NCBI GenBank assembly: GCA_019358935.1
Contig: JAHHIK010000018.1
Coordinates: 1-64,000 of the forward strand
Direction of reading: 5' to 3'
Source: Tolypothrix carrinoi HA7290-LM1
Lineage (GTDB): Bacteria; Cyanobacteriota; Cyanobacteriia; Cyanobacteriales; Nostocaceae
DNA: 64,000 bases
The position numbers and the translations under genes are program-made. Shown here piece by piece: positions 1-64,000 of this stretch (position 1 is its first letter; every line of letters begins with the position of its first letter). The notes under the pieces are model-generated. The model did no database searches, was not told the DNA's origin, and worked only from the letters and a program-made list of their open reading frames with translations.

Positions 1-90
1 GACAAATTGAAAGCCGTTCCTAACTGGCAAAAACGGCTTAGAGAATACGTTGAACGGTTGATAGCTGGACAAACGGGAAATGATGGGTAG
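1..90 (+). CDS. 3' end of a small hypothetical protein (partial, runs off window)
   Basis: Frame 1 reads DKLKAVPNWQKRLREYVERLIAGQTGNDG* (TAG at 88-90); resembles small cyanobacterial proteins often found beside IS elements (recollection only). Confidence 0.4.
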   Translation, partial: DKLKAVPNWQKRLREYVERLIAGQTGNDG

Positions 91-117
91 GCTTGTCCAG
101 ATATTAGCGAACAGCAA

Positions 118-321
118 CTAACCCGTCTCAGCCGTTCTGCCGTCGTTCATCGTGATGGTGATCGAGAGGGCGCAATCGATGGGAAAATAGAGATCCTCGA
201 TAGTATCGCCGGGATGGTGCAGCATGTCGCCCAGTTGCAGCGAGACTCGCTTCAGGTTGGGGGCTAGCTTGTCGTATAACTCGCGGGGCATGGCGGCTAG
301 CAGATAATTTTCAACAGTCAT
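118..321 (-). pseudogene. Truncated Crp/Fnr-family regulator (N-terminal cNMP-binding part only)
   Basis: MTVENYLLAAMPRELYDKLAPNLKRVSL...LYFP...GRTAETG is a typical Crp-like N-terminus but stops after 67 aa, with no HTH. Confidence 0.7.
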
Positions 322-482
322 GGAAGCGTTTTGGCGAAATATCGAATGAACAACCTTTCTTAGGCTATCCAAAAAAAATCGAAATTCCGTATACAGCGTT
401 GGATGTGTTGCAGAAATTTTCAAACCCGTATTAGCAACCAACGCTGCGAGACTTCCCACTAAATCAAAGTCTTTACAAAGTG

Positions 483-1616
483 TCAATCGTTCAAAATTAT
501 GTGATGCTGCGAATCTACACTCAGCTTGTTTTGCTTCTCTAGTTGCTTAAGCGTCCGGGTGACGGTTACTCTAGTTGTGCAGCAAGCAGAGGCAAGGTCT
601 TCATGAGTTAGACGAACACTCAGCCGGATGCCATCGGCTACAGGTTCCCCAACTTCCTGTTTTAACAACTGTAATAAACTGTGCAACCGGTCTGCAACTC
701 GCGATTGCCCGTAAACAGCTAGTAGCGATTCGGTTTGTTTGAGTCGTTGGCTAATTTGCGGTAAAAGCTGCTGTTTGAGTTGATCGGAATTCGCTAACTC
801 GGTGAGTGAAATACAGGATACCTGAGTATCAACTAGGGCAGTTGCTTCATAGCACGGCAGCCCAGTTAAGCTAGAACCAAAGGCAGCTTTTGCACCTGCT
901 AACCCAACTAACACTTCTTGAGCGCGATCGCAAAACGTTGTTAGCTTTACTAGTCCTGAGTGAACCTGCCAAATTACCTCAGGCTTTAAAGGAATTGTTT
1001 CTCCTTTTAAATAAAGCTGCAAAGGATAGCTCAGATCAACATGAGTGTCAGGTTGTTCTGCTTCAACTCTTGTGCGATCGCTCAAACGTAACAGCCAGCG
1101 CAGAGTCTGCGGTTCGTTTGCTGACTGGTGACTTACAAAGACATTAACATGAATTGCTTCTTCTTTATAAGGCTGCAAGCTTAACTGCCACTCTTGTTTG
1201 CTAGGTTCTTGCTGGTGCCGCAACTTACTCTGAAACTGTTATTGATCGTAACTTATGAAAGCTTCAAGCGATCGACCAATCAGCACCGATTGCGGAACAT
1301 TCAGCAATTTAGCTGCTGCCAAATTCGCTTCTGTGATTTTCCCGCTTGCATCTGTCAGCAAGCAAGCATCGGGGATAAACTCTAACAACTCTTGGTAGCG
1401 CTGAGACTCGGCTTTTAGAGTCTGGTTAGCTAATAATAACTTTTGATTTTGCTGATAAACCATCTGTGCTGCTATCTGAAGTCTCTCAGAGGCAATGCTA
1501 AGTTCTGTCATTGATGACAGCACTGGTGGTGATGAGGATATGTTGATTTGTTGATACAAATTAGTTAAGCGATCGCTCATCGCTTTTAACTGTTGAGTAA
1601 AAACAGTGGCATTCAT
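483..1616 (-). pseudogene. PAS domain + Crp/Fnr HTH regulator split by an in-frame TAA at 1239-1241
   Basis: The PAS ORF (YQELLEFIPDACLLTDASGKITEAN) and the Crp ORF (LTHEDLASACCTTRVTVTR) are in the same frame, separated by one stop; ATG 1616 overlaps the upstream stop (ATGA). Confidence 0.75.
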
Positions 1617-2035
1617 GCTGCACACACCGATTGAATTTGTCTAGTTACGTTAGCAACTGTTGCGATCAACTCCTCAAAGTCAACAGGTTTACATAAGTGC
1701 TTGCAAAAGCCGACCGTTCGGGAATAGGCACGATCGTACTTTGTGTTGTATGTTGTTAAAGCGATCGCGGGAATCTCGACTTGTTCTTTCACCTCAAAAG
1801 CTTTTACTTTATGCATCAACGAAAAGCCGTCTTCATTAGGCAAGGCAATTTCGCTGATCAAAACATCTGGTTTAACTTGTTTGAGAATTTCTAAAGCCTC
1901 GCTTACGCATTTACAGGCGATCGTCTCTATGCCATAATCCTCAAACACCATTCTCAGTAAATCTCTACAATCAGAGTTATTATCAACAACTAGCACTCGT
2001 ACACCGTTGAGGGGCAAAGATCGATCGCACATCAT
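1613..2035 (-). CDS. Single-domain response regulator (CheY-like receiver)
   Basis: VLVVDNN, PDVLISEIALPNEDG, IALT and KP motifs; the phospho-acceptor Asp position appears to be Glu (ISEI). Confidence 0.85.
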   Translation of the reverse strand: MMCDRSLPLNGVRVLVVDNNSDCRDLLRMVFEDYGIETIACKCVSEALEILKQVKPDVLISEIALPNEDGFSLMHKVKAFEVKEQVEIPAIALTTYNTKYDRAYSRTVGFCKHLCKPVDFEELIATVANVTRQIQSVCAA

Positions 2036-2520
2036 AGGTAAATACTTTGTTTGAATACAAACAGCGTTATTTAATTAAACAGACAACATTTGCCTGCCGT
2101 TTTGCAGGCAGACGAATGCAAACAATTTTTTTTGGAAATGACTAGCCTTTTTAACCGAGATACATGAAAGTTCTCGCTTTGCAGTTAGTTGAGAAACAGC
2201 AACCAAGCAACGGGCGATGCTTTAAAGGTAATTACTTATCTTCTTTGAGAATAATTCAAAGTTGCATCAAGCTTCAGTACGCTTTCGCACTTAAAAACTT
2301 TATTTTTAGCGCGATCGCTCTTAAGTATGACTTTAACAAACGTTTTTCTGCCAATTCCTCTCTCAAGATACACCTTTAGTAGTAATGAAGTGCTGGAGTG
2401 AGGATTTTTTACTTTGAATGCAAGCAAATCAAACTGAGGGATGATGAGCAATTTACTTGTAAATTGGCAAAATCGCAATATAAGGCGCGATCTTCCTTAT
2501 AAGCGTCAGGGATGTGGGGC

Positions 2521-2994
2521 ATGATTAAATCTTGGATGGTGATTGGGGGTGTGACTTTTGTAGTTGCGCTGGCTGCTAATTTCTTTACCCCAAGCGATCG
2601 CAGATGGTTTAAAAGCTTGCAAAGACCGAGATGGCTAACTTTTGAGGCAGCAATTCCACTTATTTGGACTGTAATATTTATCTGCGGTGCTTGGTCAGCT
2701 TATATTGTCTGGGAAAAAAACCCCTCAACGACTGAAACATGGTTGCGGATGGGTTTATACTTACTTTTAGAAATTGCTACCATCGCCTACACGCCTGTAA
2801 TGTTTAGACTTCGCAGCCTGAAAATCGGTACAATTATTGGTGCGATCGGTTTTATTATCGCTGTTATTTTAACACTGGCAGTTTTACCCGTTTCTGGTTG
2901 GGCAGCACTGTTACTGGTTCCTTATTTACTTTGGAGTCCTATTGGCACTTACACCACTAAGGCAATGACTGAGCTTAATCCTCAAGATGCTTGA
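2521..2994 (+). CDS. tspO: TspO/MBR family tryptophan-rich sensory protein (copy 1)
   Basis: WFKSLQRPRW, IWTVIF and LLVPYLLW motifs; about 5 TM segments. Confidence 0.9.
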   Translation: MIKSWMVIGGVTFVVALAANFFTPSDRRWFKSLQRPRWLTFEAAIPLIWTVIFICGAWSAYIVWEKNPSTTETWLRMGLYLLLEIATIAYTPVMFRLRSLKIGTIIGAIGFIIAVILTLAVLPVSGWAALLLVPYLLWSPIGTYTTKAMTELNPQDA

Positions 2995-2997
2995 ATA

Positions 2998-3280
2998 GGT
3001 GTTGGTTGTTGGTGGTTGGTGGTTAGTTGTTGGTGGTTAGTTGTTGGTGGTTAGTTGTTGGTGGTTGGTTGTTGGTGGTTGGTTGTTGGTGGTTAGTTGT
3101 TGGTGGTTAGTTGTTGGTGGTTAGTTGTTGGTTGTTTTTTTCTATCCAAATTCCACTACCCACTACCCACTACCCAAATTCCACTACCCACTATCCAAAT
3201 TCCACTATCAACTATCAACTACCCATTATCCAAATTCCACTACCCAAATTCCACTACCCACTACCCAAATTCCACTATCT
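2998..3280. repeat. STRR-type heptamer tandem repeats (TGGTGGT/TAGTTGT) followed by CCAAATTCCACTA repeats
   Basis: Directly visible tandem units. Confidence 0.9.
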
Positions 3281-3429
3281 ATCAAAACTACAACCTGCGA
3301 CTGATTAAAAGCATACTTGAAAATTGTCAAAATTGCCGTGTGTAACTCAATCCGGTTTAGTTAAGGATAATAGCTGCACAAAGGATACCTTTGTAAAAGC
3401 ATTAGTTTGTTGTCTTAATGATTAGCGTT

Positions 3430-3618
3430 GTAACGAAAGTTGAAGCAATGGTAACGACAGCTTCTGCATTCGTAACGAAAGTTGAAGCATTAGTAACGAC
3501 AGCTTTAATGTTTGTAACAAGAGTTGAAGCTGTGGTAACGACAGCTTCTGCATTGGTAACGACAGCTTTTAGCGTGGTGACAAATAAGCAACTTATATTA
3601 ACGACGGTAAAATTGAGG
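3430..3618. repeat. 21-bp tandem array (GTAACGACAGCTTCTGCATTG-like; 7 good and 2 degenerate units)
   Basis: GTAAC recurs with an exact 21-nt period. Confidence 0.85.
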
Positions 3619-3678
3619 CTGAATAACCTTAAGTAAACGATATCAAGATACAACTTGACAAATGCACTTATTTGAGAG

Positions 3679-4158
3679 ATGAATATGATTAAATCTTGGA
3701 TGATTATTGGAGCGATAACTTTCATTGTGATGATTGGTAGTTTCTTCATCACTCCCCGTGACATCAAATGGTTCGCTAGCTTAACTCGTCCCAGATGGCT
3801 AGTTTTTGAACCACTAATTCCGATCATTTGGACTGTGATTTTCATTTGCGGTGCAGCTTCGGCTAATATTGTTTGGCAAAAAAATCCCGGAAGTTTGATA
3901 ACCTGGCTGTTAATGGGTTTATACCTGCTGCTGGAAATTATCACTGTCACCTACATACCGATAATGCTGAGGTTCCGCAGTCTCAAAAGAGGTGAGATTA
4001 TTGGTTCAGTTGGTGCTATTTTCGGTGTGGTGTTAACAATTTGTGTTTTGCCGATTTCGCCACTGGCAGCGGGTTTGCTAGTACCTTATTTACTGTGGAG
4101 TCCGATTGGTGCTTACACCACTGACGAGTTAATTAAGCTAAATCCTCAAGATGCGTGA
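3679..4158 (+). CDS. tspO: TspO/MBR family protein (copy 2, tandem paralogue)
   Basis: Same motifs as copy 1; shared MIKSWM start and LNPQDA end. Confidence 0.9.
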   Translation: MNMIKSWMIIGAITFIVMIGSFFITPRDIKWFASLTRPRWLVFEPLIPIIWTVIFICGAASANIVWQKNPGSLITWLLMGLYLLLEIITVTYIPIMLRFRSLKRGEIIGSVGAIFGVVLTICVLPISPLAAGLLVPYLLWSPIGAYTTDELIKLNPQDA

Positions 4159-4300
4159 CATCCTCCAGACACCGACCCTATCGGGTACGGGGAAAAGCTT
4201 CCCAATATCGCTATTGGGTATTCCTGCTTCACAAGTCGCGTCTAGACCGAAGTCCCCGACAACGATACTTCCACAGGCAGCTTGACCGTGAGTCCCACGG
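4135..4300 (-). ncRNA. Putative TnpB omegaRNA (reRNA) scaffold plus guide from flanking DNA
   Basis: Overlaps the tnpB 3' end and runs through the right end; several hairpins (CCCAATA-GCGA-TATTGGG, ACCC-GATA-GGGT); inferred from known TnpB biology. Confidence 0.55.
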
Positions 4301-5500
4301 CTGCAAGACCCCTTTGCTCTACTACCATTGCAGCAGCGACATCGCGGTCTGTTGTATATCCACACTCATGACAAACATGAACGCGCTCGGACAGTTTTTT
4401 CTTTCCAGTGTAAGTTCCGCATTGAGGACAAGTCTGGCTAGTTCCATTAGGGTCAACCTTAGCAAAGTACACCCCACGTTTCCAACAAACCCAAGACAAA
4501 ATCTCAAGGAAACTGCCCGAAGCAGCATCAAGACAATGCTTTGCTAGCATCCCCCGACTAGTCATCTTGAGATTCAAATCCTCGGCAAAAATCATGCCCA
4601 CACCCAAATTAGACAAAGCATGAGCAGTTTTGATGTGGAACTCTTTACGGATACTATGAATGCGTTCGTGCAGTCTGCGAACTTTATGCTGAGTCTTGCG
4701 GTAGTTGGCAGAACCCTTGGTTTTGTTTCTTAACTTGCGTTGCAGCCATCGAAGCTTGCTTTGCAAATCCGCAAAGAAACGTGGTCTGTCTACCAATTTG
4801 CCATTAGATACAGCCAAGAACTTAGACAGTCCCATATCAATACCAATGGAATCACCATGCGGCATGATATCAGGAACGGAGGCATCACACTGCAAAATCA
4901 ATTGGCTATACCATCCCGATGCTTTATTGATTACCCTAACCTGTTTGATAACAAATCCATCTGGGATTGGGCGATGCACTCTTATCGGTACTGCTCCAAT
5001 TTTAGGCAGTTTAATTTGCAGTCCAGTCAAGGGGTTGTCTTTAAACTGCGGAAATACAAACGACCGATACTGCCCAAACTTTTTGAATCTTGGGAATCCA
5101 AAACCTCGCTCTTTCATAAATTTGAAAGCTTTATCAAGACGCTTGAGGGCATCTTGCAAAACCTGCGATTGAACGTCTTTAAGTTCTGGGTTTTCCTTTT
5201 TAGCTGGGGTCAGCGCATTCTGTTGTTTGTAATAGTCGGGGTATGGTGCATCAGTAGGGATAATGTACTCAGAACGGATACTGCAAGCATTGACCGCACA
5301 CTTACGCGAGGCTATCCAGTCTTTACGTTCCCGCAAAGCATAGTTGTAAACTTTGCGGCAAGCTTCCATCCAGGCAAACATTCTGTCCTCTTGGATGTCA
5401 GACGGGTAAATCCGGTATGTGTAGGTCAAACTAAGCATTTTGTAACCTCCATTTGAATTCTAACAGATTTTGCTAACTGGTTAGAATTGTCTAGAGATAG
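4155..5500 (-). mobile_element. IS200/IS605-family element with tnpB only (IS1341-like); boundaries approximate
   Basis: tnpB ORF; right-end-like GGAGGATGTCAC with a preceding hairpin (minus strand); left-end-like hairpin AATTCTAAC...GTTAGAATT at about 5456-5488; no tnpA. Confidence 0.75.
4242..5438 (-). CDS. tnpB: RNA-guided endonuclease TnpB
   Basis: YTYRIYP N-terminus, GFPRFKK, RuvC motifs GIDMG / AEDL / DRDVAAA, Zn finger CPQC...CHEC. Confidence 0.95.
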   Translation of the reverse strand: MLSLTYTYRIYPSDIQEDRMFAWMEACRKVYNYALRERKDWIASRKCAVNACSIRSEYIIPTDAPYPDYYKQQNALTPAKKENPELKDVQSQVLQDALKRLDKAFKFMKERGFGFPRFKKFGQYRSFVFPQFKDNPLTGLQIKLPKIGAVPIRVHRPIPDGFVIKQVRVINKASGWYSQLILQCDASVPDIMPHGDSIGIDMGLSKFLAVSNGKLVDRPRFFADLQSKLRWLQRKLRNKTKGSANYRKTQHKVRRLHERIHSIRKEFHIKTAHALSNLGVGMIFAEDLNLKMTSRGMLAKHCLDAASGSFLEILSWVCWKRGVYFAKVDPNGTSQTCPQCGTYTGKKKLSERVHVCHECGYTTDRDVAAAMVVEQRGLAAVGLTVKLPVEVSLSGTSV

Positions 5501-5563
5501 TCAAAAATTCAACTGCCCCACTCCCTCTTTGGGAGTTACGGCAAATTAGTTAATTTCTCACAC

Positions 5564-6265
5564 TCATACAACACGTCCATAACGAGCTGACAGAGAACTA
5601 CCTGGTATCAATTGGTTATTCAACCAGCAATACATCTGATCTCCTAAAGAGAAATGCCACCATTCTCTAGGATTGCGTTGAAATCCGGCTTTTAACATTA
5701 CATTATGCAACAGTTGACGATGAGCGTGATATTGTTGTGCTTCGACGCTATTATTGGCAAAGTAATCGGGAAGCGATCGCTCTGACATTTCATCAATCGG
5801 CGAACCCATATCAACTACTCGTCCATTATCATCTACCAGCGTCACATCCACCGCCGCGCCTGTACTGTGGGGAGGCGGAGTCTTTTCATCTAAACTGGGT
5901 ACAGCCCAAATTTGATAAACCGCTTCCCAAATCTCTTGGCGTTTAGTTGGTGACAATGCCTCAGTTAATCCCCTTTCTGACAGCGCTTGAGCAAAACTGT
6001 AATCTACCATAAACTGTTGCACAGCAACCGGGCGATAAGCATCAAAAATTTGAATGCGCCAATTTGGATGTATTGATTGTAAGTAACTTTGCGCTTCAAG
6101 CAAGTTAGAAATCAAGCTAGAGCGGATAAAATAAGGAGAATGTTCCCCATAAGGGGCGCCTAGCTTTTCATAAGGATGGGGAGACTCCACCGCAAACAAT
6201 TCTAAAGGAATCTCCACCAACGGTTCACCACATTCGATAATTGGCACTTGATGATAAAGGCGCAT
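5564..6265 (-). CDS. D-alanyl-D-alanine dipeptidase (peptidase M15, VanX/DdpX-like)
   Basis: IFDAYRP, PPHSTGAAVD and EWWHFS motifs; start placed at MRLYHQ because the upstream extension is repeat-derived. Confidence 0.9.
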   Translation of the reverse strand: MRLYHQVPIIECGEPLVEIPLELFAVESPHPYEKLGAPYGEHSPYFIRSSLISNLLEAQSYLQSIHPNWRIQIFDAYRPVAVQQFMVDYSFAQALSERGLTEALSPTKRQEIWEAVYQIWAVPSLDEKTPPPHSTGAAVDVTLVDDNGRVVDMGSPIDEMSERSLPDYFANNSVEAQQYHAHRQLLHNVMLKAGFQRNPREWWHFSLGDQMYCWLNNQLIPGSSLSARYGRVV

Positions 6266-6632
6266 TTTGATTTTGGGCATTGGGAATTGGTAATTGGTAA
6301 TTGGTAATTGGGCATTGGGCATAGGTTTGGCTGTGCGTAGGCATCGGCAGCGCGGTCATGTTCGTTACCCCCATGAGCGACTGCCGCAAGGGTTTCCCGG
6401 CAGACGCGCACCTGCCGTCATTGGGCATTGGTAATAATTCTTTCCCAATCATAGGCAGGTGCTACAACTTTCTCGGCAGCTTTTCGGGGGAAGCTTAAGA
6501 GCGAAAACGTGACGAGTGGAAAATACGCACTTGCCTGCCTCCCCTTTCCCCTTTCACGGCAGGTGCTACAACGGGGGGAACCCCCGCAACGCACTGCCTC
6601 CCCTTTCCCCCTCTTCAAAAACCCTTGTCCCC

Positions 6633-6902
6633 TTATCCCCTTGTCCCCTTATCCCCTTGTCCCCCTTGTCCCCCTTGTCCCCCTTGTCCCCCCTTTGGTA
6701 CCGGATCGTATCCACCGGGATGAAAGGGATGGCAGCGCAAAATCCGCCAAATTGCCATCCAACTACCGCGCAGAACACCAAATCGTTCAATTGCTTCAAT
6801 AGCATACATTGAACAAGTTGGCTGAAAGCGACAAGTTGGGGGAAACAGCGGTGATATGAAAATGCGATAACCTTTAATTAACCAAATAAATAATAATTTC
6901 AT
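6633..6902 (-). CDS. yidD: Membrane protein insertion efficiency factor YidD with repeat-derived GQ tail
   Basis: [18 protein letters not shown]...[17 protein letters not shown] signature. Confidence 0.92.
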
Positions 6903-6925
6903 CGCAGTAACCCAAATCCTATACA

Positions 6926-7663
6926 TTGATAATAAGCGTCAACGTTTTTCATATTGTTGTATTGTTAACTTCATTTTTTGATTTACAGTCAACTCCGTCT
7001 TTGTCGCTGCAAGTTGCGATCGCTGCTGTTTGGGTGTCACTCATTCTCCTGATTGCCTGGGTGACAAATCGTTTTGTCAATAGCGATACAGAACTTCTGC
7101 GGAAAATCGTTCATATTGGCACTGGCAATGTGATTTTATTCGCATGGTTACTAAATTTCCCTGCGAGTGTGGGGATTACAGCTTCGATTTTAGCGAGTGC
7201 TGTCACCTTATTGTCCTATCTATTTCCGATTCTCCCAGGTATTAATAGTGTCGGACGCCAAAGTTTGGGGACATTTTTTTATGCTGTTAGTGTAGGTGTT
7301 TTAGTTGCCTGCTTCTGGCACTTGCAACAACCGCAGTACGCAGCGATCGGTATTTTGATAATGGCATGGGGAGATGGATTAGCAGCGCTGATTGGACAGC
7401 GATTTGGCAAACATAAATATCAAGTCTTTGGGGTACAAAAAAGCTGGGAAGGCTCTTTGACGATGGCTATTGTCAGCTATATTGTCTGTAGTTTGATTTT
7501 ACTCTTCACACTGGGCAATGTTTGGCAAACTTGGTTGGTATCGCTGGTAGTTGCTGTGGTAGCTACTGGTTTAGAAGCTTTTTCTTTGTTGGGTGTTGAC
7601 AATTTGACAGTTCCTATAGGTAGTGCGGCTTTTGCTTTTGTGTTAATTCAGTTACTAAGTTGA
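6926..7663 (+). CDS. Phytol kinase / polyprenol kinase (CTP-dependent)
   Basis: [25 protein letters not shown] and DNLTVP motifs; true start may be slightly downstream. Confidence 0.88.
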
Positions 7664-7773
7664 GAATAAATAGGATTTTTAAACGCAGAGGAGCGCGAAG
7701 TAATCGCAGAGGTACGCAGAGGTTTTTCGAGTTTAATTTGTGGGGAATTTGGGCAATTTTTTATTTAGCGGCA

Positions 7774-8265
7774 TTAGTTGTAACATCTGCCATGACTATA
7801 ATACTGGCATCTGTAGTTATGTCGTCTGTGATAATTTTGGGGATGATATTGACGCTGGTATCTGTAGTAATGTCGTCTGGGGTGACGATTTTGACGATAG
7901 TAAACGCGGTTTCGATTATACCTGCGATTTGGACGCACTCGGCGATGATGTCGATAGCTGCGGGAACGCACCTTTTGCCAATAACGACGAAGACGCTGGT
8001 GATGGATATTCCGATAATACTCGTATTTGGTCTGTTTGACTTGGACTGTATCAGCTTCCAAGTTGCCTTGAATTGATGAATTTTCTTCATTGGCAAGCGT
8101 GAAAGAATTCATCACACTTTGATTTGCCTGTGTGGAAGTAACTGGCAATGTCGATTCTTGAGACTGTGGCTGGTTTTGAACTTTATTTACTAAATGTGCT
8201 GCTGCTGTCTCAAATCCCAGGCAACTGGGCAATAGTAAAGCACTAACTATCAATTTCCAAAACAT
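7774..8265 (-). CDS. Hypothetical secreted protein with Arg/His/Tyr-rich low-complexity C-terminus
   Basis: Signal-peptide-like N-terminus (MFWKLIVSALLLPSCLGFETAAA); GGA-containing RBS candidate upstream. Confidence 0.65.
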   Translation of the reverse strand: MFWKLIVSALLLPSCLGFETAAAHLVNKVQNQPQSQESTLPVTSTQANQSVMNSFTLANEENSSIQGNLEADTVQVKQTKYEYYRNIHHQRLRRYWQKVRSRSYRHHRRVRPNRRYNRNRVYYRQNRHPRRHYYRYQRQYHPQNYHRRHNYRCQYYSHGRCYN

Positions 8266-8696
8266 TGTTGAAGTGTTCCTAGTTTTTGATTCTCTGAAAT
8301 GGCTAAATTTATCCCCAGCGTATTTTTTGCACCAGGAATAAACAAAGCCTTTAGTTAGGACTTACCACAGCCAGCATTATTAAGAGAGTATCCAAGCGAT
8401 CGCTTCTTTCACTCTCTGACAAATATTAATGATTTAATAACATTTACAAAACGATACATATACATAGCAAATAGACTCTAATCTCCCCAATGACGGCAGG
8501 TGCTCCACTTGGGGAGCCACTGCGTTGGACGGGTTTCCCGGCAGACGCGCAAGTGGCGTGAGACCCCAAGACCCTTACGGGTTCGGCAGTCCCCCATCGA
8601 CGGGAACCGCCAAGACGGGGGCTGCCTCACCGCACTGCCTCCCCAATTCCCGATTCCCAATTACCTATTACCCATTCCCAATTCCCAATTCCCAAC

Positions 8697-8737
8697 AAAA
8701 AAAGTCGGTGGATAATTTACTTTTCCACCGACTTTAA
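8697..8737. terminator. Rho-independent terminator, probably for the small ORF upstream on the minus strand
   Basis: AAAGTCGGTGGA...TCCACCGACTTT stem flanked by A and T runs. Confidence 0.75.
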
Positions 8738-8765
8738 TTTTCATTGACACATCTAATATCATCAT

Positions 8766-8918
8766 TTACCAATTGTCGGCTGCACCTTTGTAAGGTTCAC
8801 CCGTAAACGGTTGTATACCAATAACAGGATAAGCATCATCATTAGGACCAAAAATCCGCATCGCCGCTTCAGAAATATACTGGGCAATGCTCGCTAATAT
8901 TCTGGAGATAGCCATCAT
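8766..8918 (-). CDS. atpT: 50-aa small protein, AtpTheta/Norf1-like ATP synthase inhibitor (missing from ORF track)
   Basis: MMAISRILASIAQYISEAAMRIFGPNDDAYPVIGIQPFTGEPYKGAADNW; AAGGAG RBS upstream; own terminator; the QYISEA-RIFGP-DD-YP-G-QPF-G motif matches my recollection of AtpTheta. Confidence 0.75.
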   Translation of the reverse strand: MMAISRILASIAQYISEAAMRIFGPNDDAYPVIGIQPFTGEPYKGAADNW

Positions 8919-9318
8919 ATTAAATTCTCCTTTTTTCGCAGTGTTTTTAATTGCGATGTATCTACTTTAATTCTCATATTCTGGACTGGCTCAGATTCTC
9001 AATATATTGAGAATTTATGCAATGATTCTTCAGGTGTTGTTGCAATACTTTATATAAGAAAAATTAAACTTTGCCCTTTGATTATGATTCTAACCTATAC
9101 CAATTATTCCTCACCTTATAAATGTAAGGCTATAGGAACTAAAGCTCAGAACCCCGGTAACTCCTGCGAAACCGGGGTTCTTGTTGTTCACGCTCTTATG
9201 CGCGGATTGCTATATCTAGTTATTTCTCACAAATACTATAAATAAATATGAACTAATAGTATTAATTTGACCGCAACTACCTGATTTAAAGCACTAAATG
9301 ACATAAGTCTTGCGACAG

Positions 9319-9350
9319 TTGACATTATTTATGGTAAAACCTACCATAAA
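9319..9350 (+). promoter_or_regulatory. sigma70-type promoter (TTGACA-17-TACCAT) overlapped by an NrtR-box palindrome
   Basis: TTTATGGTAAAACCTACCATAAA at 9328-9350 has the GT-N7-AC core, lies directly upstream of pncB, and nrtR is in the operon. Confidence 0.8.
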
Positions 9351-9379
9351 TAAAAGCATTCTTGTAAGGGCGCGTCAGC

Positions 9380-10780
9380 ATGATAACTTTGCCAAACTTG
9401 GACTGTGCACATACCAATATCCAGCAAGAAAACCAAGAATTAAACGTCTCTGCGGCTGATTACAGTTTGCTGACTGACCTCTACCAGCTAACAATGGCAG
9501 CTTGTTACACAGGTGAAGGTGTAGAACAATCATCGGCAAGCTTTGAATTGTCTGTGAGACGCTTACCTGAGAATTTTGGTTATTTAATTGCGATGGGTTT
9601 AGCGCAAGCGTTGGAATATTTAGAAAAATTCCGCTTTAGTTCCTCTCAAGTAGCGGCTTTGCAAGCGACGGGAATTTTTGAAGGTGCAAGCGATCGCTTT
9701 TGGTCATTGCTGCTTGAAGGACGTTTTACCGGCGATGTCTGGGCAGTGCCAGAAGGTACAGCGGTATTTGCGAATGAACCGTTGTTACGTGTAGAAGCAC
9801 CGCTGTGGCAAGCACAGCTAGTAGAAACTTATTTGTTAAATACCATTAATTATCAAACATTAATTGCCACAAAAGCCGCACGGATTCGCGATGTCGCAGG
9901 CGAGAAAGCCACCTTACTAGAATTTGGTACAAGACGGGCATTTAGTCCCCAAGCCTCTTTGTGGGCAGCGCGGGCAGCGTTAGCGGGTGGATTAGACGCT
10001 ACATCCAATGTGTTAGCAGCGCTACAACTAAGACAAAAGCCAAGTGGTACAATGGCTCACGCCTTAGTCATGGCTTTATCGGCAATGGCAGGTAGTGAAG
10101 AACAAGCATTTACAGCATTTCATCGATATTTTCCGGGTGCGTCATTGTTAATTGATACTTATGATACAATCGCTGCTGCCAAAAAGTTAGCTGAAAAAGT
10201 CAACTCAGGGGAAATGAAATTAGCAGGAGTTCGGTTAGATTCTGGGGATTTAGTTAACTTATCAAAAGAAGTGCGATCGCTTCTTCCTGATGTGTCAATT
10301 TTCGCTAGTGGCGACTTAGATGAGTGGGAAATTGCTAAACTCAAAGCAGCTGGTGCCCAAATTGACGGTTATGGATTGGGAACGCGACTAGTTACCGGTT
10401 CGCCGATAAACGGAGTTTATAAACTAGTAGAAATTGATGGTATCCCTGTCATGAAAGAGTCTAGCGGTAAAATCACTTATCCAGGGCGAAAGCAGATTTT
10501 TCGCACTTTAAATGAAGGTAAAATCAAAGGCGATCGCTTGGGATTAGCAACGGAAAGCACTAGTACAGAACAACCTTTATTGCAATTAATGGTTAAAGAC
10601 GGTAAACGAATACAAGCCTCAGAAACTTTAGCAGAAATTCGCCAACGCAGCGCAGCTTCAGTCGCGAGTTTACCTGAAGAAACCAGACAGCTAAATCATC
10701 CTGTTTCCGTACAAGTAGAAATTTCCGCCGAGTTAGAAAAACTCACCCAGCAGACGCAAAGACTAGGGATTGGGGACTAG
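9380..10780 (+). CDS. pncB: Nicotinate phosphoribosyltransferase
   Basis: LLTDLYQLTM, EFGTRR, GTMAH, LIDTYDT and VRLDSGD motifs. Confidence 0.95.
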   Translation: MITLPNLDCAHTNIQQENQELNVSAADYSLLTDLYQLTMAACYTGEGVEQSSASFELSVRRLPENFGYLIAMGLAQALEYLEKFRFSSSQVAALQATGIFEGASDRFWSLLLEGRFTGDVWAVPEGTAVFANEPLLRVEAPLWQAQLVETYLLNTINYQTLIATKAARIRDVAGEKATLLEFGTRRAFSPQASLWAARAALAGGLDATSNVLAALQLRQKPSGTMAHALVMALSAMAGSEEQAFTAFHRYFPGASLLIDTYDTIAAAKKLAEKVNSGEMKLAGVRLDSGDLVNLSKEVRSLLPDVSIFASGDLDEWEIAKLKAAGAQIDGYGLGTRLVTGSPINGVYKLVEIDGIPVMKESSGKITYPGRKQIFRTLNEGKIKGDRLGLATESTSTEQPLLQLMVKDGKRIQASETLAEIRQRSAASVASLPEETRQLNHPVSVQVEISAELEKLTQQTQRLGIGD

Positions 10781-10920
10781 GGGACAAGGGGGACAAGGAG
10801 GACAAGGAGGACAAGGAGGACAAGGAGATAATTTTTTCTCTCGATTCCCCATTACCCATTACCCATTACCCATTCTCAATGCCCAATTCTTAATCCAAAA
10901 TCCAAAATCTAAAATCCAAA

Positions 10921-11523
10921 ATGTTGAAGATTGCTTTATTTGGTACAAGTGCCGATCCACCAACTGCGGGACATCAAACAATTTTAACTTGGTTATCTGA
11001 ACATTACGATCGCGTGGTAGTTTGGGCAGCAAATAATCCCTTTAAATCGCATCAAACACCTTTAGAACATCGGGTTGCGATGCTACGATTATTAATTGCG
11101 GATATGAATACACCACAGCGCAACGTTGTTTTAGAACAAGAATTAAGTAGCTTTAGAACACTAGAAACAGTAGAAAAAGCGAAACTCAGCGTAGGTGAAG
11201 ACGTAGAATTAACATTAGTTATCGGTTCAGATTTGCTGAATCAACTGCCGCGTTGGTATCGAATTGAAGATTTGTTGCGACAAGTACAATTACTAGTAGT
11301 GCCGCGACCGGGATATGCGATAGATGAGTCTAGTTTGTCAGGGGTGCTTCATCTGGGAGGAAAAATTGCGATCGCTAACCTCATCGCGTTGGATGTTTCC
11401 TCAACAGCGTATCGTGAAAATAAAGATCCTAAAACATTAACTCCCCCTGTTGTTAACTATATTCAACAAAAGCATTTGTACGAATGCCAGGACACAAGCA
11501 AAAAAAAATTCCAAATCTGTTAA
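10921..11523 (+). CDS. nadD: Nicotinate-nucleotide adenylyltransferase
   Basis: FGTSADPPTAGH, VIGSD and VSST motifs; NAD operon context. Confidence 0.92.
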   Translation: MLKIALFGTSADPPTAGHQTILTWLSEHYDRVVVWAANNPFKSHQTPLEHRVAMLRLLIADMNTPQRNVVLEQELSSFRTLETVEKAKLSVGEDVELTLVIGSDLLNQLPRWYRIEDLLRQVQLLVVPRPGYAIDESSLSGVLHLGGKIAIANLIALDVSSTAYRENKDPKTLTPPVVNYIQQKHLYECQDTSKKKFQIC

Positions 11524-12230
11524 ATCAACAACCTTTGGCTGATTTCAAAGTTGGTGTCGATAATGTAATTTTTTCTGTAGATACCGCGCAGAATCGGCTA
11601 CTAGTTTTATTAATAATGCGACAGCAAGAGCCATTTTTAAATCAATGGAGTCTTCCCGGTACTTTAGTACGTCAAGGAGAATCTTTAGAAGATGCCGCTT
11701 ATCGCATCATGTCGGAGAAAATTAAAGTTAACAATCTCTATTTAGAGCAATTGTATACCTTTGGCGGACCCAATCGCGATCCACGCGAAGCGATCGATAG
11801 CTTTGGTGTCCGCTATCTATCAGTTAGCTACTTTGCCCTTGTCCGCTTTGAAGAAGCCGAATTAATTGCCGATAAAGTAACTGGTATAGCTTGGTATCCC
11901 GTGAAGCAAGTACCGCAATTAGCCTTTGACCATAACGAAGTTTTAGCGTATGGACACAGGCGATTGCGAAATAAACTAGAGTATAGTCCGGTAGCTTTTG
12001 AAGTCTTACCAGAAACATTTACTTTAAATGATTTGTATCAGTTATATACTACAGTTTTAGGAGATAATTTTGCCGATTATTCTAATTTTCGAGCGCGTCT
12101 ACTCAAACTAGGTTTTTTATCCGATACTGGAATTAAAGTATCACGCGGCGCAGGTCGTCCAGCTAGTTTGTATAAGTTTGATGCCGAAGCATTTGCCCCA
12201 TTCAAAGATAAACCTTTGGTCTTTATTTAA
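11484..12230 (+). CDS. nrtR: NrtR Nudix-related transcriptional regulator
   Basis: Nudix-like WSLPG..E.LE.AA.R, RDPR and LAFDH, plus wHTH FTL..L..Y...NFR...GRPASLY. Confidence 0.9.
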   Translation: MPGHKQKKIPNLLNQQPLADFKVGVDNVIFSVDTAQNRLLVLLIMRQQEPFLNQWSLPGTLVRQGESLEDAAYRIMSEKIKVNNLYLEQLYTFGGPNRDPREAIDSFGVRYLSVSYFALVRFEEAELIADKVTGIAWYPVKQVPQLAFDHNEVLAYGHRRLRNKLEYSPVAFEVLPETFTLNDLYQLYTTVLGDNFADYSNFRARLLKLGFLSDTGIKVSRGAGRPASLYKFDAEAFAPFKDKPLVFI

Positions 12231-12260
12231 CAACCGTAAAGATGCCAAGGACGCAAAGTT

Positions 12261-12599
12261 ATGAAATCACCGGATGAGTGTTTCAATATTCAAGAGATTC
12301 GCGATTGTATTGATGAAATTGATAAGCAAGTTATCTCTGATTTAAGCAAAAGATTTGCATATGTGAAAGCAGCGGCTAAGTTCAAAAACAGTGAAACAAA
12401 TGTAAAAGCCCCAGACAGATTTAATTCTATGTTGCAGTCACGACGTGTGTGGGCTGAAGAAGTAGGCTTAAATCCAGATGTAATTGAAAAGCTATATCGA
12501 GATTTGGTTAGTTATTTCATAGATGAAGAATTAAAACATTGGCAGTCAAATAAAAAACCGGAAGAATCAAGTTTAGAAAATCCCAAATCTAAAATCTAA
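12261..12599 (+). CDS. pchB: Isochorismate pyruvate-lyase / AroQ chorismate mutase family protein
   Basis: MKSPDEC..IQEIR..ID.ID, RFAYVKAAAKFK, APDRF..ML..RR.WA and FI.EE. Confidence 0.85.
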   Translation: MKSPDECFNIQEIRDCIDEIDKQVISDLSKRFAYVKAAAKFKNSETNVKAPDRFNSMLQSRRVWAEEVGLNPDVIEKLYRDLVSYFIDEELKHWQSNKKPEESSLENPKSKI

Positions 12600-12607
12600 A
12601 ATCCAAA

Positions 12608-14353
12608 ATGAAGATTGCGATCGCTCAAATTAATCCGACAATTGGTGACTTACCAGGAAACGCTACCAAAATTCTCTATGCAGCACAACAAGCAGCCGCA
12701 GCAGGTGCGCGTTTACTACTAACACCAGAACTTTCTTTATGTGGCTATCCACCGAGGGATTTATTGTTAAATCCTAGTTTTGTGGAGGCAATGCGTATAA
12801 CTTTGCAACAATTAGTTAAAGATTTGCCGCCAAATTTAGCTGTGTTGGTGGGGACAGTCGAAAAAAATTCTCAGGCACACAATAATGGTGAAAAAGCTTT
12901 ATATAACAGCATGGCGTTGTTAGATGAAGGTATCAAACAAATTTTTCATAAGCGACTTTTACCAACTTATGACGTATTTGATGAAAGTCGCTACTTTGAA
13001 CCAGGTTTACAAGCCAATTATTTCACCTTAGATGATATTGATATTGGCGTAACTATTTGCGAAGATTTGTGGAATGATGAGGAATTTTGGGGTAAACGTA
13101 GTTACACCAACAATCCGATTGCTGACTTAGCAATTTTGGGTGTAGATTTCGTTGTAAATTTATCTGCATCGCCCTACAGCGTTAATAAACAGCAGTTTCG
13201 AGAAACGATGTTGCGACATAGTGCCATTCGTTTTCAACAACCGATTATTTACGCCAATCAAGTAGGTGGAAATGATGATTTAATTTTCGACGGCAGAAGT
13301 TTTGCTTTGAATAGTCGGGGTGACTTGATATGTCGTGCCCGTGGATTTGAAAGCGATTTAGTAATAGTTGAATTTGACGAAGTACGGCGAGATTTACTAC
13401 AAAGTTCTGTAGTAGCTGAATATGAAAGTGAAGATGAAGAAATTTGGCACGCTTTAGTTTTGGGAGTGCGAGATTATGCTCAAAAGTGCCGCTTTTCTCA
13501 AGTAGTATTGGGTTTAAGTGGAGGAATTGATTCTTCATTAGTCGCAGCGATCGCTACTGCCGCACTTGGTAAAGAAAATGTCTTCGGTGTGCTGATGCCT
13601 TCACCCTACAGTTCCGAACATTCTATCAGCGATGCTTTAGCGTTGAGCAAAAGCCTGGGAATCAAGACTACCACATTACCCATCGGGCAGTTAATGCAAG
13701 GCTATGACAACACCTTAGCAGACTTGTTTGCTGGCACGCAATTTGGGCTAGCCGAGGAGAATATTCAATCCCGGATTCGAGGTAATTTATTGATGGCGAT
13801 CGCCAACAAATTCGGCTATCTCCTCGTATCTACCGGCAACAAATCAGAAATGGCAGTTGGTTACTGCACCCTTTACGGTGATATGAATGGCGGATTAGCA
13901 GTAATTGCCGACGTTCCCAAAACCCGCGTGTATTCAATTTGCCACTGGCTTAATCAGCACTCCCCATTCCCGTACAGACGTTCCAGTGGAACGTCTCTAC
14001 CCCACTCCCCAATCCCCGAAAACGTCCTCACCAAAGCACCCAGCGCAGAACTCAAACCAGGTCAAGTCGATCAAGACTCCCTACCACCTTACGAGATATT
14101 AGACGACATTCTGCAACGCCTGATTTACAACCATCAATCAGCCGCACAAATTGTTGACGCCGGTCACGACGCACAAATTGTAGACCGAGTAATTCAGATG
14201 GTAGCGCGTGCCGAATTTAAGCGACGACAAGCACCCCCCGGCTTAAAAATCACCGATCGCGCCTTCGGTACTGGTTGGCGAATGCCGATCGCCAGCAATT
14301 GGTTTTCAGTTAAAAACGCCTACCAGAGTAAAACAATCCCCATACATAAGTAA
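12608..14353 (+). CDS. nadE: Glutamine-dependent NAD+ synthetase
   Basis: Nitrilase domain (PEL, KRLLP, ICED) plus synthetase motifs LGLSGGIDS, ENIQSR and KRRQAPPG. Confidence 0.95.
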   Translation: MKIAIAQINPTIGDLPGNATKILYAAQQAAAAGARLLLTPELSLCGYPPRDLLLNPSFVEAMRITLQQLVKDLPPNLAVLVGTVEKNSQAHNNGEKALYNSMALLDEGIKQIFHKRLLPTYDVFDESRYFEPGLQANYFTLDDIDIGVTICEDLWNDEEFWGKRSYTNNPIADLAILGVDFVVNLSASPYSVNKQQFRETMLRHSAIRFQQPIIYANQVGGNDDLIFDGRSFALNSRGDLICRARGFESDLVIVEFDEVRRDLLQSSVVAEYESEDEEIWHALVLGVRDYAQKCRFSQVVLGLSGGIDSSLVAAIATAALGKENVFGVLMPSPYSSEHSISDALALSKSLGIKTTTLPIGQLMQGYDNTLADLFAGTQFGLAEENIQSRIRGNLLMAIANKFGYLLVSTGNKSEMAVGYCTLYGDMNGGLAVIADVPKTRVYSICHWLNQHSPFPYRRSSGTSLPHSPIPENVLTKAPSAELKPGQVDQDSLPPYEILDDILQRLIYNHQSAAQIVDAGHDAQIVDRVIQMVARAEFKRRQAPPGLKITDRAFGTGWRMPIASNWFSVKNAYQSKTIPIHK

Positions 14354-14378
14354 GCACGCATAAATAATCTTTATTTTG

Positions 14379-14406
14379 GTGCAAGTGTCCTTTCATACAC
14401 TTGCAC
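14379..14406. terminator. Hairpin after nadE
   Basis: GTGCAAGTGT-N8-ACACTTGCAC perfect 10-bp stem. Confidence 0.55.
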
Positions 14407-14480
14407 ATGTTTATAACTGCGTACTAAGCACTTTAGTGCTTAAAAAAATCCTCTGTTTGGTCAAAATTTTCCTGTGTTGC

Positions 14481-14536
14481 TTGACAAAAGTGGAAAAATA
14501 TGAGTTAATTTATATAGTACATAAATACTATATAAA
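14481..14536 (+). promoter_or_regulatory. TTGACA promoter followed by a 28-bp operator-like palindrome
   Basis: TTGACA at 14481-14486; TTTATATAGTA-CATAAA-TACTATATAAA at 14509-14536. Confidence 0.6.
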
Positions 14537-14611
14537 CAAACCGAGGAAAATCCACCTCAAATGAAGCTTTTCTTACCTACGCAGATATTCTGCAATTTTC
14601 GAGTTTGCTAA

Positions 14612-14702
14612 TAGACATCTCCAGAAATTAAATATGCGTCATTCAGAACCCTTGTAGAGACGCGATATATCGCGTCTCTACATTGTTTGTCGGAGATGTC
14701 TA
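14612..14702. mobile_element. MITE-like element (TAGACATCTCC...GGAGATGTCTA) with internal REP-like hairpin
   Basis: 11-bp terminal inverted repeats; internal GTAGAGACGCGATATATCGCGTCTCTAC palindrome. Confidence 0.7.
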
Positions 14703-14993
14703 ATAATGTTTTTTTGGCAAATCAGCCAGAAACATCTAAAAAAGCAAGCATCTCAGTTTTTAAAACCAAAATCATCACCTATTAACTAGTTTGAAATCAA
14801 CCTGATTGCAAACATAGCTGTAACTTTCTTTTTTCAGCAAAAAATCGCCTAGCCTAAATCGTGGAATTAGATTTTCAGTAATTCTACGGCGTTAAAAACG
14901 TTCATTTAAAGGCTAGCTTGATGTCTGCATACAAAAAGTCTAACTTCAGCTTGCAAAAAAAAGTACACAATTGCACATTTAAAGGAGTAGAGT

Positions 14994-15971
14994 ATGAGCA
15001 TAGCAGTCAAAGACAGCAAACAACAACTAATGCAAGCATTTCAGCAAATAATTGCTGATAGGAAAAAATTAGAATCTAAAATAGCAACCAAACAAGAAGA
15101 AGCAGAAAAAGCGAAAAATAAAGAAACACTCGAAGCAGCTTCTACCTACACAGTTGATAATATTGTCAAAGGTTTAGCTGATTTGCAATTAGAGTTTGGC
15201 AGCATCGTCAATGAACTTTCGGAAAAGTTAGCTAGACAGAACTCTAAGTTAGATGAACTGAATCGGGCAAGAGAAATTGCCAGCCAAAATTTGGAAGAAC
15301 TTCAGCAAATTAGAATTGTTGCCGATGCTTTAGATATCTTAACTCAAGAACACCGAGAAAAGTTAAAAGCCCTTGAAGAAGATATTGCCAGCAAGCGAGA
15401 AACACTAGAAAAAGAAATTGCCCAAAAGCGTAAAGAATGGCAAAAAGAGCAAGCAGAGTATGAAGAAGCACTACAAGCATACAACGAATCATTAGCCAAA
15501 CAACGCTCTTTAGAAACAGACGAATATCAATATAAGTTAGAAACTACTCGCAAACTTAACACAAACGCTTACGAAGCGAGAAAGCGCAACTCAGAAAGAG
15601 AAATACAAGAAACTACGCAACAAAAAGAAAAAGATTGGGCAGAACGAGAAAAAATTCTCAAGCAACGTCAACCTTTATTTACAGAATATCAACAACAAGT
15701 CGCAGCCTTTCCTAACGAAATGGAAGAAGCAATTAAGAAAGCTAGAGAAGAAGCAATTAAAGACACAAGTCAAAAAGCAAAAGTAGAGGCTGATTTATTT
15801 GAAAAAGATTGGGAATCCACCAAACAAAGCTATGAAGCGAAAATTCAATCTTTGGAACAAACAATTCAAAAGCAAGTTGAGCAAATAGAAGGTATTTCCG
15901 CTCAACTACAAACTGCATTGAAACAAGCACAAGACTTGGCAATGAGAGCTTTCGACGGTTCAGCAAAGTAG
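14994..15971 (+). CDS. Long coiled-coil protein (E/K/Q-rich), paralogue A
   Basis: Clean 325-aa ORF with AAGGAG RBS; C-terminal AQDLAMRAF motif related to the next gene. Confidence 0.85.
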   Translation: MSIAVKDSKQQLMQAFQQIIADRKKLESKIATKQEEAEKAKNKETLEAASTYTVDNIVKGLADLQLEFGSIVNELSEKLARQNSKLDELNRAREIASQNLEELQQIRIVADALDILTQEHREKLKALEEDIASKRETLEKEIAQKRKEWQKEQAEYEEALQAYNESLAKQRSLETDEYQYKLETTRKLNTNAYEARKRNSEREIQETTQQKEKDWAEREKILKQRQPLFTEYQQQVAAFPNEMEEAIKKAREEAIKDTSQKAKVEADLFEKDWESTKQSYEAKIQSLEQTIQKQVEQIEGISAQLQTALKQAQDLAMRAFDGSAK

Positions 15972-16040
15972 TTTGTAGTTGATTTGGTGAGCAATGCCCA
16001 CTAAACATGATTTTTATTTTTGAATTAATCGAGGTTTGTT

Positions 16041-17117
16041 ATGGCAGCTAGAAAACCAAATGATAAAAACACCAAAGTAGAAATTCTTCAAGCATATGAA
16101 GAATTAGCCAAAGAGAAAGCAGCACTCAAATCACAAATTGATCAACTACAGAAAGGCAGTCAATCTGCCACAGTAGAAAAACCTAAATTGGAACCAAAAG
16201 CTATGAACCAGTCATCTACCGTCCAGCAAAAGATGAATTCTACGATTGAAAACTTGGCAAAAATTCAGTTGGGCTTTGGTAGTGCTGCCAGCGAATTGTC
16301 TGAACAACTCAGCAACCAAGCTTTCAAATTAGCAGAAATCAGAGAAGCCATAGATAAAGAAGTTGAAGAATTAAAGCAGTTACATAATTTGGAAATTTCC
16401 GAAGATATATTAGATACGCTTGTCAAATCTTATGAAGATAATGCAAAGGCTTATCAAGAGGAATTTAGCCAGCGTTATGAAGAGTTATCCCAAGAAATTT
16501 TAGAAGAAAGAAATACTTGGAGTAAAGAGCAAGACGAATACAAAGTAACGACAAAAGAACGCAATGAAAACATTCATAAAACTCGCCAAAGAGAAACGGC
16601 AGAATATAAGTATGATTTAGAACTGCAACGCAAACTAGAGACAGATGAATATGAACAACGGCAGAAAGATTTGTATAAAGAGTTGGAAGAGATACAACAA
16701 GAAATAAATAAACAGTGGAGTGAAAAAGAGAAAGAAGTTTCTGAGCGAGAAAAGCAATTTGAAGAAGCCAAAGCTAAGGTAGAAGCATTTCCTAAAGAAA
16801 AAGAAGCGGCAATTAAGAAAGCGACAGAAGAAGGCAAAGGTATTGCTCACTACCAAGCTAAGATAAAATCCGATTTATACGCCAAAGACGTAGAAGGACA
16901 AAAACGTTTTTACGAACAAAGACTGCAATCTTTAGAACAGACAATATCCAATCAAGATTCTCGAATTATAAATCTAGCAAAACAACTTGACTCTGCTCTC
17001 AAACAAGTTCAAGATTTGGCAGTTAAAGCTATTGAAGGTTCGGCAAATGTCAATTCATATCAAGCGATAAAAGAAATTGCTTTGGAACAAGCAAAAACTC
17101 AAGCGAAAAATAAATAG
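16041..17117 (+). CDS. Long coiled-coil protein, paralogue B
   Basis: 358 aa with GAGG RBS; shares LQLxFG, YxYxLE, VxAFP and QDLAxxA motifs with the preceding gene. Confidence 0.85.
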   Translation: MAARKPNDKNTKVEILQAYEELAKEKAALKSQIDQLQKGSQSATVEKPKLEPKAMNQSSTVQQKMNSTIENLAKIQLGFGSAASELSEQLSNQAFKLAEIREAIDKEVEELKQLHNLEISEDILDTLVKSYEDNAKAYQEEFSQRYEELSQEILEERNTWSKEQDEYKVTTKERNENIHKTRQRETAEYKYDLELQRKLETDEYEQRQKDLYKELEEIQQEINKQWSEKEKEVSEREKQFEEAKAKVEAFPKEKEAAIKKATEEGKGIAHYQAKIKSDLYAKDVEGQKRFYEQRLQSLEQTISNQDSRIINLAKQLDSALKQVQDLAVKAIEGSANVNSYQAIKEIALEQAKTQAKNK

Positions 17118-17135
17118 TTTGATTTTAACCTAGAT

Positions 17136-17174
17136 TTATAAACTAGTAAAAACGTGATTTTTACTAGTTTATAA
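17136..17174. terminator. Hairpin after the coiled-coil pair
   Basis: TTATAAACTAGTAAAA...TTTTACTAGTTTATAA inverted repeat. Confidence 0.6.
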
Positions 17175-17656
17175 CTTTAATAATCTCGTAGTGAGGACTT
17201 TAGTCCTCAAATGAAAGGACTGAAGTCCTTACTACTTGTTTAAAAAAGAAAATAGAGACGCATTTATTTTTACGTCTCTACCCAGAGGAAACCCATAATA
17301 TTTAAAAGTTAAAAAATAAAAAATTACAACATAAATTTCTCTGCAAGCGACTTGATAGATATTACTCAAGTTCAATGCAGGCTGAATTATAGTGTTTCAT
17401 CCAGCTTTTTTGCCTGCGGTTTGGTGTCAATTTGGTTGTTGGCTAGGAATCTAGTGGCACCATTCTCAGTTTTTATTGGTTTGCCTTTATTAGGTGGTTT
17501 TAGACGAGTCATAACAAGATATCCGATTGTGAACTCTCTACTACTTGGGATACAAGTCCGAAAGTTGCTAATCCGGAAATATAGAAAAAAAAATCGGCTT
17601 GTAGCCGATAAAAAAGATTAAATTGTCTGTATTGCTTGCAAACAGCGGATTTCATA

Positions 17657-18430
17657 TCACGCAAAGGCAGAAAAATCTAGATTGGGGGGAATATCTTGAA
17701 TACGTCCAGGACCGATCGCTTGTAATGCTTCTTTCAAAGAAATATCACCAGTATACAACGCCTTCCCGACAATCACACCAGTTACACCTTGAGCTTCTAA
17801 CGCAAGCAAACTTAACAAATCTGTTACAGAACTAACGCCACCAGAAGCGATAATCGGGATAGAGATAGCACCGGCAAGTTCTCGCAAAGCGTCTAAATTC
17901 GGTCCTGACAAAGTTCCGTCACGGTGGATATCTGTGTAGATAATCGCTGCTGCTCCTAATTCTTGCATTTGTACGGCTAGCTGCGTAGCTAAAACTTCTG
18001 AAGTTTCTAACCAACCACGAGTTGCTACTAATCCGTTACGTGCATCAATACCAATAATAATTTGTTCGGGAAATTCTTGGCAGAGTTCTTGTACTAACTC
18101 AGGTTGTTCTACAGCGATGGTTCCCAAAATTGCCCGCTGCACACCTATATTGAATAATTGTTGCACTTCGGAGCGATCGCGCAAACCCCCACCAACTTGA
18201 ATTGGCACCGATACTGTAGAGGCGATCGCTTCAATTGCCCCTAGATTAACTATCTTACCTGCTTTTGCGCCATCCAAATCAACAACGTGCAATTTACTTG
18301 CACCTTCATCAACCCACTGTTTAGCAACATCAGCCGGATTTTCATTAAAAACTTGCGACTGTGAATAGTCTCCTTGATAAAGTCGTACACAACGACCTTC
18401 TAGTAAATCAATCGCGGGAATTACATCCAT
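17657..18430 (-). CDS. hisA: ProFAR isomerase (histidine biosynthesis)
   Basis: [26 protein letters not shown] and TDI.RDG motifs. Confidence 0.97.
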
Positions 18431-18431
18431 A

Positions 18432-18700
18432 ATTGTTGGTTGTTAGTTGTTAGTGGTTAGTTGTTGGTTGTTGGTTGTTAGTTGTTAGTTGTTAGTGGTT
18501 AGTTGTTAGTTGTTGGTTGTTGGTTGTTGGTTGTTAGTTGTTGGTTGTTGGTTGTTGGTTGTTGGTTGTTGGTTGTTGGGCATTAGGCATTGGGGAAGAA
18601 ATTCCTCCTTGTCCCCCTTGTCCCCCTTGTCCCCTTGTCCCCTTGTCCCCCTTGTCCCCCTTGTCCCCCTTGTCCCCATTCCCCATTCCCCATTCCCTAC
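18432..18700. repeat. STRR heptamer array followed by TTGTCCCC(C) 8/9-mer array
   Basis: Visible tandem units. Confidence 0.9.
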
Positions 18701-18987
18701 TCCCTACTCTCTCTCATAACAGCTTGCCGAAAACCCAACACAATCAATATATTAGAAAGCGTTAAAAAAACTTCTGCACCCCCGTGTAGCCAATCAACAT
18801 TTGCTAAAGATTTACCATAATGCACTTGGGCATAAATCCCTACCGGAATCGTTACTCCGACAAAGACCAAAGTGCCGTAAAATCCATAAAGTGCCAAACG
18901 TGGCATTTGCTGAGAACGTCTAATAAACCACAAGAACCCTAAGTAGGGAAACAGTGATAGGGCAAATAAAGTTTCTTTTGAAATCAT
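18697..18987 (-). CDS. DUF3593 family membrane protein
   Basis: LFALSLFPYLGFL...LANVDWLHGGAE; usual partner of DUF2499. Confidence 0.85.
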   Translation of the reverse strand: MISKETLFALSLFPYLGFLWFIRRSQQMPRLALYGFYGTLVFVGVTIPVGIYAQVHYGKSLANVDWLHGGAEVFLTLSNILIVLGFRQAVMRESRE

Positions 18988-19050
18988 AGATTTGAGGAGT
19001 TAGGAGTTGTAGAGACGTTCCGCTGGAACGTCTGTACGAAAGTTAAGAAA

Positions 19051-19395
19051 TCATAACTTTGATGTCATAGTTTCTTGAGAATCTGTTTCTACAGGTTTTT
19101 CCGATTTGGTGGAACGCCAAATCAACACCGCAGCTGCCCAAAGTGTAAAATTACCAATTAAAGTCATGGCAGCTTGCAGCGTTACCAACCATTCTAAAGA
19201 TTCGGCATTATCGAAATAATGCCAGGTGCAAGCACACATGGCGCTAATCAAAGCTGGTAACATGGCAAAAGACAATGCTCCCCAAGTACGATTGCCAGTA
19301 ACTTCACCGTAAGTCCAGATTAACCAAATCGCGGCAATCCACTCAATAACGCTAGAAATATGAATAATCCAGGTGGGAATTGAAAGAGCGTGCAT
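19051..19395 (-). CDS. DUF2499 / Ycf49-like protein
   Basis: MHALSIPTWIIHISSVIEW...CACTWH. Confidence 0.88.
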   Translation of the reverse strand: MHALSIPTWIIHISSVIEWIAAIWLIWTYGEVTGNRTWGALSFAMLPALISAMCACTWHYFDNAESLEWLVTLQAAMTLIGNFTLWAAAVLIWRSTKSEKPVETDSQETMTSKL

Positions 19396-19466
19396 ATAGT
19401 TAAAAATTAGAAGTTGTAGAGACGCGATGAATCGCGTCTATGCGTCTATAGAAGGTAAAATCCAAA

Positions 19467-20528
19467 ATGTCTAAGATGCGGGTGTTGTTGTCTGGGTATT
19501 ACGGTAAGGGTAATGGTGGTGATGAAGCTTTGTTAGCGACGCTTCTACAAATGCTACCAGAACATGTCACGCCTGTGGTTCTTTCTGGTAATCCACAAGA
19601 AACACAGCAACGCTATCATGTCGAGTCAAGCGATCGCATGGCACCATTATCTGTAATTCAAGCTTTGCGCTCCAGCGATGCTTTTATCTGGGGTGGTGGT
19701 AGTTTAATTCAAGATTCAACCAGTGCCATTAGCCCATTTTACTACGGCTCTTTGATGGCATTGGCACAAAAAATGAACTTGAAAACTGTTGCTTGGGCAC
19801 AAGGAATTGGTCCGTTAAAGCGTTCTTTGACTCGTTCTTTGGCGCGGAACGCCTATTCTAATTGTACCAAAGTTAGTGTACGCGATCGCGCTTCTGCTGC
19901 TTTATTATCTGATTGGCAAATACCTTTTATTCTCGCACCCGATCCGGTTTGGGCTTTGGAAAGTAAACCTGTACCCGGACTTTGGGATTTACCTGCGCCG
20001 AGAGTTGCTGTAACATTGCGATCGCATCCGCAACTCACAGAAACACGCCTTGCTAATTTAACTCGCGCCTTGGTTGATTTCCAAAAAGCTACACAAACCT
20101 TTATTTTACTGCTGCCTTTTCAAAAAAGCGAAGATTTAAGCATTGCCGAAGCTATCCAACCGCAACTAGCAGATGTCAGCAAAATTATGTGTCTGGAAGA
20201 TCCGCAACTTTTAAAAGGTGTGTATCGTGGTGTAGAAATGGCGATTGGAATGCGTTTGCACAGCTTAATTATGGCAGCTAGTGAAGGCTGTCGCTGTTTT
20301 GCTTTAAGTTACGATCCCAAAGTTAATCGCTTGATGGAAGATTTAGATATGCCAGGTTGGGATTTAGCTAGTTTACCAGATGACGCCAACTTAATTGGAA
20401 AAACTTGGATTGAGCATTATGCCAATGGAGATCCATTGTCACCAGAAAAAATTCAGTTTTTAGTAGATAGAGCACTGATCCACCGTGAGGTGTTGAGGGA
20501 AGCATTAACTATAGACTTGATAAAGTGA
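19467..20528 (+). CDS. csaB: Polysaccharide pyruvyl transferase CsaB
   Basis: GYYG.GN.GDE, GGGSLIQD, GMRLH and YDPKV motifs. Confidence 0.92.
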   Translation: MSKMRVLLSGYYGKGNGGDEALLATLLQMLPEHVTPVVLSGNPQETQQRYHVESSDRMAPLSVIQALRSSDAFIWGGGSLIQDSTSAISPFYYGSLMALAQKMNLKTVAWAQGIGPLKRSLTRSLARNAYSNCTKVSVRDRASAALLSDWQIPFILAPDPVWALESKPVPGLWDLPAPRVAVTLRSHPQLTETRLANLTRALVDFQKATQTFILLLPFQKSEDLSIAEAIQPQLADVSKIMCLEDPQLLKGVYRGVEMAIGMRLHSLIMAASEGCRCFALSYDPKVNRLMEDLDMPGWDLASLPDDANLIGKTWIEHYANGDPLSPEKIQFLVDRALIHREVLREALTIDLIK

Positions 20529-20582
20529 ATTTTTTGTCAATGGTATTTGATTAGATTAATCACAACCCTACAACTCAAACCT

Positions 20583-21059
20583 ATGCCTTTCATTTTCTCA
20601 CCAATGAACTCTGGCAGCGCACGTGTCATTCTGACTTGGCGATATGACGAGCCGTATGACTTCTACAACTTAGATTCTGGTGAAATCTCCGAGAGCGTAC
20701 AGCAATTTCTGCACCCCCACAATGCTTATTACACCATTACCAATGGTCATGGTGATCTTGCAGCCTACTGTTGCTTTGGACCGGATGCGCGGGTCAGTGG
20801 AGGTGATTACAGTGCCGAGGCACTCGATGTTGGGCTTGGTATACGTCCCAACCTGACGAGGCGGGGACTTGGTCTTCGTGTGGTTGATGCCGTACTCAAT
20901 TTCGCTCAAAGCAAGTTTGCACCAATTCTGTTTCGTGTTACAGTGGCTGAATTTAATCAGCAGGCGTTACGGATATGTGAAAAAGCTGGATTCCAGCCAG
21001 TCCAGAGGTTCCAGAGAGACCTTGATGGTAAACATTTCGTAGTCTTGACGAAGGTATAA
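20583..21059 (+). CDS. GNAT family N-acetyltransferase
   Basis: WRYDEPYDFYN, GLGIRP.LT.RGLG, VAEFN..A....EKAGF. Confidence 0.85.
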   Translation: MPFIFSPMNSGSARVILTWRYDEPYDFYNLDSGEISESVQQFLHPHNAYYTITNGHGDLAAYCCFGPDARVSGGDYSAEALDVGLGIRPNLTRRGLGLRVVDAVLNFAQSKFAPILFRVTVAEFNQQALRICEKAGFQPVQRFQRDLDGKHFVVLTKV

Positions 21060-21104
21060 CAAACGATGAAAAATCTTAAACATCCAAACCAAAGTAGTTT
21101 GTAG

Positions 21105-21194
21105 GTCGCAAATGTGAGTATAAAATCTCATGCTGGATTCAGAACTATACTTGGCGTTCATCGGCTCTGTAGCTCCACGGTGATCCCTATCTGA
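21105..21194 (-). pseudogene. Short remnant of a Tn3-family transposase
   Basis: Reads SDRDHRGATEPMNAKYSSESSMRFYTHICD, resembling the Tn3 TnpA motif NAKYG.EPG..FYTHISD. Confidence 0.5.
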
Positions 21195-21241
21195 GGTACG
21201 GCATAATTAATAATTAAGCGGCTCTTGACTAATTTAACTGC

Positions 21242-22036
21242 ATGATTCACTTACGAGCGATCGCTAAAAAAACAAACGTTAAAAAACCTGATTCTTTTCC
21301 CTTCAATCTTCCTTTAGTTAAAGCTTTTGAAGAAATTAACTTTCAAAAACCTGTAACTTTTTTCGTTGGAGAAAATGGTTCGGGTAAATCAACAATGTTG
21401 GAAGCGATCGCAGCAGGGATTAACTCAATTAGCGTTGGTGGAGAAGATATCCAGCGAGACAAAACATTAGACCCTGCTCGACAATTATCTACACAATTTA
21501 GGTTTATTTGGCAAAAAAAGACAGCACGAGGCTTTTTCTTAAGAGCAGAAGATTTCTTCAACTTTGCCAAGCGAATTAAAACAATGAGTCAAGAACTCGA
21601 AGAAGAAGCTTTAGAATATGAGCAAAAATTTACCGGAACTGGTTTGAAATTAGCCAAAGCTTCTGCACTAAAACAGAAAGCCGGTTTAACTCAAAAATAT
21701 GGTGACAACCTTGATGCTAATTCTCACGGTGAAAGCTTTCTCAAACTTTTTCAAGCACGCTTCGTTCCCGGTGGATTATATCTGCTTGATGAGCCAGAAG
21801 CACCACTTTCTCCACTACGACAATTAGCATTTTTGTCTTTGCTAAAAGAAATGGTAAATCAAGATAGCCAATTTATCATTGTCACACATTCTCCAATTAT
21901 TATGGCTTTTCCGGAAGCATCAATTCTCAGTTTTGATTCCTCCCCACCAAAAGAAGTTGCTTATGATGAATTGGAACACGTTTCTTTAACGAAAGCTTTT
22001 TTAAATAATCCGCAATCTTTTCTTAGACATTTGTAG
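21242..22036 (+). CDS. Stand-alone ABC/AAA-type ATPase (COG3910-like)
   Basis: Walker [16 protein letters not shown], Walker B YLLDEPE and THSP. Confidence 0.88.
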
Positions 22037-22200
22037 TAAGCGCTTCAGCGCTTTAGATTTTAACTGGAATGAGCGCAATCGACAAAGTCGTAAGTAGCGG
22101 TAATTCATGAATTACCGCTACCGAATAATCGGCTTTTCAATTATTTTTGCGTAAGTCCTATTTAATACAAGCGCTTTAGCGCTTAATACGATCTTTTAAT

Positions 22201-23328
22201 TCATCCCCACAATCTTCTACCAGCTTTCCCATTTAATCTCTCGTGAGTATCTTTCAACAAAGCCGGAATATTCAACTTTTCTGGACATTTAGGTAAACAC
22301 TCACCGCACTCTGTACACTTATTCGCTTTCATTCCAGCGAACCAGTGACCGGCATTTTCAAACATACCGTAGCGATATTGTCCATAGTCGCTCATATCGT
22401 ATGCTACAGCAAGATTCCGCAAGCGCAATACTTCCGGTATATTGATATTTGCTGGACAAGGTAAACAAGCATAGCATTGACTGCACTTGTCAGTTGCCAA
22501 AGCTGTATTTTTATGACTTTCTAAACGTTCAAAAACAGCAATTTGTTCTGATGTTAATTTACCGTCGAAATTAGCCGCTTGTATTGGTTCTAGCAATTCA
22601 TCAGGGTTTGCAGCTCCGACGCTGAGGGTGGTAATGTCAGGATTGCTGAGTAAAAAACGATAATTTAACTCTAAGGGTGAAAACGGAGAACACAAATCTT
22701 TGAGAATTTGAGGTGGGGTGTAAAGCTTTCCTCCCTTATCAGCTGGAGAAATGATAAAAATGCCCATGTCCTTTTGATGAGCTAACTGAATTGCTGGTGC
22801 GTTCCGTTGGAAAAAGTAGTAATAATGCAGATTGACAAATTCAAATAAATCTGTATTGAGAGCTGCAAGAATTACATCAAGGGAACCGTGAGTAGAAAAG
22901 CCTACGTGTTTGATGCGGCGATCGCGCTTCGCTTCTTGCACTGCTTGCATACAACCATTTTTGGCTTGAACCCAGTTTAAATGCTCAGTTGTATTTAAAC
23001 CATGAATTCCCAGACAATCTACATAATCTAGCTTTAATCGCGCCAGAGATTCATCAATATACCGACGCATTGTATCAGCATCGGGTGTGGGAGGAATTTT
23101 AGTAGTAATGTGAAGCTGATTTCTGGGTATTTGTCCCCCAATCAACGCCGCACCAAGATACTCCTCACTGTTGCCATAGCCTTTAGCAGTTTCTATATGA
23201 TTAATTCCTGAGGCGATCGCTTTTTGGATCGTTAAGAGCGCATTTTCAAAAGAAGCCAAGTAACGCATTGTCCCCAAGGAAAGCACCGAGAGGTGTAAAT
23301 TCGTTTTTCCAAAACGTCGGTATTGCAT
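22201..23328 (-). CDS. Aldo/keto reductase with C-terminal 4Fe-4S domain
   Basis: MQYRRFGKT..LGTMR; CSQCYACLPCP and CTECGECLPKCP. Confidence 0.9.
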   Translation of the reverse strand: MQYRRFGKTNLHLSVLSLGTMRYLASFENALLTIQKAIASGINHIETAKGYGNSEEYLGAALIGGQIPRNQLHITTKIPPTPDADTMRRYIDESLARLKLDYVDCLGIHGLNTTEHLNWVQAKNGCMQAVQEAKRDRRIKHVGFSTHGSLDVILAALNTDLFEFVNLHYYYFFQRNAPAIQLAHQKDMGIFIISPADKGGKLYTPPQILKDLCSPFSPLELNYRFLLSNPDITTLSVGAANPDELLEPIQAANFDGKLTSEQIAVFERLESHKNTALATDKCSQCYACLPCPANINIPEVLRLRNLAVAYDMSDYGQYRYGMFENAGHWFAGMKANKCTECGECLPKCPEKLNIPALLKDTHERLNGKAGRRLWG

Positions 23329-23489
23329 ATTTTAGATTGGGTAATGGGTAATGGGTAATGGGTAATGGATAATGGGCAATGGGCAATGGGCAATGGGAGA
23401 TTTTTTCCATGCCCAATGCCCCATGCCCAATGCCCAATGCCCCATGCCCCGTGCCCCATGCCCCATGCCCTATTCTCAATCTAAAATTG

Positions 23490-23984
23490 CTAGCTGTCAG
23501 AGCCGAAGCGCTTGATCAAATCTTCGGGACGGAGATTGGAAATAAATTCGCGAAACGCTTGCTGTTCGGCTTCATCAGCATCGCGATCCACGGGGATGGA
23601 AGCATCGGCGATTACTTCTTCCATAACCCAAATAGGAGCGTTGGTGCGGAGAGCGACGGCGATCGCATCGCTGGGACGCGCATCAATTTCTTTTTTGACA
23701 TCGCCTTGCTGGACAATCAAAGCTGCATAAAATGTGTCCTTTTGTAGCGAATGGATAATGACTTTTTCTAAAGTCATATTCCATAGTTCGAGAATATTCA
23801 CTATCAAATCGTGGGTTAAGGGTCTGGGAGGCTTTTGATTCTCGAGCGCACCCATAATTGCCCTAGCCTGTTCTTGACCAATATAAATTGGCAAAGCGCG
23901 GCGATCTGAAGCATCTTTCAAAAGTACAATCGGGCTGCGGGTTATAGCATCTAATGCTATGCCAGCGACTTTCATTTCAATCAT
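23490..23984 (-). CDS. Bifunctional nuclease family protein (DUF151)
   Basis: LPIYIG, RPLTHDL and DARPSDAIA motifs. Confidence 0.92.
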   Translation of the reverse strand: MIEMKVAGIALDAITRSPIVLLKDASDRRALPIYIGQEQARAIMGALENQKPPRPLTHDLIVNILELWNMTLEKVIIHSLQKDTFYAALIVQQGDVKKEIDARPSDAIAVALRTNAPIWVMEEVIADASIPVDRDADEAEQQAFREFISNLRPEDLIKRFGSDS

Positions 23985-24324
23985 TGGCGAAGCCTCTACA
24001 ATCCTTTGAGCGCTTGGTAGCTATGTAACAAATAGTACCCATTATCGGGAAAGACGGCGAAAAGAATAAACATAGGCGTTTGTTTTCTATAATTACTTCT
24101 ATTAAACTCCCTACTAGTGGTGAACACTCCTTGGAATTAAAATCGGTGTAGTTCAACAATAATCTTCTTAACCAAGTATGCCTTGTAAATGATATAAATG
24201 TCTTGATTTCTTTAGCCGATAATTTGTCTAAAATGATACCCATTATTTTTAAATTCCTGTGATAATTACGAGTTGATTTAAGTCAAAATTAGGCAATAAA
24301 TAGAGTTAGTTTCGCGAAAAAGCC

Positions 24325-24996
24325 GTGTTTACAGGATTAATCCAGTCATTAGGAACGATCAAACCTTTAGGGGGCGATTCTTGGCAAATTACATGTTTAC
24401 CCCAGTCACCTGAGTTAATTATGCAAGATTTAGCTTGTGGTGACAGTATTGCCGTCGATGGTGTTTGCCTAACGGTAGAAGAAATTTTAGAATGCGGATT
24501 TATCGCCACCGCTTCACCGGAAACTCTTCGCCGTACAACTTTGGGGAAACAATCAGAGCAGAAGTATGTTAACTTAGAAGCGTCGCTGCGAGTAGGCAGC
24601 AAAATCGGCGGTCATTTTGTCATGGGTCATGTAGACGGCACAGGACGAATGCAAGCGGTAGAACAAACTGCAACTTCTTGGGAAATGACTTTTATAGCAG
24701 CAGAAAGTGCGGCTCGCTACATTGTCCCCAAAGGCAGTATAGCCGTAAACGGCATCAGCCTGACAGTAGCCGAATATGAACCAGAACTTTCGCAATTCAA
24801 AGTGGCAGTTATTCCCCTCACCTACGCCGAAACCAACCTCCGCTATCTCCGTCCCGGTAGTTTGGTTAATCTCGAAGGAGATATTCTCGGCAAATACGTG
24901 GAAAAATTGCTTTACCCCGGCAAGCAACATACAACGGACGATGCCAGCTTTGATGAAATCACACCCGCATTCTTAACAGAAAACGGGTATTTGTGA
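24325..24996 (+). CDS. ribE: Riboflavin synthase (alpha chain)
   Basis: MFTG N-terminus, GDSIAVDGVCLT, GGHFVMGHVD and KGSIAVNGISLT. Confidence 0.95.
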   Translation: MFTGLIQSLGTIKPLGGDSWQITCLPQSPELIMQDLACGDSIAVDGVCLTVEEILECGFIATASPETLRRTTLGKQSEQKYVNLEASLRVGSKIGGHFVMGHVDGTGRMQAVEQTATSWEMTFIAAESAARYIVPKGSIAVNGISLTVAEYEPELSQFKVAVIPLTYAETNLRYLRPGSLVNLEGDILGKYVEKLLYPGKQHTTDDASFDEITPAFLTENGYL

Positions 24997-25146
24997 ATGG
25001 GGAATGGGGCATGGGGCATAGGGCATAGGGCATTGGGGAAGAGGCATCCGGTCTGGGTGAAGGGGGCATGGGGGAAAAATTCCTCTCCCCAGCTCCCCCT
25101 TGTCCCCTTGTCCCCTTGTCCCCCCCTCCCCCACTCCCCCCCTCTT

Positions 25147-26829
25147 CTAGCTTCCCGGTTGCCCAATTATCCTTGTGGTCTGTGTAGCTTGAATCAACTG
25201 GCTAAGACCGCTGTCTAATTCTACGCCTGGGTCAGTTGCAACCCAGCCTTGCGATGTCAGGTGACGCACTTCAAAGTGCAGGTGGGGACCTGTGGAATTG
25301 CCGGTGCTGCCAACTCGCCCAATTACGGTTCCTTGTTGCACTACCTGACCGGGTTGGACAAACACTTCTGACATGTGACCGTAGAGAGTTTGTTGAGCAA
25401 AACTGTGGTTAAGAATAACAGTTAAACCATAACCGCCTACATAGTCAGCAACCTCGACTTGACCAGTAGCAGCTGCTAAAATTGGTGTTCCCATCGCCGC
25501 ACCCAAATCTGTACCAGCGTGGAAACGGCGATCGCCTGTAATCGGATGCACTCGCCAACCAAACAAAGAAGTAATCGGTGAGGGAACAGATAATGGGAAC
25601 ATCATTCCCCCAGGATTAGAAGCAACTGCGCCAGTATAAGGAATTTGTGGTAATACTGATGCCAGTGGAATGTCGTAAGTTACAGTGCTGTCGCGGGGTG
25701 CAGTATTATCAGCCGTCATTGGTGCTGACAATTCCCCAGCCGAAGGAGCGATCGCACTCGAACCAACTATCGGGTTAGAATTGAAATTGCTGGGATTGGG
25801 GATAAATCGATTCGGGCGAAAAGCGCTTTTGCTGACACCAACAGAAGCAACTGGCTTTTCACGCCAACTGCCATTGTTGAGATTAATCGGACCAACCCGC
25901 GTAGAACGCCATGCGCTACGATTGAGAGTGCTTGCAAGACGACGTGGTGGTGAAACGTTAGCGATCGCCGTTGTTGCTTGACTTCTTGTGATCCAACTCG
26001 GTGCTTGTTTACGTGTTACGTCGTTATTAGAATCAGCTACACGCTCATTTCCATAAGGAGTAATCGGTATTTTCGCGCAAATACCACCCGCACCTTGCGC
26101 TAAAATGGTTCGACAACCGCTAGAGCGTTCTGTAAGTACTACAGAATTCGGTGCTTGATAATTACTCGTCCCATCGTTTTTATAGTCGTTGGGATCGATA
26201 TAGGCGTTATTGTAATCTTTTTTGCTGTCTGAGATGCTTGGTGGTTGCGAAACTTCTGAGGGTCTTTCTATAGTGCGAGAATTGCTAGATGTGGCTTGAG
26301 AATCGGATTGTGGTTTTTCTTGTCTAATTCTTGCAGGCTTAACCCGCGAAGCTTCTACCTGCCGTCTGAAGCGTCTAGCGGTAGTATCCGGTTCAGAATC
26401 AACACTCGCTCTTGAGCGTCTGATGCGAGTCACAGGTTCATCAGACTCGCTTTGACGTGTTGAGCGTCTAACTGGCTCGGATGACTGAGAAACTTCTGTT
26501 TTATTGCGTAGTCGCTTTTTGAGTCTAGCTCGACGCTCAGAAAAATCCGGTGTCGCTTGAGTCGATTCTGTTGCAGAAGCACTGCGAGAGCGCACAACCT
26601 CTTTTTTAACTGGATTTGTAACTGCCTGCCGTGAATTTTCGACAGTGGGAACGATATTATCTATTGATGTGTCTACCTGAGCATAGACAAAGCCTCCACT
26701 GAGAAGGCTGAAACTGCTTAACCAACACAGACTCTGTGCTGGTAAAGAAGATGCCAAACGTTTTGTCACAAGACATCGCTGCAATAAGTTTTGCAAACGG
26801 CGATCGCTCTTTTGATTGCGCTGCGTCAT
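25147..26829 (-). CDS. M23 family metallopeptidase with long disordered N-terminus
   Basis: HAGTD, YGH and STGPHLHFE motifs. Confidence 0.92.
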   Translation of the reverse strand: MTQRNQKSDRRLQNLLQRCLVTKRLASSLPAQSLCWLSSFSLLSGGFVYAQVDTSIDNIVPTVENSRQAVTNPVKKEVVRSRSASATESTQATPDFSERRARLKKRLRNKTEVSQSSEPVRRSTRQSESDEPVTRIRRSRASVDSEPDTTARRFRRQVEASRVKPARIRQEKPQSDSQATSSNSRTIERPSEVSQPPSISDSKKDYNNAYIDPNDYKNDGTSNYQAPNSVVLTERSSGCRTILAQGAGGICAKIPITPYGNERVADSNNDVTRKQAPSWITRSQATTAIANVSPPRRLASTLNRSAWRSTRVGPINLNNGSWREKPVASVGVSKSAFRPNRFIPNPSNFNSNPIVGSSAIAPSAGELSAPMTADNTAPRDSTVTYDIPLASVLPQIPYTGAVASNPGGMMFPLSVPSPITSLFGWRVHPITGDRRFHAGTDLGAAMGTPILAAATGQVEVADYVGGYGLTVILNHSFAQQTLYGHMSEVFVQPGQVVQQGTVIGRVGSTGNSTGPHLHFEVRHLTSQGWVATDPGVELDSGLSQLIQATQTTRIIGQPGS

Positions 26830-26995
26830 TTGTTAGAGTGCGTGTTGTGTGTAATTAAACTGGGCAATGGGCAATGGGCAATGGGCATTGGGCAATGGGC
26901 ATTGGGCAATGGGAATTAAACAAGCGGCTTTTCGTGATGCGCGTTCTAATATGATTCTTTCCATCCCCAATGCCCAATGCCCCATGCCCCATGCC

Positions 26996-27838
26996 CTATT
27001 CCCCAGTCCCTAGTCCCTTGTAACCCAAACTGATTGTACCGGGTTGAAGACAAATTTCTGGTGTTATTACTGTGTTATTATCAGAAGTTTGCATTTTGAT
27101 TCGTAGTTCTCCTGTAGAAGTTACGCCTACAACAGTCCCCGAATGATTTTTGATGTCTACTTTATCGCCCATATTCGTAAGCAAATTGAGATAATCTGAC
27201 AGAAGTATATTTACTCCTTTTTCACAAAGGCACTCAACGCCAAATTCTATTCCTCGCAAAACCTCCAAAGCTAGCATTTCCAAAGAATCAATTACATTTT
27301 TTCCCTCTTTAGCTTGCCAGAATTTCAGATTAATTCCGGTTTCTGGTACAGAGTTTGACCAGTTAATCCCCACACCAACCACTGCTTGTGTGATTTGTCC
27401 TTTATGTACTTTGGTTTCAGTCAAAATGCCGCCTAGTTTACGGCTACTTAAGACTAAATCATTGGGCCATTTAATTCCGACATTCACGCCACATTTTCGC
27501 AATTGTTTCGCAATTCCCCAACAAAGCGCCAACGTTAATTGGTAGCTGTTGCTTGCTTCTAATTGCGGGGCTATAGCGACTGAAAGATACAATCCCCCAC
27601 CAGGAGAACTCCATTGACGCCCCCATTGACCGCGTCCTGCTGTTTGAGAAGTCGCAATTACTACACAGCCTGAACCTGCACCTTGTTCTAGCAAGTGCCA
27701 CACAGTAAGGTTAGTAGAGGCTACGGTGTCAAAAACATGTAGAGACAATGGTAAATATTTATGCTCGCGCCTCATGAGGGCGATTTCTAACTGTTGCCGA
27801 TCAAATTCCACAGGGTTTACCGAAATCCCGTTGTACAA
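26996..27838 (-). CDS. birA: Biotin-[acetyl-CoA-carboxylase] ligase
   Basis: STN, QTAGRGQWGR.W.S, KWPND and KLGGIL motifs. Confidence 0.93.
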   Translation of the reverse strand: MYNGISVNPVEFDRQQLEIALMRREHKYLPLSLHVFDTVASTNLTVWHLLEQGAGSGCVVIATSQTAGRGQWGRQWSSPGGGLYLSVAIAPQLEASNSYQLTLALCWGIAKQLRKCGVNVGIKWPNDLVLSSRKLGGILTETKVHKGQITQAVVGVGINWSNSVPETGINLKFWQAKEGKNVIDSLEMLALEVLRGIEFGVECLCEKGVNILLSDYLNLLTNMGDKVDIKNHSGTVVGVTSTGELRIKMQTSDNNTVITPEICLQPGTISLGYKGLGTGE

Positions 27839-27888
27839 GTTAACATTAATTGGCTGAAGAAAGATTTTCTGTTTAGGTTTAGACCGAG

Positions 27889-28686
27889 ATGCACACTTGG
27901 AACTGGCACACTTGGGAAGGAATGCCTTACCTGACTTGCAGTCTACTAGAACGTTTACCTCACGGCTTTTTCACCCACCAGTTTTGGTCACGTTCTCCGC
28001 AAGAGTTAACTAAGGTCTTGCAACCAGAAGCATTAGCTTATCGCTTAAAACAGGTTCATGGCAACATCGTTCTCACACCGCAGGAAATTACTAGCAAGTT
28101 AAGTGCGGGTGGCGATGATGTTGAAGGAGAAGGTGATTCTGCCCTGGTATTGGGAGACGGTTTGATGAGCGAAGAACCTCTACAAGCGTTGTGGGTAGCT
28201 AGCGCTGATTGTACACCGGTGCTGATTGCCGATGAAAAGACTCTTCAAGTGGCAGCAGTACATGCAGGTTGGCGGGGTACGGCATCTAAGATTGTACCGC
28301 AAGCGATCGCCCGATTTATTGCCCAAGGCAGCAAAATCGAAAATTTACAAATCGCCCTCGGACCTGCGATCGCTGGCGAAGTTTACCAAGTTTCAGAACA
28401 GGTAGCAGCAGAAATAGGCGCAAGCATTATACCACATAATGATGAAAAAACTATTATTGATGCCATGTATCAGCTAGCAAATTCACCTTTATTACCCGAT
28501 CCACATTCTGGAAAAGTGCGGTTAGATGTGCGACGGGTAAATGCTTTACAGATGGAAATGTTGGGAATTGCATCTGAACAAATAGCGATCGCACCTTATT
28601 GTACTTTTCAAACCCCAGATTATTTCTTTTCTTATCGCCGCGAAAAACAGAAAAAAGTTCAATGGTCAGGAATCGTCAGCGTTTAA
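27889..28686 (+). CDS. pgeF: Peptidoglycan editing factor PgeF (YfiH/laccase-domain)
   Basis: QVHG, ADC.PV, HAGWRG, GPAI and FFSYRR motifs. Confidence 0.92.
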   Translation: MHTWNWHTWEGMPYLTCSLLERLPHGFFTHQFWSRSPQELTKVLQPEALAYRLKQVHGNIVLTPQEITSKLSAGGDDVEGEGDSALVLGDGLMSEEPLQALWVASADCTPVLIADEKTLQVAAVHAGWRGTASKIVPQAIARFIAQGSKIENLQIALGPAIAGEVYQVSEQVAAEIGASIIPHNDEKTIIDAMYQLANSPLLPDPHSGKVRLDVRRVNALQMEMLGIASEQIAIAPYCTFQTPDYFFSYRREKQKKVQWSGIVSV

Positions 28687-28882
28687 GAATTCGTAGTGAG
28701 CGCTGTACTCGCTTAAATCAAAGACTAAAATTCAGATAACAATTCAAAAAAAAGCATAATCACAAAATGCGATCGCCTAATTTATTTTTGCAGGTATCAT
28801 CAAACAACATTACGCCACTTTTAACGGCTTCTGAGGGATAAAACCCTAGATGTTAAGCGGGAGCGCTGTCAAAAAGGAAAAT

Positions 28883-29578
28883 ATGCCGATTAAACTTTAC
28901 GATTTAGCTGGAGCAGAGGACGATTGCCGCTTTAGTCCCCCTTGTTGGCAAGTCAAGATGGCTTTAAAACACAAAGGACTTAATGCAGAAGAAATTCCTT
29001 GGCGGTTTACAGAGAAAGAGGCGATCGCTTTTTCCGGGCAGGGACTGGTTCCTGTCTTGGTCGATGGCAACAAGACTGTGAATGATAGTTGGGAAATTGC
29101 TCGTTACTTGGAAACAACTTATGCAGATCGCCCAAGTTTATTTAACGGGAAGGTTGGCGAATCGGGGGCTTTATTCATGAAGTTTTGGTCTGAACAAGCT
29201 ATTTATCCACTGATTTTCCGTATTATTCTCCTAGATTTGTTTGATAATTTACATGAAAAGGACAAAGCGTACTTTCGCGAGAGTCGGGAGAAACGTTTGG
29301 GAGTGACGCTGGAAGAATTTGCAACACCGAATGATGCAACCATTACTGCTTTGCGAACAGCGTTATCTCCTCTAAGGGAAGTTCTTTCTCGTCAGCTTTA
29401 TCTAGGCGGCGATCAGCCCTATTTTGGTGACTATATTGCCTTTGCAGAATTTCAATGGGCAAGAACAGTCAGTCCAATCCAGTTGCTCGCCAAAGACGAT
29501 CCAATTTACAGCTTATGCGATCGCTTGCTGGATGCTTTCGATGGTTATGCTCGCAATGCATCTGGTTATGCAGTCTAA
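28883..29578 (+). CDS. Glutathione S-transferase family protein (beta-etherase/LigE-like)
   Basis: LYDL.G....FSP.CW...AL.HKGL, VPVL.DG, DSW.IA.YLE and YFRESRE. Confidence 0.85.
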   Translation: MPIKLYDLAGAEDDCRFSPPCWQVKMALKHKGLNAEEIPWRFTEKEAIAFSGQGLVPVLVDGNKTVNDSWEIARYLETTYADRPSLFNGKVGESGALFMKFWSEQAIYPLIFRIILLDLFDNLHEKDKAYFRESREKRLGVTLEEFATPNDATITALRTALSPLREVLSRQLYLGGDQPYFGDYIAFAEFQWARTVSPIQLLAKDDPIYSLCDRLLDAFDGYARNASGYAV

Positions 29579-29818
29579 AAATTCATTGAAGGGATGGGCT
29601 GTAGGAACGCGATTCACGACATCTATTTGGAAGCGATCGCGCTTATGATATGGCAGCGAGAATATTACAGGTGTTGTTCAACTTTTCATCTGAGCGTCTC
29701 GGTTGGTGAAACCCTAAATGGCGACAGACAACATCCAAACTACTGTCGAATATTGTATTCTCAGTATTCCCATCTGCCATTAATGAATAAGCGATCGCCC
29801 CTACAAATAGCTTATGCT

Positions 29819-29882
29819 CCTTATTGTACTTTTCAAACCCCAGATTATTTCTTTTCTTATCGCCGCGAAAAACAGAAAAAAG
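29819..29882 (+). repeat. 64-bp exact duplicate of pgeF 3' region (28594-28657)
   Basis: CCTTATTGTACTTTTCAAACCCCAG...CAGAAAAAAG is identical at both positions. Confidence 0.9.
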
Positions 29883-30385
29883 CTAGCGTCTGAGCATGTT
29901 TTTGCTTTTGCCCGACACAATCGCGAAGGGTGCGGCTATACAAACGCTCGTCCGCCTACGCAAACTTCAGAAAAGGAATAATATTGAACGCGATCGCCTA
30001 CTTCATTTTATTTAAGAGGCGATCGCAGCTAGGAAAATGAGCAAACATCTCAAACAGAATGTCTAATCTCCACAGCCAAGAAGTTTTACACTTGTATGCT
30101 GGGTTTGACTATGTTTTACCCAATCGACAATTTATATCTGCCATAAACCCTTTCTAACTAACTCTGGCAAATAGTCTAGGTATTTTGAAAGACTGTGACT
30201 CTTACCAATAAAAGATGTAGCGTCTTCATTTATAATTTTTGGATGCCACTCTTTATCTCATTGTTCCCACCAGCATTCTTGATGTATCACTTTTAAGATT
30301 GAGGAAGCGATCGCCCCACTTCCCCCACACAATCCTTCACCAACGATAAAATCACTAAGGAGTCACCTATTCTGCCTTAGTACCG

Positions 30386-33142
30386 ATGAAAGCCGAACTC
30401 ACCCCAACTACTCTTCAATGTCAACGGACACTTGACTCAAGTCGGGAAACCCGCCCACGTCAGTGTCCTCCCGAACTCCTTGCACCAGCAGGTAATTGGG
30501 AATGCGCTAAAGCTGCTGTAGAAAATGGGGCAGATGCGATTTACTTCGGTTTGGAGCGGTTTAATGCCAGAATGCGGGCAGAAAACTTTACTGAGGCAGA
30601 TTTACCAGAATTAATGCAATTCCTCCACCGTCGAGGTGTGAAAGGCTATGTCACTCTAAATACACTTGTTTTTCCCCAAGAACTGCGAGAAGCACAGCAA
30701 TATATCCGCTCGATTATTACAGCGGGTGTAGATGCAGTAATCGTCCAAGATGTAGGAATTTGCCGTTTAATTCGTCATATTTCCCCAGATTTTCCCATCC
30801 ATGCTTCAACTCAGATGACTATCACCAGTGCCGCTGGTGTGGAATTTGCCCAGAAGTTAGGGTGTAATTTAGTTGTGCTTGCCCGTGAGTGTTCCCTGAA
30901 AGAAATCGACAAAATTAAGCAGCAAACCTCGCTACCTTTAGAAGTCTTTGTTCACGGTGCTTTATGCGTCGCTTATTCTGGGCAATGTTTGACGAGTGAA
31001 GCTTTAGGAGGACGTTCGGCTAATAGAGGTGAATGTGCCCAAGCTTGCCGGATGCCCTACGAGTTAATAGCAGATGGGGAAGTTGTAGATTTAGGCGATC
31101 GCAAATATTTACTCAGTCCTCAAGACTTGGCTGGGCTTGAGGTTCTGCCAGATTTAGTGAAGTCAGGCGTAACTTGTCTCAAAATTGAAGGGCGTTTGAA
31201 AGCGCCAGAGTATGTTGCTAATGTGACTCATGTTTATCGGCAAGCATTGGATCGGGTGATGGAGTTGGGAGACAGGGGGACAGGGGGACAAGGGGGACAA
31301 GGAGGACAAGGGGGACAAGGGGGACAAGGGGGACAAGGAGGACAAGGAGGACAAGAAGGAATTTCTCCCTTGTCTCCCCCCTCTCCCTTGTCTCCCCCCT
31401 CTCCCTTGTCCCCCCCTTCCCCCCTCTCCCCCTCCTCTTCTTCGGAACGCTACAATTTAGAGATGGCGTTTTCTCGCGGTATTTATACAGGCTGGTTCCG
31501 TGGAATTAACAATCAAGAACTGGTTCACGCCCGTTTTGGTAAAAAGCGCGGAGTTTACTTGGGGGAAGTTACTCGCATTCGCAACGAACAGGTAATTATT
31601 AAACTGTCAGCGCCTGTTAAACCTGGTGATGGTGTTGTTTTTGACTGCGGACATCCAGAGGCAAAAGAAGAAGGGGGTCGGATCTATGCAGTGGAATACA
31701 AAGGTAAAGAAGCTATACTGACCTTTGGGCGGCGTGACTTGAATCTGCATCGGCTGCATGTGGGTGATAAAGTATGGAAAACTAGCGACCCAGAATTAGA
31801 TAAGCAATTACGACAAAGTTTTGCTGGGGAAAATCCGCAATTTCAGCGTCCCATTTCTGTAGAGGTTTATGGAGAAGTGGGAGATAAGTTGATCGCGATC
31901 GCTCGTGACGAATTAAGCCATGTCGTTCGGGTAGAATCGACAATACCACTAGTTGAGGCACACACCAAACCCTTAACAAAAGAACGTTTGCACGAACAAT
32001 TCGCTAGGCTTGGCAATACTCCTTTTTGTTTAGCAGACTTGACAAATCACCTAAAAGATGCAATAATGCTGCCCGTAAGTGAATTAAATCGGATGCGACG
32101 GGAAATTGTGACGCAGTTAGAGGTTAGGCGATCGCTTCCCAAACGCTGGCAATTTAATCAAAACGCAACGCTAGCAGATTTACTACCAGCCAAAGAAACT
32201 ATTTCACCAAGTTCGTCAAATTTAATTGTCTTGATACGAAACTTAAGGCAACTGCAAGCAGCACTCGATGCGGGAATTGAAACAGTTTACTGTGAATTTG
32301 AAGATCCGCGTAAGTATCGCGAAGCGGTGAAGATGGTGCGTCAAGGGGATAGGGAGACAAGGGCGACGGGCGTGGAGACAAGGGGACAAGGAGGACAAGG
32401 AGGAATTTCTGCCTTGTCTTCCCCCCATCTCCCCCTTCCCCCCACTCCGCAAATTTGGCTAGCGCTACCGCGAATTACGAAACCTGGGGAAAACTGGATT
32501 TTGGAGCAAGTACGCGCTTGCAAGGCTGATGGTTATCTGGTGCGGAATTATGACCATTTACAATTCTTTGCACAAGAACGCTGTATAGGAGATTTCTCTT
32601 TTAACGTTGCGAATGCTTTAGCGGCAGATTACTTTAAACATCGCTTTGGTTTAGAAAGGGTGACGGCATCGTATGATTTAAACATTACCCAACTACAAGA
32701 CTTGCTTAATAGTTGTCCTCCGCAATGGTTTGAGGTAACAATTCATCAGCATATGCCGATGTTTCATATGGAGCATTGTGTCTTTTGTGCGTTTCTATCT
32801 CAAGGGACAGACTACACCAATTGCGGCAGACCATGTGAAAAGCATGAGGTGAAAATTAAAGATAGGGTAGGATGTTCACACATCCTGCAAGCGGATGTAG
32901 GTTGTCGCAATACAATATTTAACGGCACGGCTCAAACTGGAGCCGAATACGTACAGCGGCTCTTGGAGCTTGGTTTACAACACTTCCGGATTGAGTTTGT
33001 GAATGAGACACCCCAAGAAGTGACGCAAACGATACATTGCTATCAACAACTGTTGCAAGGCGAGATTACAGGTTCTCAACTTTGGCGAGAATTAAAGCTG
33101 CAATTTCGGCAGCTTGGTGTGACTCGGTGGGAGCGTGGATAG
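30386..33142 (+). CDS. Peptidase U32 family protein (RlhA-like), with two in-frame repeat insertions
   Basis: ELLAPAG, GADAIY, HASTQ, HGALC...SGQC, NRG.CAQ.CR and KIEGR motifs. Confidence 0.92.
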   Translation: MKAELTPTTLQCQRTLDSSRETRPRQCPPELLAPAGNWECAKAAVENGADAIYFGLERFNARMRAENFTEADLPELMQFLHRRGVKGYVTLNTLVFPQELREAQQYIRSIITAGVDAVIVQDVGICRLIRHISPDFPIHASTQMTITSAAGVEFAQKLGCNLVVLARECSLKEIDKIKQQTSLPLEVFVHGALCVAYSGQCLTSEALGGRSANRGECAQACRMPYELIADGEVVDLGDRKYLLSPQDLAGLEVLPDLVKSGVTCLKIEGRLKAPEYVANVTHVYRQALDRVMELGDRGTGGQGGQGGQGGQGGQGGQGGQGGQEGISPLSPPSPLSPPSPLSPPSPLSPSSSSERYNLEMAFSRGIYTGWFRGINNQELVHARFGKKRGVYLGEVTRIRNEQVIIKLSAPVKPGDGVVFDCGHPEAKEEGGRIYAVEYKGKEAILTFGRRDLNLHRLHVGDKVWKTSDPELDKQLRQSFAGENPQFQRPISVEVYGEVGDKLIAIARDELSHVVRVESTIPLVEAHTKPLTKERLHEQFARLGNTPFCLADLTNHLKDAIMLPVSELNRMRREIVTQLEVRRSLPKRWQFNQNATLADLLPAKETISPSSSNLIVLIRNLRQLQAALDAGIETVYCEFEDPRKYREAVKMVRQGDRETRATGVETRGQGGQGGISALSSPHLPLPPTPQIWLALPRITKPGENWILEQVRACKADGYLVRNYDHLQFFAQERCIGDFSFNVANALAADYFKHRFGLERVTASYDLNITQLQDLLNSCPPQWFEVTIHQHMPMFHMEHCVFCAFLSQGTDYTNCGRPCEKHEVKIKDRVGCSHILQADVGCRNTIFNGTAQTGAEYVQRLLELGLQHFRIEFVNETPQEVTQTIHCYQQLLQGEITGSQLWRELKLQFRQLGVTRWERG

Positions 33143-33255
33143 TTGATAGTGGATAGTTGATAGTGGATGGTTGTAACGAGTACTTTTTGACAACCAACAA
33201 CGCTCCAACTATCCCCTAACAACTAACAACGCTCCAACTATCCCCTAACAACTAA

Positions 33256-34614
33256 TTATTTTCCCAATTTATTAGGAATGCCTTCACAACCACCGGGAAT
33301 TGTACCTCTGCTTTTTTCGCCACACCAAGCGCAGCAGTAGTAACGATTAGCCTCAGACATCCGCTGGACATCGGTAAAATCGGCATTTTCTACGACAGCG
33401 CCGGTATGTTCGCCAGTTTCGTATTTTGGGGCTTCGCTGCGACTGCGAGGGGATGCGGTTTCTGCTGAACCATAAAACAAGCGAGTGCTGTTCAGGTCGG
33501 CTTGATTGAGATTGGCATCATATAAAATAGTGCGGCTCATATTTGCCTTTACTAAGTCACATTCGCTAAGATTAGCGCGGACAAGATTAGCTTCGCTCAA
33601 GTCTGTCCAACGTAAATCTGTACCGGAAAGGTCTGCACCTGCAAGCATGACGCCTAAATCGATGACACGCAAACCTAAAAGGCGATCTTCAGCGTAACCA
33701 CCGCTACCATCAAGAATCGCTCGACCAAGGTGGCGATCGCGTTTTAAAGGTGTAAGCAATTTCGACCGCGAGAGAAAGCGGAGAATTTTCGCTTTACCGT
33801 TGCCATCTACACTACTAAATATTGCCGCAGTTCGTCCTTCTGCGATCGCTCTTTCTTGAGGCCAATCTTCTAATAGTCCTTGTTCATCTAATACTAAGTC
33901 GGAAATGCCTTGAAAATACGAATCTATTGTCTGCTGCTGGGTGATGATGTTTTGCTGTACTGTTAGCAGATTTTGCTGAATTGTCAAGTCTTTGGATATA
34001 ACGTATTGTCGCCAAGCAACATAAACGGCGATGATGGCGATGAGAATTTGCCCCAATGCACCAAACCAGTCTGCTAATGTTCCCGAAGCTTCCCAGTTAA
34101 TTTTGCGTCCCCAAGCTAGCAACAAAGAACCGATACCACCGAACTTGATTAAGCCAAAAATCGATACTAAAACTCCCAAAAAGGCAACAAGCAGCGTTCG
34201 TTCTTGAAATGAAAACCATTCGTCTACGACAACTTGCAACCAAGGTATCAGTATTATCAGGGATAACACTAAAGTTAATAGTGTGCCGCAGATGCCAATT
34301 ATCCAGTTATTTATGGCTATTCCGATAAAAGTGATGGCGATCGCCAGCAAAATAATCAGTAATGCCCGTGGCTTAACTGGTACGCTTTTAGTAATGCGTT
34401 GCTTGAGGAAAGACTGCGCTTGTTTGAGAGCAACTCGATTTTGCTGAGATTGCAAAGAAGCACCCATTGCTATGGCTTGTTGAGTCGCAAGCTTTTCTGG
34501 GGTAAGGCAATTCTCGCTTGCACCACCGTCAAAGTCATCTGGTTGCAAGTCCTGTTCCGGAATGGAATCTGGGGTTGGTAGATGGGATGAGTTGGAGTTG
34601 GATTCAATCGTCAT
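33256..34614 (-). CDS. Membrane-anchored pentapeptide repeat protein
   Basis: About 4 TM segments followed by A(D/N)Lxx repeats (ADLSG TDLRW TDLSE ANLVR ANLSE). Confidence 0.88.
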   Translation of the reverse strand: MTIESNSNSSHLPTPDSIPEQDLQPDDFDGGASENCLTPEKLATQQAIAMGASLQSQQNRVALKQAQSFLKQRITKSVPVKPRALLIILLAIAITFIGIAINNWIIGICGTLLTLVLSLIILIPWLQVVVDEWFSFQERTLLVAFLGVLVSIFGLIKFGGIGSLLLAWGRKINWEASGTLADWFGALGQILIAIIAVYVAWRQYVISKDLTIQQNLLTVQQNIITQQQTIDSYFQGISDLVLDEQGLLEDWPQERAIAEGRTAAIFSSVDGNGKAKILRFLSRSKLLTPLKRDRHLGRAILDGSGGYAEDRLLGLRVIDLGVMLAGADLSGTDLRWTDLSEANLVRANLSECDLVKANMSRTILYDANLNQADLNSTRLFYGSAETASPRSRSEAPKYETGEHTGAVVENADFTDVQRMSEANRYYCCAWCGEKSRGTIPGGCEGIPNKLGK

Positions 34615-34707
34615 GTTTTCTATTTTGCCCCAGCAGACTTGTTTCTTGCGCTGTTTTATCGTAGCCGCGATTGGGTAGGGTTAGGCAACAACCATAGGTT
34701 ATAAGAG

Positions 34708-35020
34708 GCGATCGCTCTTTTTGATGCCCCCAGAAGAAGCTTGGAATAATAGAGGTATTGTGCTGAGATATCTGCAACGCTACTTCAGATGCACTCACAT
34801 CTTTTAAGGGCGCGATCGCCAAAAAACCTGCCCCCAGAAGAAGCTTAGAATAATCGAGGTGTTGCCTTAAATTACTTAACAACGTATGAAAAAGCAATTA
34901 AATTTTATGACAAACCGATCGCCAAAAAACCTGACTTTTTTAACGCTTGGAATAATCGAGGCATTGGATTAATAGAATTAAAAAGGTATGAAGAACCACT
35001 TGAATCTTTTAATAAAACAA
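34708..35020 (+). pseudogene. Degenerate TPR gene remnant
   Basis: Three decayed units (EAWNNRGIVL, EA*NNRGVAL, NAWNNRGIGL..LKRYEE) with stops and frameshifts. Confidence 0.7.
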
Positions 35021-35244
35021 ATAACTCCAAATTAGCTATCTACAATCAAGCAAATAACTAGCTTTGAACAAATATGTATAATTTATGTTAAAATAAGTTG
35101 ATGTTATTTGCCAAAAAATCTTTGTATTGGTTAAGTTTTTTTTTGAAAATTCAGCAAATATTTGCAAAAATCATAACGTAGACTGATATTATCAAAAAAG
35201 ATGATAAGCGTTTGATAAATATTACTTTGTAATGTAGGTACAGC

Positions 35245-35988
35245 ATGGTTGTTTGGCGCGACTTAGGGGCAACTAGCTTGTTCGCTTTATTGATCGTCAG
35301 CTGTAGTGATGGGACAAACTCAGCAGGAGAGATGAGCAAACAAGTAGTACAAAAAACCAATGTATCCCCGCTTTTGGCAGAAGCTTATGAGACACAAAAG
35401 GTAGAAGATTATTTTCAGCAAGGAAATAATTTTTTAGAATTACACCGCTACAATTTGGCGATCGCATCCTACGACAAAGCGATCGCTATCAAACCAGATA
35501 AGTACGAAGCTTGGATTAATCAAGGTAATGCTTTAACAGCACTGCAACGCTACCAAGACGCGATCGCATCCTACGACAAAGCGATCGCCATAAAAAAAGA
35601 CTTGCATTCAGCTTGGTATAACCGAGGAAATGCCTTAACATCACTGCACCTTTATGAAGATGCTGTAGTAGCATATAAAAAAGCGATCGCTATCAAACCA
35701 GACAAGTATGAAGCCTGGATTAACCAAGGAATTGCCTTGACAAAATTGGCACGCTACACTGAAGCGATCGCCGCATACGACAAAGCGATCGCCATTCAGC
35801 CGAAAAAACATGAAGCTTATTACAATAAAGCTTGCTCTTATGCTTTACAAAATAATATTGAATTAACAACAGAGAACCTGCAAAAGGCAATCAAGCTTTA
35901 TCCTAATAAATATCAGCAATTAGCAAAAAGCGATCCAGATTTTGATAAAGTGCGTCGCGACAAACGCTTTCGGGAATTACTGCAATAA
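35245..35988 (+). CDS. TPR-repeat lipoprotein
   Basis: Lipobox-like IVSC; repeats of AIASYDKAIAIKP..EAWINQG. Confidence 0.9.
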   Translation: MVVWRDLGATSLFALLIVSCSDGTNSAGEMSKQVVQKTNVSPLLAEAYETQKVEDYFQQGNNFLELHRYNLAIASYDKAIAIKPDKYEAWINQGNALTALQRYQDAIASYDKAIAIKKDLHSAWYNRGNALTSLHLYEDAVVAYKKAIAIKPDKYEAWINQGIALTKLARYTEAIAAYDKAIAIQPKKHEAYYNKACSYALQNNIELTTENLQKAIKLYPNKYQQLAKSDPDFDKVRRDKRFRELLQ

Positions 35989-36137
35989 TCGATTCAAAGA
36001 AGAAAAAAACAATTATCATTAAAATTATGTCTATTTTAAAATTTATCGCAACATTAATTGAGTTGAAAACATAAAACTATAACTCAAGACAGATATTCTC
36101 ACGCAATAAATACAGAGTATATTTGAATAAATAAAGT

Positions 36138-36248
36138 GGCGTTGCTGATTTGAAGTATGAATTTGGTGATGTCAATATTGGGATATAGTTTTGTAGAAGC
36201 AATTCATGAATTGCTTCTACGCTCATTCACGCCCAATTCAGCAACGCC
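36138..36248. mobile_element. MITE (GGCGTTGCTGA...TCAGCAACGCC) with 8-bp target duplication AATAAAGT
   Basis: 11-bp TIRs, AATAAAGT on both flanks, internal GTAGAAGCAATTCATGAATTGCTTCTAC palindrome. Confidence 0.8.
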
Positions 36249-36280
36249 AATAAAGTTATATGGTATAGGGGTGTGGAAAT

Positions 36281-36841
36281 ATGTATACTAAAGCCAAAAT
36301 TTTACATTTAACAGTAGAAGAATATCTGCAACTTGAACTGGAAAGCGTAGTTCACCATGAATACATTGGTGGGCAAGTATATGCAACGGTAGCAAACAGT
36401 GAAAACAATAAAATAATTACCGCAAATCTATTAACTCGATTGCGAGGACATTTACTGGGTAAAAGCTGCCGAGTCTTTTCGTCAGATATGAAAGTAAAAA
36501 TCGAAGCGCTTGATGTATTTTATCACCCAGATATTTGTGTGACTTGCGATCCTTCTGACCGAGAAAAAGTTTTTAAAATTAATCCCTGTCTAATAGTAGA
36601 AATTATTTCCCCAGAAACAGAACGCATACACCGCAACGAAAAGCTAATGAATTATCAGCAAATAAAAAGTTTACAAGAGTATGTGTTAATTTCGGAATCA
36701 GAAAAAAAAATTGATATTTACCGTAAATATAATCATCAAACTTGGTTTTTGGAGCAATTTTTTACCACAGATATAATGAAATTGTCATCAGTCGGTTTGG
36801 AAATGGCGATCGCCGAAATTTATGAAGATGTAGAATTTTAA
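36281..36841 (+). CDS. Uma2 (DUF820) family endonuclease-like protein
   Basis: LTVEEYL, HEYIGG, PD..V.C, LIVEIISP and LQEYVLI motifs. Confidence 0.9.
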   Translation: MYTKAKILHLTVEEYLQLELESVVHHEYIGGQVYATVANSENNKIITANLLTRLRGHLLGKSCRVFSSDMKVKIEALDVFYHPDICVTCDPSDREKVFKINPCLIVEIISPETERIHRNEKLMNYQQIKSLQEYVLISESEKKIDIYRKYNHQTWFLEQFFTTDIMKLSSVGLEMAIAEIYEDVEF

Positions 36842-36878
36842 TATTTATTGCTAAAACTACCGCGTTTTCTGCAAAAAT

Positions 36879-37748
36879 ATGAAAAAATTGTTAATTACTG
36901 GTATTAGTGGCTTTTTAGGATGGAATATTTGCCAGTTAGCACGAGAATGGCAAGTTTATGGAACTTATTTATCTCATTCTCTGAATATTCCCGGTATAAA
37001 CACCCTAAAAGTTAACTTAACAAATTTTCCAGAAATTAAACAAATATTTGATGAAATTCAGCCAGCAGCAGTAATTCATACTGCCGCACAATCTCAGCCA
37101 AACTTTTGTCAAACCCACCCCGAAGAATCACACGCAATCAATGTAGAAGCATCGAGTAATATAGCTGGACTTTGTGCGGATTATAATATCAAGTGTGTTT
37201 TTACATCAACTGACTTAGTTTTTGATGGCTTGAATGCACCTTATAGTGAAACAGACGCAGTATGTCCGGTAAATCTTTACGGTGAGCAAAAAGTGATGGC
37301 AGAAGCTGCTATGCTGAAACGATATCCGATGACAGCAGTGTGTAGAATGCCGTTAATGTTTGGGATGGCTACACCCACAGCTACAAGCTTTATGCAGCCA
37401 TTTATGCAAACTTTGAAAGAGGGAAAAGAACTAAAGTTATTTATAAATGAATTTCGCACCCCAGTAAGTGGAAAAACTGCCGCAAAAGGACTTTTATTAG
37501 CGTTAGAAAAAGTCAACGGCATAATTCACTTGGGTGGTAAAGAGCGGATTTCGCGTTATGATTTTGGTAAGTTATTAGTAGAAGTATTTCAACTGCCTTC
37601 TACAAATTTGCAAGCTTGCCGACAACAAGATGTGAAAATGGCAGCACCCAGACCTAGTGATGTTTCTTTGGATAGTTCTAAAGCTTTTGCGTTGGGGTAT
37701 AAACCTTTATTTATAAAGGAAGAATTAAAGGCTTTAATTAATAAATAA
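36879..37748 (+). CDS. RmlD-like NAD(P)-dependent reductase (SDR)
   Basis: ITGISGFLG, STDLVFDG, YGEQK and RPSDVSL motifs. Confidence 0.88.
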   Translation: MKKLLITGISGFLGWNICQLAREWQVYGTYLSHSLNIPGINTLKVNLTNFPEIKQIFDEIQPAAVIHTAAQSQPNFCQTHPEESHAINVEASSNIAGLCADYNIKCVFTSTDLVFDGLNAPYSETDAVCPVNLYGEQKVMAEAAMLKRYPMTAVCRMPLMFGMATPTATSFMQPFMQTLKEGKELKLFINEFRTPVSGKTAAKGLLLALEKVNGIIHLGGKERISRYDFGKLLVEVFQLPSTNLQACRQQDVKMAAPRPSDVSLDSSKAFALGYKPLFIKEELKALINK

Positions 37749-37857
37749 TAACCTCACGCAAAGGCGCAAAGACGCAAAGAAAGATTTACTTTGCGACGGC
37801 AGTTGCTTCAAGCCGGGAGACCCGTCCAACGCACTGCCTCGTCTTTGCGTGAGATTT

Positions 37858-40764
37858 TTATGAATAAGCGTCCATTGGCAGACAAGAACAAACAAAATTC
37901 CTGTCACCATAGGCATTGTCAATTCTACCTACAGACATCCAAAATTTATGTTCGCGAGTCCAAGGTGCAGGATATGCAGCTTGTTCGCGAGAATAGGGAT
38001 GATTCCATTCTCCGGTGATGAGACTTTCGGCACTGTGAGGTGCATTCTTCAAGACATTATCTTGAGCATCCATTTTGCCTGATTCGATTTCGGCGATTTC
38101 TTTACGAATCGCAATCATCGCATCGCAAAAACGATCTAATTCTTGTTTTGATTCGCTTTCGGTGGGTTCTACCATGATTGTACCAGCGACGGGCCAGGAG
38201 ACGGTTGGTGCATGGAAACCGTAATCCATCAAACGCTTGGCAATATCATCGATGTCGATATTCGCGGATTTTTTAAGCGATCGCAAGTCTAAAATGCACT
38301 CATGGGCAACTAAAGCATTTTTCCCTTTATATAAAACAGGGTAGTACTTTTCAAGTCTCTTAGCGATGTAATTCGCATTCAGAATCGCTACCTTGGTTGC
38401 ATCCTTCAAACCATCCGCACCCATCATCGCGATGTACATCCAAGATATTACCAAAATGCTAGCGCTACCCCAAGGTGCAGCTGCGATCGCACTAATCGAT
38501 TTTGGATTATTTTCGTGCATTTGCACAACGGAGTGTCCGGGTAAAAAAGGCACTAAATGAGAAGCAACACCAATTGGTCCCATACCCGGACCACCACCAC
38601 CATGAGGAATACAGAAGGTTTTGTGTAAGTTCAAGTGACAAACATCAGCACCAAAATCTCCCGGACGACAAATACCAACTTGGGCATTCATATTAGCCCC
38701 ATCCATGTAAACTTGTCCACCGTGAGAGTGAACAACAGCGCAGATTTCTTGAATTTGCTCTTCAAATACGCCATGAGTTGAGGGATATGTCACCATTAAA
38801 GCAGCAAGTTGGTTGCTATGCTTTTCTGCTTTTGCTTTTAAGTCGTTTAAATCAACATTACCTTCCACATCACAAGCAACTGGTACTACCTTCATCCCGG
38901 ACATCACCGCACTTGCGGGATTTGTTCCGTGTGCAGATGTGGGAATTAAACAGATATTGCGGTGTTGTTCTTTGCGACTTTCGTGATATTCACGAATTAC
39001 TAAAAGTCCCGTGTATTCACCTTGAGAACCGGCGTTTGGTTGGAGAGAGATTCCGGCAAAACCGGTGATTTCTGCCAACCATTCTTCAAGTTGATCGAAC
39101 AGAATTTGATAACCTTGGGTTTGCGATCGCGGGGCAAATGGATGAATATTACCGAATTCCGCCCAAGTTACGGGTATCATTTCCGATGTTGCATTCAACT
39201 TCATCGTACACGAACCCAAGGGAATCATCGATGTAGTTAAGGACAAATCTTTACTTTCTAACTTGTGCAGATAGCGCAATAACTCAGTTTCTGAATGATA
39301 GGAGTTGAAGACGGGGTGGGTGAGGTAGCTGGTTGTGCGCTTTAGGGGGAGAGGGGGAGAGGGGGAGAGGGGGAGAGGGGGGGATGGTAATTTGTCGTCA
39401 AAAGCGAAAATCTCTAAGAGGTCTTCTAAATCTTTTACTGTCGTTGTTTCACCTAAAGATATCCCAACCGCAGTTTCATCATAAATCCGCAAGTTGATTT
39501 TTTGCGCTTCGCAAGAAGAGAGAATTGCATCTTTACTGCGTGTTCCCAACTCGACTTTGAGAGTATCAAAGAAGTTTTCGCTGACGATGCTGTAACCGAG
39601 ACGTTTCAATCCTTCAGCTAACATTACTGTCTTGCTGTGGATATTCTCGGCAATTTGCTTAAGTCCTGCTGAACCATGATATACCGCGTACATACTCGCC
39701 ATCACCGCCAGCAGTACTTGTGCTGTACAAATATTGCTAGTTGCTTTATCGCGACGAATGTGCTGTTCGCGGGTTTGTAAAGCCAGACGCAATGCCGCTT
39801 TACCTTGAGAATCTTTTGATACACCGACAATCCGCCCTGGAACTTGCCGCTTATACTCTTCTTTGGTGGCGAAGTATGCCGCATGAGGTCCCCCAAACCC
39901 CAAGGGAATACCAAAGCGCTGCGTGCTTCCTACGGCGATATCAGCGCCAAATTCGCCAGGGGGTGTTAACAAAGTTAAGCTTAATGGATCTGCGGCTACC
40001 GTTACCAATGCACCCTCAGCATGGGCTTTTTCTATAAAAGCGCGGTAGTCATAAATCGTGCCATCACTAGCAGGATATTGGAGAATTGCTCCAAATATCA
40101 ATTGTGCGAAATCAAAGGTTTGATGGTCGCCAACTACGATCTTAATTCCTAAGGGTTTCGCCCGCGTCTGCAACACGTCGATAGTTTGCGGATGACAGTC
40201 TTGCGATACAAAGTAGCTATTTGCCTTATTTTTGCAAACACCATAACTCATACTCATTGCTTCTGCTGCTGCGGTTGCTTCATCCAGCAAGGAAGCGTTA
40301 GCAATTTCCAAACCTGTCAAATCGATAATCATGGTTTGGAAATTCAGCAGCGCTTCTAATCGTCCTTGGGCGATTTCTGACTGATAGGGAGTGTAAGCTG
40401 TATACCAACCGGGGTTTTCTAGAATATTGCGCTGTATTACAGGCGGGGTGATACAGTCGTAATATCCCATGCCAATGAATGAGCGGTAAACTTCATTCTT
40501 GACAGCGATTTGTTTTAACTTTGCCAGTGCTGCATACTCACTTAATGCTTCTGGCAATTGTAAAGATTGTTTCAGCCGAATTGCCTGGGGTACTGTTTTG
40601 TCGATGAGTGCATCGAGGTTGGAAATCCCCAATAATTCAAGCATTTGTTGGATGTCATCAAAGTTGGGTCCAATGTGACGTTCCGGAAAATTACTTGACT
40701 TTTGACTCGTTTGACTCAGTACCTGCTCATGGCTTGACTGAGGACGAGAGGCGTAGAATACCAC
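37858..40764 (-). CDS. gcvP: Glycine dehydrogenase (decarboxylating), P protein
   Basis: [28 protein letters not shown] and HLNLHKTF motifs. Confidence 0.97.
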
Positions 40765-40867
40765 AAACTGCTCTCCAGACGCGACTATTTCATATTTTGC
40801 AACATCTATATTTGTCGCGTCGGCATCTGCTTACCAGTTTATCTAAATTTCATGATTTATGTCCGGA

Positions 40868-41046
40868 TGGGGAGAGGGGGAGACAAGGGAGACAAGGGAG
40901 AGGGGGGAGACAAGGGAGAGGGGGGAGACAAGGGAGACAAGGGGGAGGGGGGAGACAAGGGAGAAATTTTTTCTTGTCCTCCTTGTCCTCCTTGTCCCCC
41001 AAGTCCTCCTTGTCCTCCTTGTCCCCCTTGTCCCCCTTGTCCCCCC
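40868..41046. repeat. GGAGACAAG and TTGTCCCC 9-mer arrays in roughly inverted orientation
   Basis: Visible tandem units between gcvH and gcvP. Confidence 0.85.
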
Positions 41047-41047
41047 A

Positions 41048-41437
41048 CTACTCGCCGGCGACTAGGGTGCTATACTCTTTGGCTGTTAAAGCATCATCAA
41101 TGTCACCGGGATCGTTGACGCGCACTTTTAGCAACCATCCTTCACCGTAGGGGTCATCTGATACTTGTTCGGGATCGTCTATCATGGCGTCGTTGCGCTC
41201 GATGACTGTGCCGGTAACTGGTGAGTTTAAAGTTTCGACGGCTTTGACTGATTCAATTGAGCCAAACATTTCATTGCGGGTCACGGTGTCGTTTACTTCG
41301 GGTAATTCCACAAATACAACCTCACCTAATTGCTGTACTGCAAAGGCACTAATGCCGATGGTGGCAATTTCGCCTTCTAACCGCACGTATTCGTGAGAAT
41401 CCAGGTATCTCAAATCTTCAGGATATTCCAAAGACAT
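41048..41437 (-). CDS. gcvH: Glycine cleavage system H protein
   Basis: HEY, ESVKA lipoyl site and DPYGEGWL. Confidence 0.97.
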
Positions 41438-41678
41438 ATTAGTTCCTCTTTTATGTGAAATAAATTAATGCTGAATGCGCGATCGCCTACACTTGATCGA
41501 TAATTAACCATATTTTGCAATCTTCGTCAAAAATATCGGCATCGCCTAATGTTGGATTTTCAGGTCGGGGTGAGTTTAATTGATTTCAGTTTCCGATGTC
41601 AAGTTGTTTATATATTACGGTAGGATTTTTGATACCGCTTTCATACGCTAAAAAAGAAAAAAGAGCGATCGCCTATCA

Positions 41679-41780
41679 TATACCAGTCGGTTCGGGAGAG
41701 GTGAAGTTAGATTCGGTGACTTTTTAAAGAAGTCACCGAATCTGGACACGGCGAATTTTCACAAATCTAAGATTGCTATA
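41679..41780. mobile_element. Degenerate MITE-like element (TATACCAGTC...GATTGCTATA) with internal hairpin
   Basis: Imperfect TIRs; AGATTCGGTGACTT...AAGTCACCGAATCT hairpin. Confidence 0.45.
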
Positions 41781-41813
41781 TCATAATTTAAGTTCGGATC
41801 TTGGAGTTTCGAG

Positions 41814-42023
41814 TTCAAAGGCTCATCGTTCAGGTTCAAAGGCTCAAACTTGACCTTCAGAAGCTCAAACTTGACCTTCAGAAGCTCATCGTTGACCTTC
41901 AGAGGCTCAAAGTTGACCTTCAGAAGCTCATCGTTGACCTTCAGAAGCTCATCGTTGACCTTCAAAGGCTCAAAGTTGACCTTCAGAAGCTCAAACTTGA
42001 CCTTCAAAGGCTCATCGTTGACC
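41814..42023. repeat. Ten 21-bp tandem units (TTCAGAAGCTCATCGTTGACC-like)
   Basis: Exact 21-nt period; open in several frames. Confidence 0.9.
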
Positions 42024-42244
42024 TTTATTGACAATACCTTCGCCAAAATCCTACACCCTGGAAGGGTGCAGCTATACGAACAAAGGCTGCCTCCGCAGCC
42101 TATAAAGATTTCAGCCCACGAAGGTGGGCTTTGTTCGTATAGCCCCAGGCTTATAGCCTGTGGGCATTTTTTTAATGCTGCTGGTGTTATACGCAACGCT
42201 ATTGAATTTTGATATTAAAAGCTTGATAATAGCCTCAGCCGCCC

Positions 42245-45200
42245 ATGAGCAACAATCCGACTGTGAAGAAAATCTTAATTTTGGCAGCGAATCCTAAAAA
42301 TACAGTCCGCTTGCGGCTAGATCAAGAGGTGCGCGATATTAAGAACGGATTGCAGCTTGCCAAACAACGGGACAATTTTATCTTACAGCAAGAGGGGGCG
42401 GTACGTCCGGAAGATATTCGCCGTGCGGTGTTAGATTTTCATCCAAATATCATTCATTTTTCTGGACATGGTTCGGAAACTGAGGGATTATCGTTTGAGG
42501 ATGAAGTCGGTAAGGAAAAGTTTGTCACGGGAGAAGCGCTGGGGGGATTTTTTCAGCTTTTTGCTAACCATGTAGAGTGTGTGCTGCTAAATGCTTGCTA
42601 TTCCGAAGTCCAAGCTAATGCGATCGCTCAACATATTGATTATGTCATTGGGATGAATCAGGCGATCGCTGATAAAGCTGCACTGCAATTTTCCGTTGGC
42701 TTTTACGATGCTTTAGCACGTTACGACCCGCAGTATGATGGAGATTCGCCGATAGAGTTTGCTTTCAATGTTGCTTGCAGTTCGATTTCACTGGCTGGGG
42801 TTGGGAGCGCATCTATCCCAGTGCTGATAAAGAATCCTAACCCAAGGAAGAGAAATGAAAGAGGCGATAATCAGCTTCTCGGTCAACTCATCGGTGACGT
42901 ACCAAATTTACCACCGCACTTTTTACCCCGTGAGGAACAACTCAACCCGCTGAAACAGAAGGTGTTAGCAGATACTAATCAACCTGTGGCTATCACTGCT
43001 AAAAGTTGCCATGTCGGTGTGCAAGGCATGGGCGGAATTGGCAAAACTGTACTAGCTACAGCATTAGCGCGGGATGAAGAAGTCAGACGAGCGTTTCCTG
43101 ATGGGGTGATTTGGATAACATTCGGACAAACGCCGCAAATTTTAACTTTGCAATCGGATGTAGTGGAAGCGCTGGGGGATAAGCAAGCATCGTTTACCGA
43201 GATTAATTCGGGAAAAACGCAGTTGCGAAAGTTGTTGACGGATAAAGCTTGTTTGCTGATTTTGGATGATGTCTGGAATTTAAACGACGCAAGCGCGTTT
43301 GACGTGTTAGAAAAACCTTGCCAGATGTTAATTACTACCCGTGATGCGGGGATAATTACAGCGTTGGGAGGTGAAGAATATCAGCTTTCAATTTTAAGTG
43401 AACAACAGGCTTTAGCTTTGTTGGCAGATTGGGCAAATCAACCTTTAGAGACGTTACCAGCAACAGCACTAGACGTAACGCGAGAATGTGGGTATTTACC
43501 ATTAGCATTGTCAATGGTGGGAGCGATGATGCGGGGGAAACCGACAAATCGCTGGCAGAATGTGTTAGAAAAGCTGCGTAGTGCAGACTTAGACAAGATT
43601 CGTCAACAGTTTCCAGATTATCCTTATCCCGATTTACTCAAGGCAATTCAGGTAAGTGTGGAAGCGCTGAAACCAGAAGAGAGAGAAAGATATTTAGATT
43701 TTGCAGTCTTTGCTGAAGATACACCGATTCCGGAAGCAGTTTTACAGACTTTTTGGGAACCGTTGGGGTTAGATGAGTTTGACACCCAAGATGTAATTGA
43801 TAACTTGGTGAGTAAGTCTCTCGCATCGCGGGATGAAAAGGGAAATTTGAGTTTGCATGACTTGCAGCTTGATTATGTCAGAAAACAGACCTCTCCCCCA
43901 GCCCCTCCCCTGCGTTCGCGCAGCGTCTCGGAGAGAGGGGAGGGGAGTCTTCCCCCCTTCCCTCCTAGGGAAGGGGGTTGGGGGGTTAGGTCTGCTTCAC
44001 AATCGCCTATTAGACGCTTACACTGAAAAATACCCCGATAGCTGGCATAGCTTAGACAATGACGGCTACATCTTCCAAAATTTAGCACATCATTTAATCA
44101 AAGCAGGACGCCCAACTGAGTTACAACAGTTATTATTTGACTTTCGCTGGTTGCAAGCCAAGTTAGAGAACAGCAACATAAATGAATTAATCGCAGATTA
44201 TAATTTATTACCTGAAGATGCGAATTTGCAACTGCTGCGACGGACATTATCACTGTCAGGACATGTTCTTGCTAAAGATAAAACACAGCTAGCAGGGCAA
44301 TTATGCGGACGTTTGCAGTGTTTCGCAACGTCGGAGATTCAAGAATTGTTGCAACAAGCAAAGCAGAATAAAATCACTTGGTTGCGTCCCCTGACAGCTA
44401 GCTTAACTACCCCAGATGGAAACTTAATCAGAACCATAACTGGTCATAGTTCCTATGTTAATGCGATCGCTTTTTCACCTGATGGCAAATACCTGGTTTC
44501 TGGTTCAGTTGATTCCACACTCAAAGTCTGGGATTGGCAAAGTGGGGTTGAAGTGCGTACCATACCGGGTCATAGTTACCCGGTTAATGCGATCGCTTTT
44601 TCACCTGATGGCAAATACCTGGTTTCTGGTTCATCTGACAAGACACTCAAAGTCTGGGATTGGCAAACTGGGGTTGAAGTGCTTACCATAAGTGGTCATA
44701 GTGACTGGGTTAATGCGATCGCTTTTTCACCTGATGGCAAATATGTCATTTCTGGTTCATCTGACTCCACACTCAAAGTCTGGGAGTGGCAAACAGGAGT
44801 TGAAGTGCGTACCATACCGGGTCATACTTCCTGGGTTAATGCGATCGCTTTATCACCTGATGGCAAATACCTGGTTTCTGGTTCAGATGATACCACACTC
44901 AAAGTCTGGGATTGGCAAACTGGGGTTGAAGTGCTTACCATACCGGGTCATACTTCCAGTGTTTATGCGATCGCTTTATCACCTGATGGCAAATACCTGG
45001 TTTCTGGTTCAGATGATACCACACTCAAAGTCTGGGATTGGCAAACTGGGGTTGAAGTGCTTACCATACCGGGTCATACTTCCAGTGTTTATGCGATCGC
45101 TTTTTCACCTGATGGCAAATACCTGGTTTCTGGTTCAGGTGACGACACACTCAAAGTCTGGGATTGGCAAACTGGGGTTGAAGTGTGTACCATACCGGGT

Positions 45201-46184
45201 CATACTTCCAGTGTTAATGCGATCGGTTTTTCACCTGATGGCAAATACGTAATTTCTGGTTCCCGTGACTTGACACTCAAAGTCTGGAATTGGCAAACTG
45301 GGGTTGAAGTGCGTACCATACCGGGTCATAGTCGCTCGGTTAATGCGATCGCTTTTTCACCTGATGGCAAATACGTAATTTCTGGTTCCCGTGACTTGAC
45401 ACTCAAAGTCTGGGATTGGCAAACTGGGGTTGGAGTGCTTATTATAAGTGGTCATAGTGACTGGGTTAATGCGATCGCTTTTTCACCTGATGGCAAATAC
45501 CTGGTTTCTGGTTCAGATGATACCACACTCAAAGTCTGGAATTGGCAAACTGGGGTTGAAGTGCGTACCATACCAGGTCATAGTCGCTCGGTTAATGCGA
45601 TCGCTTTTTCACCTGATGGCAAATACCTGGTTTCTGGTTCATCTGACTCCACGGTGAAAGTTTGGGATTGGCAAACTGGGGTTGAAGTGCATACCATAAG
45701 TGGTCATAGTGACTGGGTTAATGCGATCGCTTTTTCACCTGATGGCAAATACCTGGTTTCTGGTTCAGATGACTTGATACTCAAAGTCTGGAATTGGCAA
45801 ACTGGGGTTGAAGTGCGTACCATAAGTGGTCATAGTTACTCGGTTAATGCGATCGCTTTTTCACCTGATGGCAAATACCTGGTTTCTGGTTGCCGTGACT
45901 CCACGGTGAAAGTCTGGAATTGGCAAACTGGGATTGAAGTGCGTACCTTACAGTGTCATACTGACTCGGTTAATGCGATTGCTTTTTCACCTAATGGCAA
46001 ATACGTCATTTCTAGTTCTCTTGACAACACGGTGAAAGTCTGGAATTGGCAAACTGCGGGAGTAATTGCCACTTTCACAGGTGACAGTGCAATATTGTGC
46101 TGTGCGATCGCACCCGATCGCCTGACAATTGTCGCGGGGGAAAAATCAGGACGAGTGCATTTTTTGCAATTAGAGGGGGTGTGA
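42245..46184 (+). CDS. CHAT (caspase-like)-NB-ARC-helical-WD40 STAND/NLR-like protein, frameshifted near 43950-43990 (ORFs 42245-44026 and 43857-46184)
   Basis: CHAT HFSGHG and LNACYS; Walker A GMGGIGKT, Walker B LLILDDVW, LITTR, GYLPLAL and LHD; Apaf-1-like helical region (LAHHL...FRWLQAKL); 13 full plus 1 degenerate WD40 repeats. Confidence 0.85.
43889..43991. repeat. 103-bp G/C-rich palindromic dispersed repeat inserted in the STAND gene
   Basis: ACCT...AGGT ends, two hairpins, C6/G5/G6 tracts; length is 3n+1. Confidence 0.75.
44440..46080 (+). repeat. Thirteen near-identical 126-bp WD40-coding repeats
   Basis: TCACCTGATGGCAAATA...AAAGTCTGG..TTGGCAAACTGGGGTTGAAGTG recurs every 126 nt. 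Confidence 0.95.
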
Positions 46185-46195
46185 TGAAGTACAAT

Positions 46196-47329
46196 CTAAA
46201 TCAGACGATTTTTTGAGCGATAAAAGGGACGTTTCACCACAACTGCGGGGTAAGCTTTGCCGCGAATTTCTACTTCTAGCTGCTGACCAACACTTGCTAG
46301 CTCAGTGGGAACGTAACCAAGGGAGATGGGATAACCAAGTGTAGGTGATAAAGTTCCACTGGTAACTTCCCCCACTACTTTACCTTCAGATAATATTTGA
46401 TAGCCGTGACGAGCAATATTACGTCCTTGCATCTGCAAACCGATCAACCGACGTTGCACCCCATCAGCTTTCTGCTCTTCTAAAATTGAACGTCCGATAA
46501 AATCACCTTTGCGATCGAGATGAACCAGCCAACCCAAACCCGCTTCTAAAGGTGTGGTGTTTTCATCGATATCTTGTCCATAAAGTGCCATTGCCGCTTC
46601 TAGTCGCAAAGTGTCTCTCGCACCAAGTCCACAAGGAATGACACCAGCTTGAATCAGATTTTGCCACAACTCCACCCCCACATCTGGATCTACCATCACC
46701 TCAAATCCATCTTCCCCGGTGTAACCTGTGCGGGCAAGAAATGCCGATTTCCCGAATATAGTTGCATCCAAATGACCAAATGCTTTGACTGTAGTTAATG
46801 CTGACACAAATTGCTGAAGAATGCTGCTTGCTTTTGGTCCTTGGACGGCAATTAAGACTTTTTCTGCTGACAAGTCTTGAAATTTCACCTCTTCAGCGTC
46901 CAGGTTTTGCAATAACCATGCTTTGTCTTTGCCTGTGGTTGCGGCATTGACTATAATTACAGCTTTTTGTGTCTTTGTTGTGCTGTCTTCACCTTGATAA
47001 TATACAATGATGTCGTCAATAATTCCCGCTCTTTCATTTAACAAGACGGTGTATTGCGCTTGACCTGGTTGCAAGCGACTCAAATCTGAGGGAACTAAAC
47101 GCTGAAGGTGTGAAATTACGCTTTTACCTTCTAAAGTAAACTTACCCATGTGGGAAATATCAAACATTCCCGCTGCATTTCTCACCGCTTCATGTTCCCG
47201 GCTAATACCAGTAAATTGTACAGGCATTTCCCAACCGCCAAAGCTGGTTAATCTTGCTTTCAGTTCGACAGCAAGTTGATATAAAGGAGTTTGTGCCAGG
47301 GTAACGATAATTTCTTCTTGATTAGCCAC
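46196..47329 (-). CDS. gcvT: Glycine cleavage system T protein (aminomethyltransferase)
   Basis: FGGWEMP, FDISHMG, RTGYTGEDGFE and GLGARDTLRLEA motifs. Confidence 0.97.
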   Translation of the reverse strand: MANQEEIIVTLAQTPLYQLAVELKARLTSFGGWEMPVQFTGISREHEAVRNAAGMFDISHMGKFTLEGKSVISHLQRLVPSDLSRLQPGQAQYTVLLNERAGIIDDIIVYYQGEDSTTKTQKAVIIVNAATTGKDKAWLLQNLDAEEVKFQDLSAEKVLIAVQGPKASSILQQFVSALTTVKAFGHLDATIFGKSAFLARTGYTGEDGFEVMVDPDVGVELWQNLIQAGVIPCGLGARDTLRLEAAMALYGQDIDENTTPLEAGLGWLVHLDRKGDFIGRSILEEQKADGVQRRLIGLQMQGRNIARHGYQILSEGKVVGEVTSGTLSPTLGYPISLGYVPTELASVGQQLEVEIRGKAYPAVVVKRPFYRSKNRLI

Positions 47330-47493
47330 AGGTATTTATTGCGATCGCACGTCTATTTTAATATACCCTCACCCTAGAAGGAGCTGGCTCTACGGACGAA
47401 GCCCACCTGCGTGGGCTAAGAGGGCGATCGCACGTCAGCTTAGTCCGCGTAGGCGGACTTTGTTTGTGTAGCCGCGACTTCCAGTCGTCAGTT

Positions 47494-47790
47494 ATATCTT
47501 AATTTTGAGGAAGAATTCACTGTTTTAGAAGAAATCGAACTTTTAACAGTAGATATCCGAGGTTATGCCAGTCAAATTAAAACACAGGGTTGGATTGAAA
47601 ATGAACAACAAGCAATTAATCAATTAAAAGATATGCGACTTTTAGATGTTCCGGCGATCGCTCAATTTTACTTAACAACTAAAAGAGAATACAGACGAAT
47701 CAAAGCTTATATGCAAATGCTAGATTACTTACGCTTGCTGATTATTGAATATTTGCAACTCAATCAACACTCCCAACCAGAATCAGTTTA
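47494..47790 (+). pseudogene. 5'-truncated hypothetical gene (about 98 open codons, no start)
   Basis: Open reading NFEEEFTVLEEIELLTVDIRGYASQIK...LDYLRLLIIEYL...SV*; the upstream part is replaced by a REP-like element. Confidence 0.5.
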
Positions 47791-47940
47791 ACTTAAAAAC
47801 AATATTCAAAACCACCATAAATAACAACAAACAAAATCCCTTGATAAAAAAATTCCCACCAACACCATAATAGGCATTGATGGGGACGTAGAATTTTCTA
47901 ATTGTAGTAAACGCGAAGAGCGTTTCTCAACTACTTAGAC

Positions 47941-48399
47941 TTAGTGCCCAGCGCCCATTTCCATTACAATACTACGCATGAAGTCAACGCGCTTTTCAAA
48001 ATCCAAGCCTTTGATGGTATCGACAAACTGCTTGGTATTTTCAGGCGGTTGATAATCAGATGGCATTGGTATAATAACGCCTTCTTCCATACCTTGAGAC
48101 AGTCGCAGCCAAACATCGATTTTAGCGCTAGAAGCCAAAGCATTATATGCACGGCTAATATCACTATCTGCACCACTAGCAATGTCACGCATAGCTTGTA
48201 GTTGTTGCTGATGATCCATTGCTTTAATGGCGTCATATTCAGCAGCAGCAGTTTCTTGAGCAGAAGTCTGGTTTGCTGGTATTAGTTTTTCCTTAATATC
48301 TAAGTAGCCAAACCACAACACGCCGAGCTGAGTATCTACATCAAAGCCGCGAAACTGTTCTACAGCTTGTTTGGTCTTGTCATCAGTTGCAAAAGTCAT
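47941..48399 (-). CDS. Helical carotenoid protein (OCP N-terminal domain homologue, HCP)
   Basis: D.QL..LW..Y, QLQAMRD, SRAY..L...K...W..L...M....IP.P..Y and MG end. Confidence 0.88.
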   Translation of the reverse strand: MTFATDDKTKQAVEQFRGFDVDTQLGVLWFGYLDIKEKLIPANQTSAQETAAAEYDAIKAMDHQQQLQAMRDIASGADSDISRAYNALASSAKIDVWLRLSQGMEEGVIIPMPSDYQPPENTKQFVDTIKGLDFEKRVDFMRSIVMEMGAGH

Positions 48400-48806
48400 A
48401 CAAATAAATCTCCGATTGCTTAAACATTAACCCAGTAACTAAAATTACTAAGCTAAATAAATGCACATTACTTACAGAATCTTATAAATCATGGTTTATT
48501 CATTAACCCTGCTGTAGACATATATAGTTGTCACAGCTTTTGACAGATGTAAATAATATATCTTTGATTAAAAAGAATTCAGAATTACAGTCATTTTTAA
48601 ATGTATAGACCACAGTAATGTGAAAACTGCTGTAAATAAACTACCGATATGAGTTCAAAAGTAAAGCTGCATTGAAGTATTTTACGTATTTATACGCAAA
48701 TAAATACATATTTGATGAATTTTTGACAAAGTTGTTTCAGTTGTGACAGGCGATCGCTATATTTTTAGTTAAGCTGTAAGCGCCAAACTATGATATGAAG
48801 TAAATT

Positions 48807-49634
48807 ATGCACTGGTTGTTATCTGGACCGTTGAGTGTAGAGAAATTGACGGTTAAGATTGCTGGTTTACCCACATCATTACAAAACTTAAAGCTGGTGC
48901 AGATGTCAGATTTTCACTATGATGGTTTGCGGTTGAGTGAAAATATGTTAGATAAAGCGATCGCTCTCAGCAACGAAGCCGAACCAGATTTAGTATTATT
49001 AACCGGCGACTACATCACCACCACCCCAGCACCGATTCACCAACTAGTGCTAAGACTCAAACATTTACAAAGTCGTGCCGGAATATATGCTATACTAGGA
49101 AACCACGATATATGTTATCGCAACTCCAAAGCAGAAGTCACAGCCGCCCTCACAAGTATCGGAATTAACGTATTGTGGAATGAAATCGCCTATCCGTTAG
49201 GAAAAGAATTACCAATAGTAGGATTAAGCGATCGCTACTCACGGGAATTTAATCCTGCACTAGTTATGAACCAACTAGATCCGGCGACACCTTGCATTGT
49301 ATTATCCCACAATCCAGACACAGCCGAGATATTGCAACAATGGCGAGTAGATTTGCAACTATCAGGTCATACTCACGGCGGTCAAATAATGATTCCGAAA
49401 ATGGGTCCCGCGCTGCTTTATCATCGCAAAATCCTGCGAAAAATACCAATGAAAATACGGCGACGAGTTCCATGTTTGCGAAGAGAATACTCAGTAGTCC
49501 GCCATTGGGAATGGGCGCAAGGATTGCATCAAGTCGGAAAAAATCAATTATACGTCAATCGCGGCTTAGGAACTTATTTCCCAGGACGTTTATTTTGCCC
49601 CCCAGAAGTGACAGTAATTACCTTAGAGGGTTAG
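48807..49634 (+). CDS. Calcineurin-like metallophosphoesterase (copy 1)
   Basis: SDFH, TGD, GNHD, SHNPD and GHTHGG motifs. Confidence 0.92.
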   Translation: MHWLLSGPLSVEKLTVKIAGLPTSLQNLKLVQMSDFHYDGLRLSENMLDKAIALSNEAEPDLVLLTGDYITTTPAPIHQLVLRLKHLQSRAGIYAILGNHDICYRNSKAEVTAALTSIGINVLWNEIAYPLGKELPIVGLSDRYSREFNPALVMNQLDPATPCIVLSHNPDTAEILQQWRVDLQLSGHTHGGQIMIPKMGPALLYHRKILRKIPMKIRRRVPCLRREYSVVRHWEWAQGLHQVGKNQLYVNRGLGTYFPGRLFCPPEVTVITLEG

Positions 49635-49868
49635 TGGATAGTGGGGCATGGGGCATCGGGCATGGGGGAGGCAGTGCGGTCTTGGTGTCGGACCTGCGTG
49701 GAGCATCTGCCGTCATGGGGCATGGGGACTGGAAAAAGAATTATTACCCATTGCCCAATGCCCATTGCCCAATGCCCATTACCCACTAACAACTAACCAA
49801 CAACTATCAACTAACAATTTAAATTTTGGTAAGCTATAAGCGCTAGTATGAGGAGAATCTCTGGCGCT

Positions 49869-50699
49869 ATGCATTGGTTGTTAACAGGACCTTTAAGTAT
49901 AGATAACCTGACGATAAAGATAGCGGAACTTCCAACATCTTTACAAGGCACAAAACTAGTGCAATTGTCAGATTTTCACTACGATGGTTTGCGGTTAAGT
50001 GAAGAAATGTTAGAAAAAGCGATCGCCTTTAGCAACGAAGCCGAACCGGATTTAGTTGTATTAACCGGCGACTTCGTAACCGACGATCCTACCCCAATTC
50101 ATCAACTAGTACATCGACTCAAACATCTGCAAAGTCGCTGTGGTATTTACGCCGTACTAGGCAACCACGATATACATTACAACAAATCCAAAACAGAAAT
50201 TACCACCGCCTTAAATAGCATCGGGATTCATGTTCTTTGGAATGAAATTGCCTATCCCCTAGGAAAAGAATTACCAATAGTAGGACTAGCCGATTATTGG
50301 TCAAGAGAATTTAATCCCGCACCAGTGATGAATCAAATAGATCCTGCAACACCCCGCATCGTTTTATCGCATAATCCAGATACAGCCAAGATATTGCAAC
50401 AATGGCGAGTAGACTTGCAACTATCAGGTCATACCCACGGTGGTCACATCGTCATTCCTGGCATTGGTCCGGTGATAGTTTATTATAAAAAGCTTCTAAA
50501 AATACTTCCCAAAAAACTGCGGCGTTGGGTGCCCATTTTGCGCGGAGACTGTTCTAAAGTAGTGCGATATTGGGAATGGGCGCAAGGTTTTCATCATGTA
50601 GGAGAAAATCAATTATACGTCAATCGCGGCTTAGGAACTTATTTCCCCGGACGCTTATTTTGTCCACCAGAAGTTACTGTAATTACGTTAATTAGTTAG
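49869..50699 (+). CDS. Calcineurin-like metallophosphoesterase (copy 2, tandem paralogue)
   Basis: Same motifs; highly similar to copy 1. Confidence 0.92.
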   Translation: MHWLLTGPLSIDNLTIKIAELPTSLQGTKLVQLSDFHYDGLRLSEEMLEKAIAFSNEAEPDLVVLTGDFVTDDPTPIHQLVHRLKHLQSRCGIYAVLGNHDIHYNKSKTEITTALNSIGIHVLWNEIAYPLGKELPIVGLADYWSREFNPAPVMNQIDPATPRIVLSHNPDTAKILQQWRVDLQLSGHTHGGHIVIPGIGPVIVYYKKLLKILPKKLRRWVPILRGDCSKVVRYWEWAQGFHHVGENQLYVNRGLGTYFPGRLFCPPEVTVITLIS

Positions 50700-50900
50700 T
50701 TGATAGTTGATAGTTGATAGTTGTGAGTTGATAGTTGTGAGTTGATAGTTGTGAGTTGATAGTTGTGAGTTGATAGTTGATAGTTGATAGTTGTTAATTA
50801 TTTATTCTTTGCCACTATCCACTATCTACTAACCACGCTCCCACTATCCACGCTTCCACCATCCACTATCCACGCTTCCACCATCCACTATCCACTAACT
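50695..50900. repeat. STRR heptamer arrays (TAGTTGA/TAGTTGT; CACTATC)
   Basis: Visible tandem units. Confidence 0.85.
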
Positions 50901-50911
50901 ATGATAGACTA

Positions 50912-50958
50912 AACCGCCCAAAGCTACGATGGATACATATCAGCAGCTTGGGCGGTTT
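50912..50958. terminator. Hairpin AAACCGCCCAA...TTGGGCGGTTT
   Basis: Inverted repeat between convergent transcription units. Confidence 0.55.
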
Positions 50959-51380
50959 ATAATTGATTTAATAGATTGAGAAGAGTAAAGAATCAGAGGT
51001 AACTAACTCGACTAATGTGGACAACACTCGCAATACGTGATACTCAACAATTGTGCATCCTTGATTCCAACTAGGCAGGCATTTTTGGCTGTGCGTTCAA
51101 AAACCTCCAAAACGACTTTACATGAACTTAAGGCTAAAACACGTTCTTAGGATACGACAATCGAGCAGTTATTGCGAGGACATTAGAGCAGGAGGCACAG
51201 GCTCTAATCTGAAGTTTTTGGTTGAAGGTTTGACTTCTCTGTACCTGTTTATAAGTTAGCATTACTCCTCTCAAGCGCAACAGTCATATTACCAAAGTTG
51301 ATTACCATTAACTTATCGCAACAATTGCGAAATCTTTCTTAAGATTTGGGCAACGTGGTTTCCTCAAAAGTAACGGAGTA

Positions 51381-52307
51381 TTAGCCATGACAGAATGGTT
51401 CACAAGGCAATAGCGTAATAGTTTTATCTCCACTGCCACTAGCAAGCGTCTTACCATCAGGACTAAAGGCAACGGAATACACGGCTTCTTGTGCTGTAAA
51501 AGTATAGATTTCCTTGCCCGTATCCACCTGCCATAGCTTGATAGTCTTATCTTTACTACCACTAGCTAAAATCTTGCCATTTGGACTGAAAGCCACAGAA
51601 CAAACATCATCAGAATGTCCAGTTAGGGTGCAGATTTCCTTGCCTGTATCCACCTGCCATAGTTTGACTGTTTTATCTTTACTACCACTGGCTAAAATCT
51701 TGCCGTTTGGACTGAAGGCAATGGAATTTATCCCCCCAAACCAGTCAGCATGACCTTTGAGGGTTAAAACTTTTTGTTTAGCCAGATGCCAAATGTTGAT
51801 GGTTTTGTCATTACCAGCACCACCACTGGCTAAAATCTTTCCATCCGGACTGAAAGCAACGCATAAAACGTCATCTGAATGCACCTTTAGGGTGTATATT
51901 TCTTTTTCTGTGTCTAATGACCAAAGTTTGACTGTTTTATCTTTACTACCACTAGCTAAAGTCTTTCCATCTGGACTAAAGGCAACACAGCAAACATTTT
52001 CTTCATGTCCATTGAAGGTGCAAATTTCTTTTGCGGTAAGCACATCCCACAATTTAACAGTTTTATCATCACTAGCACTAGCTAATTTCTTGCTATCGGG
52101 GCTAAAAGCTACTGAATTAATGCCCCCAGACCAAGAGGATTCTCCGTGTCCTTTGAGAGTTTCGGGTTCCTTTCTCGCTAAGTGCCAAATTTTTATGGTT
52201 TTATCTTTACTGCCACTAGCTAATATTTGCCCATCAGCGCTGAAGGCAACGGACATAACCTTTTCTGAATGCCCTTTGAGAGTACGTACAAGTATTAAGT
52301 ATTGCAT
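51381..52307 (-). CDS. Stand-alone seven-bladed WD40 protein
   Basis: GH...V.SVAFSPDGK.LASGS.DKT.KLW, seven times. Confidence 0.9.
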   Translation of the reverse strand: MQYLILVRTLKGHSEKVMSVAFSADGQILASGSKDKTIKIWHLARKEPETLKGHGESSWSGGINSVAFSPDSKKLASASDDKTVKLWDVLTAKEICTFNGHEENVCCVAFSPDGKTLASGSKDKTVKLWSLDTEKEIYTLKVHSDDVLCVAFSPDGKILASGGAGNDKTINIWHLAKQKVLTLKGHADWFGGINSIAFSPNGKILASGSKDKTVKLWQVDTGKEICTLTGHSDDVCSVAFSPNGKILASGSKDKTIKLWQVDTGKEIYTFTAQEAVYSVAFSPDGKTLASGSGDKTITLLPCEPFCHG

Positions 52308-52815
52308 AAATATAAGCCACAAATTTACTTAATATTTAGTATTCCCAAGTACTAGTAACATGTAACTGTCTTCATCTAGTTAAAGAATTTTGACTTTATG
52401 GCGATCGCTTTCGGTTTCAAGGCATATTATGGCAGTGCAAGCGATGATTGATATGCATAAAAGCGTAAGCGCGATTAAGGCTTTCATGCTTAGGCGAAAG
52501 CTAAGTAAATGCCATCAAGAGTGCAGTTAACATCAGCTACGACAAGCCAAGGGCGTATATTCTTGTGAGAATTTTCCTGACACCCCTCTATAGGCTTACT
52601 TTTTAAAATAACAAAGAGGCGTTTTGACAAGCGTATACAGCAACTGCTATCCCATTAGAAAGATGCGGTTATCACTGCAATAGTTTTAGACTATTTTGTG
52701 AAAATTCATTCCAAATGAATACCTAAAAAAAGGATGAACTAGAAAAAATTTTCTAGTTCATCCTTTTACCTTTAGTAGCTCAGTCTTCTCCTATCAACAT
52801 TTAAGGAAAGATGTC

Positions 52816-54012
52816 GTGAAAGCAACAAGCTTACTCATCGGTTGTGCTTTGCTACTGAGCATAAGCCTTCCTGCTAATGCACAACAACCGCAGCAACTAA
52901 ACATACAGCAAGTTGAGGGTTATCTGGTAACGCCTCAGCAACTGGAATTTGACGAATCACTGCTGCAACAACTTAAGATACCTGCGGGATTTCGCATCAG
53001 CGTGTTTGCCAAAGACTTAGGCAACCCCCGGATGTTAGCAATAGGTCCCGATGGTACTGTCTACGTTACCCGCCGCGAACAAGGTGATATATTAGCGCTG
53101 TCTGACCGCAATCGTGATGGGCGTGCTGACCGAATACGGACGGTTGCCTCAGGTTACAAATACATCAATGGCATCACAATTCGTGAGAATCGTCTCTACT
53201 TTGTTACAGACAAACAACTTTACGCGGCAGATTTGCGAGCAAACGGCAAGATACGCAAACCAAAGTTGTTGATTAATGACTTGCCAGATGCGGGACAACA
53301 CCCAAACCGCACCCTTGCTTTTGGTCCTGACGGATTGCTTTATATCTCAGTGGGTAGCACTTGTAACGCCTGCAATGATACAAATCCAGAAAATGCGACT
53401 CTGCTACAGGCGCAACCCGATGGTAGTAATCGGACGATTTATGCTAAGGGCTTACGCAATACCATCGGCTTTGCGTGGCATCCGGAAACTGGAGAATTGT
53501 GGGGTATGGATCATGGTTCTGACTGGCGTGGTAATGAACAACCGCCAGAAGAATTGAATCTCATTCAGGAAGGCGCAAACTACGGCTGGCCCTTTTGTTT
53601 TGCCGATCGCCGTCCGGATGTGTATCTACAAACAAATCCTCCAGGCATGACAAAGGAGGAATACTGCGCCAATACACAACCGCCAGCGCTCACCTACACG
53701 GCACATAGTGCGCCGTTGGGAATGTTATTTTATACAGGCTCCCAGTTTCCGGAAGAATACCGTAACGATGCTTTTGTGACCATGCGCGGTTCGTGGAATC
53801 GCAACCCTCCCTCAGGTTACAAAGTAGTGCGGGTGCATTACGAAAATGGCAAACCAGTAGAATTTGAGGACTTCATCACAGGATTTTTGGATGAAGAACA
53901 ATTGACACAGTTTGGCAGACCAGTGGGTATTGCGATCGCACCGGATGGTTCGCTGTTGTTCACAGATGATACCAACGGTGTAATTTACCGGGTATCGTAT
54001 GTAGGTCAGTGA
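52816..54012 (+). CDS. PQQ-dependent sugar/sorbosone dehydrogenase family, secreted
   Basis: Signal peptide; LYISVGSTCNAC, GLRN, NYGWP, HSAPLG, GSWNR and GRP motifs. Confidence 0.88.
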   Translation: MKATSLLIGCALLLSISLPANAQQPQQLNIQQVEGYLVTPQQLEFDESLLQQLKIPAGFRISVFAKDLGNPRMLAIGPDGTVYVTRREQGDILALSDRNRDGRADRIRTVASGYKYINGITIRENRLYFVTDKQLYAADLRANGKIRKPKLLINDLPDAGQHPNRTLAFGPDGLLYISVGSTCNACNDTNPENATLLQAQPDGSNRTIYAKGLRNTIGFAWHPETGELWGMDHGSDWRGNEQPPEELNLIQEGANYGWPFCFADRRPDVYLQTNPPGMTKEEYCANTQPPALTYTAHSAPLGMLFYTGSQFPEEYRNDAFVTMRGSWNRNPPSGYKVVRVHYENGKPVEFEDFITGFLDEEQLTQFGRPVGIAIAPDGSLLFTDDTNGVIYRVSYVGQ

Positions 54013-54138
54013 TCGTGGCTCGGATTGCTTTTTTTTGGTTGCATTAGTAGTTTTAATTACGACTATATGTGCCGTATTTATACTAAAAAAGGAGTGCGAA
54101 TCGCAGTTGCGTTTTGCCAACTGCGATTCCTCCAAAGT

Positions 54139-54234
54139 CAATACGCTTGGTGTTAAGGGTAGTTCGTTGTGCGAGAACCCCGGTTTCTTTGAGAAACCGG
54201 GGTTCTGGGTTTGTGCTTAACACCAACTGTATTG
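54139..54234. mobile_element. MITE (CAATAC..TTGGTGTTAAG / CTTAACACCAA..GTATTG) with 10-bp target duplication CCTCCAAAGT
   Basis: TIRs, exact 10-bp flanking direct repeats (54129-54138 and 54235-54244), internal AGAACCCCGGTTTC...GAAACCGGGGTTCT hairpin. Confidence 0.82.
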
Positions 54235-54268
54235 CCTCCAAAGTGCGAAACCGCAACTGAGGTTAATA

Positions 54269-56004
<1,736 letters not shown>

Positions 56005-56035
56005 AACTGCTATAATTCTACAAGCGCACTTTTTT

Positions 56036-56356
56036 GGGGCTGTAGCTCAGTTGGATAGAGCGAGCGCCTCCTGAATAATCGGGCACCATGAAGGAAACTT
56101 GATGAGTGAATGTGGTTAAATTCGGTGAACCCTAAAGAGTATGTTTACTAGAGTGTTGACACTTCAAGGGAATACCGAGCCAAGCCTGAATCGAAAAAAC
56201 GAAAACAATGTTATAACTTCGACTCAGGAAGGTGTAGAGACTAGATAGCCACCACCTAAAGGCTAAAAAGCCTATGGTGAAGGTATAGTCCGGAGAGTGG
56301 GGAAACTCACACAAATCTGAAGCGCTAGGTCGCCGGTTCGAACCTGGCCAGTCCCG
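56036..56356 (+). tRNA. trnR: tRNA-Arg(CCU), exons 56036-56072 and 56320-56356, interrupted by an intron
   Basis: Acceptor GGGGCTG/CAGTCCC, D arm GCTC/GAGC, anticodon stem AGCGC/GCGCT with loop CT-CCT-AA after joining, T arm GCCGG-TTCGAAC-CTGGC; TATAAT at 56011. Confidence 0.93.
56073..56319 (+). ncRNA. Group I self-splicing intron (247 nt, no ORF)
   Basis: 5' exon ends in U and intron ends in G; P1 CCU-GA/UC-GGG; P AAATTCGGTGAA, Q AATACCGAGC, R GTAGAGACTA, S AAGGTATAGTCC; P3 GTGGTT/AGCCAC. Confidence 0.92.
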
Positions 56357-56515
56357 TCGTCTGGAAACAATTAAATGAATAAAGTAGTCGAACTTTCTTT
56401 ATAGATGGTTCGATACAGGATAGGATATTGCAAAAGTCGCAACAAGCGTGCGTTTTTGCGATAAATTATCTAAGTTCATTTTTGGGTAGTTTTTTGCAAA
56501 TGCTATCCTAATTAA

Positions 56516-57139
56516 TTGTTTTTCTTTTTAATTAGAGAAAATTCTCTGAACAGACGAAGTAGTAGAGCCTTGAATAAGTTACTTTTTACAGGGAAATCAT
56601 TTCGATTTATGGTTATTGCCCTACCGCTGTTGATGTGGTTGGGATATAAGGAAGTTAAAAGCCAAGTTGTACAACCCCAAGCGGTCTTAGTTTTGGGTGG
56701 TTCGACTGCGAGATTAGAACGAGAGAAGTTTACAGCAGATTTTGCCCGTAAGAATCCAAATTTACCGATTTGGATTACTGGTGGTAGCCCAAAAAAGACT
56801 ACTGAAAGAGTGTTTGCTAAAGCAGGAGTTGATCCCCGACGTTTACACCTGGACTATGAAGCGGTAGATACAGTTACAAATTTTACCACATTGGTGGATG
56901 ATTTGGAAAAGCGCGGCATTAAGAGTGTGTATTTGATTACATCAGATTATCATATGCGCCGCGCCTGTGTGATCGGCGAGATTGTTTTGGGTAGTCGGGG
57001 GATTATATTTAAGCCAGTGTCGGTTCCTTCACAGCGATCGTCTGAACCAATTGAAAAATCAGTCCGCGATGGTGCTAGGGCTTTAGTTTGGATGACAACT
57101 GGCTACACAGGGGCAGATGAAGCGAAAAATAAGCGGTGA
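56516..57139 (+). CDS. YdcF / DUF218 family protein
   Basis: VLGG, AVDTVTNF and ITSDYHMRRA motifs; start uncertain. Confidence 0.85.
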   Translation: MFFFLIRENSLNRRSSRALNKLLFTGKSFRFMVIALPLLMWLGYKEVKSQVVQPQAVLVLGGSTARLEREKFTADFARKNPNLPIWITGGSPKKTTERVFAKAGVDPRRLHLDYEAVDTVTNFTTLVDDLEKRGIKSVYLITSDYHMRRACVIGEIVLGSRGIIFKPVSVPSQRSSEPIEKSVRDGARALVWMTTGYTGADEAKNKR

Positions 57140-57158
57140 GTAATATCACGGGTTAGGG

Positions 57159-57527
57159 CTATTTTATTTGTGCCTTTTGCAAGCGTTGTCTGTCGGTATT
57201 TTGTGACTCTAATTCTTGGCGTAGCTTTTCGTTTTCACTTGCTAACTGATTAACTATCGCTTGGTCAATCAGGTTAGTGTCAGTGGTGGTATAGATGTTG
57301 ACACCTTGCTTTTGGGGTGGTTTTTGATTGTATCGATTGAAGTACAACTGCTGTACCCTGCGTCCCACTTCTAACACCTCAGATTTGGTACAGTTTATCT
57401 GTAACTGCTGACACCGTTCACTAATGGTAATCCGAGGAGACATTGGGGTGTCAAGTTTGGCACGTTGAGCTGTAACTGGTGTGCTGGCAATTAGCAAAGT
57501 CGCTAAGATGGCAATAATGGTTTTCAT
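57159..57527 (-). CDS. Hypothetical secreted protein
   Basis: MKTIIAILATLLIASTPVTAQ signal peptide. Confidence 0.6.
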   Translation of the reverse strand: MKTIIAILATLLIASTPVTAQRAKLDTPMSPRITISERCQQLQINCTKSEVLEVGRRVQQLYFNRYNQKPPQKQGVNIYTTTDTNLIDQAIVNQLASENEKLRQELESQNTDRQRLQKAQIK

Positions 57528-57547
57528 AATAGTAGAAGCTAAGTCGC

Positions 57548-57835
57548 TTATTTTTCTTGAATGAGAACGTATGGTTGTACAATCAAAGTTAAAAATCGCT
57601 TTGCGCGATCGCCATTCCATTCGCCAATTTGTGTAACTGAGGGTTTAGCAAGCAATTGTTCATCAATCCATTGCTGCACTTGAGGGGTGTTATCGCTAGC
57701 GATCGCTACTCCGACATTGAGCAAGTCTAGTTCAATTGGTACTAATATTACAGCATCGCGCTGCACATGAGGAATTAACCACTCCCACTCAGCCTCATCT
57801 AAATTTTGGGTTAATTCGGCTTTTAAATCTTGCAT
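57548..57835 (-). CDS. DUF2288 family protein
   Basis: W..L.PH..RDA.I.V...LDL..V..AIA.D....V..W and IVQPYVLIQE. Confidence 0.88.
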   Translation of the reverse strand: MQDLKAELTQNLDEAEWEWLIPHVQRDAVILVPIELDLLNVGVAIASDNTPQVQQWIDEQLLAKPSVTQIGEWNGDRAKRFLTLIVQPYVLIQEK

Positions 57836-57970
57836 AACTGCCCAGTTTTTCTCTGCTTCAAAAGCATTTTACCTTATTCTTCGTACAGACGTTCCACACC
57901 GAACGTCTCTACCGCACCTCCACTATTCGTACAGACGTTCGGTGTGGAACGTCTCTACCGCACCTTTTAA

Positions 57971-59008
57971 TTAAACCTCTGCTTTCATCTCATCAATTTC
58001 AAATAGAGAAACGATTACTCCAGCGATAGGAATAGAAATAAAAATTCCTAATAAACCAGCTACTCTAGCACCTACAAGCAAGGCAAAAAATACCACCACC
58101 GGATTAAGATTCAGCGCATCTTGCATAATTCTCGGCGAAATCAAATTGTCTTGTATCTGCTGAAGTATAATACACGCTATTAATACTTTGAGTGCTAGCC
58201 AAACATTTTGAGACAGCACAATCAAAGTAATTACACCAACTCCTAATGTGGCTCCTATTCCGGGAATAATGTCAAGTAAACCTACTATCACTGACAAAAT
58301 TAAGGCAAAAGGTACTTTTAGTAAAGAGAAAATCATGAAACTAGAAGCTGACAAGAATAAAGTTAATATCAACTGACCGCGAAAAAATCCTAAAAAGCTG
58401 CGTCTGATTATCCTTGTAAATCTAGCGCGTCGCTGGCTTGGTATCACTTTTAAGATAAGATCCCAAAGTTTTTCGCCATCAAGAAGCATAAAAAAAGCGA
58501 CAACGGCAATCAAAATGAAAGTCACAAAGTTAGTAATGAAACTTTGGAAAATAGACAAACTTGTTACCAACATTGATATAGCTTGGTCGCGCAATTGCGT
58601 TTCTACTACGCTTAAATCTATCTGCAAGTTACGGTTACGTAGAAATTCTTCTAATCGTTCTACAAAAGGTAATAAGGAGTTTAAAAATGCAGTTACACTT
58701 TCAATTAATTGTTGCCCTTGAGATAAAACTGCTAAACCTACAGTGATTGCTAAACCTCCAAGAAACACAATACTAATTAAAAAAACAAAAACAACTGCTA
58801 TACCGTGGGGCAAAATACGCCGCAGCCACCTAACAGGATAGCTGAGTAAAAAAGCCAGAATTGCTGCAAATGTGAAAGTAACAATGACCGCTTCAAAGTA
58901 AGCTAAAAGCTGTGTAATTGCCCAGCCAGAAGCAACTAAAAGCAAAAAGCGAACTAATGCGAGATTATTTAATCGCTGCCAAAGATTATTAAATTCAAAG
59001 CCCTTCAT
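57971..59008 (-). CDS. AI-2E family transporter
   Basis: Polytopic membrane protein; FFRGQ, IPGIGA, QQIQDNLISPRIM and LNP motifs. Confidence 0.9.
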   Translation of the reverse strand: MKGFEFNNLWQRLNNLALVRFLLLVASGWAITQLLAYFEAVIVTFTFAAILAFLLSYPVRWLRRILPHGIAVVFVFLISIVFLGGLAITVGLAVLSQGQQLIESVTAFLNSLLPFVERLEEFLRNRNLQIDLSVVETQLRDQAISMLVTSLSIFQSFITNFVTFILIAVVAFFMLLDGEKLWDLILKVIPSQRRARFTRIIRRSFLGFFRGQLILTLFLSASSFMIFSLLKVPFALILSVIVGLLDIIPGIGATLGVGVITLIVLSQNVWLALKVLIACIILQQIQDNLISPRIMQDALNLNPVVVFFALLVGARVAGLLGIFISIPIAGVIVSLFEIDEMKAEV

Positions 59009-59100
59009 ATGGTATTTAGGGAAAGTATGATGAGCTTATAGTCACAAAATAATAAAGGCGATCGCTACCTCCTTTAAGCATATTTATTTAATATCTCAAC

Positions 59101-59739
59101 TTATCGCCCCAAGAAGTGCAAATCATTAATTGCTGTTGTACACTGTTGCGTTATCGCCTCTAATTCCTCTTTATTAGTAGAATTAGGAGCATCAATCAAC
59201 TTGCCAATTCTGACACTAACAGGAACTGCCTGAGGTATCGCCGAACCTTTTACCTCAATTTTCTCACTACCCCACAAACATACGGGTAATAGTGGCGCTT
59301 TTGCCTTCGCAGCTAGCAGCGCTGCACCTCGTTTGGGGTCGGTAATGCGTCCATCTGGGGTGCGCGTACCTTGCAAAAACACACCCACAGCCCAGCCGTT
59401 TTCAAGATACTCTAAAGCTGAACGAATAGCAGCGCGATCGGTACTTCCCCGACTCACCGGATAAGCACCAAATAATTTAATCGCAGTCCGTAAAATCGGG
59501 ATTTTGAATAATTCTTCCTTAGCCATATACGCTACAGGACGACCTACACAATTAGAAACAATCGGGGGGTCAAAGTTACTCGCATGATTGCTGACTATCA
59601 CCAAAGGTCCGGTTTTGGGGACGTTTTGGGCATCATAAACCTTACCCTGAAAGTAAGTGTAAAGCATAGGGCTGACGACAGACCACTTAAAGGCGTGGTA
59701 AAGTGCCAGACTGATAAACGGTTCGCGACTTTTGCCCAC
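59101..59739 (-). CDS. plsC: 1-acyl-sn-glycerol-3-phosphate acyltransferase
   Basis: NHASNFD, AKEELF and F.QGTR motifs. Confidence 0.92.
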   Translation of the reverse strand: MGKSREPFISLALYHAFKWSVVSPMLYTYFQGKVYDAQNVPKTGPLVIVSNHASNFDPPIVSNCVGRPVAYMAKEELFKIPILRTAIKLFGAYPVSRGSTDRAAIRSALEYLENGWAVGVFLQGTRTPDGRITDPKRGAALLAAKAKAPLLPVCLWGSEKIEVKGSAIPQAVPVSVRIGKLIDAPNSTNKEELEAITQQCTTAINDLHFLGR

Positions 59740-59823
59740 AGAAGATAATTGAAATCGGACAGAATTAAGGATAAGCGATCGCCACCACTTTTGATTGTTA
59801 AAGTTAGTTACTAAGCAACCTGC

Positions 59824-60714
59824 TTACAAAGCTTCTTTTACCTGCTTTGAAGTTGCATAGCCCAAGAAAGCTTGTACTGCGGGGTTAGGAGGGTTTTTAT
59901 AGACGTAAAATAACTGGCGTCGATAAGGATAATTAGATGCCCCTGGTAGTGAGTTATCAATTGCTACTATCCGCGCCGTACTTTCTCTAGCTGCTTGTTT
60001 GTATGTAGCGTAGCCGATGCCATTTTTTTTCAGTTCTTGGATTAAACCTGTAGTTGTATCCCTTGGCAAAGTGGTAAAATTAGAAGCCGTACCAAAATCA
60101 GCATTTCCTAATACCAGTTCTTTAAAAGTCTGACGTGTACCGCTTTCCACGGGACGATTAATTACCCGAATTGGATCTGAAGAACCACCAACCTGCGACC
60201 AATTGATAATTTTTCCTCGAAATATGTCTGCGATTTGAGTACCAGTTAAACCGCCTTTAAAAGGATTATCTATTTTGTGTACGACGATTGCTATGGCATC
60301 ATTGCTAATTATTACTGCTTGCAATCCTTTTTTCTGGTCATCATCAGTGAGATGACGAGATACTGCCGCTACATCAATATTACCTGCAATTAAATCCTGA
60401 ATTCCTCTTTCAGAACTATGAGCATTAGTTACAACTTTAGTACCAGGATATTTATCTTCAAAGCCTTTTTTCAGCTTTTCATTAATATTTACCATGCTGG
60501 TAGAACCATCAATTCTGACATTAGTTCCCACAGGTACTGCATCGGGAAGTTGGAAAGAATACTTGTTATTATTGATGTCTTCTACAGACGATATTTGATT
60601 GTCTGTAGAAAACAATTGCTTGCGTGGCAGGTGGAAATACCACCAAGTACCACCTAATAGCAAAAGCGATAACAGAATAAAAACAATCGGAGGTGGACTG
60701 CTTGTTTTCTTCAT
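59824..60714 (-). CDS. PstS-like periplasmic binding protein with N-terminal membrane anchor
   Basis: IDGSTSM, DAIAIVV, I.NWSQVGG and R...SGTR.TF motifs. Confidence 0.85.
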   Translation of the reverse strand: MKKTSSPPPIVFILLSLLLLGGTWWYFHLPRKQLFSTDNQISSVEDINNNKYSFQLPDAVPVGTNVRIDGSTSMVNINEKLKKGFEDKYPGTKVVTNAHSSERGIQDLIAGNIDVAAVSRHLTDDDQKKGLQAVIISNDAIAIVVHKIDNPFKGGLTGTQIADIFRGKIINWSQVGGSSDPIRVINRPVESGTRQTFKELVLGNADFGTASNFTTLPRDTTTGLIQELKKNGIGYATYKQAARESTARIVAIDNSLPGASNYPYRRQLFYVYKNPPNPAVQAFLGYATSKQVKEAL

Positions 60715-60730
60715 ACCTTTTAATTTTTAC

Positions 60731-61747
60731 TTATAGTTGTTCAGACATACCCCACAACCAATTCCAAACATTAACTGTAGCGCGTCCTGCTCTTTCTCCC
60801 ATCAACCAGTAAACAAAATTATCTTGCTGCACGCAATTAATAGGCGGCTGAGTTTTGACAAAAAAAGGCAATATAGCTGGCAAAACTTCCTCAGCAGATT
60901 GATATCTGTCTTTGACACTAGTTTGCAGCAATTTATCTAAGATTTTGCTCAATTCTGCACTAATTGATGTTTTTGGCGGTAAATATTCTCGCCACTGCCA
61001 ACTGTTATTTGTACTGTCATACATCTCAATTAGAGTAGGAGTCCTTGTCAGCATTTGGATGCAGGTAACACCTAAACTGTAGAGATCGCTAGTACAATTC
61101 ACTTTACCATGCTCAATTTGCTCAGGCGGCGCGTATCCCCGCGTACCGATTAAAGTTCCTGGCTGCATTAAATATGTCTCTGAAACTAATTTTGCAGCAC
61201 CAAAATCAATTAGTACTGGTTTGCCGTCTCGTTGTCTGCGGATAATATTTTGTGGTTTAATATCGCGGTGAAAAACTCTATTTTGATGAATGAACTGTAA
61301 AACTGGTAACAAGTCGCACAAAAGTTGCAAAATCTGAGCTTCGTTATAAACACCACGCTGCAACTCTTGCTCTAAAGTCAAACCTTCGATAAACTCTTGT
61401 ACTAGATAAAGTCGTTGCTCTTGTTGAAAGCAAGCTAATAAAGCCGGAATCTGCGGGTGAGTTCCTAGAGAATCTAATCTAATCGCTTCATCCTTAAATA
61501 ACTTAATTGCTTTATCCAGGACTTGCGGGTGTTGTGACGAAAACTGAAACTGCTTAACTGCACAGTATGGCTTAGAAGGAATATCTTCATCTATCGCCAA
61601 AAGAGTCTCCCCAAATGTGCCTTTGCCCAAGACACGAATTGGGCGATAGTGCATCCTTAGCAATAGATGAGAACCACAACTCAAACAAATTTCCGCTGTA
61701 TCTGAATTATGAGGACTCCGACATTCAGGATTTACACACAGAGTCAT
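60731..61747 (-). CDS. Hanks-type Ser/Thr protein kinase with N-terminal Zn ribbon
   Basis: C.NP.C...C..CG; LGKGTFG, VK, HRDIKPQN, DFG, APPE and DLYSLG. Confidence 0.93.
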   Translation of the reverse strand: MTLCVNPECRSPHNSDTAEICLSCGSHLLLRMHYRPIRVLGKGTFGETLLAIDEDIPSKPYCAVKQFQFSSQHPQVLDKAIKLFKDEAIRLDSLGTHPQIPALLACFQQEQRLYLVQEFIEGLTLEQELQRGVYNEAQILQLLCDLLPVLQFIHQNRVFHRDIKPQNIIRRQRDGKPVLIDFGAAKLVSETYLMQPGTLIGTRGYAPPEQIEHGKVNCTSDLYSLGVTCIQMLTRTPTLIEMYDSTNNSWQWREYLPPKTSISAELSKILDKLLQTSVKDRYQSAEEVLPAILPFFVKTQPPINCVQQDNFVYWLMGERAGRATVNVWNWLWGMSEQL

Positions 61748-61798
61748 AAAAGTATGAATTACCTGAATCTACTATAAACAGCAGAGGTTAACAAGAAG

Positions 61799-62677
61799 TT
61801 AAGCTGGTAATTCGGTAATACTACGGACGTTTTCTAAGATTAAGTCAGAGCAAGTGCGTTTAATCAAACCAGTAAGCACGTTACCTGGACCAATTTCTAC
61901 TACTCGTTCAATGCCATTTAGTGGTAATTGTAAAGAAATTTCTCGCCAGCGTACCGAACCAGTCATCTGTTTAATAAGGCGTTGCTTTAAAACTTCGGCA
62001 TCAACAGAGGGAACTGGTTCTACATTAGATAATACTGGTACAATAGCTGGTTGAAATTGAACAGCTTCTAAAACTTCTTGAAATTCGGTTGATGCAGCTG
62101 CCATTAGGGGTGAGTGAAATGCACCAGAAACTTTTAAAGGGATAGCACGCTTTGCTTTAACTTGAGACATGACTGTTTGTACTGCTTCAGGTGTGCCGGA
62201 AATTACAACTTGTGCGGCACTATTATCATTTGCTAGCACTACGTCGGGGGTTTGAGCGATCGCTTGTTCTAATTGTTCGCGGTTAAAGTTCATCAAAGCT
62301 GCCATCATCCCACCTGCGGCACTTTCCATCAGTTCAGCACGACGCTTCACTAAGCGCAATCCCGCAGACCATTCAAACACTCCGGCAATGTAAAGGGCAA
62401 TATATTCTCCCAAACTGTGACCGGCAACTAAATCTGGTTTGTGTCCTCTTTCTTGGAGAATGTCAGCGAGAATGCTTTCTACTACATAAAGACACGGCTG
62501 GGTATAAAGTGTAGTTGATAACTTTTCTTCGTTTTCACAGATTTGCGTCACAGACCAACCCAAAATCTCTTCAGCTTGGGCAAATTTATCTTCAGCGGAT
62601 GGTAAATCTAATAAGTCGGTTCCCATTCCTAGTGCTTGGGAACCTTGTCCGGGAAACACCCATGCGGTTTTAGTCAT
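61799..62677 (-). CDS. fabD: Malonyl-CoA:ACP transacylase
   Basis: FPGQGSQ, GHSLGE and GAFHS motifs. Confidence 0.96.
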   Translation of the reverse strand: MTKTAWVFPGQGSQALGMGTDLLDLPSAEDKFAQAEEILGWSVTQICENEEKLSTTLYTQPCLYVVESILADILQERGHKPDLVAGHSLGEYIALYIAGVFEWSAGLRLVKRRAELMESAAGGMMAALMNFNREQLEQAIAQTPDVVLANDNSAAQVVISGTPEAVQTVMSQVKAKRAIPLKVSGAFHSPLMAAASTEFQEVLEAVQFQPAIVPVLSNVEPVPSVDAEVLKQRLIKQMTGSVRWREISLQLPLNGIERVVEIGPGNVLTGLIKRTCSDLILENVRSITELPA

Positions 62678-62684
62678 CGATTTG

Positions 62685-62990
62685 TCGTTAGTGGTTAGTG
62701 GTTAGTGGTGAGGCAGCGCGGTCTTGGGGGTTTCCCCCATGAGCGACTGCCGAACCCGAAGGGTTAGTGGATAGTGGATAGTGGTGAGGCAGCGCGGTCT
62801 TGGGGGTTTCCCCCATGAGCGACTGCCGAACCCGAAGGGTTAGTGGATAGTGGATAGTGGATAGTGGTTAGTGGATAGTGGTTAGTGGATAGCAATAACA
62901 ACTAACAAATAACAACTAACAACTAACTACTAACTACTAACTACTAACAACTAACTACTAACTACTAACTACTAACTACTAACAACCAAC
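62685..62990. repeat. STRR array holding two identical 56-bp dispersed repeats (62708-62763, 62784-62839)
   Basis: GTGAGGCAGCGCGGTCTTGGGGGTTTCCCCCATGAGCGACTGCCGAACCCGAAGGG occurs twice inside TAGTGG(A/T) heptamers. Confidence 0.88.
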
Positions 62991-62996
62991 AAATTT

Positions 62997-63989
62997 TTAC
63001 CTTCCCCATTGAAAAATTGCTGCTCCCCAAGTGAGTCCGGCACCGAAGCCGGAGGTAGCAATGATGTCACCTGGTTTAATTTTGCCTTGTTGCACTGCTT
63101 CATCTAGTGCAAGCGGGATAGACGCGGCGGAGGTATTGCCATATTCCGCGAGATTGCTGATAACTTTATGTGCTGGAATATTCAGGCGTTGAGCTACGGC
63201 ATCAAGAATGCGTTGATTTGCTTGATGTAATATCAGCCAGTCTATTTGGTCAACGCTGAGATTTGCGTGAAATAAAGCTTTGTCGATAACTTCTGGAACT
63301 CGTTGCACGGCGAAGCGGTAGACTTCTTTGCCGTTCATGGTAATCGGTTGGAAGTTGCCTTTATTGACATTTACACCGGGGATAAGTTCTTGGGGAGAGG
63401 CTTTGTAGGCAAGGTTGAGATAGTGGTTTTGAGTGCCGTCAGTTTTAAGTTCAAATCCTAACAAGCGATCGCTTTCGTTTGCTTGCAATATTACCGCCCC
63501 AGCGCCATCACCGAACAATATACACGTACCTCTATCTTGCCAATCTACCCAACGGGAGAGGATATCTCCTCCAATTAAAAGTACGTTTTGATAAACGCCT
63601 GTTCTGATGTATTGGGCAGCGGTGACAAGTCCAAAGACGAAGCCGGAACAGGCGGCTGTCAAGTCAAAGGCAACTGCTTTGGTAGCTCCCAATTCAGCTT
63701 GAATTTGACAAGCAGTGCCAAATAAGTCATCTGGGGTAGAGGTGGCGAGCAGAATCAAATCTATGTCTGCTGCGCTAATTCCGGCGGCGGCGATCGCTTT
63801 TTTGCTTGCCATAGTAGCGATCGTCTTCAAAGATTCATCTGCACCCGCCAACCGCCGCTCTTTAATTCCGGTTCTTGTGGCGATCCACTCGTCTGATGTG
63901 TCAACCAGTTGAGTCAGCCCTTGGTTATCTAAAGAAGTTGTCGGTACAGCCGAACCACTTCCTATAATTGCTACACCTAACTTTTCCAC
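62997..63989 (-). CDS. fabH: Beta-ketoacyl-ACP synthase III
   Basis: AACSGF, LFGDGAGA, HQAN, GNTSAAS and GFGAG motifs. Confidence 0.96.
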   Translation of the reverse strand: MEKLGVAIIGSGSAVPTTSLDNQGLTQLVDTSDEWIATRTGIKERRLAGADESLKTIATMASKKAIAAAGISAADIDLILLATSTPDDLFGTACQIQAELGATKAVAFDLTAACSGFVFGLVTAAQYIRTGVYQNVLLIGGDILSRWVDWQDRGTCILFGDGAGAVILQANESDRLLGFELKTDGTQNHYLNLAYKASPQELIPGVNVNKGNFQPITMNGKEVYRFAVQRVPEVIDKALFHANLSVDQIDWLILHQANQRILDAVAQRLNIPAHKVISNLAEYGNTSAASIPLALDEAVQQGKIKPGDIIATSGFGAGLTWGAAIFQWGR

Positions 63990-64000
63990 TCCTAGTTTCT

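Follow-up and report, generated by a model that had tools for sequence, protein, structure and literature searches.

A group I intron in the tRNA-Arg(CCU) gene of Tolypothrix carrinoi is most likely the deleted descendant of an HNH-bearing cyanobacterial intron

The 64,000-nucleotide stretch of Tolypothrix carrinoi HA7290-LM1 DNA analyzed in this study (the window) contains a tRNA-Arg(CCU) gene whose halves are separated by an insert, raising the questions of what the insert is, where it came from, and whether it can still move. A sequence-only reading of the window had described it as a group I intron unusual for a cyanobacterium, possibly acquired horizontally without a homing endonuclease. 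The insert was identified as a group I intron of the long-known class Arg.5Ug. It is highly probable that the gene encodes a housekeeping tRNA-Arg(CCU), that its intron self-splices after U36, and that the intron is an immobile remnant from which an antisense HNH gene was deleted.

When positions 56073-56319 were cut out, ARAGORN returned a regular tRNA-Arg(cct), and in intron mode it called the gene at 56036-56356 as i(39,247). Among 90 junction pairs tried, the length-preserving registers that gave an Arg(cct) slid along one diagonal, and only the register 56072/56319 combined an Arg(cct) product with a preceding U and a terminal G. The sequence-only reading had placed a 247-nt insert with a terminal G directly 3' of the CCU anticodon and had the two halves folding upon its removal; its coordinates proved exact. 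It had also predicted that standard annotation would miss the gene, and ARAGORN without intron mode indeed called zero tRNAs in the whole window. The gene and its surroundings are composed of the following features:

54790-56004, plus strand: tocopherol cyclase gene, the upstream neighbor (PF14249, E = 1.8e-166).
56008-56016, plus strand: extended -10 promoter-like element (TG + TATAAT, 10/12 match), just downstream of the tocopherol cyclase gene, in a short spacer.
56036-56072, plus strand: tRNA-Arg(CCU) 5' exon, ending in the CCU anticodon; U36 (56072) is U(-1) of the 5' splice site.
56073-56319, plus strand: group I intron, class Arg.5Ug, core type A, 247 nt, with the omega-G at 56319.
56320-56356, plus strand: tRNA-Arg(CCU) 3' exon, through the discriminator G and without an encoded CCA.
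56516-57139, plus strand: DUF218 protein gene, the downstream neighbor (PF02698, E = 8.5e-12).

The number of -10-like elements (two sites found, 1.3 expected) is not significant alone. An element resembling the one at 56008-56016 recurs upstream in many relatives, and this element is likely the tRNA promoter. Elsewhere in the window, positions 48807-50699 contain two tandem and closely similar ORFs, metallophosphoesterase-like by eye, with a repeat-rich spacer between them.

The intron was matched by the Rfam group I family RF00028 at 56060-56312 over the full model (1-253), scoring 61.3 bits (gathering score 50; E = 4.1e-13), and this was the only Rfam family found at the locus. The intron strand folds with a z score of -4.06, and none of 200 shuffles folded equally well. 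The following elements were assigned within the intron:

56070-56074 with 56079-56083, plus strand: P1, including the U56072-G56081 wobble pair.
56117-56247, plus strand: inner core module, composed of the last P3 pair, P4-P5-P6, the 5' strand of P7, and a minimal J7/3.
56239-56243 with 56286-56290, plus strand: P7, the G-binding helix.
56247-56252, plus strand: P3'.
56253-56279, plus strand: P8.
56297-56310, plus strand: P9 hairpin.

The structure was evaluated in an alignment (A1) of 33 diverse ORF-less relatives, taken from 43 non-redundant ones. The P1-P9 structure paired in 97.8% of cells, compared with 28-40% for slid controls, where the structure was hand-drawn from the window sequence and is thereby favored in the slide control, the alignment rows are related, and the controls are generous. 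Two-sided changes occurred in 25 of 59 pairs (shuffled mean 14.8; 0 of 500 shuffles reached 25), and several pair types were seen in each of P2, P3, P4, P6a, and P8. Covariation was found in three of six P3 pairs and five of six P4 pairs, and P7 was mostly invariant. The P1 U-G pair claimed in the sequence-only reading (U56072-G56081) was kept in all 33 sequences, and the terminal G, present as G56319 in the window, was found in all 102 parsed cyanobacterial introns. All of the core residues that are invariant in the family, including those of P7 and the P1 U-G pair, are present in the window copy.

Self-splicing at U56072 and G56319 is predicted because of this intron anatomy and its conservation. 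The P1 U-G pair would hold U56072 while free guanosine attacks just after this residue, and the 5' exon would then attack after the omega-G at 56319 to join the exons. The RNA evidence consisted of contigs from eight of 24 runs, all of them from relatives (word share 0.22-0.30). The joint 56072-56320 was seen in a single case (run X7, depth 2.3) and is equally explained by intronless alleles, as three of ten congeners lack the intron. A second candidate for a spliced product, the joint 56069-56320 in run X5, was rejected, as it contains other letters and belongs to another tRNA.

The extent to which the cell relies on this tRNA was evaluated from its other arginine tRNAs and codon use. The split gene is the only regular Arg(CCU) gene found in the genome. 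A second Arg(CCU) call, located in a tRNA array, is atypical, with a length of 71 nt and mismatches in the D arm and the anticodon stem, and the genome also encodes a tRNA-Arg(UCU). AGG makes up 5.6% of arginine codons, or 2.85 per 1000, by crude ORF calls, and AGG can often be read by UCU anticodons. Maturation of this AGG-reading tRNA would depend on splicing, as had been proposed, but the dependence of the cell is uncertain because of the tRNA-Arg(UCU) and the atypical array call. It could be argued that the intron is decayed or splices poorly, so that the gene would in effect be silent, with the tRNA-Arg(UCU) or the array copy reading AGG; the rarity of AGG and the presence of both alternatives would be in keeping with this. 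Yet the tRNA exons are intact, the invariant core residues have been retained, and the array copy is itself mismatched in two stems, making a silent gene the least credible of the alternatives considered in this study. The genome includes two tRNA arrays (C42:901-1483 and C183:6577-9684, with five and 23 calls, respectively), which hold the atypical Arg(CCU) and odd Leu calls and look like accessory tRNA operons.

The intron was found to be common among cyanobacteria. Across the phylum, at least 50 of the 400 sampled genomes carry it at the same site, counted among the matches listed that reach into the intron, and all 48 of the matches that were fetched had the intron directly after CCT and ending in G; a further 194 matches in this sample were weaker. 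In the family of the window, 46 of 300 genomes matched; all 46 were fetched, 45 parsed with both exons, and one was cut by a contig end. Among ten congeners with the same locus, the intron was short in five, long in two, and absent in three, placing it in seven of the ten. The vte1-tRNA-DUF218 locus is the same across the family. Accordingly, the view that the intron is unusual in a cyanobacterium was overturned by these counts. Of the two points on which the sequence-only reading would have given up its novelty, a widespread intron was borne out, and a description at this site in the Nostocales was not found in the literature searched.

The ancestry of the intron was examined in unrooted trees of short alignments (124-194 columns). 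Among metagenome loci, 55 of 80 were parsed and the 25 without a 3' exon were omitted; metagenomes provided 46 distinct Arg(CCU) introns of non-cyanobacterial type, of which 25 were used after thinning. In the tree of 194 columns, 19 cyanobacterial copies formed one clade (98/92), composed of subclade A (98/88), which includes the window copy, and subclade B (100/99). Over the same columns, the window intron shared an identity of 80-91% with type A, 71-79% with type B, 71-74% with three metagenomic introns, and 57-66% with the other 22, whose exons we take to be proteobacteria-like. The three metagenomic introns L244, L250, and L273 were placed as the sister group of the cyanobacterial clade (99/99) and lay well apart from the remaining non-cyanobacterial introns.

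A tree joining the window intron with the 22 non-cyanobacterial introns was rejected (AU p = 1.1e-5). Only three RF00028 matches were found in the genome, corresponding to the Arg(CCU) intron, the tRNA-Leu(UAA), and an initiator-type tRNA-Met(CAU), and the window intron is 56% identical to the Leu intron and 53% to the fMet intron. The comparison thus lends no support to a recent import from the 22-intron group or to a transposition from the Leu or fMet introns of the same genome. The proposed site shared with the alphaproteobacterial Arg(CCU) class was borne out, as the insertion follows the third anticodon base, while the proposed horizontal acquisition without a homing endonuclease ran against the placement of the intron in the cyanobacterial clade and the remnant of an HNH gene inside it. 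Searches of plasmids and phages returned no Arg(CCU) intron closely similar to the window copy. On the Bradyrhizobium plasmid CP094621.1 (L129:1370-1660), a tRNA-Leu(UAA) that had not been annotated was found to contain a group I intron of 204 nt, and this gene occurs on conjugative Bradyrhizobium plasmids. Additionally, an intron-like stretch of locus L215 was matched, at about 72% identity, by regions of enterobacterial plasmids that bear no annotation.

The endonuclease remnant is located in the P5 loop:

56132-56167, minus strand: stump of an antisense Zn-finger/HNH gene, 12 in-frame codons composed of the first codons and the stop.

The sequence-only reading was correct that the window copy encodes no intact homing endonuclease, the longest stop-free stretch of its sense strand being 39 aa, but it had overlooked this antisense stump. 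Evidence for the origin of the stump came from six type A introns with a 457-464-nt insert in the P5 loop, four in the family of the window and two in other families. Read antisense, an ORF of about 153 aa is intact in four of these inserts and frameshifted in the other two, and the two intact ORFs that were scanned matched the HNH_2 domain (PF13391, E = 4e-12 and 3.5e-10). The 32-nt P5 loop of the window, read antisense, consists of 11 codons and a stop, with the frame and the positions of start and stop as in the HNH ORF; the start codon is TTG in the window and ATG in the congeners G284 and G564. The last 21 bases of the loop matched the six inserts at 14-17 of 21 positions (shuffle p <= 2.5e-4), compared with 11-13 for the best match elsewhere in the insert. 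Loop lengths in type A introns are graded (143, 113, 78, 55, 32, and 29 nt), and several of the shorter loops are clean fusions of the first and last codons of the ORF. A start of the form [MLI][KEN]C was found in 28 of 61 type A rows and in none of 41 type B rows. Since an N-terminal CxxC motif is shared by 103 of 120 HNH homologs, the stump codons would derive from the protein and not from the ribozyme, although the stump overlaps the P5 helix and part of its conservation is structural. The stump was absent from all 14 type A copies of family f3.

A close relative appears to retain the insert at full length. A 1999-nt contig from a microbial-mat RNA library (X10) spans the locus with 28 differences in about 600 bases (about 96% identical). 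Between 56140 and 56142 it holds 427 further letters, which give a loop of exactly 458 nt; from its position and length, this insert is taken to be the HNH gene. An HNH homolog was not found in the genome of the window, and no minus-strand promoter for the antisense ORF stood out. Taken together, these data make it most likely that the window copy cannot move by itself and derives by deletion from an HNH-bearing intron. The divergence of the HNH genes roughly tracks that of their hosts (73-82% nucleotide identity versus 67-78% for a host marker), hence no recent HNH-driven transfer between genera is visible.

HNH homologs were also observed beside tRNA genes in other settings. Among 48 viral homologs (L161-L208), 46 had a tRNA within about 1.2 kb (32 on the same strand and 14 on the opposite strand), and some fell within split-tRNA calls. 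Similarly, in five cyanobacterial genomes of family f52 (L133-L137), a free-standing homolog lies on the strand opposite to an adjacent, uninterrupted tRNA-Met(CAT). These locations fit a lineage of tRNA-targeting endonucleases.

Type B introns differ from type A in P4, P5, P6, and J6/7, with compensating changes, and are associated with a different endonuclease. A LAGLIDADG_2 ORF was located between P7 and P3' in 17 of the fetched type B copies (PF03161, E = 1e-33 to 1e-39), and the other type B copies have stump-like loops of 20-90 nt at this position. Both acidic motif residues, which we presume from I-SceI to be the catalytic ones, were found in three of the 17 copies, all three in the family of the window. 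Most copies outside the family (L036-L039, L055-L064) lack one or both residues while their long frames are kept open, and a maturase role for copies without the acidic residues is possible. A LAGLIDADG stump was looked for in the window copy and rejected, as its J7/3 is minimal. Like I-SceI, their best solved match (E = 1.2e-4), the proteins of the relatives are LAGLIDADG enzymes; unlike enzymes of the I-SceI type, they are encoded in a bacterial tRNA intron.

The two types were found to be combined in congeners of the window. In G555 (L096, C118:7437-8343) and G577 (L097), an outer intron of the window type surrounds a type B core with a LAGLIDADG_2 ORF in which both acidic motif residues are present, and the type B and LAGLIDADG module takes the place of the segment equivalent to 56117-56247 of the window. 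The outer segments of G555 differ from the window at two of 116 positions and from the congener G518 at none. For the inner core, 20 of 67 positions distinguish G555 from the window, and none distinguishes it from a genome in another family. The same junction was found in G577, up to the contig end. An assembly chimera is unlikely because two congeners and a second genus show the mosaic, a pairing of types A and B inside one shell recurring in genus g23 (94/98). Consistently, the outer segments rejected type B as a single clade (AU p = 0.007), and the inner ones gave it strong support (100/99). The LAGLIDADG ORFs of G555 and of G470, a genome of another genus, share 97.3% identity, compared with 78.4% for a host marker, which indicates a recent move of the module.

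Cores and endonucleases thus appear to be swapped within one intron shell. A fuller version of this picture, in which the intron is a modular element whose two cores, each with its own endonuclease, compete for one site and swap inside the shell through crossovers in the P3 strands, the LAGLIDADG enzyme perhaps cutting ORF-less type A copies, is a serious possibility that we rate slightly below an even chance. In its boldest form, the LAGLIDADG enzyme would cut the ORF-less type A intron and home into the occupied site, carrying P4-P6-P7 with it. Alternatively, the swap could occur by recombination between two intron alleles in P3.

The leader of the gene, a spacer of about 45 nt before the tRNA (55995-56035), differs between intron-bearing and intronless congeners, and, by eye, most of the intronless loci sampled in the family, about 17 of 21, have a leader like that of the intronless congeners. 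Since the intronless congeners have a different leader, the difference points to the exchange of alleles at the DNA level rather than to a loss through cDNA. The link between leader and intron is not strict, because two RNA-library contigs (X5 record 15 and X2 record 3) pair a short intron with a leader of the intronless type. A host tree of the genus constructed from the flanks was mostly unresolved.

These observations bear on two further accounts of how the intron arrived. An ORF-less intron might have been acquired horizontally, possibly from an alphaproteobacterium, without an endonuclease, for example by reverse splicing. The patchy presence in the family (46 of 300) and the site shared with the proteobacterial class agree with such an event, and the two contigs just described suggest that ORF-less copies may move between close relatives. 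This account is countered by the HNH stump in the window intron and by the closest relatives being cyanobacterial, as type A copies share 80-91% identity with it and the 22 metagenomic introns 57-66% (AU p = 1.1e-5); it is largely refuted for a distant donor and is very improbable overall. An intron inherited vertically since ancient times, cleanly lost on repeated occasions and not mobile of late, with the endonuclease genes as late passengers in some copies, has more in its favor but is still unlikely. It would account for the locus common to the family, for the HNH identities being close to those of the host marker, and for the stumpless type A copies of family f3, but it is contradicted for type B by the LAGLIDADG ORFs of G555 and G470 with an identity far above that of the hosts. 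The different trees from the outer and inner segments, with the type B clade rejected on the former, and the intronless congeners with a leader that would not result from cDNA loss also speak against it.

The preferred reading, an immobile remnant of an HNH-bearing intron, would begin with the spread, in the lineage, of a type A intron whose P5 loop contained an HNH gene, followed by the trimming of the gene to 12 codons, which P5 tolerated. The locus would still be exchanged by recombination with intronless alleles and with the rival type B core that carries the LAGLIDADG gene.

Several aspects of the intron are shared with known tRNA introns, while others set it apart. The Arg(CCU) introns are associated with HNH_2, encoded antisense in the P5 loop, and with LAGLIDADG_2, encoded between P7 and P3; both differ from I-Ssp6803I, the endonuclease of the fMet intron, which belongs to the PD-(D/E)XK family. 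The fMet intron of cyanobacteria and its endonuclease are the subject of Biniszkiewicz (1994) and Bonocora & Shub (2001). As in the present case, a group I intron lies in a tRNA anticodon loop, is patchily distributed, and may or may not carry a homing endonuclease; the tRNA and the site are different, and the fMet intron of the same genome is only distantly similar (53%). For the tRNA-Leu(UAA) intron, a 'nested evolution' in which the whole tRNA locus recombines is the subject of Rudi et al. (2002), and here too the leader and the tRNA allele appear to travel with the intron state. In contrast to the Leu case, recombination also replaces the interior of the Arg(CCU) intron, and the two introns of the window genome are 56% identical. 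The tRNA-Leu(UAA) intron of this genome (L001, C30) is 300 nt long, with a P6 loop expanded by short tandem repeats.

In the available text of Williams (2020, bioRxiv 10.1101/2020.01.27.920355), tRNA-Arg(CCU) introns form the class Arg.5Ug, one of four classical tRNA classes, marked IC3; introns above about 400 bp are said to possibly contain genes, with endonucleases otherwise not analyzed there. The window intron lies after anticodon-loop position 5 of a tRNA-Arg, with a U(-1) and an omega-G, as this class is defined, and it does not belong with the mobile introns that encode an endonuclease. The host tRNA, the site after the third anticodon base, the U(-1)/omega-G boundaries, the compact core, and the length of 200-300 nt are shared with the Arg.5Ug introns of that source, while the window intron differs from others of the class in its membership of a distinct cyanobacterial clade with two core types and two endonuclease families. 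Among the literature searched, judged by title or abstract, no paper was found that describes a tRNA-Arg(CCU) group I intron of cyanobacteria, the Nostocales included, and neither an HNH nor a LAGLIDADG gene in a cyanobacterial Arg(CCU) intron was found in the full-text literature judged in the same way, where the table of Williams may list cyanobacterial Arg.5Ug counts. The available portions of an Arthrospira paper and of the Hausner review do not mention a tRNA-Arg(CCU) intron, and the Microcystis NIES-843 paper states an absence of tRNA introns.

The split tRNA-Arg(CCU) gene is therefore an ordinary member of the class Arg.5Ug that is common in related species, and the picture of two endonucleases and swapped cores was not found in the literature searched. 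Because default tRNA scans miss the split gene, a sizeable share of the genomes of filamentous cyanobacteria can appear to lack a tRNA-Arg(CCU). The comparison also supplies the missing, candidate agents of mobility for a class of tRNA introns long described as sporadic, and within a single genus it offers a natural progression through gain, decay, deletion, and loss. The results suggest that P4-P6/P7 modules can pass between diverged introns with the fold kept, which bears on the invasion of introns by endonucleases and on the modularity of ribozymes. As stump-bearing, core-swapped, and intronless alleles coexist in a single genus, the cycle is directly testable.
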